Shown here piece after piece: positions 1 to 64,000 of a DNA stretch of 64,000 bases (the first letter of the stretch is position 1; every line of letters begins with the position of its first letter). The notes beneath the pieces were generated by a model, which made no database searches, was not told where the DNA came from, and saw only the letters and a program-made list of their open reading frames with translations. The translations under genes and the position numbers were made by a program. Source of the DNA: Thermoanaerobaculia bacterium (GTDB lineage Bacteria; Acidobacteriota; Thermoanaerobaculia; Multivoradales; UBA5704). The stretch is from the NCBI GenBank assembly GCA_044226625.1, contig JBGAGQ010000003.1:32001-96000 (forward strand), given 5' to 3'.

Positions 1-755
1 GCACTGAGAGCGATCTTCCGCTCCGTCCGAAACGCCTCTTCCGCTTCCGCCTTTTCGTTTCGCTCTCCGAGGGTGATGCCGAGGCGTCGTAACTCCGCGC
101 ACTTGAGACTCGGATCGACCGCGCGGGCGGCCGCCGCACGAAAGTGACCGATCTTTGAGGGATCGTCTTCGGGCAAGCGCCGCCCGAGGCGGTCATGGAC
201 CAGCGCTTCGAGGTCGGGCGCCGCGGCCCGCTCGGCGCGGCGGAGCGCCGCTTCGAGCGTCGCGACCGCCTCTTGCCGCGGAAGAGCTTTCGCTTGTTCG
301 ATGGCGCCAAAGGCCGACGCGCGAAGCCGATCGATCTCGCTGGCCGGCCGCGGAGCGGAGCTCTCGATCCGATAAGCCGGCACCGTGGCAGCCACTTGGC
401 CAAGGACGATCCGAATCCTCGCGGCTCCCGCCGTCTTCGCCACCAGCTCGAAGTCGTCTACTCCCGTCGCATCGGTATAGCCGTCGACGGCGACCGGAGC
501 CTGTTCGCCAGGGGCGAGCACTTCGAGGACGACATCGCTCCCCCTCTGTTCCGCCGCGACGCGCAAATGCTCGCCCGCCCGCAGGGGAACATAATAGAGA
601 TGAGAGACATCCCCTTCGCGCCAGATGCGAACCGCGTCGAGCCCTGTCGGCCGCAGAGCGGCTCGCTCGTTCCCTGTCGACAGCGCTGCGCAGACACCCA
701 GGGCAAGCCCGGCGGCCAGGGCGAGCGGTGACGCGGTCCGATGGAGCAACGTCAA
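1..755 (-). CDS. N-terminal part of a probable TPR/CHAT-domain protein (runs off the left edge)
   Basis: Not in the ORF track because there is no stop in the window. Manual translation from TTG 755 is open to base 1: hydrophobic leader, then HLYYVPLRAGEHLRVAAEQRGSDVVLEVLAPG...VDG, then helical TPR-like segments. This N-terminus is typical of acidobacterial TPR-CHAT proteins; the CHAT domain itself is not visible. Confidence 0.65.
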   Translation of the reverse strand, partial: MTLLHRTASPLALAAGLALGVCAALSTGNERAALRPTGLDAVRIWREGDVSHLYYVPLRAGEHLRVAAEQRGSDVVLEVLAPGEQAPVAVDGYTDATGVDDFELVAKTAGAARIRIVLGQVAATVPAYRIESSAPRPASEIDRLRASAFGAIEQAKALPRQEAVATLEAALRRAERAAAPDLEALVHDRLGRRLPEDDPSKIGHFRAAAARAVDPSLKCAELRRLGITLGERNEKAEAEEAFRTERKIALS

Positions 756-771
756 AGTAGTTCTGAGAATA

Positions 772-1554
772 TCAGGAGGCTGGGCGATCTCCCACGATGA
801 CGAACGTCCCGAGCGCTTGGGTGTTGCCGTTCTTTCGGGTCGAGAGGCGTAGCGAGATGCCGCCCTTGCGGAAGCGCGCCGGGACCTCCAGGCCGAGCTC
901 GCCGGAGGCGACCGACCGACCCTCGCCCCGCCACACGACGACGCCGGCGCCGTTCACGATCTCCACCCGAACCGGGGCGCCGGCTTCCAATCCCGGCAAC
1001 GGGACGAGAATGGCGATCGGCCGGTCCGAGCCCTCCTCCACTGCCCCAGCCGGCTCGGAGACGCCGCGGGTCGAATCGGCGGGTATCGCTTCCGCGATCG
1101 CGACGCCCACCCGAGGCTGGCGCGCCTGGTGCCAGCTCCATCCGGCGAAGGCGAACGCGAGAAGAGCTACGAGGTAGGGTGCCCAGCGCACCCCGCCGCG
1201 GGCCGGAGGAGGAAGAGCCTGCATCGCGGACGCCATCTCGGCGGGAACCGCCGTCTCATCCAACCGCTTTCGCAGCTCGGCGTACGCTCGGCGCTCTTCG
1301 GCGTCGGCCCGGGCCAGCGAAACCTCGGGCTCGTCGACCACCGTCTTCCCCGCGCTGGGCGCGGCGAGCATCACCTTGCGGCAGGCGCGGCACGCGACCA
1401 GATGGTCGCGTAGGGTCTCCACCTGCTCGGCGTCGAGGAGCCCCGCGGCGTAGCGCTCCCAGAGCGAGGCCTCCGGATGGGACCCGAGATCCCGGGCCTC
1501 TTCGTCGATCCAGTCTTTCGCGGCGCGTGCGAGTCGAGCCTCGATTTCGACCAT
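772..1554 (-). CDS. zf-HC2 anti-sigma factor-like membrane protein
   Basis: HP...HLVACRAC zinc motif and one TM segment (WAPYLVALLAFAFAGW). GGAGG precedes ATG 1554. Lies directly downstream of the ECF sigma factor. Confidence 0.8.
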   Translation of the reverse strand: MVEIEARLARAAKDWIDEEARDLGSHPEASLWERYAAGLLDAEQVETLRDHLVACRACRKVMLAAPSAGKTVVDEPEVSLARADAEERRAYAELRKRLDETAVPAEMASAMQALPPPARGGVRWAPYLVALLAFAFAGWSWHQARQPRVGVAIAEAIPADSTRGVSEPAGAVEEGSDRPIAILVPLPGLEAGAPVRVEIVNGAGVVVWRGEGRSVASGELGLEVPARFRKGGISLRLSTRKNGNTQALGTFVIVGDRPAS

Positions 1555-1568
1555 GTCGCCTCCTCGGC

Positions 1569-2129
1569 TCAATGAACCGACCCTTGCGGGTCGGTCAGGA
1601 TTTCGCGCAGCCGCCGACGCGCTTGGAACAGGTGGGCACGGACGGTCTCTTCGGAGACCAGCAGGAGCGCGGCGATCTCCTCGTAGGTCTGGCCGTCGAG
1701 GTAGAGCAGCACGACCCGGCCCATCTTCTTCGGCAGGGACTGGATCGCCGCGCGAAGCCCTAGCGCCCGCTCGCCCTCCAGCGCCGACGCGAGGAGGTCC
1801 TCTGACGGATCGGGCAGGTCGAAGAAGCTCTCGTCGTCGTCGACCGGCACCTCGCGCCCCTTGCGCTTGCCGGCGCTGCCGTGGCGCAGGCGGTTCTTAT
1901 AGACGTTCTTCGCGATCTGGTACAACCATCCTCCCCTCGCCTCCGGATCTTCGAGCTGGCCGATCCCCTGGCACGCTCGAACGAAGGTCTCCTGGACGAG
2001 ATCCTCCGCCTCCTCGGCGGAGAATCGTCGGACGAGGAAGAAGACACGAAGCGATTGCCAATGGTTGAGAAAAAGATCGACGAGCAACGGATCGCGGTCG
2101 CCGAAAAGGGGTGGACGCGTCATGGCCAC
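1569..2129 (-). CDS. ECF RNA polymerase sigma factor
   Basis: Region 2 (EAEDLVQETFVRA...WLYQIAKN) and region 4 (TYEEIAALLLVSEETVRAHLFQARRRLR). Confidence 0.92.
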   Translation of the reverse strand: MAMTRPPLFGDRDPLLVDLFLNHWQSLRVFFLVRRFSAEEAEDLVQETFVRACQGIGQLEDPEARGGWLYQIAKNVYKNRLRHGSAGKRKGREVPVDDDESFFDLPDPSEDLLASALEGERALGLRAAIQSLPKKMGRVVLLYLDGQTYEEIAALLLVSEETVRAHLFQARRRLREILTDPQGSVH

Positions 2130-2213
2130 CTAAATTCTAAAGTTTTCTCGGCCCGGAAGGGGCCGAAGCTTTCGGAGGGGTCGGAGGGGGCGGATGCGAG
2201 ACGCGCGGCCGCC

Positions 2214-2957
2214 TCAACCCGGCGCGCGGAGCGCTTCGACGTCGATCTGGATCGTCACCTCGTCGCCGAGGAGCGAGCCCGCCCCCTCGAGCACGCGGTT
2301 CCAGGTGATCCCGTAGTCCTTGCGATCGAGAGTGAACGAAGTCTGCCATCCGATCCGCTCCCCTTGAGGCGTCCGGACGAGGCCGAGGAGGACGACCGGC
2401 AGGGTAACCCGGCGGACGACGCCACGGATCGACAGATCGCCCGTCACCTCGAAACGGGTCGGCTCGAGGGGGCGAACGGCCGTGCTTGCGAACGTGAGCT
2501 CCGGAAATCGCGCCGCGTCGAAGAACTCCGCCGAGCGCAGGTGCGCGTCCCGGTCGTCGTTGTCGGTTTCGATCGAAGCGGCCTTCACCCGGAACTCGAC
2601 GCTCGACCGAGCGGGATCGTCGCGGTCGTAACGGATGAGCGCCGCGAAGTCGCGGAACCGCCCGCGCACCGGGGTGACGAAGTGGCGCACCGAAAACGCG
2701 ACCGAGCTGTGGTCGAGGTCGGCACGGTAGACCGGCGGCGCCGTGACGGCCACCGACTGGGCCGCGGCGGGGCCCGCGGCGGCGACGGCCATTCCCGCCC
2801 AAAGACTCACCCGGAAACCGAGGAAAACAAGAGGACCGGCGCCCCACCGGGGTCGGCGACAGCGAAGCGGGCCACCGTCCGCGATCGACCTCGCGTCGGG
2901 GCGGAGAAGAGCTCCGCCCCGACGGGATTCGGCGAGGCAACGACGAGCGGCGGCCAT
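2214..2957 (-). CDS. YceI-family secreted lipid/polyisoprenoid-binding protein (start uncertain)
   Basis: DLDHSSVAFSVRH, SIETDNDDRDAHLRSAEFFDA, GDLSIRGV, LDRKDYGI. The longer ORF-track start overlaps aceE and was not used. Confidence 0.88.
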   Translation of the reverse strand: MAAARRCLAESRRGGALLRPDARSIADGGPLRCRRPRWGAGPLVFLGFRVSLWAGMAVAAAGPAAAQSVAVTAPPVYRADLDHSSVAFSVRHFVTPVRGRFRDFAALIRYDRDDPARSSVEFRVKAASIETDNDDRDAHLRSAEFFDAARFPELTFASTAVRPLEPTRFEVTGDLSIRGVVRRVTLPVVLLGLVRTPQGERIGWQTSFTLDRKDYGITWNRVLEGAGSLLGDEVTIQIDVEALRAPG

Positions 2958-2965
2958 CCCGCGCC

Positions 2966-5656
<2,691 letters not shown>

Positions 5657-5851
5657 GCGGATGGAAACCTCCTGGAGGGACGGGCGAAACGGAACGCCCG
5701 GTTCGAGAGGCCATAGGTTCTCATGGATCGAACCCGGCCGCCAACGCGAACGCCTGGCCCGAGCGCCCCCCGGATCGCGCAATCGTCGAGAAAGCCAACC
5801 CTGGTTTGCGTCTTTAAGAGAGACGACGCCCGACCGGGCCAAAAGGAGAGA

Positions 5852-5880
5852 TTGACAATGAGTCTACATGTAGCTACATT
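5852..5880 (+). promoter_or_regulatory. Sigma70-type promoter with overlapping palindromic operators for the TA operon
   Basis: TTGACA (5852-5857), 17 bp spacer, TACATT (5875-5880). Perfect palindromes CTACATGTAG (5864-5873) and ATGTAGCTACAT (5868-5879). ATG lies 7 nt after the -10, suggesting a leaderless mRNA. Confidence 0.75.
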
Positions 5881-5887
5881 GCCCGAC

Positions 5888-6196
5888 ATGAGAGACGTCG
5901 GGATCCGCGAATTGAAGGCGCAGCTGAGCCGCGTCGTGCGCGAAGTCGAGGACGGAGAGACCGTGATCGTCACCGATCGAGGGCGGCCGATTGCCGAGAT
6001 CCGGCCCGTGGACGTAGCCCCTCCGACCGAAGAGCATCCCGGCCTGCTGAAGATGGCGCGCGAAGGACGGCTCCTCCTCCCCCAGGTGCGCAACCATCCG
6101 GGCCTCTATTCGCCACCGCGCCGCCCCCTGGGACGTCCCCACCCGAGTATCCAGGAGCTGCTGGACGCCGGACGGCAGGACCGAGGGGAGGACTGA
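5888..6196 (+). CDS. Phd/YefM-family antitoxin
   Basis: MRDVGIRELKAQLSRVVREVEDGETVIVTDRGRPIAEIRP; directly upstream of a PIN toxin. Confidence 0.92.
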   Translation: MRDVGIRELKAQLSRVVREVEDGETVIVTDRGRPIAEIRPVDVAPPTEEHPGLLKMAREGRLLLPQVRNHPGLYSPPRRPLGRPHPSIQELLDAGRQDRGED

Positions 6197-6199
6197 TCG

Positions 6200-6643
6200 A
6201 TGGACGCGCCGACCCTCTACGCTGAATCGAGCGCGGTCTTGAGCTTGCTGCTCGGCGAACCGGGAAGCGACCGGGTGGCCGACGCGCTCGGCCAGGCGGG
6301 CCGCGTCGTCGTCTCCGAACTCACGCTGGCGGAGACCCATCGCACGCTGCTCCGCGCGCGGGCCGTGGGCAAGTTGACCGACGAAGAGCTGGAGCAAGTC
6401 CGCGGCGACCTCGAGCGCGCCGGACTCGGCTGGTCGCTCCAACGGCTCGACGCCGAAACCTACCTGCGCCTCCGCCGCCCCTTCCCCGCGGAGCCGGTTC
6501 GCACGCTGGACGCCCTCCACCTCGCCGGAGCGCTCGCCGCGCGGCGCGAAGTCCCCGAGATCCGCCTGCTCAGCCTCGACGTCCGTATCCGGGACAACGC
6601 ACGCGCGTTGGGTTTCGACGTCGAGCCGGAAGAAGGAATGTAA
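6200..6643 (+). CDS. vapC: VapC-family PIN-domain toxin
   Basis: LYAESSAVL, SELTLAE and RTLDALHLA acidic PIN motifs; 3 bp downstream of the antitoxin. Confidence 0.9.
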   Translation: MDAPTLYAESSAVLSLLLGEPGSDRVADALGQAGRVVVSELTLAETHRTLLRARAVGKLTDEELEQVRGDLERAGLGWSLQRLDAETYLRLRRPFPAEPVRTLDALHLAGALAARREVPEIRLLSLDVRIRDNARALGFDVEPEEGM

Positions 6644-6789
6644 AAGTCGAAGAAGCCCTATCCCACGGGAAGCTTCGGTATTCGCCGCGCGTGCGTTAGC
6701 ATTCCCGACCGGATCAGAGCCCGTCGACACGGATTTCCACTCTGCGCGACGAAACGCCGCTCCTCGCGTTCCCTCGTCGGTGTACCGGC

Positions 6790-7050
6790 TGGATTGCCGC
6801 CATCGGCCGTAGGAAGCCGCTATCGGTGAGCGATATTCGTTTTCTACCGGCGGATAGCGGCTATCTGGCGCTGCAAAACGGCTATCGGCGATTTATAGCG
6901 GCTATCTGCGCTGGATAGCGGCTATCCGCCGCCGCAAAACCGCTATTTGCCGCGTATAGCGGCTATCCGTCGCCGCTAAACCGCTATCGCGCGCGTATAG
7001 CGGCTATCCACGTCCGATCGCGGTCCCTCTCGCGCGCGAAACGGCTATCG
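6790..7050. repeat. Non-coding array of ~13 units, 20-21 bp period, core (G)ATAGCGGCTATC
   Basis: GCTAT starts at 6819, 6860, 6881, 6901, 6921, 6942, 6962, 6983, 7003 and 7044 (spacings 20, 21 or 41). The core is near-palindromic. Confidence 0.85.
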
Positions 7051-7191
7051 GCGGCGTGAATCCATGATCGATCTCGCAAAGCCGCGAATCGGTCGCGCAT
7101 CACGCCCAGCGTCATCGAATCGACTCGGCCGACCGGCCATCGAGCCGATCCGGCTCGTATGACGAGATCTCGATCCTCGGCTCCGCGGAAC

Positions 7192-9048
7192 CTACCATCC
7201 TTCGAGCTTCCTCCGGATCAGCTGTTCGCCCTTGTTGGGATCGGTCGCTTGGGCGTGCGTGATGCCGTGGCTCGCGAGAATGCGCAGCGCATCGGCGCGG
7301 TCGGGGTGGGGCGCGTGCACCGGGCTCGAAGCGGCCTGATACAGGTTCCGCGCGTGGAGCGCGCGCTCCTCACCGAGCCTTTGGCCCGCCGGGGCGTTCT
7401 TCTTCTGAAAATGGCGGTAGAGCTTGTAAGCCCCGAGGCCGAGGGCGGCGAGCGCGCCGGCTCCGGCGAGACCCCAACCGATCGGGGTGAACAGCGCCCC
7501 GGCGCCGAGCAGGCCCGCGAGCAGGGCTCCTCCTCCCAACGCTCCGATTCCCGCGCCGATGCCGCCCAGGATGTTGCGCTTGCGGCGTTTGGCCAGCTGC
7601 CCGCTCATGTGATCCGCCGCGGCGGTCATGTTCGCGCTCATCGGCGGCCCCGCGCGGACGGCGTCGATCTGCGTCTTGTGCTGATGGGCGCGATAGGCCC
7701 GATAGCCGGCGCGCCCCGCGACGATCGTCTGGACGCCCGCGCCGATGCCGGCCGAGGCGAGGCCGGTGGCGGCCGGCAAGATCGAGGTTCCGGCGTGGCC
7801 GACGGCGCTGATCGCGTTGCCCGCCTGCATCCCTTGGCTCGCTGCGTCGGCCAGATTCACGGTCGCATCCACGGCGAGGCGCTTGGCCGTGCTCCGCGTC
7901 TCGGCCTGGGCTCCGGTCTCGTTGGGCTGAGGCGAGAACGTGTCGCGTATCCCCCGGCCGAAGCCCCTCACGCCCCCCTCCTGGCCCATGTTGCGGAGGC
8001 CCTGGTACGTGGCCAGGAGGTCCGCGCCCCCCGAGGCGATGTTGAGACCCGCTCCGGCCGGCCCGGTGACGCCGCTCGCGGCGCTGGTGTAACTCGTGGG
8101 CGCGACCGCGGCGGGAGGGGTGACCAGGGAGTTCACGGCGCCCAGGCCGCCGATCACCCCGGTCTGCGTTCCAGGGGAGTTGATCGCGAGGAAGTTCTCC
8201 GCCCGCGTGCCGAGGGAGGGGGGAGCGTACGGGGGAAGAGGAGGCAAGCCGGCAGGGGCGGCCCACGCGGCGGCGGGTGCTCCGGGTGGGCCGCCGCCAC
8301 CACCCCCGGGTCCCGCGGGAGCCAAAACCGCGCCGGCCGCAGCGGGAGCGGCGCCGCCGCCGCCCAGCGCCGGGGCGAGCATCGCGGGCGGAGCCGGCAA
8401 CGCGGCCGCCACAGCACCCGCGCCGGGTGCCCCCCCTCCACCGCCCAGCGCCGGAGCCAGCATCGGGAGCGGAGCCGGCAACGCAGCCGGCACGGCGCCC
8501 GCGCCGGGTGCGCCCCCTCCACCGCCCAGCGCCGGAGCCAGCATCGCGGGCGGAGCCGGCAACGCGGCCGCCACAGCACCCGCGCCGGGTGCGCCCCCTC
8601 CACCGCCCAGAGCCGGAGCGAGCATCGCGGGCGGAGCCGGCAACGCGGCCGCCACAGCGCCCGCGCCGGGTGCGCCACCTACACCGCCCAGCGCCGGAGC
8701 CAGCATCGGGGGCGGAGCCGGCAACGCGGCCGGCACAGCGCCCGCGCCAGGAGCGCCACCTCCACCGCCCAGGGCCGGAGCGAGTATCGCGGGCGGAGCC
8801 GCCGGGGCCGGGAGCGCGGCCGGCACGGCGCCCGGCAGTTGGTCCATGTCGTCGTCGTGAGGCCTCGGTTTGCGCTGAATCGGCGCCGCTCCGTGGACGG
8901 CCAGATTTTCGAACCGGTGCCCAAATCGCGTAGCAGCCTCCAGAGCGATCGAGACGGATCGCGGCGCCTCGGACGGCGATTCGGATCCGACGGCGCCCGA
9001 GCCCTCGGTGCGGGCGCTCTCCGCCGGCCGCTGGATCGAAGCTCGCAT
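7192..9048 (-). CDS. Putative effector A: GHRFENL/PIQR N-terminus, Ala/Pro/Gly repeat linker, Gly-rich hydrophobic C-terminal domain
   Basis: Start MRASIQRPA at 9048 chosen by alignment with paralog 21655-23475. The C-terminal ~330 aa are clearly homologous to that paralog; both end LIRRKLEGW. Confidence 0.75.
   Translation of the reverse strand: MRASIQRPAESARTEGSGAVGSESPSEAPRSVSIALEAATRFGHRFENLAVHGAAPIQRKPRPHDDDMDQLPGAVPAALPAPAAPPAILAPALGGGGGAPGAGAVPAALPAPPPMLAPALGGVGGAPGAGAVAAALPAPPAMLAPALGGGGGAPGAGAVAAALPAPPAMLAPALGGGGGAPGAGAVPAALPAPLPMLAPALGGGGGAPGAGAVAAALPAPPAMLAPALGGGGAAPAAAGAVLAPAGPGGGGGGPPGAPAAAWAAPAGLPPLPPYAPPSLGTRAENFLAINSPGTQTGVIGGLGAVNSLVTPPAAVAPTSYTSAASGVTGPAGAGLNIASGGADLLATYQGLRNMGQEGGVRGFGRGIRDTFSPQPNETGAQAETRSTAKRLAVDATVNLADAASQGMQAGNAISAVGHAGTSILPAATGLASAGIGAGVQTIVAGRAGYRAYRAHQHKTQIDAVRAGPPMSANMTAAADHMSGQLAKRRKRNILGGIGAGIGALGGGALLAGLLGAGALFTPIGWGLAGAGALAALGLGAYKLYRHFQKKNAPAGQRLGEERALHARNLYQAASSPVHAPHPDRADALRILASHGITHAQATDPNKGEQLIRRKLEGW
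8340..8835 (-). repeat. Intragenic tandem repeat, six ~81-bp (27-aa) units GAV(P/A)AALPAPPAMLAPALGGGGGAPGA
   Basis: Directly visible in the DNA and in the translation. Confidence 0.9.
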
Positions 9049-9080
9049 AGGGACGCGACCCGGGGTCGGAAAACCGGCGA

Positions 9081-9266
9081 TCAGAGCGCGCCGGTCCCGC
9101 TCTCCGGGCCCGCGGGCTCCACTCCCTCGAACGCGGCCCGCTCCGGAGATCGAAAGAGCCACGGCCCGTCGCTCGAATCCAGAAAATCGTCTACGGAGAG
9201 ATCTTCCGAGGATTCGGCCACGGGCTCGGATGCCAAGGGACGGTCGAGGGGCTGCTCCGAGTCCAT
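9081..9266 (-). CDS. Small acidic hypothetical protein (61 aa)
   Basis: Strong GGAGGAGG RBS before ATG 9266 (MDSEQPLDRP...); co-oriented with its neighbours. Confidence 0.55.
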   Translation of the reverse strand: MDSEQPLDRPLASEPVAESSEDLSVDDFLDSSDGPWLFRSPERAAFEGVEPAGPESGTGAL

Positions 9267-9407
9267 GGGACCTCCTCCCGCCGCAAGAGTTGTAGGCGAT
9301 GCTGAAGGCATCCTGACAGAGTCGCGACGCACCGACAAGCGCATTTCCTATTCAGGATCACGCCGCGGGCTCGGTGAGAGCCCGCGGGGGTTCCGCGGAA
9401 TCGAAGC

Positions 9408-9704
9408 TCAGCAACCGTAGCCGAAGCACTCCTTCGTGACCTGGATGCCGCCCACCGAGACCGAAACGCAAACTCCGGTGGGGAATCCCAGCGTGGTGCA
9501 AAGGTCGATGCAGGCTTGAGCCAGCGTGCCCGAGCCGGGAATCGGAACGGAGATGCATTCGTTCCCGACCACCGGGAGGTCGAGGCAGATCTGTCCGTTT
9601 TGCACCACGACGGACACGCACTCGGCGGGCGAGATCCCCGACGCCGCGAGGGCGTGGGCGGAGGCGGTCCGGTGGACCGGTGCGGAGAGTTGCGGGAGTT
9701 TCAT
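9408..9704 (-). CDS. Putative RiPP precursor 1 (cyanobactin-like leader, 8-Cys core)
   Basis: MKLPQLSAPVHR...LAASGISPA followed by a core with 8 Cys ending CFGYGC. AAAGGGGA RBS. Confidence 0.75.
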   Translation of the reverse strand: MKLPQLSAPVHRTASAHALAASGISPAECVSVVVQNGQICLDLPVVGNECISVPIPGSGTLAQACIDLCTTLGFPTGVCVSVSVGGIQVTKECFGYGC

Positions 9705-9788
9705 CGGGAAGTCCCCTTTCGTCTCGGCGCCCGATCCGCGGGACCCGGCGCCGTTTCATGTCGCTCCGGAAGCGGAGCGCACGTTGTT

Positions 9789-11300
9789 TCACTCCGGCGG
9801 CTCGCGACGCGGAGGTCCCGGATCGTGCCCGGGCGCGTACGGCCGCACGGGTAGGTCGAGACCCGCGTCGCCCTCGAGCTTCGTGCCGCAACCGCAGATG
9901 CCGAGCGGGCCCTGCTCGAAGGCGTCAAGCCGCAATCGGTCGGCGATGTTCTTTTCGTTGATCGCGGCGGTGAAAAAGGCGCCGAGGCCGAGCGCGGCGC
10001 AGCTCCAATAGAACGTCTGGCTGAGATGGCCGGCGTCGAGCAGCAAGACCCGATACGCCTTCTTGTGCACCTGGTATTTCCAAAAGTTCCGGTAGAAGCG
10101 CGCGGCCAGCACGACCAGGACGTGGGCGGTTTGGAAATACGACTGCCCGGCGGTGAATTCGTTCGCCAACGCTTCGGCCTCGGCGAGGGTCAAACGTTCG
10201 ATCCGCTCCAGGCCATGGACACGGACGTCGTAGTGGTAGAGGCCCGGCGGGAGGCCCTGGACTCGCAACACGAGGGGATACGCCTCGATTGGATGGAGCC
10301 CGCCGCCCGAAGGGCTGGTCTTCTGGAGTGCGACGACTCCGTCGGCGACCTCGGCCACGCCCCGGCAGCCGAAGACGTGGCGCAACAGCGAGGACAGATC
10401 GGCCAGCGACATCGCGCCGTCGCGGTCGAAGACGCGCGTGGTCTTGCGCTCCGCCGGCCATCGAGACGCGATCCTCTCGTCTTCGACGAGGGGCAGCGGG
10501 ACGGCCTCGGCTCCCAGGACCGAAAGGAAGGGCGCCGGAGGCTTGCCATAGCGAGCCACCACCCGGTTGAGCCCCTCGCCTCCGTTCAAATAGGCGTCCC
10601 AACGGTCCGCGTCACCTTCCTGCAGCCCGACGTCGCCCCACACGCTCATGAAGTGATAGAGGGCGGCGTACGGCTCCCACCTCGACGCGGCGATCTCCTC
10701 GTCTCGCCTTCTCGCCGACGCGGCCTCCGGGACGTCGCTCGCGAGCAGGAGGCCTTTCTCGATCAGATGGTCGATCACCTCTTCGTCGAACCGCTCTTTC
10801 AGCCGGTCGACCTCGATCCAGCGCGTCGAGGGGACGCCCGCCAGGATCTCCAGCTCGGCCTCGCTGATCAGATGCTCGGTTTGAGCGAGGAGGTCGGCGG
10901 CCACGAGCTCGTTGCCGCGGAAGATCGAGATCTCGCCGCGCAACAGCTCGTCGACGCCGAGCGAGTAGCGGTCCCGCAGCCAGAGAAAACAGAGGTGATG
11001 CCGCTTGACCGTCTTTCGGAGTCCCGCGGAATTTCCTTTCGAATCGGGCGCGTCGCCGTTCGGCCGACGCTCGGCCGACGTCACCGCGGCGGCGTCCCGA
11101 GCGCCGAAGCCGAATCGGTGGAGACAGTCCGATTTCTCCGGCAGCCGCACCCGCGCGGGTAGCCGTTCCGGATCGAGCGCGACGTCGAGCCTCTCGAGAA
11201 GGGTCCGTGGATTCCCCTCGAGCTCCGCCCGGAACGCGTCGTCCGTGGCGAGCCGGTAGGCAAGATCCGAGGTGAGCTCCAAACGGGTTCGGCTCGGCAT
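9789..11300 (-). CDS. SagB/nitroreductase-type peptide maturation dehydrogenase with fused N-terminal NHLP-like leader domain
   Basis: RKTTRVF, KTSPSGGGLHPIEAY, GLYHY, FYRNFWKY, LDAGHLSQT, LGAFFTAAINE. The N-terminus LAYRLATDDAFRAELEGNPRTLL...LPEK resembles NHLP-related leaders. Confidence 0.85.
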   Translation of the reverse strand: MPSRTRLELTSDLAYRLATDDAFRAELEGNPRTLLERLDVALDPERLPARVRLPEKSDCLHRFGFGARDAAAVTSAERRPNGDAPDSKGNSAGLRKTVKRHHLCFLWLRDRYSLGVDELLRGEISIFRGNELVAADLLAQTEHLISEAELEILAGVPSTRWIEVDRLKERFDEEVIDHLIEKGLLLASDVPEAASARRRDEEIAASRWEPYAALYHFMSVWGDVGLQEGDADRWDAYLNGGEGLNRVVARYGKPPAPFLSVLGAEAVPLPLVEDERIASRWPAERKTTRVFDRDGAMSLADLSSLLRHVFGCRGVAEVADGVVALQKTSPSGGGLHPIEAYPLVLRVQGLPPGLYHYDVRVHGLERIERLTLAEAEALANEFTAGQSYFQTAHVLVVLAARFYRNFWKYQVHKKAYRVLLLDAGHLSQTFYWSCAALGLGAFFTAAINEKNIADRLRLDAFEQGPLGICGCGTKLEGDAGLDLPVRPYAPGHDPGPPRREPPE

Positions 11301-11303
11301 GGA

Positions 11304-13031
11304 TCAATCCTCCGGCGACCGGTTCGCCAGGATTCGAGCGAGCGGCTCGAGCTGGGTTTCGTAGCGGCGCCAGCGCCCGATCTCGTCCGTGTGCATGGCC
11401 GGGAACGCATCGCCCGCGGCGGCTTCGCGGCGGGCCTCCGCATCCGCCAGTCCGCAGAAGCTCTCGACTCGCGTCATCACCTCGCGCGGGTTCTCGACCA
11501 GCTCTTCGTAGCGAACCTCCATCACGGGCGTGGGGAGCACCTCCTGCCAATGGCGCATCAAACGGCAATAGGAGAGGAAATAGCGCCCCAGCTCTTCGAG
11601 ATCGAAGCTGAACGTCTGTCCCCGCGCGAAGTTGGTGCAGTAGCAGGCGAGGCACGCGTCCATGGTCCCCCGAACGCAATGGAGGATCGCGGCCCGGGGC
11701 AGGATGAGTTGGATCAAACCGAGGTGGAGGAAATTGCCCGGCAAGGTGTCCGTGAACCGTGCCGCGGGCCCCGCGATCGCCGTCGCCTGGGCGACGTACT
11801 CCTGGCCCAGCTCGCGCGCCTGGCGCCGGGTCATCCGTGCGACGCCATCCGGATAGGTCGCACCGAGGCGCGTTGGAAAAGCGGCGGCGATCTCGGGCAC
11901 GAAGTCCGGCTCGCCGCCCGCGTGGAGCGCAGGATGCCGCCGGAGCATGCGCTCCACGAGCGTCTTGCCGGTCCGGGGCATGCCGACGATGAAGATCGGG
12001 ACCGCCGACGAAAATCCGAAGTCGGAGCGCTCGGCAAACAAACTCCGGGGGAAGGCGGCGATCAGGCGGTCGTGAGCTTCCTCTTCTCGCGCGGCGTCGA
12101 ACGAGATCGACGACCTTCGGAGACGGTTGCCTTCCGCGAACGCTTCGAAAGCCGCCGCGTGATCTCCCAGATCGGCGTACGCCTTGCCCAGGGCGAACGA
12201 CAAGGCCGGCCGCTCTTCGGCCGCCTCAGGCATCCGATCGCGCAGGCGGACGAGCTCGGCGAGCGCCGGATCGCCGGGCTCGAACGTCTTCGCCAAGGCG
12301 AGGTTGTAACGCGCCTCCACGTAGCTCGGGGCCAGCTCGAGGGCTCGGGCGTAACTGGCCACGGCCCCGTCGACCTCGCCTTGCAGCTGTAAGGCGTTGC
12401 CGAGGTTGTTGTGCGCCTGAGCCAGCTTCGGATCGAGCGCCAGCGCCTGCCGGTAGCAGGCGATCGCCTCGGCCGTCCGGCCCCTCTCCATGAGCGCGAT
12501 GCCGAGATTGTTGCGCGCCGGCGCCGAGCTCGGCGCCAATTCGAGGGCCCGCCGAAAACTCTCTTCCGCATCCCGCGTCCGCCCCAGCCGGAGCAAGGCG
12601 CTCCCCTGTCCGTTGTGGGGCGCGCCGAGATCGGGCCGGAGCTCCGCCGCGCGACCGTACGCGGCGACCGCGCGATGGGGGTCGCCGATCGCCAGGCCGT
12701 GGTTCCCCAGGCAGAGGTGCGCCTCGAACGAGTCGGGATCGATCCGCAAGGCGGTCTCGTAGCACGCCAGGGCTTCATCGAACCGTCCTCGCGCCTCGAG
12801 GACCTTCCCCAGGTTGAGGTGGCCGAAGAGGAAATCGGGACGGATCGAAAGTAACTTGCGATAGAGACGTTCCGCCTCGTCGAGCCGGCCGGAATGGTGG
12901 TGGCGAATGGCTTCTTCGAACGTTCGCTTCGGGTCGGCGGCGCTCTCGAGCCCGTCCGCCGGCTCGATCCGCGACTCGGCCGAAAATTCATCCACGAATT
13001 CGCGTTGGGCTTCGCTCTGGACGGCGATCAT
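11304..13031 (-). CDS. TPR-repeat sulfotransferase-family protein 2
   Basis: Start MIAVQS at 13031 (ATGA overlap with the upstream stop). TPRs (AHNNLGNAL), IFIVGMPRTGKTLVE, VRYEELVENP. Confidence 0.88.
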   Translation of the reverse strand: MIAVQSEAQREFVDEFSAESRIEPADGLESAADPKRTFEEAIRHHHSGRLDEAERLYRKLLSIRPDFLFGHLNLGKVLEARGRFDEALACYETALRIDPDSFEAHLCLGNHGLAIGDPHRAVAAYGRAAELRPDLGAPHNGQGSALLRLGRTRDAEESFRRALELAPSSAPARNNLGIALMERGRTAEAIACYRQALALDPKLAQAHNNLGNALQLQGEVDGAVASYARALELAPSYVEARYNLALAKTFEPGDPALAELVRLRDRMPEAAEERPALSFALGKAYADLGDHAAAFEAFAEGNRLRRSSISFDAAREEEAHDRLIAAFPRSLFAERSDFGFSSAVPIFIVGMPRTGKTLVERMLRRHPALHAGGEPDFVPEIAAAFPTRLGATYPDGVARMTRRQARELGQEYVAQATAIAGPAARFTDTLPGNFLHLGLIQLILPRAAILHCVRGTMDACLACYCTNFARGQTFSFDLEELGRYFLSYCRLMRHWQEVLPTPVMEVRYEELVENPREVMTRVESFCGLADAEARREAAAGDAFPAMHTDEIGRWRRYETQLEPLARILANRSPED

Positions 13032-15145
13032 CGGGTCTCCCGCCCGAGCGCTCGCTTCAACGGCTCGAGGTGGGCCTCGTAACGGCGCCAACGCCCGACC
13101 GATCTCTCGTAGATCGGCTGGCGCACCTGAAGGTTGCTCGCGGTGCGGACCGGACGCTCGGTTCGGTGGAACGCGACGCATCGGTCGTCCCACGGCAGGC
13201 CGCAGAACGCGAGCAGCTTGCGGGTGATCTCCTCCTGGTTCGAGACCAGGTCCTCGTAGCGGACGTCGAGCGTCGGCGCCGGCAGTGCGCGCCGCCAGTG
13301 CGCCATCAGCCTCTCGTAGCTCCGGTGGTAGCTCCCCAACTCTTCGAGGTCGTAGGTGAACGGTTGGTTGTCGCCGGAAAACAGGATCGAGTAACAGGAC
13401 AGGCAGGTATCCAACGGATCCCGGAGGCAGTGGACGATGCGCGCCCCGGGCAGGGCGAGAGCGATCAGGCCCAGGTGGATGAAGTTCTCGGGCAGCTTGT
13501 TCGTGACGCGCCGGGCCGCGCCGTCGCGGGCGCGCAGCGTCTCGACATAGCGGCGTCCGGCGGCCGCCAGGGCGCGTTGCGGCGGAAGGCGCGGACCGTC
13601 GAGGTATCCCTCGTCGCGCCGTAGATCGGCGGCGATCCGACCGAGCGTGGGAAGCTCGCCCGCGCCATGGACCCCCGGGTGGCTGGCGAGGATCTGCTCG
13701 ACCAGGGTGGTTCCGGATCGCGGCATCCCCACGATGAAGATCGGCAGGTCCGACGGCTCTCCCCCGCCGAACCGCTCGGCCATCGCGGTGCGGCTCAAAT
13801 TCCTTTCGATTCGCAGCAGCGATTGCCGCCAGCGCCGAGCGCTGTAGTCGAGCCGCGCGCGCTTTCGCCGATTGCCGTCCGCCCAGAGGCCGAACGCCTC
13901 GTCCTCGCGGCCGGCCGCGTCGTATACCTTGCCGAGGGCGAACGAGAGGTACATCCGATCTTCGGACGAGGCGCGCTCGTGCCGCAGCAGCTCTTCCATC
14001 TTGGCGACCCGCGCGTCGCCGGGCGCCAAGCGCTGCACGTTGGCGAGATGGAAATAGGCCTTGGCGTTGCCGGGCGAGAGCTCGAGCGCCCGGCTCGCGC
14101 TCGCTTCCGCTTCGCGGAACCGGCCGAGGGCCGCCAAGGCAGTGCTCGCGTTCGCGTGCGGCTCGGGATAGTCCGGCCGCAGCCGGAGAGCCCGGCGAAA
14201 GCAGGCGAGCGCCTCGTCCACGCGGTCGAGCTCCAGCAGGGCGCAGCCGAGATTGTTGTGTCCTTCGGCGAGCCCGGGCTCCAAGCGCAACGCTTCCCGG
14301 TAGGAGGCGATGGCTTCGTCGAGTCGCTCCCGGTCCGCCAGCGCGGTCCCGAGGTTGTGGTGCGTCCGCCCGTCGTCGGGCCGGATGACGAGAGCCGCGT
14401 GGAAGCGCTCGATCGCCTCGTCGATTCGGCCCAGCTTGAGGAGCGCGCTGCCCAGATTGTCGAGCGCGTCGGCAGGGTGCGGGCTCCGCCTTGCGGCGTG
14501 TTCGAAATGGTGGACCGCGCGCTCCGTCGATCCCATCTCCAGAAGCAGGCAGCCGAGGTCGTAGTGCGCGGGCGCCGACTCGGGATCGATGCGGAGAGCG
14601 CGCTCGAACGCCCCGAGCGCCTCGTCGCGACGCCCCAGCGCTTGGCATGCCAACCCGAGGTTCACGTGCGCGGGCACGAAATCCGGCCGGATCGCCAACG
14701 CCCGCCGATAGCAGTCGACGGCGGCGGCGATCTCGCCGGAGCTCTTGAGGGCGTTGCCCAGGTTGAGATGCGCCTCCACGTACTCGGCGTCCCGCTCGAG
14801 AGCGCACCGGTAGCTTCGAATGGCCTCCGTGCGCCGGCCCGCGCTCTCGTAGGCCTTGCCGAGGTTGTAACGGAGGAGGGGCGCCTGAGGCCGAGACGAA
14901 ACCGCCTTTTCGAACAGCACCGTGGCCTCGCCGGAGTTGCCCCGCTGGGCGAGGAGCAGCCCCAGATACTGGAGCGCGTCCGCGTCGTCGGGACGCTCTC
15001 GCAAGACCCTGCGGTAGATCGCCTCGGCGTCCTCATGGCGTCCGGCCTTGTGAAGCTCGACGCCGGCCTCGATGGGGTCGTCGATTGGCGGTCGCGGCGC
15101 CAACGGCACGGCGGGCTCCCGAGGGATGTCTGTGGGGTCGATCAT
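13028..15145 (-). CDS. TPR-repeat sulfotransferase-family protein 1
   Basis: About 10 TPRs, 5'-PSB loop IFIVGMPRSGTTLVEQIL, RDPLDTCLS, VRYEDLV, VRTASNLQVRQPIY. Confidence 0.92.
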   Translation of the reverse strand: MIDPTDIPREPAVPLAPRPPIDDPIEAGVELHKAGRHEDAEAIYRRVLRERPDDADALQYLGLLLAQRGNSGEATVLFEKAVSSRPQAPLLRYNLGKAYESAGRRTEAIRSYRCALERDAEYVEAHLNLGNALKSSGEIAAAVDCYRRALAIRPDFVPAHVNLGLACQALGRRDEALGAFERALRIDPESAPAHYDLGCLLLEMGSTERAVHHFEHAARRSPHPADALDNLGSALLKLGRIDEAIERFHAALVIRPDDGRTHHNLGTALADRERLDEAIASYREALRLEPGLAEGHNNLGCALLELDRVDEALACFRRALRLRPDYPEPHANASTALAALGRFREAEASASRALELSPGNAKAYFHLANVQRLAPGDARVAKMEELLRHERASSEDRMYLSFALGKVYDAAGREDEAFGLWADGNRRKRARLDYSARRWRQSLLRIERNLSRTAMAERFGGGEPSDLPIFIVGMPRSGTTLVEQILASHPGVHGAGELPTLGRIAADLRRDEGYLDGPRLPPQRALAAAGRRYVETLRARDGAARRVTNKLPENFIHLGLIALALPGARIVHCLRDPLDTCLSCYSILFSGDNQPFTYDLEELGSYHRSYERLMAHWRRALPAPTLDVRYEDLVSNQEEITRKLLAFCGLPWDDRCVAFHRTERPVRTASNLQVRQPIYERSVGRWRRYEAHLEPLKRALGRETR

Positions 15146-15226
15146 CGCGCGCTCCGGATCGGCCTCGGAGCGAGGGGTGGCCCGGACCGGTCGCCCGGGC
15201 CACCCGCCGCCGAGACGGTCAACGAC

Positions 15227-15421
15227 CTAGTTGCAGGCGGGCCAGCCGAACGGGCAGGTGCAGGTCGAGCCGTCGTTGCAGCAGGTCGACAGGAAGGCGC
15301 AGCTGCACTTGGTCTGACCGCTCGAACAGGCCTGCGGCTCGATGCCGGTCCGGTTCTCGCCCTCGCGAACGGCGGCGAAACGGTTGCGGTGGACGGGTTC
15401 GGACTGAAGCGGGGTGTTCAT
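15227..15421 (-). CDS. Putative RiPP precursor 2 (cyanobactin-like leader, 8-Cys Ser/Thr-rich core)
   Basis: AAAGGAG RBS. MNTPLQSEPVHR...TGIEPQ followed by ACSSGQTKCSCAFLSTCCNDGSTCTCPFGWPACN. Directly downstream of the PatA-like protease. Confidence 0.8.
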   Translation of the reverse strand: MNTPLQSEPVHRNRFAAVREGENRTGIEPQACSSGQTKCSCAFLSTCCNDGSTCTCPFGWPACN

Positions 15422-15537
15422 ATCGAACTCCTTTGGATGTGTGCCCCGTCACGGGACGGCGGCACGGGGTTGCGATCGACGACGGGTGGAACGACGGCGG
15501 TTCGAAAGCAGTTATGCGGTTCTGCGACGGTGGGCGA

Positions 15538-17604
15538 TCAGTAGACGTCCCAATGCCGGACGGCGCCCACGGTGACCGGGATCACTTCGCTCACGTCGAC
15601 CGTGAATCGATAGACGTGGCGCGCCTGCTCCAGGCGCTTGGCCGGGTTGAAGAAGATCAGCTTGACGTCCCAGCAATCGGAGCCGGGGCGGCAGATCGGG
15701 CTCCGTTCGACGCCGATCCGGTCGAGCTTCAAACCGCCGTGCACCGCGTCTCGGTAGATGAACTCGAGTTGGAAGGCGTTCGTCGCGGCGAAGTTCATCG
15801 ACCTCTCCTGCGGCGTCAGGCCCAGGTTGCGGACCTCGTAATAGACCCGCTCGAGGAAGTTCTGAATCCCTTCCGACTTCCGCGCGTGCGCCGCCGCCGA
15901 ATCCTTTTCTTTCGGGACCTCTCCGGCGGCCGCCTTGACCAGCGCGGGCGTATGCCAGCTGTAGAGGCCGCGCACGTCGGGATAGAGCACGGGCACGATC
16001 TGTCCGTTGAGCAGACGCTTCGTGCCTCGAACGACGCCGGGCACGGACACGCGCTCGGCGCCTTCGGTCAGCTGCTCTCGCAGCGCGCGCCGCAGCCGCT
16101 CGTAGGTCGTGGCGGCGAACGGGCCGTTCGGCGCCACCGCATAGACGACCGTGGCATCGAGGCTGAGCGTCCAGGTGAGGCTCGCCGCCGCGGATGGGTC
16201 TTCGTCCAGATACGCCAGCAGCTCCCGCGGATCGTTCACGTTGCGATGGGTGAGCTGGATGAACTGGTCCCGCCTGGATTCCGTGCCGAAGTCGTACCCG
16301 AGCTGCCCCAGCACGTACGCCAGCACCGGGCTCGCGGATCCTCCGGATCCTCCCGCGCTGCCCGAGCCGCCGCAGCCGCAATCGGAGGCTTCGATGCCGC
16401 TCGCCGCGATGCCGGCCCCGCTTTCCGCTTCGACCTCGAATCCGAGCTCGGGGAGGTCCGCGAGCGCTTCGGCGGCGATCACGGCGTTCGCGATTCCTTG
16501 GGGATCCTCGACGCTCGACGCCTCGATCGCGGTCGATCCGCCACTCTCAACTTGCGCTTGGCTTGACATGTGTCCTTCCCTTTCCGTGGGTTGGTGGTTG
16601 ATATGAATGGCCATGGCCGTTCCGGTCTTTTGCGGCACCGGCAAGATGTCGATCGTGGGAGGAAGGTCGTGGGCATCGCTCCATGCCTCCCGCGCGGCGG
16701 CGAGGACTCCGAGCCCGGCGGTCAGGTGCCGGTAGGCCGCGGCGAGATCGAGCCGGCCGGCGAGCAGCCGCCGGCATTCCGTACCGCTCGAGACGTCGCA
16801 GGGCTCGGCGCCGCCGAGGAGCGCGGCGCGTACCCGGCGCGCGTCGGGCCTCTCGCCGCGGGCGAGCTGGAGGCTCATCAAGAGCGCCGCGAGGCCCGAG
16901 ACCACGGGCGTGGCGAAGCTGGTCCCCGTCTTCCTTGCGACTCCGCCCCCGGGTAACGCGCCGAGGATCTCCTCCCCGGGCGCGAGAATTCCTTGCTCGA
17001 GGTAGGCCTCGCCCCAGTTGCTGAACTCCAAGGGAGTCCCGGCCGCGGTCATCGCGCCGACCGCGAGCACCGACGGCACGGCGGCCGGAACGTGAACGCA
17101 GGCGCAGCCGTCGTTGCCCGCCGCGGCGACGATCAGGACGCCGTTCTCCCAACACCGCTCGATCGCCTGCGCCAGCAAAGGCTCGGCCTCGGCGCCCGGC
17201 GCGAGCTCGCCGCCGCTCACGTTGATCACGTGCGCGCCGTGGATCACGGCGAGGTTGATCGCCCGCGCGAGGTCGAGCTGCGAACAGGACAAAACGTTGC
17301 CTGGCCGCGGTGAATAGATGGGCACGATCAAACCGCGGCAGCCCGGCGCGATGCCCGGCACCGGGCTGCCGTGCCGGCCGAAGATCACGCTCGCGACATG
17401 GGTGCCGTGCCTCGACGCCGTATCGTCGCCCGCGGTGCCCGCGGTGCCCGAGGCCACGGTCTCGACCCGCGTGAGCCTCTCTTCCGAAAAGCAGGGATGG
17501 GAAAGATCGACCGGTCCGTCGAGAACGGCCACGCAGACCCGCGGATCTCCCATGGTCTCCGACCAGAGCGACTTCAACCGCGGCACCGCGACGTCGATGG
17601 CCAT
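15538..17604 (-). CDS. PatA/PatG-family cyanobactin maturation S8 protease with C-terminal PatG domains
   Basis: Catalytic triad VAVLDGPVD, HGTHVAS, GTSFATP; oxyanion AAAGNDG; CSQLDLARAI. C-terminal NFLERVYYEVRNLG...ERSMNFAATNAFQ...SPICRPGSDCWDVKLIFFNP...YRFTVDVSEVIPVTVG. GGAAGGAG before ATG 17604. Confidence 0.92.
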   Translation of the reverse strand: MAIDVAVPRLKSLWSETMGDPRVCVAVLDGPVDLSHPCFSEERLTRVETVASGTAGTAGDDTASRHGTHVASVIFGRHGSPVPGIAPGCRGLIVPIYSPRPGNVLSCSQLDLARAINLAVIHGAHVINVSGGELAPGAEAEPLLAQAIERCWENGVLIVAAAGNDGCACVHVPAAVPSVLAVGAMTAAGTPLEFSNWGEAYLEQGILAPGEEILGALPGGGVARKTGTSFATPVVSGLAALLMSLQLARGERPDARRVRAALLGGAEPCDVSSGTECRRLLAGRLDLAAAYRHLTAGLGVLAAAREAWSDAHDLPPTIDILPVPQKTGTAMAIHINHQPTEREGHMSSQAQVESGGSTAIEASSVEDPQGIANAVIAAEALADLPELGFEVEAESGAGIAASGIEASDCGCGGSGSAGGSGGSASPVLAYVLGQLGYDFGTESRRDQFIQLTHRNVNDPRELLAYLDEDPSAAASLTWTLSLDATVVYAVAPNGPFAATTYERLRRALREQLTEGAERVSVPGVVRGTKRLLNGQIVPVLYPDVRGLYSWHTPALVKAAAGEVPKEKDSAAAHARKSEGIQNFLERVYYEVRNLGLTPQERSMNFAATNAFQLEFIYRDAVHGGLKLDRIGVERSPICRPGSDCWDVKLIFFNPAKRLEQARHVYRFTVDVSEVIPVTVGAVRHWDVY

Positions 17605-17722
17605 TCGTCTCTCCTTCCAGGGTTCGGCCGGGCGACCGGCCGAACTTGCGTTTGTCTTCACTGAAAGGAAAGGTTAATGATCGATCGGCGGGCTGAAAAT
17701 CGGGGCCCTCTCTGATCTTCGG

Positions 17723-18445
17723 CTAGGGGAAAACCCGATCGTTCCCCTCCGGACGGGGCGGCTGCCGCTCCGTTTCGACCCACAACGTGGCGTGGCGTGC
17801 CAGGTCCGCGACGGAAGAGAGGTCGAGCTTGGACTTCAGATGCTCCAGATGGGTCTCGACCGTCTTGATGCTCAGATGGAGTTGTTGCGCGATGCGCCGC
17901 GTTCCGTGGCCCTCGCCCAGCAGACGGAAGACCTGCAACTGGCGGTCGCTGAGTTGCGCGAGGGGCGAGCCGGGCTCTCGAGGGTTTCCGCCGACGAACT
18001 GGCGGGCCAGTCGATTCGCCAGGGTGTCGCTCATGTAGACGTCGCCGCCGAGCACGTGGCGGATCGCGACCATCACCCGGTCGCAAAGCTGTTGTTTGGA
18101 AACGAAGCCCCGCGCGCCAGCCCGCAGCGAGCGCTCGCCGTAGATCGTCTCGGAATGCATCGAAAGCACGAGGACCGGAATCTTGGGATGACGCGCCGCC
18201 ATGGCTTTCACCAGCTCCAGACCGTCGTCGCCCCCTTCGAGCGCCAGGTCGACGATCAACAGGTCGGGCTTCTGCCGCTTGACGGCTTCGAGCGCGGCCT
18301 GGACTCCCCCGGCCTGGCCGGACACCATGAGGTCGGGCTCGTCGTCGATCAACGCGATCAAGCCGCGCCGCAAGAGCGGATGGTCTTCGACGACGAGGAT
18401 GGTCTTTCGTTCCTGAGCCAATCGTTCGGGTCGCTTCGCGGGCAT
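17723..18445 (-). CDS. NarL/LuxR-family response regulator
   Basis: Receiver domain ILVVEDH...PDLLIVDL...LSMH; HTH LSDRQLQVFRLLGEG...IAQQLHLSIKTVETH. Confidence 0.92.
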   Translation of the reverse strand: MPAKRPERLAQERKTILVVEDHPLLRRGLIALIDDEPDLMVSGQAGGVQAALEAVKRQKPDLLIVDLALEGGDDGLELVKAMAARHPKIPVLVLSMHSETIYGERSLRAGARGFVSKQQLCDRVMVAIRHVLGGDVYMSDTLANRLARQFVGGNPREPGSPLAQLSDRQLQVFRLLGEGHGTRRIAQQLHLSIKTVETHLEHLKSKLDLSSVADLARHATLWVETERQPPRPEGNDRVFP

Positions 18446-18727
18446 GGCGTCGATCCTCGGAGTAGCGGCCGGCGACGGAACATCGCAGGGGGCTGGGGGT
18501 CCGCGGCGCGAAGGCCCCGTTCTTCGGATGCGCCTCCTTCGCGCGGCCCATCCAAGAAAAGTATGGTTTCGTGGTCGGCCCGGACCATCCGGGAGCTCCC
18601 CGGTTGTGGCATCGGGGAAACCCCCAAGGTGCCGCGGGCGTGCTCCGCACAACGCGCGAGCGTGGAGGCGCGGGATCGACCGAACGTGGAGATCGAGGGG
18701 ACCGCGAAGATCGCGGAACGGAAGGAC

Positions 18728-19846
18728 CTACGGCTGGCGCTCGGGAGCGTCGGGCCTCTTGAGAGCCGGCCGATCTTCGGAGGGATCGGACGTCAGCGGA
18801 AACTTGCAGATGACCGTCCAGCCGCTGCGCGCCGCGCCCGCCGCTCGCAACCGCCCTCCGATGAGGCGCGCCCTACGGTCCATGTTGCGGAGGCCCGTTC
18901 CCGACGGCGCAGGCGACGGCGCTCCCGACCCGTCATCGCGCACGCGGAGGAGGCCGACCTGTCGCAACCGGCGGAGCGCGATCTCGACCCGATTCGCCCG
19001 GCCATGCCGCACGGCGTTGTGCACGGCTTCCTGCGCGATCCGAAACAGGTGGGTCTCGACCGCCGGGTCGATCCGTGGCCAGGCGTGATCGCATCGGAGG
19101 GCGCAGTGGACGCAATATCGCGACCGGACGTTTCCCGCCAACGTCTCCAGCGCGGCCGCGAGGCCGACCTGAGCCACCCCCGCGGGATCGAGGCCCCGCG
19201 CGAGATCGCGGGCGTGGCCGACGCTATCGTTCAGCAGCTGGGAGATCTCGGCGGCCTCCCCCGCCGCCCGATGCGTGTCGTTCGAAAGCTGTCTCGCGAG
19301 CCGAGCGCTCAAGGCCGCGAGACCGGCGAGGTACTGGCAGAGTCCGTCGTGGAGATCTCGACCGACGCGCTCCTGCTCTCGGTCCGTGGTTTCGAGGATC
19401 TCGTTCTCCAACCGCCTCTGATCGGTCACGTCTCGTGCCGAGGCATAGACGAGGCGGGTCTCGCTCCCGCGCCTCGCGTTCCACTGCAGCCAGCGGTACC
19501 GACCGTCCTTGCCTTGACAACGGTTTTCGAACGTCACCGTTCGGAAGGACCGCGCGAGCTTCTTCAACTTCGCTCCGGAGAGCTGGCGGTCCGCCGGGTG
19601 AACCAGATCGAAGAGGGGCCGGGCCAGGAGCTCTTCGCGGGACCAACCCAGGACCTCTTCCCAGGCCGGGTTCAGGCAGCGGAAGCTCCCATCCATTCCG
19701 AAAGCGCAAAGCAGATCGGGCGATAGGTCGAAGAACGGAGACGAGACCGCTTCCTCCCAGCGCCATGGCGGTTCGGAAGGAGCTCGGGGCGGTCCGAGCC
19801 GACGATCGACGCCGGCGTCCCTACGACTTGTCTTGCCCGCGCGCAT
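18728..19846 (-). CDS. PAS-domain sensor histidine kinase (HisKA_3 type), cytoplasmic
   Basis: PAS (NPAWEEVLGWS...VHPAD), H-box ERVGRDLHDGLCQ, FRIAQEAVHNAVRHG, VRDDGSG, GTGLRNM. Confidence 0.9.
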   Translation of the reverse strand: MRAGKTSRRDAGVDRRLGPPRAPSEPPWRWEEAVSSPFFDLSPDLLCAFGMDGSFRCLNPAWEEVLGWSREELLARPLFDLVHPADRQLSGAKLKKLARSFRTVTFENRCQGKDGRYRWLQWNARRGSETRLVYASARDVTDQRRLENEILETTDREQERVGRDLHDGLCQYLAGLAALSARLARQLSNDTHRAAGEAAEISQLLNDSVGHARDLARGLDPAGVAQVGLAAALETLAGNVRSRYCVHCALRCDHAWPRIDPAVETHLFRIAQEAVHNAVRHGRANRVEIALRRLRQVGLLRVRDDGSGAPSPAPSGTGLRNMDRRARLIGGRLRAAGAARSGWTVICKFPLTSDPSEDRPALKRPDAPERQP

Positions 19847-20119
19847 ACCTGCCTCGTTTCGAGCCCGTCTTTACGAGCGCTCCGGCGCGGACGGAGCCGG
19901 CGGAGGACAGGCCGAAGCCTGGTTCTCCCGGCACCCGTTCCGCGGGAGCCACCCTGCCATGCTCGCCGTATTTCCTGATGTTGCCAGATAATACGAGAAG
20001 GTGAGAATCGGGGAATCCCTGATTCCGGGGTCAGGGTTTATGCCCCTCTTCGAACCTTCCTGACGTCGAATCGAGGCCCCGAGCCGCCGGCGCGTCTGCG
20101 GCATCGCGCGGAAGCCTTC

Positions 20120-20533
20120 CTACCGGGCGGAGTCGTACAGCGGCTTGCCCTTGTCGACGACGTGCACGGTGAAGAGCTTCAAGGAGGTCTCCCCGACGAC
20201 GATCCAACCGCCGTGCGCGACGTCGCGGAGGTTCAGGTTGGAAGCTCCCGTCGGCAGGGTGATCGGCTTTTCGCCTTTCGCCTGTACGGTGGCGCCCTGG
20301 ATTACATAGAACGCCTCGATGCCGTGGTGAAGGTGCCGGGGGATGCCGTCCCCGGGTTTGTATTCGGACGTCGAGGCGATCACCTCCATGTCCGGCGCGC
20401 CGGAGAGGTCGGCGCGCGCGATCTCGGTGCGTTCCCGGGAATCGGAAGGGCCCTTGGCGATCTGCCCGGCGGCGACTCCGAGGCCGAAAAGGGCGAGGCC
20501 CGCGAGGAACGGCGGGAGGTGGCGTCGGTTCAT
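20120..20533 (-). CDS. Secreted cupin-domain protein
   Basis: GGAGGAG RBS, signal-peptide-like N-terminus, RHLHHGIE...VAHGG...VVDKGKPL. Confidence 0.85.
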   Translation of the reverse strand: MNRRHLPPFLAGLALFGLGVAAGQIAKGPSDSRERTEIARADLSGAPDMEVIASTSEYKPGDGIPRHLHHGIEAFYVIQGATVQAKGEKPITLPTGASNLNLRDVAHGGWIVVGETSLKLFTVHVVDKGKPLYDSAR

Positions 20534-20636
20534 CAGGGTCTCTCCTCCGCGCGGCACGCGGATGTCGATGGCGATTTTCCAAGCATGGCGTTGCGCCACC
20601 CGAGCTCGCGGCCCGTGCCCAAGGGAGCAGGCCGGG

Positions 20637-28622: not shown

Positions 28623-30396
28623 CGAACCTCACCACCTCTCCGCGGAGCCGCACCGGCTCCGCCACATGCTCGAGAAGCTCGGCCTCGAGCGGCCGACCGT
28701 TCGCGCCGGTCAGCCAATAGTTCAAACCCGCGCTCGCTCTCCCGGCCCCGGCCTCGGAACCGTCGGCGAGAAGCAGCGCCGGAACCCCGCCCGCGAGGCA
28801 GCGCGCCGCGCAATCCCGATGGACCTTCCCCTCTCCGGGGTTCATCACCCCGAGCCAGCATTTGGCATCGGCGATCACCCCGGAGAGGGTCGCCGGTCCC
28901 AGACGCCGGGCGGCCGGAAGCGGCGGCGCATTCCCGCCGAGCGGTTCGATCGATTCCGGTTCGACCTCGATCATCCCGCGTCCGCCCCGCCGAATCAACG
29001 TCCCGCGCAGTCGAATCGCCCGGCCTGCCCAGGAGGAGGCCCAGAGCCTCGCGCCGTGCTTGCCCGGAGCGACCAGAGCGTACCCCGCGCCAGAGACGTC
29101 CGGGTGACGATCGCGAGGCAACACCCAGAGGATCGGGATCGGACCCGCTTGGAGGCGTCCGGAGAAGGTACGCGGCTCCCCGTATTCGAAGCTCGCTCGA
29201 GCGAAAGGCTTCTGCGCCGAGGCCGCCACCAAGCCGACGACGATCGAGAAGACGAGCCAGGCCGCGACGACCATTCGGGTCCGCCGGCCGAGGCGCGGCG
29301 GCAGCGGCTCCTGCCAACCGATGAAGAACTCGGCGGGATCGTCTGGCGCAGCCGCCCGTTCATCGATCGTTGCCGGCTCGACCCGCGTGCCCGGAGGAAG
29401 CACCTCGGGATCGACCAGCACGCGGCCATCGCGGACGACGACCCGAAAGGTCTCGACCTTCTCCTCGAACGGCGGCGGAGAGCTTCCCGAGTCGGGCAGG
29501 TATTGATAGCCGTGCCAGGGACAGGTGATGCAGCCGTCGACGATCTTCCCCTCGCCGAGCGGTCCGTTCTGATGGCGGCAGACGTTCGAGAGGGCGGACA
29601 CCTTGCCGTCATACCGGAAGACCGCGATCCGCTCTCGGCCGACCACCACCACCTTCGCCCGCTTCTCGGGGATCTCGGCCACGGCGCCGACGTCGATCAG
29701 GCTCGAACCGGCGCCGGAGGAGGCGAGCGCCCGGTCGACCCGCTTCTCTTTCAACGCCGCGGTGAGATGGAGTGCGAGGATCGCCGCGCATCCAGCTCCG
29801 ACGAGACCGGCGAGCCACGGATTCCGCTCGTCCTGGAGCGCGCCGAGCGCCACGTGCATCACCAACAGGGCGTAGGCGAAATAGACCCCCATGTGGAGGG
29901 TCTTCCAGACCCGCGGCGTGAGGTTCGCGAGCCAGAAGTCGTGGCTCGTCGCGGCCATCAGGAAGAGGATCACGAGCGCCGCGGCTCCCAACTGCTGGAA
30001 GGGAAAATCGGCGAGGCTCGAGAAACGGGTATTGCTCGCGAGCAGGCTCACGAACGGATTGACGTTGCCCTGGCCGTGGAACTGGCTCAAAGCGAACGTC
30101 CCGTGCGCGAGCCCGAGGCCGAACATCGCGACGCCCAGATGGCGACGGTTGTAGAGCAGCGGGAGAAATCGTCGGTCGAGGCGGCAAAGCGGACCGATCG
30201 CGAGGATCACGTGCAGCAGGAGGAACGCTGCCGTGCCGAGCCCCCGGATTGCCAAGGTTTCGAACGTCGCGTCGGGGAAACGCAACGCGCCGAGGCCCAC
30301 GAACGCGATCAGAAAGAGCGCGATGCCCGCCGCGAGCGCCGCGTCGTAGGCTTTCTTGCGTCCGCTCCAGCCGATCGCGGCGTATCCGGCGCTCAC
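28561..30396 (-). CDS. Ferric-reductase-like TM domain + Rieske [2Fe-2S] + C-terminal Cys/His domain fusion
   Basis: NRRHLG and WKTLHMGVY (heme-b TM domain). CRH...CPWHG (Rieske). After a further TM segment, DAKCWLGVMNPG...HRDCAARCLAGG. Confidence 0.85.
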   Translation of the reverse strand: MSAGYAAIGWSGRKKAYDAALAAGIALFLIAFVGLGALRFPDATFETLAIRGLGTAAFLLLHVILAIGPLCRLDRRFLPLLYNRRHLGVAMFGLGLAHGTFALSQFHGQGNVNPFVSLLASNTRFSSLADFPFQQLGAAALVILFLMAATSHDFWLANLTPRVWKTLHMGVYFAYALLVMHVALGALQDERNPWLAGLVGAGCAAILALHLTAALKEKRVDRALASSGAGSSLIDVGAVAEIPEKRAKVVVVGRERIAVFRYDGKVSALSNVCRHQNGPLGEGKIVDGCITCPWHGYQYLPDSGSSPPPFEEKVETFRVVVRDGRVLVDPEVLPPGTRVEPATIDERAAAPDDPAEFFIGWQEPLPPRLGRRTRMVVAAWLVFSIVVGLVAASAQKPFARASFEYGEPRTFSGRLQAGPIPILWVLPRDRHPDVSGAGYALVAPGKHGARLWASSWAGRAIRLRGTLIRRGGRGMIEVEPESIEPLGGNAPPLPAARRLGPATLSGVIADAKCWLGVMNPGEGKVHRDCAARCLAGGVPALLLADGSEAGAGRASAGLNYWLTGANGRPLEAELLEHVAEPVRLRGEVVRFDDQLVLEVESAGGAGRESRP

Positions 30397-30497
30397 AGGG
30401 CCCTCCGGGCGAGCAGCGCGAGGGCGAAGAGGATCGGCAGCGCGACCGCGAGGGCCAAGAAAATCCGCCGGTGGGCGATGCGCAGCGGCCGGATCAC
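30393..30497 (-). CDS. Small membrane peptide (34 aa)
   Basis: GTG start overlaps the upstream TGA; IRPLRIAHRRIFLALAVALPILFALALLARRAL; stop overlaps the next start. Confidence 0.55.
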   Translation of the reverse strand: MIRPLRIAHRRIFLALAVALPILFALALLARRAL

Positions 30498-30721
30498 GAC
30501 CTGCGCTCCGCCGTCGCCCGCAGCCATTTGCGAGCGAGGACCGGCCAGAGCGCCACGACCCCCGGCGCGATCAGACAACGGAACCCCCACCCCGCGCCGC
30601 GCGCGGCCGGATCGACCCGCTCGATACCGCGCAGAATGAAGGGCACGGCGAAGGCGAGCCCCGCCGCGAGATAGATCGCGACCAGCGAGACGATCCAGCG
30701 CGCCATCGTCTCCGCCAACAC
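30494..30721 (-). CDS. Small two-TM hypothetical membrane protein
   Basis: YLAAGLAFAVPF...VDPAARGAGWGFR...PGVVALWP; tightly packed in the operon. Confidence 0.7.
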   Translation of the reverse strand: MLAETMARWIVSLVAIYLAAGLAFAVPFILRGIERVDPAARGAGWGFRCLIAPGVVALWPVLARKWLRATAERRS

Positions 30722-31747
30722 CTATCCTCCGAAGAAGAACTGGAAAGGGATGTGCGCCCGCATCGACCAGGCCTGTTCGTCGTGCTGGGCGCGAGGGAAG
30801 GCGAGATAGAAAAGATCGTCGCCGGGACGATAGCCGGCGCCGCAGAGGGCATTGCGCATCGCCCGCGTCGGCTCGTAGTTGTCGCGCGGCCAGCCGCTGT
30901 CGAGGTAGATCTTCACGTCCCGTTTCGCCTCGCCCTCGACCCTTTCGTGCAGATCGTCCCGATAGCCGAACGTGCTCGACATGCAGGCGGCATTGCCGAA
31001 CACGTCGGGCCATTGCCAAGCGAGGAAGAACGAAACCACCCCGCCGAGCGACGAGCCCATCACCACCGTGCTCTCGGGCCCCACCCGGGTGCGGTAGGTC
31101 GCGTCCACCCAGGGCTTGACCTCTTCGACCAGATAGCGCCCGTATTCTTCGTATCCCGGCTGAGTGTAGTCGACCATCCGATCGAGCGGGTAGATGCCGA
31201 CCACGATCGCTTTTTGCACCAGGTTCATCTGGTCGAGCACCCGGAGCGTCTCCTCGACCCGCCAGTGCTGGCCGCCGAACGCCTCCTCGGCGAAGAACAG
31301 GTTCTGACCGTCCTGCATGTAGAGGACCGGATAGCGCGCCAGGGAGTTTTCGCCGTAACCGGGGGGAAGGAAGACGCGCAGCGGATGATTCCGCTCGTGC
31401 GCGCCGGTTGGGACGTGCTGGATCGAGCAGACGCTGCAGGTCGCGTCGGCGAAGAAGTATGGATAGACGTCGCGCTCGGCCGGATCGTCCTCGAGTGCGA
31501 GGTAGTTTTCACCCTGCGACCAGACGATCTCGTCACCGCGCCGAAGCACCGGCTTCCAGTAACGGAACGTCGAATCGAGCGCTAGCGGGAAATCGAAGCG
31601 CGTCCCGTCCTCCGAAACCGAGGCGGGGGCGACGTCCCGGTCCCAATCGACGTCGGTGCGAAGGGCCAGACGATAGCTCTCCCCCGCCCCGTCCGGATCG
31701 AGGTCCGCGAGCGGGTATTGGACATGAAGGGTCACGGTATGGGTCAT
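30722..31747 (-). CDS. Alpha/beta-hydrolase (esterase family)
   Basis: LPPGY...YPVLYMQDGQNLF, nucleophile GSSLGG, HDEQAW. Confidence 0.9.
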   Translation of the reverse strand: MTHTVTLHVQYPLADLDPDGAGESYRLALRTDVDWDRDVAPASVSEDGTRFDFPLALDSTFRYWKPVLRRGDEIVWSQGENYLALEDDPAERDVYPYFFADATCSVCSIQHVPTGAHERNHPLRVFLPPGYGENSLARYPVLYMQDGQNLFFAEEAFGGQHWRVEETLRVLDQMNLVQKAIVVGIYPLDRMVDYTQPGYEEYGRYLVEEVKPWVDATYRTRVGPESTVVMGSSLGGVVSFFLAWQWPDVFGNAACMSSTFGYRDDLHERVEGEAKRDVKIYLDSGWPRDNYEPTRAMRNALCGAGYRPGDDLFYLAFPRAQHDEQAWSMRAHIPFQFFFGG

Positions 31748-31853
31748 CGAAGGTCTCCTCGGAAGACAGGCTCACACGATCTCGAACCGATCCTGTGCCG
31801 GTCCGAGCCTTTCGGTTACCGGGCTGACTCGCAACGTGCGCACAACCCATAGA

Positions 31854-32615
31854 ATGACTATCCTCTTGAGGCTCTGTCGCCCCTTTCTCCGCCCCGCGCT
31901 CGACGTGTTGCGCGGTCTCGACCGTCTGCTCGACGGCGGCCTTCCGGCGTTGGCGAAGGTCTTCCTCGGCCTCGCCCTCGGATGGTGGATCTACGTGCCG
32001 GTCCACGAGCTGCTCCATGCCGCCGCCTGCGTGGCCTTCGGCGGCTCGGTCGAGCGCCTGGAGATCGACGGAGCCTACGGAGGGGCCCTGCTGGCCAAGG
32101 TCTTCCCGTTCGTCGTCTCGGGCAGCGAATACGCCGGACGCCTTTCGGGGTTCGACACGAACGGAAGCGATCTCGTCTATCTCGCGACCGATCTCGGCCC
32201 CTTCCTCCTCGCGCTCTGGCCGGGCGTCTGGCTGCTCCGCCGAGCGGTCTCCCGACGTCGCGCCCTGCTGTTCGGCCTGAGCCTACCCTTCGCGCTCGCG
32301 CCGTTCCTTTCGCTCCCCGGAGACGCCTACGAGATCGGCTCGATCGTCGCGACGCGCCTTCCTCCTTGGTGCGAAGCGGCGACCCTCGCGCTACTCCGCG
32401 GCGACGACGCGATTCGCAAGCTCGGCGAGTTGCGCGCCGCGTCGTCTCCTTCGATTTGGACGGGATACGGCTTCGCGCTCGTGCTGGGCTTCCTGTGGGC
32501 CGAAGCGACGTACGCGCTCGGCGGGTCGATCGCGGGCCGCTTCGGTGAAGAGGCGGTCGAAGCGCGTTCGGTTGGGCCCAAAGCGGGGGCCGAAGAAGGT
32601 CCGAGCCCCGGATGA
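31854..32615 (+). CDS. Membrane protein with HExxH motif (putative intramembrane zinc peptidase-like)
   Basis: YVPVHELLHA in a hydrophobic context, several TM segments, PGDAYE. Confidence 0.65.
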   Translation: MTILLRLCRPFLRPALDVLRGLDRLLDGGLPALAKVFLGLALGWWIYVPVHELLHAAACVAFGGSVERLEIDGAYGGALLAKVFPFVVSGSEYAGRLSGFDTNGSDLVYLATDLGPFLLALWPGVWLLRRAVSRRRALLFGLSLPFALAPFLSLPGDAYEIGSIVATRLPPWCEAATLALLRGDDAIRKLGELRAASSPSIWTGYGFALVLGFLWAEATYALGGSIAGRFGEEAVEARSVGPKAGAEEGPSPG

Positions 32616-32636
32616 ATAGGAAGGCAAATTTCCCCG

Positions 32637-32665
32637 TTGACAAGCAGTGGGAACGGGCGTAGTTT
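32637..32665 (+). promoter_or_regulatory. Sigma70-type promoter
   Basis: TTGACA (32637-32642), 17 bp spacer, TAGTTT (32660-32665). Confidence 0.7.
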
Positions 32666-32671
32666 GATCTC

Positions 32672-32907
32672 GTAACGAACGTCCTAGGAGGGCTCGATGA
32701 CCACTCCACCGGACCAGAAAAAGCTCCCGCGGTCGAGGTAATTCGGGTTCTCGATCTCGGGAGCGAGCCGCTCGGCTGCGGCGTGCGCTAACGCGAAAAC
32801 TGGATCGAATGCCCGATTCCAGGCCGACATCGCGAAGCAAGCGAAAGCCAACGCGCCCGGCGCGAACGACGGGAAGGCGAACCGAATCGCCTTCCCGTTT
32901 TGCTTTT
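32672..32907 (+). ncRNA. Candidate structured small RNA (unassigned family), possibly carrying a 14-codon ORF
   Basis: Bounded by the promoter and an intrinsic terminator. Multiple hairpins. AGGAGG followed by ATG 32697-32741 (MTTPPDQKKLPRSR). Confidence 0.5.
32869..32907 (+). terminator. Rho-independent terminator
   Basis: ACGGGAAGGCGA-accgaa-TCGCCTTCCCGT followed by TTTGCTTTT. Confidence 0.85.
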
Positions 32908-33054
32908 AGATTTCTATTGCATTTTTCGGAATCGGTTTTACATTTCTGAGGCCGGCTCCGGACTCGAGCCCTGATCGCCGGACCGCTCCCCCGCCCTGGC
33001 AGGGGAAAGCGGCGGCCGTCGTCCGGTTCCGGTGTGCATGCGGCGTCTTCCTGT

Positions 33055-34179
33055 CTAACGCCGTTTCGACTCGTCGGTCGAAAGCTTCTCCCAATCCCCT
33101 TCCGGTGCATCCAAGGCGATCGCGAGTCCGCCGTCCGAGCCGACATAGATGGGATCGCGCACCACCCGGACTTTGCCACCACCCACCGCCTGCAGCTCGC
33201 GCTCGAGGCGAGGCCCGAGACCCCGGATCAAGCCGGTGCCGCCGGAGAGGACGACGTTCTGGCGCACCCGCTCCTGGTATTCGGGATCCACCCGGCTCAA
33301 AAGATCGAACATCGACTCGACGAGCGGCGGCAGGAGCGTCTCGCACGCCTGGCGCATCTCCGCCGTGATGTCGATCCTCGTCGGCTTGCCGGCGACCGGC
33401 GCGGTGACCAGGATCGGCGCGAGCGGCTCGCCGACGAAGCTCCCTTCCTCTTTCCAACCGCGGACCATGTGCAGCGAGATGCTCGCCTGCGGATGGCGCT
33501 CTCGGATCAGGCGGAACAGTTGCTCGTCGATCGAATCTCCCGCCTGGGTAAGGGTCCGCTGGTCGTCCTCCGTCGGCAGGCGCCCCTTCATCACGCAGAT
33601 GTCGGTCGTGCCCGCGCCGATGTCGATGATCATCGTATGGAGGAGCTCCTCGAGCCCGTAGGCGACGGCAAACGGCTCCGAGACGATCAGGAGACTGTCG
33701 GCGATCCCTTGCATGGCCTTGCGCACCTGCTGCTTGTTGACCCGCAGCGCTTCGGCCGGCACGCCGACGACGGCACGGACGTGGAAGCTCGAGCGCTCGG
33801 CCGGGTCGACTCCGGCTAACTGGACGAGATGGCGCAGCAGCTCGCGCACCGCCGCTTCGTCTTTTTCCGAGCCGTCCTTGATCAGCCCCTCTTCGAGCGG
33901 CCGATGCAGGTCGAGCATGGTCCGCTGCTCGAGGGCCTCGCGGCCGATCAGCACGCTCTTCTTGAGCACCTTGCGGGCGACCATGTCGAGCGGCCAACCG
34001 ACGTAGCTTTCGACCACGTGGCGCTGGCCGTTGGAGGCGGAGATCGAGCTCCGGGAGGTGCCGAGGTCGATCCCGACGTGAAGGGCTTGCCGGTCGCCCG
34101 GTTTGCCGCTCGGTCGCTCGCTGGATGGGTCGCTCGGTGGGCGTTCGCTCGGTCGGTCGCTCGAAGGGCGGTCGCTCAT
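33055..34179 (-). CDS. MamK-like actin-family ATPase
   Basis: VGIDLGTSRSS, SYVGWPLDMVARKVL, IVSEPFAVAYGL, IIDIGAGTTDIC, AGDSID, LSGGTGLIRGL. Start MSDRP at 34179. Confidence 0.82.
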   Translation of the reverse strand: MSDRPSSDRPSERPPSDPSSERPSGKPGDRQALHVGIDLGTSRSSISASNGQRHVVESYVGWPLDMVARKVLKKSVLIGREALEQRTMLDLHRPLEEGLIKDGSEKDEAAVRELLRHLVQLAGVDPAERSSFHVRAVVGVPAEALRVNKQQVRKAMQGIADSLLIVSEPFAVAYGLEELLHTMIIDIGAGTTDICVMKGRLPTEDDQRTLTQAGDSIDEQLFRLIRERHPQASISLHMVRGWKEEGSFVGEPLAPILVTAPVAGKPTRIDITAEMRQACETLLPPLVESMFDLLSRVDPEYQERVRQNVVLSGGTGLIRGLGPRLERELQAVGGGKVRVVRDPIYVGSDGGLAIALDAPEGDWEKLSTDESKRR

Positions 34180-34186
34180 GAGGGGG

Positions 34187-35206
34187 TCAGGGTCCTTTCT
34201 CCGTGGCGCTCTCGGCGGCCAGGGCGTAACGGCGCACGCCGCGCGCGAGCGCTTCGGCGATGTATTGGCGGTAAAGGGGCTTCGCGAGCAGCTCGGCCTC
34301 GGTCGGGTTCGAGAGCGAAGAAACCTCGGCGAGCACCGCCGGCATCTCGGTCGACACGAGGACCAGGAAGGGGGCGGTCTTGACGCCTCGGTCGGAGAGG
34401 CCTCCGCCGGACGCGCCGACCGCCGCGGAGGCGCGCGACAGAGAGCTGAACAGGGAGGCGTCGATCGACTCGGCGAGGCGCCGCGAGCTCCCCTGCCGAG
34501 CGCCGGCGTAGACCTGGTCGAGCAGCCGGCGAAAATCGGCGACGGCGTACCCGGAGTCCCGGTTTTCGAGCGCCGCGAGGCGATCGAGCTCCGGATCGTC
34601 GGTCGGTCCGAGATAGTAGGTCTCGACCCCTCGCGTGTTGCCACCGGCGATCCAGTTGAGGTGGATCGAGACGAAGAGATCGGCCCGCGCCTGGTTTGCG
34701 ATCCGCGCGCGATCGCGCAACGAAACGGCCCGATCGTCCTGCCGGGTCATCACGACCTCGAAGGAGGAGGCCGCCAGAAGGCGCTCGAGTCGGCGGCCGA
34801 TGTCGAGCGTGACGTCTTTCTCATAGAGGCCGGTGGCGGCGCGGGTTCCCACCGACGAGCCGCCGTGACCCGGGTCGATCGCGATCTTTCGCACCGCAAG
34901 GGGGAAGACCGACGGATCGATCGGGCGCGGCGCCGACTTTCGAACGTTCTCTGCGACCTCGGGTACGTCGCCCGGCGCGCTCATCGCGACCGAGGCGGTC
35001 GGCGCGACGGGCATCAGCGCGGGAGCGAAGAGGCGGGACGACGCGAGCAACGCCACGGGGAGGAGGGCGAGGGCGAGCAACGAGCTCCCCAAGCGGAGGC
35101 GGCGGCTCCGTTTGAGGGTCTTGTGGGGCGTCCCCCTCACCAGCTCGACGTTCTGATCGACGAGCTCGCGCAGCAAACGCTGCTTTAAGCGATCGACGCG
35201 GGCCAT
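34187..35206 (-). CDS. N-acetylmuramoyl-L-alanine amidase (Amidase_3), membrane-anchored
   Basis: IAIDPGHGG, YEKDVTL, LFVSIHLN, MPAVLAEV; one N-terminal TM segment. Confidence 0.93.
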   Translation of the reverse strand: MARVDRLKQRLLRELVDQNVELVRGTPHKTLKRSRRLRLGSSLLALALLPVALLASSRLFAPALMPVAPTASVAMSAPGDVPEVAENVRKSAPRPIDPSVFPLAVRKIAIDPGHGGSSVGTRAATGLYEKDVTLDIGRRLERLLAASSFEVVMTRQDDRAVSLRDRARIANQARADLFVSIHLNWIAGGNTRGVETYYLGPTDDPELDRLAALENRDSGYAVADFRRLLDQVYAGARQGSSRRLAESIDASLFSSLSRASAAVGASGGGLSDRGVKTAPFLVLVSTEMPAVLAEVSSLSNPTEAELLAKPLYRQYIAEALARGVRRYALAAESATEKGP

Positions 35207-35363
35207 ACGGCGCTTCCCTGCCTCGGCGTCTCCCGGCCAGCTCCTCGGGCGCCGATGCGGCCGCGAAGATCCTCGCGCGCTCGTCGACCCCTGCGAACCG
35301 GGAAAAGAGGGGCGAATCTTACTACTACCCGACTCCTTTGTACGGACCCGTTTGCCGGTCCGA

Positions 35364-37022
35364 CTACTTCGGGCCCAACCGGATCACCAGGTCGCTGCCC
35401 GAGACGCTCACGCTCTTGGCGAAGATCTCCGCACCGGCGAGGTCGAAGACCACGTGCAGCTCGTCCGGGCTGTGGTACCCGATTCGGATCTGCGTCAGCT
35501 CGGGGGTCCCTCCCGCCACTTTGGTCGCCGAATAGGCGTGGCGGATTCCCTTCAAGCGCACCAGCTCCCGCGGCGACCCGGTGTCGATCCGGAAATGGGC
35601 GAAGTTCGACGAGCGGATGATGCCGTCGCCTCGAAGCACCACTTCCGTCTCGCCCGCCAGGGCACGAACCGACACCGATCGAAGCTCGGACAACACCGGC
35701 CGCGGAGCTTCCGCGGCGGGCTCCGCGGTCTTGGCAGGGATGGCGGGGACGGGAGTTGAGGGCGCGCCGGAAGTGGGCGGCAGAGTCGTCGCACCGGGCT
35801 TCGCGGGGGCCGGGGTGGTGGCAGCACTCGGCGCGGCCTCCGGCTTCAAACCGTCCGCCGGCGCCGGCATGGGAGTCTCGGTGGGGGGACTCGCTCCCTG
35901 GGCATTCGGCCCCGGCGGAGCGGCCCCCGCGGCGGAATCGGGCGCGCCTGCGACGGGGCCTCCTGGGCTGGCCGGACCCGCCGCGCCCGGCAAGCTTCGG
36001 TACATCGGCTTCCGCTCCGGATTGGCAAAGGCGGCGGGGAGCGGCTCGGGATCGGACTCGCCGAAGAAGTCGTCCCACCACAGGTCTTTGACCCGCCAGG
36101 CGGCGACGCCTCCCAAGAGGAGCGCGAGAAAGAGGGAAGCCGCGAACCAACGCAGCGGACGCCTCCTCTTCCTCTGCACGCGAGCCGCCGGCTCGGGCGG
36201 GATCAGGGCCCCGGTCGTCGTCGAGGCGGTATCGTCGAGCAGCGAAGGGATCGGCCGGAGCGGCACCTCCGGCGGCGGCGCGAGGATCGGCGTCTTACCG
36301 GCCCAGCTGCGCTCGAGCGGGGGCGGCAGCTCGGGAGGGGGGATCGGCACTGCCGCGGGCGGGGCCGTCTGGGGCAAGGACGGGGGCACGGCGAGCTCGG
36401 GAAAGCGGGCCGCAGGAGCCCGATCCCCTGCGGCCGGCGGACCGCTGCGCGGATCGGTGGTCGGTCGGCTCGCGCGCTCCGCGCCTTCGGCCTCGTCGAC
36501 GCTCGCGGCCGCCTCCTCGAAAAGCCGCAGCAGCCGGTCGGCGTCTCGAATCGGCGGCTCCTGCGGCGCGGGCCGCGCCAGCGGTGGCACGGGGGGCGTC
36601 GTCGGTTTCGGCAGGGTGGCCACCGACGGCGTCGAAGGCGGAATCGGCGGCGAGGGATCGAAGGGGACGCCGCCCGATTGGACGTGGCGGTCGACAACTT
36701 TGTAGATCAGCTCCTTGGCCTGGGGGGTCAGCTCGAGGAAGCGCAGCCCCATCCCGGAAATCTGCGAGGCGTCCGGCGCCGGATCACGGGTCCAGACGAC
36801 CTCGCCCCTCCCTTTGATCAGCTCGAAACCGTCCCCCAGACGGAACTCGAAGTCGACCAGGGTGCCCACGGGCGCGGGCTGCTCGGTTCGAATGAAGATC
36901 CCGCCGGGCGAGATGTTCGCGGAGAACTCGCTGATGAAGCCGCTGAACTTCTCGAACTTGAGCTGAACCCGCGTCTCCAACGGTACCCGTCGGGAGTCGC
37001 GAGGAATCGAAGGATCGAGCAT
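35364..37022 (-). CDS. PilZ/TIGR02266-like domain + Pro-rich linker + TM + AMIN-like domain protein
   Basis: RDSRRVP...NISPGGIFI...GMGLRF (PilZ-like), a TM helix, and C-terminal SPRELVRL...QIRIGYH...LHVVFDL (AMIN-like). Confidence 0.8.
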   Translation of the reverse strand: MLDPSIPRDSRRVPLETRVQLKFEKFSGFISEFSANISPGGIFIRTEQPAPVGTLVDFEFRLGDGFELIKGRGEVVWTRDPAPDASQISGMGLRFLELTPQAKELIYKVVDRHVQSGGVPFDPSPPIPPSTPSVATLPKPTTPPVPPLARPAPQEPPIRDADRLLRLFEEAAASVDEAEGAERASRPTTDPRSGPPAAGDRAPAARFPELAVPPSLPQTAPPAAVPIPPPELPPPLERSWAGKTPILAPPPEVPLRPIPSLLDDTASTTTGALIPPEPAARVQRKRRRPLRWFAASLFLALLLGGVAAWRVKDLWWDDFFGESDPEPLPAAFANPERKPMYRSLPGAAGPASPGGPVAGAPDSAAGAAPPGPNAQGASPPTETPMPAPADGLKPEAAPSAATTPAPAKPGATTLPPTSGAPSTPVPAIPAKTAEPAAEAPRPVLSELRSVSVRALAGETEVVLRGDGIIRSSNFAHFRIDTGSPRELVRLKGIRHAYSATKVAGGTPELTQIRIGYHSPDELHVVFDLAGAEIFAKSVSVSGSDLVIRLGPK

Positions 37023-37146
37023 CGCCGCCGTACCTCACCGCCGGACGGGCTGGCCGACCGGACGCCTTCGTGAACGCTGGTGAACGGCGAGGATCATAGC
37101 AGGGCGGGGGCGACCGCGGGCCGCCGCCCCCAACCCCGCCCGGAGG

Positions 37147-38529
37147 CTAGAAACCGAGTGACCGCTCGCGGGCCAGGAACGCCAGCACCTGGCGGGCGAG
37201 CTCGACCGTAAGGTTCTCCTGCTCGGCGGCGCGCTGAAACAGAATCAGCGCTCCGAGCGCCTCGCGGTGGACCTCGCGCGACTCGAACAAGGGAAGGATC
37301 TCGATGGCTAGCTGCTTGATCTCCGCGGATCGCCTCTGCTGCGCGTAGAGGGTCGCGAGCTCCAACGTGGCGAGTGCCGCGTCGTACCCCATCCTGTGCT
37401 CGTAGAACTCCGCGCGGACCTCGAGCAACACGCTCTCCGCCTCGTCCTCGTGGCCGAGGCCCGCGGCGATCCGGGCTTCGAGCCAACGGAGCCGAATGCG
37501 ATCGACGGGGCTGGAGAGAACGAAAGCGTCCCGGATCTGGGCCAGGCGTCGCGAGGCCTCGTCAAACCGCCCCACCGCGACCATCGCGAACAGCAAGTTG
37601 TAATGGGCATAGGTCTTCGAGAGCCCGTCGGCCTCCACGTCGAGCGGGCGGCCGGGATCCGCCGCTCGGCTCGAGACGGCCGGAAGGCCCGGGTCGGTCG
37701 AGAGATCCGGAGGTTTCGTATCGCCGGAAGGGATCGCGTCGAGGGCGTCGAACTCGTCGATCAGCCCTTCGAGCTCCGCCAGCGTGCCGTCGAGATCGCC
37801 CATCTCCTCCCGGATCTTCGCTCGGGTGAGACGCACGCGGCGCATCGCTGCCGCCGCCCTGGCCTCGTGGAAGAGGACCATCGCGTCGTCGGCGGCGTCG
37901 AGCGCCTCGGGCAACCTCCGTTGGGCCCGCCGGAGCGCCGCTTGGACATGAAGCAGCTCGCCGCGCACTTCCGGAGCGCCGGTCCCACCTCTCTCGATCA
38001 AGGCGAACGCGGTACGTAGTGCCTGGTCGGCGCCCATCAGCTCGCCGAGCACTCGTCGCGAATTGGCCAGATGACCCCACGCTCTCGCGGTGAGGTCGTG
38101 AACCCAGACCGAGTCGTACACCTCCCCGGAGAGCTGCTCGGCGATCCGGACGGCGAGCTCCGCCCGTTCGACCGCCCGGACCGGCTGCTCGACCACGGCC
38201 CGCTTGCTTTCGCGCAGGAGCAGCGAGCAGAGCGCCCAGGAACGAAAGCTCCCGTCCTTCTCCACCCGGTCGAGCTGGGACGCCAGATCGAGCGGCTCGA
38301 GCTGGGCAAGGAGGCCCGGAGCTTCCCGGCCCTCGAACAGAACGATCGACTCGTTCCAGTGCCCAACCTCCTCCTGCAATGCGCGGAGCTCGGCGAACCG
38401 CTCACCGCAGGCGGCGCAGCTCGCTTCCAGATGCGGGGCGATCTCCCGCACGACATCGTCTTGCGGAAGATCGCCCGCGAGCCACCGGGCCAACGTTTCG
38501 ATCGACAAATGACCTCGTTCCGTCTCCAT
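37147..38529 (-). CDS. Zinc-finger-like (HLxxxCxxC) + TPR-like helical protein
   Basis: AAGGAGG RBS; HLEASCAAC; ARAWGHLANSRRVLGEL; WLEARIAAGLG; YDAALATLELA. Confidence 0.8.
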   Translation of the reverse strand: METERGHLSIETLARWLAGDLPQDDVVREIAPHLEASCAACGERFAELRALQEEVGHWNESIVLFEGREAPGLLAQLEPLDLASQLDRVEKDGSFRSWALCSLLLRESKRAVVEQPVRAVERAELAVRIAEQLSGEVYDSVWVHDLTARAWGHLANSRRVLGELMGADQALRTAFALIERGGTGAPEVRGELLHVQAALRRAQRRLPEALDAADDAMVLFHEARAAAAMRRVRLTRAKIREEMGDLDGTLAELEGLIDEFDALDAIPSGDTKPPDLSTDPGLPAVSSRAADPGRPLDVEADGLSKTYAHYNLLFAMVAVGRFDEASRRLAQIRDAFVLSSPVDRIRLRWLEARIAAGLGHEDEAESVLLEVRAEFYEHRMGYDAALATLELATLYAQQRRSAEIKQLAIEILPLFESREVHREALGALILFQRAAEQENLTVELARQVLAFLARERSLGF

Positions 38530-38653
38530 CCGGCCTCCTTCAGCCCCAGAGTTCTCTCTCTAGATACCATTGTTGCCGGAAGAAGACATTTCGAGACAAG
38601 ATCTTCCGAAGAAAATTCTCGAAACGACGAACCCAAAGCCGATTTCGACGAAA

Positions 38654-38899
38654 TTAGGGCCGGCCGGCGTCCTCTCTCCATCCCGCGGCGAGCGGGCGGC
38701 CCAAGGGATCAAACGAGCCGCCCTCCTCGGCGAACAGGTGGCGAAGCACGCCTCCAGCCCAGGAAACGAAGCTCCCCCAGCCCGTGCCGACGAGCGAGGG
38801 GAACCCTCTGGAGATCGACAACGCGGAGGCGGGCAGAGGTGCCACGAGCAAACCGGCGAAGACGACGGCGACGAGAGAGCGGGAAAGCCTAGAGCGCAT
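38654..38899 (-). CDS. Small secreted peptide (81 aa) with GGSFDPLG motif
   Basis: AAGGAG RBS; Sec-type signal MRSRLSRSLVAVVFAGLLVAPLPASA; co-oriented and upstream of the TPR gene. Confidence 0.72.
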   Translation of the reverse strand: MRSRLSRSLVAVVFAGLLVAPLPASALSISRGFPSLVGTGWGSFVSWAGGVLRHLFAEEGGSFDPLGRPLAAGWREDAGRP

Positions 38900-39065
38900 A
38901 ACAATTCTCCTTGTTCGGCAACAGGTCGGAGGCAGAATGCCCACGCCGTCGCCTCTACAAGACATTGTTGACGCTAAATCGATAACCGGGACAAAAAATA
39001 CCCCGAGACACAAAAATTCCCTCTCCGAGACATCTCCCGGCAAAACTTTCCCCGCAATTTCGGGT

Positions 39066-40121
39066 CTAGATCGGCTTCGAAGGCTCGAGCGGAGCGCCTG
39101 CGGCAGAGGCGAGAACGGCGGCCCCGAGCAGGCCGGTGCGCGGTTCGAGGACGATCCGCACCGGAACGCGGGCGAGGTAGGAAGCGAATCTACCCTTGGC
39201 CAGGAACGAGCGCAGAAAGCCTCCGGCGACGAGACGATGCCGCACCTTGGGCGCCACACCTCCGCCCAAGAAGATGCCCCCGGTCGCCCCCGCCGCCAGG
39301 GCGACGTTTCCCGCGACCGCCCCATAGATCGAGCAGAACGAATCGAGCGCCCGATCGCAGAGCGCAGATTCCCCTTGGGCGCTGGCGATCGCGATCGCCG
39401 CCGCGGGATCGGCCCCGGAGACCCCGGCGGCTCGATCCGCGAGAGCTTGCTCGACCGGCCGATGCGCCGCGAGACCCCGGCGGTCACGCAGAAACTCGTA
39501 GAGATTCACCAATCCGGGGCCCGAAACCAGCCGTTCGATGCTCACGTGGCCGCCGCTGTCGCCCTCCAGGCGCTCGGAGAGGTAACAGAGAAGTCCCCAT
39601 TCCTCCTCGTCCCGGGCGGCGAAGTCCATATGACCGCCTTCGGTCGCGAGGGTCACCCAGCGCCCGGCAACCTCGGTTTGGAGAGCGATTCCCAATCCGG
39701 TCCCGGCGGAAACCAGCGCCCGGTTTCCCCGGGCGCCCGGCTCTCCTTCTTGGACCTGCTGCAGCTGGTCGGCGGAGAGGCCTTCCAGGCCCGCCGCCGC
39801 CGCCGCGAGATCGTTGACCAGCAGCGCGCGGCCGGACGCCAAGCCGAGCCGCTCCCCGATCGCGTCGCCGTCGAGCTCCGGCCAGGGAAGGTTCGGCGTG
39901 GTCGCGCGATTGTTCCGCACCGGACCCGGAATGCCGAAACAGGCGGCCTGGAGCCCTTCGGAGTCCGAGCCGAGATACGCCGCTGCCGCGGCGCCCAGGT
40001 CGGGAAAATCGAGGCTCCGATAGTCGCGGATCTCCCCCACCGCCTCGAGCCGACCGGACGCGCCGAGGCAGAACCGGCCGAGCCGGATGTGCGTGCCGCC
40101 TACGTCCCCGGCGAGGAACAC
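39066..40121 (-). CDS. glk: Glucokinase
   Basis: LAGDVGGT, LVNDL, AGTGLG, TEGGH, ERLVSGPGL, GGIFLGGGVAPK, FLAKGRF. Confidence 0.93.
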   Translation of the reverse strand: MFLAGDVGGTHIRLGRFCLGASGRLEAVGEIRDYRSLDFPDLGAAAAAYLGSDSEGLQAACFGIPGPVRNNRATTPNLPWPELDGDAIGERLGLASGRALLVNDLAAAAAGLEGLSADQLQQVQEGEPGARGNRALVSAGTGLGIALQTEVAGRWVTLATEGGHMDFAARDEEEWGLLCYLSERLEGDSGGHVSIERLVSGPGLVNLYEFLRDRRGLAAHRPVEQALADRAAGVSGADPAAAIAIASAQGESALCDRALDSFCSIYGAVAGNVALAAGATGGIFLGGGVAPKVRHRLVAGGFLRSFLAKGRFASYLARVPVRIVLEPRTGLLGAAVLASAAGAPLEPSKPI

Positions 40122-40125
40122 CTCC

Positions 40126-41802
40126 CTACTCTCCGCCGGTTCCGAGCGCCCTCGCGAGACGATCGAGCCCTGAGGCGGCGTCGCCTCCGAGATCGATCCG
40201 CAGCACGGGTCTTCCTCGGCCGAGAAGGGCCTGCCGGTCACCGTCCGCTTGGGCCCGGATCAGCCGGGCGAAGGTGTAGTCGGTCTCCGGCACTGGGACG
40301 GGGTCCGCGGGGCGATCGATCAGTTGAAGGAAGCGGCATATCGGCGGCCCCCCCTTGTGCAGCTGACCGGTCGAATGGAGGAAGCGCGGGCCATAGCCGA
40401 ACGTGGTGGCGAGCCGCGTCCGGTCGCGCAGCCGCGCCTGGACCGAGCGCAGGACCGACGTCGCCGCGGGCGTCGGCGCGAGATAGGCGTGGATGCCCAG
40501 ATAGTTGCCGGCCGAGGCGCCGACGAGGAAACGATCCAGCACGTCGCCGAGATCCGGATAGTCGGCGTTTGCCTCCTCGCCGCCGCCGGACAGCTCCAGC
40601 TCCCCCTTCATCGCCCGGCTGGAGAGGTCTTTGGCCAGCTGGACGTCGGGCTGGTCGAACGGCTGGATGCCGAGGACGGCCCCGGCCGCCGCGACCGCGA
40701 GCTCCCAGCGATACATCTCGGCCGACAGATCGAGCCGATCGCCGAGCACGAACGAGGCGGTGGGATGCCCGGCCGCCGCGAGCCGAACGAGGCGTGAGCG
40801 AACCTCCTCCTCTTCGCCCGAAATCGCCAGGCCTACGAAGAAGCGGTCGTCGCCGTACGCCGCCGGTTCGCCCGGCGCCTCGCCCGCGACCGGCACGATC
40901 CCGTGGCCTTGCTTCCCGGTGCTCTCGGCGATCAACTGCTCCAACCACTCGGGAAACGCGGCGAGACCGGGGGAGGTGAGGAACGTGACCTTGTTGCGAC
41001 CCGCCGCCGCGAGCTCGCCGAGCGCTGCGCCAAGCGCGAGCGCCGGGTTGTCGACCTCCGGCACGTCGGGGCCGCAAGCCGCGGCGAGCGCGGCGGCCCG
41101 GTCGAGTAGGCCGGCGAGGTCGGCGCCGATCGCCGCCGCGGGGGCGAGGCCGAACGGCGTGAGCGCGCTGTACCGGCCGCCTACGTCGGCCGGCGCGTTG
41201 AACAACCAGCGGAAGCCGCGCTCGCGCGCGAGCTTCTCGAGCGACGTCGCGGGATCGGTCACCGCGGCGAAGGCGTTGCCGGTCTCCCCTAGACGCGCCT
41301 TCTCGGCTTCTCCCAGCGCGCCCACCCGGTGCCAGAAGTAACGGAAGAAGCTCATCGTCTCGGTCGTTCCGCCCGATTTCGAGGACACGAGGAAGACCGA
41401 ACGCGCCAGGTCGATCCGCCGCGCGAGGTCGACCACCGCGTCCGGGTGGGTGCTGTCTAGGACCCGCAGCACGGGATAGCCCGCCCGGTTGCCGAAGGTC
41501 TCCTGGAACACTTCGGGCGCGAGGCTCGAGCCACCCATACCGAGCACCAGAGCGTGGCGGAATTCGTCGGCGGCGAGCGTGGCGCCGAACGACTCGAGCT
41601 CGGGCAGACGAGCGCGCATGTCGGCGGCGAGCGTGAGCCACCCCAGACGGTCGACGATCTCCGGGGTGTCGGGAGCAGCCCAGAGCGTGGGGTCTTTCGC
41701 CCACAGGCGGTTGGAAAAGCCATCCGCCCGCCACCGCTCCAACCGCCGGGCGACGGCGGCCGCCCCTTCTCCGAGATCCATCGAGACCCTGGTCGTGCTC
41801 AT
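40126..41802 (-). CDS. pgi: Glucose-6-phosphate isomerase (Tal-Pgi-type PGI domain)
   Basis: RLGWL, GMGGSSL, SSKSGGTTET, GGRYSAL, EQLIAESTGK, PFDQPDV, GPRFLHSTGQLHKGG. Confidence 0.92.
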   Translation of the reverse strand: MSTTRVSMDLGEGAAAVARRLERWRADGFSNRLWAKDPTLWAAPDTPEIVDRLGWLTLAADMRARLPELESFGATLAADEFRHALVLGMGGSSLAPEVFQETFGNRAGYPVLRVLDSTHPDAVVDLARRIDLARSVFLVSSKSGGTTETMSFFRYFWHRVGALGEAEKARLGETGNAFAAVTDPATSLEKLARERGFRWLFNAPADVGGRYSALTPFGLAPAAAIGADLAGLLDRAAALAAACGPDVPEVDNPALALGAALGELAAAGRNKVTFLTSPGLAAFPEWLEQLIAESTGKQGHGIVPVAGEAPGEPAAYGDDRFFVGLAISGEEEEVRSRLVRLAAAGHPTASFVLGDRLDLSAEMYRWELAVAAAGAVLGIQPFDQPDVQLAKDLSSRAMKGELELSGGGEEANADYPDLGDVLDRFLVGASAGNYLGIHAYLAPTPAATSVLRSVQARLRDRTRLATTFGYGPRFLHSTGQLHKGGPPICRFLQLIDRPADPVPVPETDYTFARLIRAQADGDRQALLGRGRPVLRIDLGGDAASGLDRLARALGTGGE

Positions 41803-41886
41803 CGAAACCTCCGCTCGTCGGCCATTCGCGAACTCTATCCGAGTCGAGAAACCGCCCGCGAGGCGCGTGCTACGATCCCGCGCGCC

Positions 41887-42279
41887 ATGCGCCGTCCCTC
41901 CGTTCGCGCCGTCGTCGCCTCGTCGCTCGCCCTCGTCTTCGCGGTCACGATCGCGGCTTGCTCCCGGTCAGGACCGGTCGCGAGCTATCCCATGCGGGCA
42001 GAGATCTTGGGCTTGCCGGAAGGTCCCAACGGCGAGCTGCTGCTCCGCCACGAAGCGATCGACGGCTTCGCCGATCGCGACGGCAAGAAGGTGGGAATGG
42101 ATCCGATGTCCATGCCGTTTCCGGTCGCGGAAGGCCTCTCCCTCTCGGGGCTCGCCGTGGGCGACGTCGTCCGCGCGACGCTCGAGGTCGATTGGCAGCA
42201 GCGGTCGCCGGCGAAAATCACCGCGATCGAGAAGCTGCCCGCCGGAACCCAGCTCACGTTCCGCGCGGCGCACCCCTGA
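41887..42279 (+). CDS. CusF-like copper-binding lipoprotein
   Basis: Lipobox IAAC; LRHEAI...MDPMSMPF His/Met metal site. Confidence 0.82.
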   Translation: MRRPSVRAVVASSLALVFAVTIAACSRSGPVASYPMRAEILGLPEGPNGELLLRHEAIDGFADRDGKKVGMDPMSMPFPVAEGLSLSGLAVGDVVRATLEVDWQQRSPAKITAIEKLPAGTQLTFRAAHP

Positions 42280-42386
42280 CGGGCGCGTCGCACGGACGAG
42301 GGCCGATTTCGGAGTCGGGGAGTCGGGCCCCAACCAACCCTTGACCATGAACGACGAATGAACGGCGATCACCAAGGAGGCACCTC

Positions 42387-42815
42387 ATGCCCGTACGTAG
42401 CGCAAACGCGGTTTGGCAAGGCGGTCTGAAGGACGGTTCGGGGCAACTCGCGCTCGGCAGCGGCGCGTTCGAAGGGCGTTACTCGTTCGGTTCGCGCTTC
42501 GAAGAGGCGGGCGGCACCAATCCCGAGGAGTTGATCGGCGCCGCGCACGCGGGCTGCTTCTCGATGGCGCTCTCGGCGGGCCTCGGCCGTGCGGGCTTCA
42601 CGCCGAAACGAATCGCCACCTCGGCGAAGGTCCATTTCGGCAAAGTTGGAGAAGCGTTCCGCATCACCCGCATCGACCTGGTGACCGAGGCGGAGGTCCC
42701 CGGCATCGACGACGCGGCGTTCCAAGAGCAGGCCCAGGGCGCCAAGGTCGGCTGCCCGATCTCGGCCGCCCTCTCCGCGGTCGAGATCACGCTCGACGCG
42801 AAACTCGTCGGCTGA
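42387..42815 (+). CDS. osmC: OsmC peroxiredoxin
   Basis: AVWQGGLKDGSG, SRFE, TNPEELIGAAHAGCFSMAL, GCPISAAL. Confidence 0.95.
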   Translation: MPVRSANAVWQGGLKDGSGQLALGSGAFEGRYSFGSRFEEAGGTNPEELIGAAHAGCFSMALSAGLGRAGFTPKRIATSAKVHFGKVGEAFRITRIDLVTEAEVPGIDDAAFQEQAQGAKVGCPISAALSAVEITLDAKLVG

Positions 42816-42886
42816 AGCGTCCCCGCGCCGCCTCCGAATCGGGGCGGCGCGCCCCCCTCTTCACCTCGACCTTCTCGACGAGTTTC

Positions 42887-44068
42887 CTACGAGCGGCCTT
42901 GCCGCAAGCGCGCGTACTCCCCGCCGTCGATCTCGCGCCGGGCGGCGAGGTCACGCTCGACGTCTTCCGCCCAGGCGCCCGCAAACGCCGCCTCGCCCGC
43001 GGCGAGCACGAGCAGCTCGGTGCCGAAACCGGAGCCGTACGAAAACGCCGTGATCCGCTCTCCCGGCGCCCGCCCGGCGAGCGCCTGGGCGACCGAGAGC
43101 CAGAGGCTCGCGGTATAGGAGTTCCCGACCCTGACGTTCCAGCCCATCGACGGCACCACGCGCTCGCGGTAGAGGGTCTCGATCCGCTCCGGCGCCCAAC
43201 CGAACGCCTCGCCGACCGCGACGACCGCCTTCTTCACCATCTTCGGGAACGGAACGTGGAAGCACAACGCCCGAAACGGCGCGAGGACCTCCTCGGGATC
43301 GCCCCCGGCGACAAGCGCCTCGAAACAGCGGACGGCGCCTCGCTTGTAGCACTCCAGGCTCAGCGGACCGTCGACGCGCGGGTGAGCTTCGCCGACCGGA
43401 CGCCAGAAGTCGAACACGGGCTCGCTCCAGGGGTAGCTAACCCGATCGACCGCGGCCACCGAGGGCCCGTCGATCACGAAGGCGACGGCACCGGCCCCTT
43501 GCGTCGGCTCGCCCGGATCCCCCTCCGCGTAGAGCGCGACGTCGGCGGCGATCACCAGCGCAGCGCGCGGCTCGTTCGACCCGGCCGCGCCGAATCGATC
43601 CAAGCCGGCCGCGCCGAATTGATCCAACCCGGCTGCGCCGGACCAGCGCCATTCCAGCGCTTGGCGTAGTGCGAGCGTTCCGCCGTAGCAGGCGTGCTTG
43701 ACCTCGTAGGAGCGCACGGCTCCAGAGAGGCCCAGCCGATCCGCTACCCAGGCGGAGAGCGGCCGGCTCATGTCGAGCGCCGACTCGGTTCCGACCGCGA
43801 GCAAACCGATTCGCCGCGGATCGCCTCCCCACCGGGCGAGGGCCCTCCGTCCGGCCTCGACCGCTAGGTCGACCACGCCGAACCCGGCCGGACACAGCGC
43901 CATCTCGCCGCAGCCGAGGCCGAGAGTCAGCTTCTCGGCTTCGACGCCGCGGAGCTTCGCGAGCTCCGCCATCTTCATCGCGAGCGGCGGCAGCGAGATG
44001 CCCACCGCGGCGATCCCCGCGGCCGGTCGTTCCATTCCTGCCGAACCCATGCCTGTCGAAGAAGCCAT
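42887..44068 (-). CDS. Hydroxymethylglutaryl-CoA synthase-family protein
   Basis: VGTES, KHACYGGT, GEPTQGAGAVA, DFWRP, FHVPF, VGNSYTASL, FSYGSG. Confidence 0.88.
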   Translation of the reverse strand: MASSTGMGSAGMERPAAGIAAVGISLPPLAMKMAELAKLRGVEAEKLTLGLGCGEMALCPAGFGVVDLAVEAGRRALARWGGDPRRIGLLAVGTESALDMSRPLSAWVADRLGLSGAVRSYEVKHACYGGTLALRQALEWRWSGAAGLDQFGAAGLDRFGAAGSNEPRAALVIAADVALYAEGDPGEPTQGAGAVAFVIDGPSVAAVDRVSYPWSEPVFDFWRPVGEAHPRVDGPLSLECYKRGAVRCFEALVAGGDPEEVLAPFRALCFHVPFPKMVKKAVVAVGEAFGWAPERIETLYRERVVPSMGWNVRVGNSYTASLWLSVAQALAGRAPGERITAFSYGSGFGTELLVLAAGEAAFAGAWAEDVERDLAARREIDGGEYARLRQGRS

Positions 44069-44085
44069 CGGCGACGACCGACCGG

Positions 44086-44943
44086 CTACTTCTTCGCGTG
44101 GTCGTAGAAGCCGCGGCCGCTCTTCTTGCCGAGGCGCCCGGCGAGCACCATCTGCTTGAGCAGCGGCGGCGGCGCGAAGCGCTTCTCGCGGTACTCCTCG
44201 AACATGATGTCGGCGATGTAGAGCGTCGTGTCGAGGCCGACGAAGTCGAGCAGCGTGAAAGGCCCCATCGGGTAGCCGCAGCCGAGCTGCATCCCCTTGT
44301 CGATGTCCTCGATCGAGCCTACGCCTTCCTCGAGCGCGCGGATCGCGTCGAGCAAATAGGGGACGAGCAGGCGATTGACGATGAAGCCCGAATTGTCGCG
44401 CGCCGCGATCGGCTCCTTGCCCACCGTCCGCGCGAAGGCGAACGCCGTGTCGAACGCCTCGTCCGAGGTGACGATCGTCCGCACCACCTCGACCAGCTTC
44501 ATCACCGGCACCGGGTTGAAGAAATGGAGACCGACGAAGCGATCCGGCCGCTTCGTGCTCATCGCGAGCTGGGTGATGGTGAGCGACGAGGTGTTCGAGG
44601 CAAAGATCGCCTCCGGCTTGACGATCTCGTCGAGGGCCGCGAACGTCTTCTTCTTCTCTTCGACGTTCTCGACGATCGCCTCGATCACCAGGTCGCAATC
44701 GGAGAGATCCGAGAATTCGAGGGTCCCACTCAGATTCGCGAACGCCGCGTCGCGCGCCGCGGCGTCGAGCTTGCCCTTCTCCACCGCCTTGTCGAGCGAC
44801 CCTTTGATCCGCCCGAGCCCCTTGTCCAGGAAGCCCTGGTTCACCTCCCGCACTACCGTCGCGAGCCCCGCCTTCGCCGCAATCTCGGCGATTCCGGCGC
44901 CCATCAGGCCGCAGCCGAGGACGCCCACCTTCTGAATGGCCAT
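44086..44943 (-). CDS. hbd: 3-hydroxybutyryl-CoA dehydrogenase
   Basis: GCGLMGAGIA, EAIVEN, ASNTSSL, GLHFFNPVPVMKLVE, GFIVNRLL, PMGPFTLLDFVGLD. Confidence 0.92.
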   Translation of the reverse strand: MAIQKVGVLGCGLMGAGIAEIAAKAGLATVVREVNQGFLDKGLGRIKGSLDKAVEKGKLDAAARDAAFANLSGTLEFSDLSDCDLVIEAIVENVEEKKKTFAALDEIVKPEAIFASNTSSLTITQLAMSTKRPDRFVGLHFFNPVPVMKLVEVVRTIVTSDEAFDTAFAFARTVGKEPIAARDNSGFIVNRLLVPYLLDAIRALEEGVGSIEDIDKGMQLGCGYPMGPFTLLDFVGLDTTLYIADIMFEEYREKRFAPPPLLKQMVLAGRLGKKSGRGFYDHAKK

Positions 44944-45042
44944 GTTCGATCTCCGGGAAAACCCGGGCGTCGCCCGGGGCGAGCGGACTTTACCCGCTCG
45001 ATACCGGGCGACGCCAGGGCCAGCCGGCGCGGATCGAGGACT

Positions 45043-46800
45043 TCAGGGGTGATCCTCCTCCGGCGCCGTCGCCGCGGACTTCGGATATCCCGCGCGATCC
45101 GAGACCGCCCACATCGAGTCGACCAGGGCAAGACCGTTGAAGATCTTGTTGCTCCCTTGGAACGTCTCCAGGGCGTTCGGATTCGCCGGGCTCGCCTGGA
45201 GGTAGGAAGACGAACGGCCGCGGTCGGGCTTGGTGTCCGGGGTATCAGGCGGCCAGGCCGCGCGGGAATGGCAGTTCATACAGTTCGTGGTGATCGGGTG
45301 CGACGCCGCGAGCTCGATATACGGGTTGTAGGCGACCGGCCAGGCCCGGCCCACGGTTCCCGGCGGCACGTAGTAGTTGGTGCTCCCCTGCTGCTGCGTG
45401 GTGCCGTACGTGGTCGTGATCATGTAGTTCTTGTAGATCTGATCGCCGCCGGGCACCGAATTCGGCCGATGGCCGCAGTATCGGTTGCTCGCCGGGTTGC
45501 TGCAGGCGAGGGCGTCCGGGTGCCACCAGGCCGACTGGAAGGTCCAGGCCGACTGCGGCTCCTTGGTCATCACATGCATCGCGACCAGCGCCAGAGAGTC
45601 CCCCGCCTGGAACGCCCGGTTGTAGGCCCAGTAAGCGGAGGCGTCGAGAATGGCCCGGTCGCAGGTCGAGAGCGCCCCGAGGTCCGTCGACGTGTACTTC
45701 TTGCTGTAGAAGCGGTCGAGCGTCACACGCTCCGCGGAATCGTAGGTGTTCGGACCGAGCGGCTTGCCGTTCGGGTCGAGAACGCCGTAGAGGAACTGCA
45801 CCCGCTTCTGCTCGGCGGGTCCCGGCGGGCCGCTGGAGATGGCGACCGCGCGGGTCCAGAACTTCTGCATCTCGTAGCCGGCGTACTGTCCGTCGGCCGG
45901 CGAGCCCGGCGGGTTCTTCTCCCAATCCCAGATCGGCAGAGCGGTGACGGAGGTCCATGTCGGGCCGCCTCCCGAGACCGGCCAGAGCATCACCTTGAGC
46001 ACGATCGAGGTCGACGGAAACGGCTGGATGCTCGTCGAGGGGCTGGTCTTCCCGGGTAGCAAGGCGTCGAGCTTCGAGGCGTCCGCGAGCCCCTTCATCT
46101 GGATGTTGCTCAGCGCCGCTTGGTTGTAGCTGACAGCGGCGACCATGATGTCGCCGTTGCTCTCGAAGTTCACGCCGTCCTTGAGCGCGTAGAGCGGCGG
46201 GTTGGTCTTCGGGATCGGCTGCAGGCAGGGCTTGTAGGCCGGATTCTTGACGATCGCTGGATTGACGCCGTAGATCGGCGGCGGGAAGTTGATCGCGCCG
46301 GCCCCACCCACCTGGGCGTTCGCGACGTTCTTGGCGTTGAGCGTCACCGGTCGAAAGACCTCCGGAGCCGCGGGCGAGTCGTCGGTCGAGCCGGAGGCCG
46401 AGTAGGCGGCCGACGGTTTCCACGGGTTGTACTGATATGGGAAGGCCTGGGTCGAGGTCCCGAAGGTTCGCCAGGTCGGATCCTTCGACGCGTTGGCCGG
46501 CTGGTTCAGTCCGGCGAACACGCAGAACGCGTGAAAGCGCACGCGAGGGCCCTGGCCCGGCGTTACCCACGATTGGATCTTGGAGGAGGGCTGCGGATAG
46601 TCGAATCCGGCGGGAAACTGCGTCGCCGGGGGCGGCGTTCCGAGATTCTCGCACGCGGCGGGATCGGCCACCCGCTCGGCTTTGACGACCCGGGTGGGAG
46701 GTGTTTCCTCGGCCGAAGGGGGCGGCGCCGGTTTCGGCGCGCAGGCGACGAAGGCGAGGAGGGTCGAGGCCACGGAGAAAGAGCGAAGGACGGTTCGCAT
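45043..46800 (-). CDS. Lipoprotein with a single C-terminal CxxCH (putative c-type heme protein)
   Basis: GGAGG RBS; lipobox FVAC; MHVMTKE...WTFQSAWW; TNCMNCH. Confidence 0.72.
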   Translation of the reverse strand: MRTVLRSFSVASTLLAFVACAPKPAPPPSAEETPPTRVVKAERVADPAACENLGTPPPATQFPAGFDYPQPSSKIQSWVTPGQGPRVRFHAFCVFAGLNQPANASKDPTWRTFGTSTQAFPYQYNPWKPSAAYSASGSTDDSPAAPEVFRPVTLNAKNVANAQVGGAGAINFPPPIYGVNPAIVKNPAYKPCLQPIPKTNPPLYALKDGVNFESNGDIMVAAVSYNQAALSNIQMKGLADASKLDALLPGKTSPSTSIQPFPSTSIVLKVMLWPVSGGGPTWTSVTALPIWDWEKNPPGSPADGQYAGYEMQKFWTRAVAISSGPPGPAEQKRVQFLYGVLDPNGKPLGPNTYDSAERVTLDRFYSKKYTSTDLGALSTCDRAILDASAYWAYNRAFQAGDSLALVAMHVMTKEPQSAWTFQSAWWHPDALACSNPASNRYCGHRPNSVPGGDQIYKNYMITTTYGTTQQQGSTNYYVPPGTVGRAWPVAYNPYIELAASHPITTNCMNCHSRAAWPPDTPDTKPDRGRSSSYLQASPANPNALETFQGSNKIFNGLALVDSMWAVSDRAGYPKSAATAPEEDHP

Positions 46801-46990
46801 TTCCTACCTCCCTGTGATTGTTTGACCGAGGATAGCCTAACCCGCTGGAAGATGCGCATGCGACGACCGCGCGACGATCCGTCGATCGCGTCACTCTCCA
46901 CCAGAGCTCGGGCACACGAAAGGTAGAGCCTCCGCCGTCCTTTCGGACGCCCCACCGAACCTCTGTCCGTCCCACCGGGAGAACCCTTCG

Positions 46991-49333
46991 ATGCCCGACT
47001 CCGCCCAACCTTTGCGCCGCCGTCTTCCATCTCCTCGCTTCGCTGTGGCGGTCGCTTGCCTGCTGAGCGCGCTCACCGTCGGGCCGCTCCGCGCCTACGA
47101 CGACTGCGATTCGAAGTTCATCGCCTACCTCGGCGCCGACGCGTACCAGTTCTCGCCCGCGCACTCGGGCGAGCTCGGCCGCGTGCGGCTCTTCTCGGTG
47201 CTCTCGAATCAGCGCGCCGCGGCGTTCGGCGACTACGGCACCGCATACTGGCGCCTGGAGATCCGCGACGAGCTCGGACGGGTGGTGCGCGCGGCCGACG
47301 GCGCCGCGAAGATCGATCCGAGCGGCCAAGCCCTCGCCGAGTTCTTCTGGAACGGCCGCGACGACTCGGGGCGCCAGGTGGCGCCCGGGCGTTATGCCTT
47401 CTCTTTCCTCGGACGCTTCCTCGCCGATCGCGAGCGAGGCAAGATCGCGCGGCCGATTTCGTCCTATTCCGAGCTCGCCGGCGTGGGGATCGAGAACGAA
47501 GCCTACGCTTCGACCGACTACGTGATCGTCAACGACCAGCTGGAAGAGAAGGACGCCGCCTCGCTTCGCCAAAGCCTCGCCGCGGGCGCCTGCCAGATGC
47601 GCCAGAACACTCCGATCGAGGCGGGTTTTGGCTACAACTACTACTACGGCTCGACCCACAGCCATTCGAATTGGTCGGACGGCGGCCAGCCGACGACCGC
47701 CTGCTCGTCCGGCAACGGGTACGGCAGCGGCACGTTCACTCCCGCGCAGGTCTACGACTTCGCGCGCAACTCGGCCGGCCTCGACTACTGGGTGATCAAC
47801 GAGCACAACCATCTGATCAACGATGCGCTCGCGACGAACGCCCCGCCGGTCACCGAGGCGAAGGTCAAACAGCGCTACGCGGACGGCAGGGCCGCGGCGG
47901 TCACGGCCACCGTCAACGACGTCTTCGTCGCCCTCTACGGCATGGAATGGGGCGTGACCACGAACGCCGATCAGGGGCACGTCACGCTGCTCGAGACGCC
48001 GAAGCTGTTCGGCTGGGAGACCTGCTCGACCTGCAACGGTCCGAACGCGGAGTGCACCGTCGGTAGCAACTGCTATTTCGACATCTTCACACCGAAGCGC
48101 TTCGGCTACCTGACGATGTACAAACGCTCGGTCGAGAACCCCTCGCCGGCCGGCGCCCTGGGGATCTTCTGCCATCCCGGAACGGGCGAGTTCGACAACT
48201 TTGCCTTCAACGCCGACGCCGATCAGGCGATGCAAGGGATCGCGGTCCGGTCGGGGCTGGCGTTCGCCACCGCGACGAACTGCGCCGATGCGAACGTCGC
48301 GTCGACCGACTACAGCGCGCGCTGGCGGGAGGCGCTGAACAAGGGATTCCACCTCGGACCCGTCGCGGACCACGACGCCCACTGCAACAACTACGGCGTC
48401 GGCCTTCCGAACCGGACGGTCTACCTGCTGCCGAACGGCACCGCCCCGGTGCTCACCCGCCTCGCGATGCTCCAGGCGCACAAGGCGCGGCATTTCTACG
48501 CCACCGAGGATTCGAACGCCCAGCTGGTCTTCGCGACCGCCGATTCCAGCCACGTGATGGGCGACATCTGGAACGCCGCCGGCGGCGCGAGCTTGCGCGC
48601 CGCGGTCTACGACCCGGACAACGAGGGCGTTTCAACGCTCGAGATCTGGCGCGGACAGATCGGCGGCGGAGTTCCCGCCTCGGCCTATCGAACGGTCTCG
48701 AACACCTCGACGATCAGCCTGACCGAGAATCTGAGCTCGGGGACCTATTACTACTACGTTCACGCCGTCCAGGCCGACGGGCACGACCTCTGGTCCTCAC
48801 CGATGTGGATTTCCTACGGAGCGGGTGGCTGCACCTCCGGCTGCACGCTCGATCTTTCCGGTTGGCACCTGGTCCAGGCGAACTCGGCCGCGACGTTCAC
48901 GCTTCCGGCCGGCTCGACGATCGCGAAGAACGGCTATCTGATCGTCGCCCGCGACGCCACCAAGTCGGCGTTCGAAACGTTCTGGCGCGGCGGCGCGGCG
49001 CTTCCCGCCGGCGTCACCTACGTCAACTCGGCCGGCGTCCTGCCGCTGATCAACGGCTCGGAAACCTATCGCCTCACGAACGTCGCCGGCACCACGATCG
49101 ACGGCACGACGGTCGCCATGCCGGCGAGCGCGAACAGCACGCTGATGCGAAAGGATCCCTGCCTCGCGGCGAACCTCGCCTCGAGCTGGACGACGGCCTC
49201 CGCTAGCAGCGCTACGCCCGGCACCGGAGCTGCCGCCGGCTGCGCCAAGGGGATGGTGATCAACGAGTTCGCCGACGCGCTCGGCACCAACAACTTCGTC
49301 TACGAGTACGTCGAGCTTCACTGGGATCAATAG
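46991..49333 (+). CDS. Secreted PHP-like (CehA/McbA-type) metallohydrolase with FlgD-Ig-like and lamin-tail-like domains
   Basis: Signal peptide; WNGRDDSGRQVAPGRY (FlgD-Ig); HSHSNWSDG, NEHNH, GMEWG, CHP and DHDAH (PHP); LDLSGW...INEF (lamin-tail). Confidence 0.82.
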   Translation: MPDSAQPLRRRLPSPRFAVAVACLLSALTVGPLRAYDDCDSKFIAYLGADAYQFSPAHSGELGRVRLFSVLSNQRAAAFGDYGTAYWRLEIRDELGRVVRAADGAAKIDPSGQALAEFFWNGRDDSGRQVAPGRYAFSFLGRFLADRERGKIARPISSYSELAGVGIENEAYASTDYVIVNDQLEEKDAASLRQSLAAGACQMRQNTPIEAGFGYNYYYGSTHSHSNWSDGGQPTTACSSGNGYGSGTFTPAQVYDFARNSAGLDYWVINEHNHLINDALATNAPPVTEAKVKQRYADGRAAAVTATVNDVFVALYGMEWGVTTNADQGHVTLLETPKLFGWETCSTCNGPNAECTVGSNCYFDIFTPKRFGYLTMYKRSVENPSPAGALGIFCHPGTGEFDNFAFNADADQAMQGIAVRSGLAFATATNCADANVASTDYSARWREALNKGFHLGPVADHDAHCNNYGVGLPNRTVYLLPNGTAPVLTRLAMLQAHKARHFYATEDSNAQLVFATADSSHVMGDIWNAAGGASLRAAVYDPDNEGVSTLEIWRGQIGGGVPASAYRTVSNTSTISLTENLSSGTYYYYVHAVQADGHDLWSSPMWISYGAGGCTSGCTLDLSGWHLVQANSAATFTLPAGSTIAKNGYLIVARDATKSAFETFWRGGAALPAGVTYVNSAGVLPLINGSETYRLTNVAGTTIDGTTVAMPASANSTLMRKDPCLAANLASSWTTASASSATPGTGAAAGCAKGMVINEFADALGTNNFVYEYVELHWDQ

Positions 49334-49342
49334 GCCGAAGCC

Positions 49343-49368
49343 GGGGCGGCGAAACGTCTCGCCGCCCC
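49343..49368. terminator. Hairpin between convergent genes (probable terminator)
   Basis: GGGGCGGCGA-aacgtc-TCGCCGCCCC; no U-tract. Confidence 0.55.
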
Positions 49369-49382
49369 AGGTGCAGGAAGCG

Positions 49383-49994
49383 CTACTTGGTGAAGTCGAC
49401 CTTGGGGGCCGTCTCCGCGCCGGGGGCGGCGGTGAAGTAGGGCCTCGGGGGGAAGTTCCAGCCGAGGATGCCGATGAAAAGGCTCGCCGGGAATTGCTTG
49501 ACGCGGGTGTTGTAGATCTGCGCCTTCTCGTTGAACCGGTTGCGCTCGACGTTGATCCGGTTCTCGCTCCCCTCGATCGAGGCCATCAGGTTCGTGAAGG
49601 CTTCCGTCGAGCGGAGCTGCGGGTACTGCTCGACCACCACCATCAAGCGGGAGAGAGCCGAGGAGAGCCCGTCCTGCGCCTGCTGGAACTGCTGGAACTT
49701 CGCCGGGTCGTTGAGAATCTCGTTCGTCGCCTGGGCCGAGATCTGGCCGACGCGGCTGCGCGCCTCGACCACTTTCGTCAGGGTGTCCTGCTCGAACTGC
49801 GCCGAGCCCTTGACCGTCGCCACGAGGTTGGGAATCAAGTCCGACCGCCGCTGATAGGCGCCCTGAACTTGCGCCCACTGCGTGTCGACGTTTTGCTGCA
49901 GGTCGACCAGGCCGTTGTACTGGCTCACGCTCCACACGGCGCCGAGGCCGAGGACGACCAAAATCGCGATGATGACGCAACCGACCTTACTCAT
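49383..49994 (-). CDS. lemA: LemA-family protein
   Basis: YN...WAQV...YQRRSDLIPNLVATVKG, EQYPQLRS, EGSENRINVER. Confidence 0.95.
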   Translation of the reverse strand: MSKVGCVIIAILVVLGLGAVWSVSQYNGLVDLQQNVDTQWAQVQGAYQRRSDLIPNLVATVKGSAQFEQDTLTKVVEARSRVGQISAQATNEILNDPAKFQQFQQAQDGLSSALSRLMVVVEQYPQLRSTEAFTNLMASIEGSENRINVERNRFNEKAQIYNTRVKQFPASLFIGILGWNFPPRPYFTAAPGAETAPKVDFTK

Positions 49995-50112
49995 CTTGGA
50001 TCTCCTCCGAGAGTGATGCCGCGAACATCCTATCGACGACGATCCTATCGCGAGCCGGCCGGCCGGCGCCGCGGGTTCTCGGGACCTCCCGCGATATGCT
50101 CTCGGCCGCGCC

Positions 50113-50907
50113 GTGCAGACCTACCTCGACCTCCTCCGCTACGTGCTCGACCATGGCGTCCCGAAGGGCGACCGGACGGGAACCGGCACGCTCTCGGTGT
50201 TCGGCTACCAGATGCGGTTCGACCTGGCGGCCGGCTTCCCCCTGGTCACCACGAAAAAGCTCCATCTCAAATCGATCGTCCACGAGCTGCTCTGGTTCCT
50301 CGCCGGCCGGACCGACGTCGCCTGGCTCAACGAGCGCGGCGTGACGATCTGGGACGAATGGGCCGACGAGCGCGGGGATCTCGGTCCGATCTACGGCCGT
50401 CAGTGGCGCTCGTGGCCCGCGCCGGACGGCTCGACGATCGATCAGATCTCGCGAATCATCGAGCAGATCCAGAAGGATCCCAACTCCCGCCGCCTGGTCG
50501 TCTCGGCTTGGAACGTGGGCGAGCTCGACCGGATGCGCCTCGCCCCCTGCCACGCGCTGTTCCAATTCTGGGTCGGCGGGGGCAAGCTCTCCTGTCAGCT
50601 CTACCAGCGGAGTGCCGACCTCTTCCTCGGCGTGCCGTTCAACATCGCCTCCTATGCGCTACTCACGTCGATGGTGGCGCAGGTCTGCGGCCTCGCCCCC
50701 GGCGATTTCGTGCACACCCTCGGCGACGCCCACCTCTACGCGAACCATCTCGACGCGGCCCGGCTCCAGCTCTCCCGGGCGCCGCGGCCGGCGCCCCGCC
50801 TCGAGCTCAACCCGAACGTGCGCTCGATCTTCGACTTCCGGTTCGAGGACGTCGCGATCCACGGCTACGACCCCTACCCCTCGATTCCGGCCCCGATCGC
50901 GGTCTGA
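50113..50907 (+). CDS. thyA: Thymidylate synthase
   Basis: [40 protein letters not shown]. Confidence 0.98.
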
Positions 50908-50935
50908 GCCGCGCGTACCCGTTCAGTCGACCTGC

Positions 50936-51451
50936 TTGAAGACCACCATCATCGCCGCGATCGCCGCCAACCGGACGATCGGAGTCGTGCGCGACGGCCG
51001 CGCGGACGTCCCTTGGCATCTGCCGGAGGATCTGCGGCGGTTCAAACGGCGCACCCTCGGCCATACCGTCGTGATGGGGCGGGCGACTTGGGACTCGATC
51101 GGCGCCAAGCCTCTGCCAAGGAGGACCAACGTCGTGCTCTCGCGGAACCCCGCCTTCGCGGCCCCGGGAGCGCGCGTCGTGACCGGCCTCTCGCAGGCGT
51201 TCGACATCGGCCGCGAGCTGGGCGACGACGAGCTCTTCGTCGCCGGCGGCGCGCACATCTACCGCGAGGCGCTCCCCCGGGTCGACCAGCTCGATCTCAC
51301 GCTCATCGACCGGGACTTTCCCGGCGACACCTTCTTCCCGGAGGTCGATTGGAGCGCCTGGCGGCGGATCGAGAACGACCCGCGGCCCGCGGAAGACGGC
51401 GCGCCCGCCTTCGCCTTTACCCTCTGGGAACGGCGAGATCCCACCCGGTGA
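50936..51451 (+). CDS. folA: Dihydrofolate reductase
   Basis: PWHLPEDLRRFK, MGRATWDSI, PLPRRTNVVLS, AGGAHIY, GDTFFP. TTG start inferred. Confidence 0.93.
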   Translation: MKTTIIAAIAANRTIGVVRDGRADVPWHLPEDLRRFKRRTLGHTVVMGRATWDSIGAKPLPRRTNVVLSRNPAFAAPGARVVTGLSQAFDIGRELGDDELFVAGGAHIYREALPRVDQLDLTLIDRDFPGDTFFPEVDWSAWRRIENDPRPAEDGAPAFAFTLWERRDPTR

Positions 51452-52017
51452 CTTCGGATCGAGCAGCGCGGACAAGACCGGCGGGCCGACGCGGCACGGC
51501 CTGTCGCACGGTCCCGAGGCTCGCCGCCTTCCTGATCCTCGCCGGCACCATGGTCTCGATGGGCTCCTGCGCTCTGCGCGGCTCCCGCTCCACCGACGAA
51601 GTGGATCGGGTCAAGGTCTTCCTCATCGCCCCGGGCGGCGCGGTCGACGACTGCCGCGACGACCGGGCGACGGCGGTCGAGGTGATCCTTCCCCGGCGCC
51701 AGCCGGCGCTCGAAGGGGCGCTCTCGGCGCTGCTGCGCAAACGGGAGCGGATCGACACCCGGAGCGGCCTGGTCAATGCCCTCTATGCCTCGCCGCTTCG
51801 CCTGCGCACGATCGAGCGGAGCGAAAACGGCGCGCGGATCCACCTCGACGGCTATCTCGAGCTGGGCAACGGATGCGACGCCACGCGCCTGCGCCTGCAG
51901 CTCGAGCGGACGGCCGGCCAGTTCCGCGACCTCGACCGGTTCGATATGGATGTCGGCGGCCGCCCGCTCGAGGAGCTGCTCGCTGAAGCCGAGCGCAAGA
52001 GCCCGGGAGGCGCCTAA
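51448..52017 (+). CDS. GerMN-like lipoprotein
   Basis: Hydrophobic stretch ending in GSC; VKVFLI...LEGALSALL...QLERTAGQF. GTG overlaps the folA stop. Confidence 0.68.
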   Translation: MTSDRAARTRPAGRRGTACRTVPRLAAFLILAGTMVSMGSCALRGSRSTDEVDRVKVFLIAPGGAVDDCRDDRATAVEVILPRRQPALEGALSALLRKRERIDTRSGLVNALYASPLRLRTIERSENGARIHLDGYLELGNGCDATRLRLQLERTAGQFRDLDRFDMDVGGRPLEELLAEAERKSPGGA

Positions 52018-52040
52018 CTCCAGGCGCGCGTGCGCGAAGA

Positions 52041-52350
52041 AGGAATCGTTTTTTAACCCGGAGAACGAAATTTTAACTCCAGGAACCGTTTTTTAAGTCC
52101 GGGAATCGTTTTTTAAGTCCGGGAATCGTTTTTCGGGACTGATTTTTGAATTTTGATCCGGCGGAATGAATTTTCAGCTCCAGAATTCAAATTTTAAGGT
52201 CAGGAATCGATTTTTACTGTGGAAAATCGATTTTCCAGGTCGAAAAACGATTCCTGGACTTAAAAAACGATTCCCGGAGTTAAAAAACGATTCTGGGAGC
52301 TAAAAAATGATTCCCCCGGATCAGAATTCATTCTCCTGGATCAGGAATCG
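52041..52350. repeat. AT-rich non-coding array of ~15-16 units, 20-bp period, inverting about a central palindrome
   Basis: Left units GGAATCGTTTTTTAAGTCC; centre TGGAAAATCGATTTTCCA (52220-52237, perfect palindrome); right units GGACTTAAAAAACGATTCC. Confidence 0.88.
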
Positions 52351-52417
52351 CGCGGGAAGCTCCCGAAGCGTTCTCGGCGCTGGGATTTCGATTTCTCGCG
52401 TCGCGCGGAATTCCCGG

Positions 52418-53590
52418 CTATCCGGCGATCTCGATCCGATTGCGCCCGCCGTTCTTCGCCGAGTAGAGGCGCCGGTCGGCGATCGCGAACAGCTGGTCCC
52501 AATCGGACCCCTCGTTCGGAAACAGGGCGAGCCCGCCGCTCACCGTGAGCCCCAGGGTGAGAGAGCCGTGCTCGAGCGCGGTTCCGGCGACCCTCGAACG
52601 GAGCCCCTCGGCCGCCGTCGCGACATCGTCGTTCGGCTCGAGATCGAGCAGCGCCACGAACTCCTCCCCTCCGAGCCGGCCGATCACGTCGGTCTGGCGC
52701 TTCTGGGCCGACAATGTGGCGGCGAGGTGGCGTAAGGCGGCGTCCCCGACGACGTGCCCGTGGGTGTCGTTCACCCGCTTGAAGTGGTCGACGTCGATCA
52801 CCGCGACTCCAAGGAGGCGTCGGTCGCGCGTCGCGCGCGCCGACGCCTCGCGAAACCGTTCGAGCGTCGCCCGCCGATTCGGTAGGCCGGTGAGCGGGTC
52901 GAAATCGGCCAGCCGCCGGTAGGCGGCCTCCTTTTTCCGGACCTCGACCCAGAGCAATCCCAGCGTCGCCGCGACCGCGTTGACGATCTGGGCGATCCCG
53001 AACAGTGCGACGATCAAGTCGGCCCGATCGCGGTCGTTGCTACCGCCGATCGACTCCCAGATTGCAACCATCCGGAGCGACCAGACCGCGACGCTCGAAG
53101 CGAAGATCGCGGCGAGGAACCGCGCCGCACCCACCGCCTCCGGGGGCGGCTCGCGCAGCAGGACCCAGGTCGCGATCACGAACAGGACGTTGGCGATCGG
53201 CGCCGGAGCGAGGATGTCGACCAGGACGATCGGCTGCGGCCGGAGATGGTTCACCACGATCGGCAGCACCGACGCCGCGACGGCGATCGCCGTCCAACGA
53301 CGGTTCAGCCGAAACCGGGTGTGACTCAGGGCCCCTTCGATCGCGAGCACCGGTGCGAACGTGATCAGCGAATTGCCGACGACCTTGCGTAGGCCGAACG
53401 GCAAGAAATCCGGGAGCGTGATCAGGATCCCCACCGAATAAACCAATAGCCCGAGCCCCCACAGCCGGAGGGCTCTCGACTTCGAATCGTCCCGCTCGCC
53501 GAGCGATCCGCGGGCCACGACGAGACAGAGCACTCCGAGCAGGACGTTCAGGATCAACAGCGCAAGGAGCATCGTGCTGGCGCGGGACAT
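52418..53590 (-). CDS. Membrane-bound diguanylate cyclase
   Basis: About 7 TM segments, DPLTGLPNRR, DVDHFKRVNDTHGH, RLGGEEF. Confidence 0.93.
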   Translation of the reverse strand: MSRASTMLLALLILNVLLGVLCLVVARGSLGERDDSKSRALRLWGLGLLVYSVGILITLPDFLPFGLRKVVGNSLITFAPVLAIEGALSHTRFRLNRRWTAIAVAASVLPIVVNHLRPQPIVLVDILAPAPIANVLFVIATWVLLREPPPEAVGAARFLAAIFASSVAVWSLRMVAIWESIGGSNDRDRADLIVALFGIAQIVNAVAATLGLLWVEVRKKEAAYRRLADFDPLTGLPNRRATLERFREASARATRDRRLLGVAVIDVDHFKRVNDTHGHVVGDAALRHLAATLSAQKRQTDVIGRLGGEEFVALLDLEPNDDVATAAEGLRSRVAGTALEHGSLTLGLTVSGGLALFPNEGSDWDQLFAIADRRLYSAKNGGRNRIEIAG

Positions 53591-53740
53591 GATCTCTCCG
53601 GACTCCGAAACCCGGGAAGTCTAGCCGTACTACCGCTCGTGCATCGACGTTGTCTCGAGGACCGGTGCCCGACCGGACGCCCAGGGAGAATCGGGAGACG
53701 CCGGCTGCCGTTTGGCGCCAGCGGGTAGCCGCTGTATCCT

Positions 53741-54559
53741 ATGCGGACGTCTATGCGGATCCGGACCCTGTGGCTCTCGTTCGCCGCAATCCTGGCAGCC
53801 CACGCGGCGGCCGGGGCGCCAGCGGCGACGCCAGGGACCCCGATGAGCCCGCTGGCACCGACACCCGTCGGTGGGGATCGCGCGCTGCAGCTCTACGCGC
53901 CGTCCGAAAACGTGCCGATGATCGGAGGCGAGTCCGCGCAGCTCGACCTCGGGACGCTGTCCACGTACCTGGACGATCCGCGCGTGACCGAATGGGAGGC
54001 CTTCCTCTCGCTCGACGACGGCGTCACCTACCCGATCCGCATCACTCCGCACCTCGATCGCGATCTGCGGCGGATCTCGTGGCTGGTCCCCGAGCTGCCG
54101 ACCCGCACAGCGCGCCTGCTGCTCCGGTTCGGCGATGAAAAGAATGAAACCTCGGTCGAGATTCCTCGTCGTTTCGTGATCCTGGCGGCGGTCAACGGGC
54201 CCCGTCTCGCGGCGAGCCGAAGCCTCGTCACCCCGTCGTATCGAGTCGGCGAATCGGCGCGTCCGGGGGATCCCGGCGTGGTCCGATGGGTCGAGGGGTC
54301 CCGCCAAGGGGGCGAGCTGGTCCCGGTCGAATCCGTGACCCCCGATCTGGCCGAGCGCCTGCGTCTCCCCGGGGCTCCGCAAGAGCTCGATCCGAGGGTG
54401 CTCGAACCGCCGGACCGCTCGGGTAAGGACCGCTTCGCCGCGGCCGCGGAACGGCTCGCCTTCGTCCCGGGGACTTCCCGGCCCGTCCCCGCACGCCCGG
54501 AGCGGCCGGCCTATCCCCCTCTGTCCCCTCTCCTCCAGACGCTCCGTTTGAACCAGTGA
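53741..54559 (+). CDS. Secreted hypothetical protein
   Basis: Signal-like N-terminus; EWEAFLSLDDGVTYPIRITPHLD beta-rich segment; coding-like codon usage. Confidence 0.65.
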   Translation: MRTSMRIRTLWLSFAAILAAHAAAGAPAATPGTPMSPLAPTPVGGDRALQLYAPSENVPMIGGESAQLDLGTLSTYLDDPRVTEWEAFLSLDDGVTYPIRITPHLDRDLRRISWLVPELPTRTARLLLRFGDEKNETSVEIPRRFVILAAVNGPRLAASRSLVTPSYRVGESARPGDPGVVRWVEGSRQGGELVPVESVTPDLAERLRLPGAPQELDPRVLEPPDRSGKDRFAAAAERLAFVPGTSRPVPARPERPAYPPLSPLLQTLRLNQ

Positions 54560-54694
54560 GAAGGCCGCGGACCTAGGTGCCGCGCCCTTTCCCCTGATCG
54601 AACGCACCCTTCGAGGACCGCGGCTCCGTGGTGGAGCTCCGGCTACCTCGCTTGGGAGAGTGTCCTACGTATTTTCCAATCGAGGAGATGTGAC

Positions 54695-56827
54695 ATGCGT
54701 TTCACGAACCTTCGCGGCGGGGTCTCCCTGTCGCTCGCTTTCTCCACCGTCTTCGCACTGGCCGGTTCGGTCCGGCTGACCGCCCAAGAGGAAACCCCTA
54801 CCGTCGAGGAAACCGTCCAGGTCACCGCGACGCGGATCCCCGAAGACGTCCAGTCCGTTCCGGCCTCGATCACCGTCGTCTCCGGCGAGGAGCTCGCCGA
54901 GCGAGGGATCACCAACCTCACGGGCGCTCTGGCGCTGGTCGCCGGCGTCGCGATCCCCCCCGGCGGCGACGGTGGTCCCGCCGGCTCCGTGCCGGAGATC
55001 TGGGGCCTTCGGGAGTTCGACGCGTTCCTGCTCGTGGTCGACGGCGTGCCGGCCGGCGGCGCCTTCAATCCGGCGCTCGTCTCGCTCGACCTCACCGACG
55101 TCGAGCGGATCGAGGTCATGCGCGGCGCCGCGCCCGTGATGTACGGAGCGACCTCGTTCGTCGGCGTCATCCACGTGATCCATCGCCAGGCGGGAACCCG
55201 CAAGGACAGCACGGGTGACTATCGCCTCGGCCTGGGCAATTACGGCAGCGGCCTCGCGGCGATTTCGCTCGACCTGCCCGCCCTCGGCGGCTATCAGCAG
55301 TCGCTGACCGTGAACGGCGAGCGGCGCGGCTTCAAGGACGACGATACCGGCTTCGACCGCGGCCACATCCTCTACCGCGGCCGGGGCCAGGCCGCGGGCG
55401 GCGACTTCCGCCTCGACTTCGACGGCTCGGTGGTCAACCAGGATCCGGCGAGCCCGCACATCCGCCAGGGCCGGGTGCTCACGTCCCTCACGCCGCTCGA
55501 CGCGAACCACAATCCGAGCGACGCCAAGATCGACGAGAACCGATTCCAGCTCACGGGCGGATATGACAAGAACCTCGCCAACGGCCGCTGGTCGACCACC
55601 CTCGCGTTCACCCACACGAAGAAGGAGACCGTTCGCGGCTTCCTCCTCGGCCTCTCGAACGTCGGCGACAACGCTGAGGGATTCGAGCAGGACCTCACGC
55701 TCACCGACATCTATTTCGACACCCACTGGGAGGCGAAGCTCGCCCCTTCGCTCCAGATCGTCGCCGGCCTCGACCACATGTACGGCAAGGGCGAGGCCGA
55801 TTCCGAGACCTTCGGCTACCACGTGAACCTGAACGGCACGGGTGCCGAGAGGAGCAACGCGGTCGAGCACGAGATGGCGTTCGACTCGGAGGACGAGCGC
55901 AACTTCACCGGCGTCTACGCCAACTTCGACTGGAATCCCGCGCCGCGCTGGCACCTCCTGCTCGGAGCCCGGATCAACCGGACGGCCGAGGACATCGAGG
56001 CCGGAGAAGAGGAGCTCGACGGCCCGGACGCCGGAGAAGAGGAAGAGGGGGGCAGCGCCAGCCGCACCACCACCCGCGGCAGCGGCATGGTCGGCGTCAA
56101 CTTCCTCGCCTGGAGCAAGGACAACGGCGACGGCCTCTGGCTCTTCGCCGACGCGCGCGACGCCTTCAAGCCTGCGGCGCTCGACTTCGGCCCCGAGGCC
56201 GAAGCCGACATCCTGGAGCCCGAGACGGCCCGAAGCTACGAGATCGGCGCCAAGGGGCAATTGCTCGACGGACGGCTCGAGTTCGAAGTCTCGGCCTTCC
56301 GGATGGATTTCGAGAACCTGATCATCTCGGTCGACGAGGACGGCCAGCCCGGTCTCGCCAACGGCGGCAAGCAGCGGTTCAAGGGCGAGGAAATCGAGGT
56401 CCGCTATCGCCTGTTCCCCGACCTTCGCGCCGTAGCCACCTATGCCCGCCACAGCTCGAAGTTCATCGATTTCGTCCAGGATTTCGACGGCGTCCTCACC
56501 CAGCTCGCCGGCAAGCGGCTGGAGATGGCACCCGAGAAGCTCGCCTCCTGGGGCTTGACCTATAGCCCGAAGACCGGCTTCAACGCCTACGCGCTCGGCA
56601 GCTACACCGGGGACCGCTTCCTCAACAAGCGTAATACCGCCCTCGCCGAGGCCTACACGACTTGGGCCGCCGGAATCGGCTACCGGATCGGCCGGAGCGA
56701 GCTGCGCCTCGACGGCGAAAACCTGACGGACGAGCGTCCGCCGATCGCTGAAAGCGAGCTTGGCGACGCCCAGTACTACCGCCTGCCGGCACGCAGCTAC
56801 CTGCTGAGCTGGCAGAGCCGGTTCTAG
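54695..56827 (+). CDS. TonB-dependent receptor
   Basis: GAGGAG RBS, TonB box ETVQVTAT, plug domain VERIEVMRG...YGATSFVGVIHVI, C-terminal Phe. Confidence 0.95.
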   Translation: MRFTNLRGGVSLSLAFSTVFALAGSVRLTAQEETPTVEETVQVTATRIPEDVQSVPASITVVSGEELAERGITNLTGALALVAGVAIPPGGDGGPAGSVPEIWGLREFDAFLLVVDGVPAGGAFNPALVSLDLTDVERIEVMRGAAPVMYGATSFVGVIHVIHRQAGTRKDSTGDYRLGLGNYGSGLAAISLDLPALGGYQQSLTVNGERRGFKDDDTGFDRGHILYRGRGQAAGGDFRLDFDGSVVNQDPASPHIRQGRVLTSLTPLDANHNPSDAKIDENRFQLTGGYDKNLANGRWSTTLAFTHTKKETVRGFLLGLSNVGDNAEGFEQDLTLTDIYFDTHWEAKLAPSLQIVAGLDHMYGKGEADSETFGYHVNLNGTGAERSNAVEHEMAFDSEDERNFTGVYANFDWNPAPRWHLLLGARINRTAEDIEAGEEELDGPDAGEEEEGGSASRTTTRGSGMVGVNFLAWSKDNGDGLWLFADARDAFKPAALDFGPEAEADILEPETARSYEIGAKGQLLDGRLEFEVSAFRMDFENLIISVDEDGQPGLANGGKQRFKGEEIEVRYRLFPDLRAVATYARHSSKFIDFVQDFDGVLTQLAGKRLEMAPEKLASWGLTYSPKTGFNAYALGSYTGDRFLNKRNTALAEAYTTWAAGIGYRIGRSELRLDGENLTDERPPIAESELGDAQYYRLPARSYLLSWQSRF

Positions 56828-56843
56828 ACCTTCCCACGTGGTG

Positions 56844-56890
56844 GCCGCCTCCGGTTCTGACCCGTCCTAGGAACCGGGGGCGGCGTTGTT
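56844..56890 (+). terminator. Probable intrinsic terminator
   Basis: GCCGCCTCCGGTTC / GAACCGGGGGCGGC stem followed by GTTGTT. Confidence 0.55.
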
Positions 56891-57011
56891 CGCGGGCCTC
56901 GGCCCGGTCGGCTCGATCCCCACGCCTTCAGAAGCTCCCGGCTCCATCCGCCGAAACCTTCGTCGCTCCCTCCCGTAAGGTTATTTGTACCCTAACGTCG
57001 AGGAGGCGTCG

Positions 57012-64000: not shown

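Follow-up and report, generated by a model that had tools for sequence, protein, structure and literature searches.

An NHLP-type leader-like domain fused to a TIGR04511 peptide maturation dehydrogenase in a PatA/G-type protease operon

Analysis of the window, by which we mean the whole 64-kb stretch of DNA studied here, revealed an open reading frame in which an NHLP-clan leader-like domain is followed by a polar linker and a TIGR04511 dehydrogenase. This fusion is a new form of the known TIGR04509/TIGR04511 cassette and, as judged from the sequence comparisons below, is a genuine protein under selection. Our overall reading, which we hold tentatively and at somewhat less than an even chance, is that the fused leader activates the enzyme in cis or across a dimer, and that the enzyme tailors the Cys-rich peptides of its own operon by an oxidation other than that of azolines.

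The fused gene and its domains

The preliminary description of this DNA had claimed that a leader domain is joined without a stop, via a polar linker, to a SagB-like domain, and the open 503-residue frame, together with its TIGR04511 match, bears this out (Table 1). The ATG lies 3 nt past the stop codon of the sulfotransferase gene that precedes it. Residue 73 is encoded by an in-frame GTG that, although no RBS-like sequence stands before it, could act as an alternative start, yielding an unfused enzyme. The source genome (6.6 Mb, 97.9% complete) is a metagenome-type assembly of 133 contigs, and the frame was checked in Logan contigs, which are assembled and none of which spans the whole gene (the pieces of X1 cover 9700-10824 and 10890-11400). 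The linker showed 0 differences in a contig from the same sample (X2, 10939-11111), while a contig from another study (X3, 10946-11155) had 8 substitutions and 0 gaps, with a translation free of stops; one low-depth contig (2.6x) of run X3 carries a 2-nt insertion behind position 10815, within the clamp-like domain, which could be erroneous or could mark a broken variant. Four further fused homologs, all metagenomic, full-length and taken from Logan contigs of 2.1-9.2 kb, align with the N-terminus included, at 44-50% identity and 96-97% coverage. The supposed integrity of the linker was thus upheld, with neither stop nor frameshift in X2 and X3 and with the frame kept in four diverged homologs.

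Table 1. Features of the fused gene and its operon, listed from the upstream side (positions are those of the window).
Feature	Position	Strand	Basis
LuxR-type response regulator and PAS histidine kinase, lying 5' of the operon	17723..19846	(-)	Pfam; starts uncertain
PatA/PatG-family subtilisin-like protease, PatG_D and PatG_C, without oxidase domain	15538..17661	(-)	TIGR03895, PF00082, PF18047, PF18065
Cys-rich peptide A, PVHR-type, 64 aa	15227..15421	(-)	ORF, AAAGGAG upstream
TPR and sulfotransferase protein 1	13028..15145	(-)	PF13469 172.2 bits, TPR families
TPR and sulfotransferase protein 2	11304..13031	(-)	PF13469 129.5 bits, TPR families
GGAGGA, Shine-Dalgarno-like hexamer	11308-11313	(-)	7 nt 5' of the ATG at 11300; consensus match, read from sequence
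Fused gene: leader domain, linker and TIGR04511 dehydrogenase, 503 aa	9789..11300	(-)	Frame open throughout
NHLP-clan leader-like domain, residues 1-66	11103..11300	(-)	TIGR04509 sub-cutoff, profile matches, AF2
Disordered polar linker, residues 67-97, where the ancestral core peptide would lie	11010..11102	(-)	AF2, identity, contigs
RRE / 'peptide-clamp'-like domain, residues 98-190, TIGR04511 model start	10731..11009	(-)	AF2, ThcOx alignment
Helical connecting region, residues 191-262	10515..10730	(-)	AF2 helices 191-251
FMN nitroreductase / SagB-type dehydrogenase domain, residues 263-476	9873..10514	(-)	PF00881, TIGR03605, structure matches
Cys-rich peptide B, PVHR-type, 98 aa	9408..9704	(-)	85 nt downstream of dehydrogenase; GC3 0.83, AAAGGGGA upstream

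The dehydrogenase part matched NCBIfam TIGR04511 ('putative peptide maturation dehydrogenase') at 330.4 bits against a cutoff of 240, residues 98-474 covering model positions 1-369 of 380; the SagB domain TIGR03605 (NCBIfam) was matched at 126.7 bits (cutoff 78.4; residues 299-472) and PF00881 (Pfam) at 54.9 bits. In the AF2 model, the clamp-like region comprises strands at 97-145 and then helices at 147-182. Nitroreductase structures were matched by the model at Z 18-26, the best being ThcOx (8pz5_A; Z 26.1, rmsd 3.0, 330 aligned residues, model 78-476 on chain 99-469), and this alignment sets residues 98-190 on the second peptide-clamp part of ThcOx. In the available part of the published account, that second clamp domain comprises ThcOx residues 87-194 and has its binding site buried by an intramolecular partner (PMC5108345). 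Residues W407-K408-Y409 form a WKY motif that is invariant across 72 sequences and aligned to the WKY of ThcOx; since this TOMM-type Lys-Tyr motif is kept, a SagB-like two-electron oxidation that depends on FMN, with the conserved Lys-Tyr pair as base, is likely.

At the N-terminus, TIGR04509 ('NHLP-related RiPP peptide', NCBIfam) matched residues 11-57 at 21.6 bits (E 1.7e-4), below its cutoff of 34; the fused homologs scored 23.6, 19.5 and 26.4, with no match in one. TIGR04509 alone thus leaves the leader likeness sub-threshold. The homology is confirmed indirectly: a profile made from the five fused N-termini matches peptides encoded upstream, the best at a domain i-E of 5e-16, and of the small peptides found by that profile all 17 that were compared with TIGR04509 match it at E <= 0.01, 7 of the 17 exceeding its cutoff. 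The HMM identification of the two domains therefore stood outright for TIGR04511, well above cutoff, but for TIGR04509, below cutoff, only by way of the intermediate profile.

The leader is predicted to comprise a short strand, a three-helix bundle and a further helix, which bears a hydrophobic-x4-hydrophobic motif and leads into G-x-G (AF2: E6-8, H11-19, H21-29, H31-37, H56-62; pLDDT 77-96, values that may reflect the leader's own fold alone because the AF2 output came without inter-domain error). The AF2 model of one fused homolog (P0005) has an identical leader layout (pLDDT 89-96) and a disordered linker. This predicted fold agrees with the NHLP leader layout given in the accessible portion of PMC10858898, in which a tri-helical bundle is succeeded by a Pro-rich stretch and, ahead of the leader/core boundary, by an LXXXXL helix. 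Proteusin/NHLP and Nif11 leaders (MprE7, MppE) are described, in the portions of the sources at hand, as a helical bundle, a flexible stretch and an L-x4-L motif contacting the enzyme/RRE (PMC10858898; bioRxiv 10.64898/2026.10.04.756588); those leaders sit on free core-bearing precursors, whereas the present one is coreless and built into the enzyme.

Among the five fused proteins, mean pairwise identity is 41% in the leader, 43% in the RRE-like domain and 18% in the linker, with 15 invariant residues within the leader domain, among them D20, D21, R24, L53, P54 and G64; the leader is conserved as strongly as the enzyme's own N-terminal domains. Linker residues 68-92 are predicted to be disordered (AF2, pLDDT < 50), and in all five linkers Pro, Ala, Ser, Gly and charged residues abound. 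Low-complexity N-terminal tails of a similar kind are found on stand-alone enzymes, e.g. P0009. Stand-alone precursors end in a hydrophobic segment, their cores being hydrophobic or aromatic and certain ones lacking Cys, Ser or Thr; in the fused protein this C-terminal segment is replaced by the polar disordered linker. Residues 1-100, used as a word-indexed query against a 5.8-billion-sequence database, returned only this protein, the query being too short to judge rarity.

Occurrence and origin of the fusion

Among the best 80 related loci from genome contigs, a separate small leader-type ORF (leader profile threshold, domain i-E <= 1e-3) was present in 44, just upstream on the same strand in 32, downstream in 4 and on the opposite strand in 8, and in 0 of the 80 did the leader lie within the enzyme's own ORF. 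The N-terminus is not an ordinary feature of the family, a possibility raised at the outset: when 1.84 billion representatives were searched with a profile, 4 of the best 150 matches started at profile position 9 or earlier, while in the other 146 the best-scoring stretch started at position 94 or later, the top four scoring 816-830 bits and the next one 482 bits. Among 261 proteins examined, the leader domain is carried by 5 of the 259 that belong to the dehydrogenase family, and the fusion is rare within the family. In a tree of the dehydrogenase domain (quick IQ-TREE, 72 rows), the five fused proteins lie on one side of a branch (SH-aLRT 95); stand-alone peptides were left out of the alignment, as joint MAFFT with the enzymes scattered them over enzyme columns. 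On these sequence relationships, precursor and enzyme genes merged once, in a single lineage. A close homolog was absent from a sample of 400 same-phylum genomes (including the unpublished G024): the best match (E 1.2e-39) was confined to the nitroreductase part, and the sample's single genus-mate gave no match.

Judged by record titles, the cassette is widespread among soil Actinomycetota, Acidobacteriota and Gammaproteobacteria, and its canonical form is present in cultured bacteria such as Caballeronia calidae LMG 29321, Dokdonella soli JCM 15421, Oleiagrimonas soli and Duganella radicis. Beside stand-alone dehydrogenase genes, 44 of 59 candidate large ORFs were typed, and 34 of these 44 are cyclase/STAND/TPR proteins (6 TIGR04510 above cutoff, 2 below, and 26 TIGR03903-like at sub-cutoff scores). 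Compared with this TIGR04509/TIGR04510/TIGR04511 cassette, the present system shares: 1) a full TIGR04511 enzyme; 2) a leader homologous to the precursor leaders; and 3) the absence of a YcaO nearby. It differs in that leader and enzyme form one polypeptide and the hydrophobic core is gone, in lacking a cyclase/STAND/TPR partner at cutoff genome-wide (the best TIGR04510 match, over the TPR part only, scored 41.3 bits where the cutoff is 400), and in having as neighbours a PatA/G-type protease, two TPR-sulfotransferases and Cys-rich peptides. A separate TIGR04509 peptide is likewise absent from the genome, the sole TIGR04509-like match being the fused N-terminus. In the literature outside subscription journals, we found no characterised member of this cassette and, apart from engineered fusions and the borosin/burpitide precursor fusions, no natural RiPP leader-enzyme fusion.

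The operon and a candidate mode of action

The genes of the operon point the same way and either lie 3 to about 120 nt apart or overlap, the start of sulfotransferase protein 2 overlapping the stop of protein 1 (ATGA). The protease matched TIGR03895 at 678.2 bits (cutoff 421). Peptides A and B are the only ones in the genome with the PVHR-type N-terminal motif; they have no match in NCBIfam or Pfam and no NHLP leader, and Cys, Ser and Thr are abundant in both. Peptide B is homologous to the peptide that follows the protease in one relative (G465) and has one further database homolog, at 52% identity. A module of PatA/G-type protease and Cys-rich peptide stands without a dehydrogenase in the two relatives with a readable peptide gene, and the view that the PVHR peptides are foreign to the dehydrogenase was thereby supported: they are part of that module. 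The lack of a dehydrogenase near the relatives' module also counts against recruitment of the enzyme to the PVHR peptides. The two sulfotransferase catalytic domains are the only ones in the genome (tblastn, E <= 1e-10); a link between sulfotransferases and the dehydrogenase family was considered and rejected, a catalytic-domain homolog being absent from the 80 family loci and from four relatives' protease loci.

Prediction of a complex between the leader (residues 1-67) and the enzyme (residues 93-503) gave a score of 0.60 (runs 0.62, 0.60 and 0.60), compared with 0.00 for the best of three controls; contacts agreed between runs to at least 96%, and partner pLDDT was at least 82. Of 80 solved complexes, 58 attain the docking mark, as do 2 of 110 mismatched pairs, counts that hold only roughly given the use of own alignments; scores of 0.60 or less were seen in just 7 of the 80 solved complexes and in both passing mismatches. 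The intramolecular docking suggested at the outset thus passed in the complex prediction, although by the method's own calibration the pass is a weak one, and it hints that the leader may dock on the enzyme within the same chain.

The sequence comparisons show that the ancestral cassette had a gene for an NHLP-clan precursor (TIGR04509; folded leader and hydrophobic core) immediately 5' of the TIGR04511 dehydrogenase gene and that, upon merger, the core was lost, a disordered tether of roughly 30 residues now standing in its stead. The retained leader would most likely bind the RRE/peptide-clamp-like domain at the site used by a free leader, in cis or across a dimer, and such binding, toward which the complex prediction weakly points, would keep the enzyme leader-bound and active. 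With no leader needed on the substrate, the enzyme could act on peptides without an NHLP leader, serving as a leader-independent tailoring oxidase. Judging from gene order, its most likely substrates would be the operon's two Cys-rich peptides of the PatA/G-protease module, and the chemistry would probably be an FMN-dependent two-electron oxidation other than azoline oxidation.

RiPP enzymes are hard to combine across pathways chiefly because they depend on leaders, a hurdle that chemists bypass by fusing leader to enzyme. The engineered leader-LctM fusion 'LctCE' and HalCE2 are constitutively active on leaderless cores, as described in the parts of the reports available (PMC5141572, PMC13003496). 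In these and in the present protein, the leader is attached covalently to the enzyme N-terminus through a flexible linker; the engineered fusions are man-made, built on lanthipeptide synthetases or cyclodehydratases and fitted with short unstructured leaders, whereas the present fusion arose in nature, is conserved among the members of a small clade, and joins a folded NHLP-type leader to a nitroreductase-fold oxidase. Leader-fused LynD heterocyclase is reportedly another engineered fusion of this type. A more specific version of our reading, possible but clearly the less likely one, is that the protein is a natural counterpart of the synthetic leader fusions, permanently leader-activated and recruited to PatA/G-processed, possibly sulfated Cys-rich peptides for FMN-dependent oxidation of a non-azoline kind. 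If so, evolution would be using the chemists' leader-fusion solution, with a folded NHLP-type leader and long conserved; it would also provide a ready-made leader-independent oxidase for testing, as well as a tractable one-polypeptide system for studying the contact of long folded leaders with a clamp/RRE domain. The fusion is an entry point into the chemistry of the YcaO-less TIGR04509/TIGR04511 cassette.

Alternative roles of the leader and the question of azolines

The leader might, instead of activating its enzyme, act as a handle by which leader-binding or TPR partners are brought together with the dehydrogenase in one complex, or it might be a pseudo-substrate with an autoinhibitory or regulatory role; we regard this as unlikely. 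The partners would presumably be the two TPR-sulfotransferases here and the cyclase/STAND/TPR protein in canonical cassettes. The predominance of such proteins next to stand-alone dehydrogenase genes (34/44 flanking large ORFs) fits a handle, as do the two translationally coupled TPR proteins directly 5' of the dehydrogenase, whose TPR parts match TIGR04510 weakly (E 2.7e-13 and 2.2e-10). However, TPR-to-TPR matches are unspecific, both sulfotransferases matching dozens of TPR families, and the weak docking pass was obtained with the enzyme itself.

We consider it improbable that the protein is a self-modifying fusion of enzyme and precursor, with the 'linker' as a core that is oxidised in cis and then excised, e.g. 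by the PatA/G-type protease. The linker does occupy the core position of stand-alone precursors, after the hydrophobic-x4-hydrophobic motif and G-x-G, its hypervariability is typical of RiPP cores, and a protease is encoded in the operon. Borosins (OphMA-type) and burpitides, in the portion of the literature at hand, are likewise RiPP precursor elements naturally fused to a modifying enzyme, giving this idea a natural precedent. In those fusions the core is joined at the C-terminal end and modified autocatalytically, whereas the present protein retains the leader and has apparently lost the core. The five linkers are polar and predicted to be disordered, unlike the hydrophobic or aromatic stand-alone cores; similar tails are also present on stand-alone enzymes such as P0009; and release would require two cuts, the peptide being internal, unlike that of borosins.

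As to chemistry, the enzyme could be taken for an ordinary azoline oxidase that acts on the Cys-rich peptides with a YcaO encoded in trans, but we think this very unlikely. The abundance of Cys, Ser and Thr in peptides A and B, the PatA/G-type protease in the operon and the retained Lys-Tyr motif would suit such an enzyme, and its closest fold is that of the cyanobactin azoline oxidase ThcOx. With ThcOx and the PatG oxidase domain (PDB 5lq4, 8pz5) it shares a clamp-like domain, an FMN nitroreductase domain and WKY, and all are found alongside PatA/G proteases; it differs from ThcOx, at an identity of about 23%, in having a leader-like helical domain in the place of the first clamp domain. ThcOx follows a YcaO heterocyclase, and the present cluster has no such enzyme: compared with the cyanobactin pathway, the PatA/PatG-family protease is present, but a PatD-type heterocyclase and a PatE-type precursor are absent as judged by YcaO and family matches. 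The genome's only YcaO lies on another contig (C5), where its neighbours are two small ORFs, a TOMM kinase/cyclase-like protein and a TfuA-related protein (181.5 bits). Thioamidation-type YcaO models give it its highest scores, and it falls below the SagD cutoff; a missed YcaO gene is possible because the genome is 97.9% complete. Across the 80 family loci (up to 8 kb on each side), tblastn with this YcaO as single query gave nothing better than E 0.99. The absence of a cyclodehydratase noted earlier therefore stands for the 64-kb window, which holds no YcaO, but it is usual throughout the TIGR04511 family and not peculiar to this gene. Because that family works without YcaO, we infer a chemistry other than azoline oxidation, and the substrate is probably not an azoline.

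Lastly, although many relatives have abutting or overlapping precursor and enzyme genes, so that a single small mutation could fuse them, and although the assembly is of metagenome type in 133 contigs, the notion of an accidental read-through or assembly error, with a functionless N-terminal remnant in decay, is hardly credible and largely refuted by a frame kept in five proteins diverged to 44-50% identity, by the 15 invariant leader residues and a leader conservation equal to that of the enzyme's N-terminal domains, and by an other-study contig with substitutions and no gaps.

Leader likeness of the N-terminus

The fused dehydrogenase opens with an ATG 3 nt past the stop of the upstream gene, with GGAGGA at 11308-11313 ahead of it. 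Among the NCBIfam models, TIGR04511 ('putative peptide maturation dehydrogenase') matches residues 98-474 with 330.4 bits (cutoff 240) and the SagB domain model TIGR03605 residues 299-472 with 126.7 bits (cutoff 78.4); Pfam recognises the nitroreductase domain alone. TIGR04509 ('NHLP-related RiPP peptide') covers residues 11-57 at 21.6 bits (E 1.7e-4), below its cutoff of 34, so the two family names given in the preliminary description were right, but the leader likeness called for independent support.

Four metagenomic homologs, 44-50% identical to the window protein, cover 96-97% of the query, and the five long proteins can be aligned across the N-terminus; the other 115 matches listed are stand-alone enzymes, mostly of ~400 aa, with a query coverage of at most 83%. 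When an HMM of the five fused N-termini was run on six-frame ORFs of the best 80 related loci from species-representative genomes (domain i-E <= 1e-3), it matched a separate ORF in 44 loci (32 immediately upstream on the enzyme's strand, 4 downstream, 8 on the other strand), and in none of the 80 was the match continuous with the enzyme. These small ORFs comprise the conserved leader and then a C-terminal stretch that is mostly hydrophobic or aromatic; all 17 tested matched TIGR04509 at E <= 0.01, with 7 passing the cutoff. The fused proteins keep the leader as far as a hydrophobic-x4-hydrophobic motif followed by G-x-G, past which the hydrophobic core is replaced by a linker with many Pro, Ala, Ser, Gly and charged residues.

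The AlphaFold2 model (72 sequences; mean pLDDT 87.2, pTM 0.83) is well ordered except for residues 68-92 (pLDDT < 50). Residues 1-65 are confidently predicted (block means 77-96) as a strand (6-8), helices at 11-19, 21-29 and 31-37, and a later helix at 56-62, and P0005, the most diverged fused homolog, has an identical predicted layout. This layout agrees with the NHLP/proteusin leader, for which a tri-helical bundle, then a proline-rich stretch and, just ahead of the leader/core boundary, a helix spanning an LXXXXL motif are described (PMC10858898), and with a Nif11 leader in which the bundle and an L(X)4L motif are reported to contact the RRE of the enzyme (bioRxiv 10.64898/2026.10.04.756588). 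Judged by sequence comparison, the N-terminus of the fused dehydrogenase is a precursor leader.

Among solved structures the cyanobactin oxidase ThcOx matches best (Foldseek E 5e-18; VIA alignment of model residues 78-476 on chain residues 99-469, Z 26.1, rmsd 3.0, 330 aligned). In ThcOx, residues 87-194 are described as forming a second 'peptide-clamp' domain, and its binding site lies buried under the first (PMC5108345); where ThcOx has its first clamp domain, the fused dehydrogenase has the leader-like domain at that sequence position. W407-K408-Y409, invariant in 72 family sequences, aligns to the WKY of ThcOx, and a Lys-Tyr motif is reported to matter for catalysis by TOMM dehydrogenases (bioRxiv 10.1101/2023.09.25.559410).

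Several gene arrangements were observed besides. In P0002, one of the fused metagenomic homologs, an AraC-type HTH region (residues ~15-123) lies in frame ahead of the leader domain; this is a triple fusion or else a gene call extended too far. In six Solirubrobacterales loci (L012, L036, L054, L062, L066, L070) stop-to-stop frames of 378-435 aa, directly upstream of the dehydrogenase match, have a leader-like match close to their end; the peptide finishes with a repeated GTLGT-type motif in L054, L062 and L066. SARP-plus-cyclase-like partners lie beside L008, L011, L018, L036 and L054; among the six loci the flanking ORF was scanned in L036 and L054 only. In some stand-alone cassettes the precursor gene is present in two to four near-identical tandem copies (L071 9487-11087; L006 7193-7963).

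Rarity, origin and upkeep of the fusion

When 1.84 billion cluster representatives were searched with a profile, four fused proteins ranked first at 816-830 bits, followed by a match at 482 bits, and in the remaining 146 of the best 150 representatives the best-scoring stretch begins at profile position 94 or later. The leader domain is carried by 5 of 261 collected proteins, 259 of them dehydrogenase-family. A quick tree of the enzyme part (72 rows; terminal branches 0.39-0.92 changes per site) places the five fused proteins on one side of a branch with SH-aLRT 95. Averaged over all pairs, the five are 41% identical in the leader domain and 43% in the clamp-like domain; the values for the helical region, the nitroreductase domain and the linker are 37%, 57% and 18%.

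The linker frame, checked on assembled contigs, is open: a Logan contig from a second run of the same sample crosses it at 10939-11111 and is identical, another from a different study (10946-11155) has 8 substitutions without gaps, giving 2 amino-acid changes and no stop, and the four homologs are likewise in frame. Against this stands one 2.6x contig of X3, the sequencing run from that other study, with a 2-nt (GC) insertion behind 10815, inside the clamp-like domain; the insertion is either an error of sequencing or assembly or a strain variant with a shifted frame. A second start, yielding an unfused product, is conceivable at the in-frame GTG of residue 73, which has no RBS-like sequence.

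The natural fusion proposed from the sequence is thus borne out by four diverged homologs, a single tree branch and a conserved leader, and these sequence data indicate that it is real, rare, old and maintained. It is a conserved fusion of single origin: an NHLP-type leader that has no core is joined to an entire TIGR04511 enzyme, and the operon in which it lies also encodes peptides unrelated to the leader. Our literature searches on the TIGR04509/TIGR04511 cassette and on RiPP leader fusions, with subscription journals outside their coverage, found no published natural leader-enzyme fusion; the cassette (uncharacterised) and the concept of a leader-enzyme fusion are already known, and the natural fusion is new within these searches.

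The operon and its protease-peptide module

The fused dehydrogenase is fifth of six co-directional, tightly packed genes, with a response regulator and a histidine kinase upstream.

Operon genes and other features of the window
Feature	Position	Strand	Remark
Gene 1, PatA/G-family protease	15538-17661	minus	TIGR03895, 678 bits
Gene 2, Cys-rich peptide A	15227-15421	minus	
Gene 3, TPR-sulfotransferase 1	13028-15145	minus	
Gene 4, TPR-sulfotransferase 2	11304-13031	minus	
Gene 5, fused dehydrogenase	9789-11300	minus	503 open codons
Gene 6, Cys-rich peptide B	9408-9704	minus	
Very long overlapping ORFs	7159-9420	both	GC3 0.81 vs 0.76
81-bp unit	8360-8801		5.5 copies (91% matches), inside the overlapping ORFs
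Phd/YefM-type antitoxin and PIN-domain (VapC-like) toxin pair	5723-6643	plus	between cluster and pyruvate dehydrogenase E1 gene
581-aa ORF	25140-26885		VTT (DedA-like) membrane domain, weak ATP-grasp matches

The N-terminal motif common to peptides A and B does not occur elsewhere in the genome. Among 200 other genomes of the class, 4 contain protease homologs, and in two of these relatives (G465 and G493) a similar gene for a Cys-rich peptide follows that of the protease; the peptide in G465 is clearly homologous to peptide B, which has one other database homolog (P0261, 52% identity). No heterocyclase was found near the recurring protease-peptide pairs, and the protease-linked peptides match no NCBIfam or Pfam family. 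Since the 16-20 kb examined around each of the four protease homologs contain no dehydrogenase or sulfotransferase homolog, protease and peptide form a module of their own, to which this genome adds the sulfotransferases and the fused dehydrogenase.

An 'M..P(I/L)Q..P..R'-like N-terminal motif recurs in the peptides of these protease-peptide pairs (window 15227-17661; protease loci L115 7917-10134 and L116 10140-12308). The two TPR-sulfotransferase genes (together 11304-15145) are tandem paralogs that overlap by ATGA; their catalytic parts are 42-44% identical, tblastn found no other such domains in the genome, and homologs are absent from the related dehydrogenase loci and the protease loci. 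The putative minus-strand product of the overlapping ORFs (656 aa, rich in Ala, Pro and Gly, with a hydrophobic stretch) matches no Pfam family.

Possible leader docking, partners and chemistry

Complex prediction of leader 1-67 against enzyme 93-503, with an alignment of our own for each, scored 0.60 (runs 0.62, 0.60 and 0.60, sharing at least 96% of contacts; partner pLDDT >= 82), which the predictor classes as 'weak support', and the best of 3 controls scored 0.00. Of 80 solved complexes 58 clear the mark that it passes, as do 2 of 110 mismatched pairs, counts that are only rough because own alignments were used; just 7 of the 80 solved complexes score 0.60 or less, as do both passing mismatches. 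The intramolecular docking envisaged in the preliminary description thus passes the mark weakly, hinting that the leader may dock on its own enzyme in cis.

We infer that the leader domain would sit in the enzyme's own leader site, that this occupancy would make the enzyme leader-independent, as in engineered leader-enzyme fusions, for which leader independence is described (PMC5141572, PMC13003496), and that peptides A and B would be its substrates. Alternatively, the leader may be a handle for the TPR proteins or a regulatory pseudo-substrate, or the linker may be a core modified by its own enzyme. Conservation largely excludes a fossil fusion.

Another rival would pair the enzyme with a YcaO in trans. 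The one YcaO that the genome encodes is on a different contig (L104, G000:C5:17001-34000), scores best with thioamidation-type models and neighbours a TfuA-related protein, two small ORFs (79 and 88 aa), a TOMM kinase/cyclase-like protein (611 bits, below cutoff) and a Ser/Thr kinase-TPR protein, probably as a thioamide-type peptide cluster. The absence of a cyclodehydratase noted earlier therefore holds for the cluster, but it is a family trait and not peculiar to the fused gene, as tblastn with the genome's own YcaO, one query of limited reach, found none in 80 family loci (best E 0.99). The family's usual partners are absent from this genome, in which neither a separate TIGR04509 peptide nor a TIGR04510 protein above the cutoff was found; in relatives, 34 of 44 large flanking ORFs, scanned from 59 candidates, are cyclase/STAND/TPR proteins.

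The final stretches of several stand-alone cores lack Cys, Ser and Thr, and together with the YcaO result this agrees with the earlier suggestion that the chemistry may not be azoline oxidation; for the TIGR04511 family, we surmise that it probably is not. Nitroreductase-fold enzymes that catalyse alpha,beta-dehydrogenation of peptides have been described (bioRxiv 10.1101/2023.09.25.559410), and by this analogy such a reaction is offered for the family as a lead only; the cyclodipeptide oxidase AlbAB is among the structural matches (Z 14.8).
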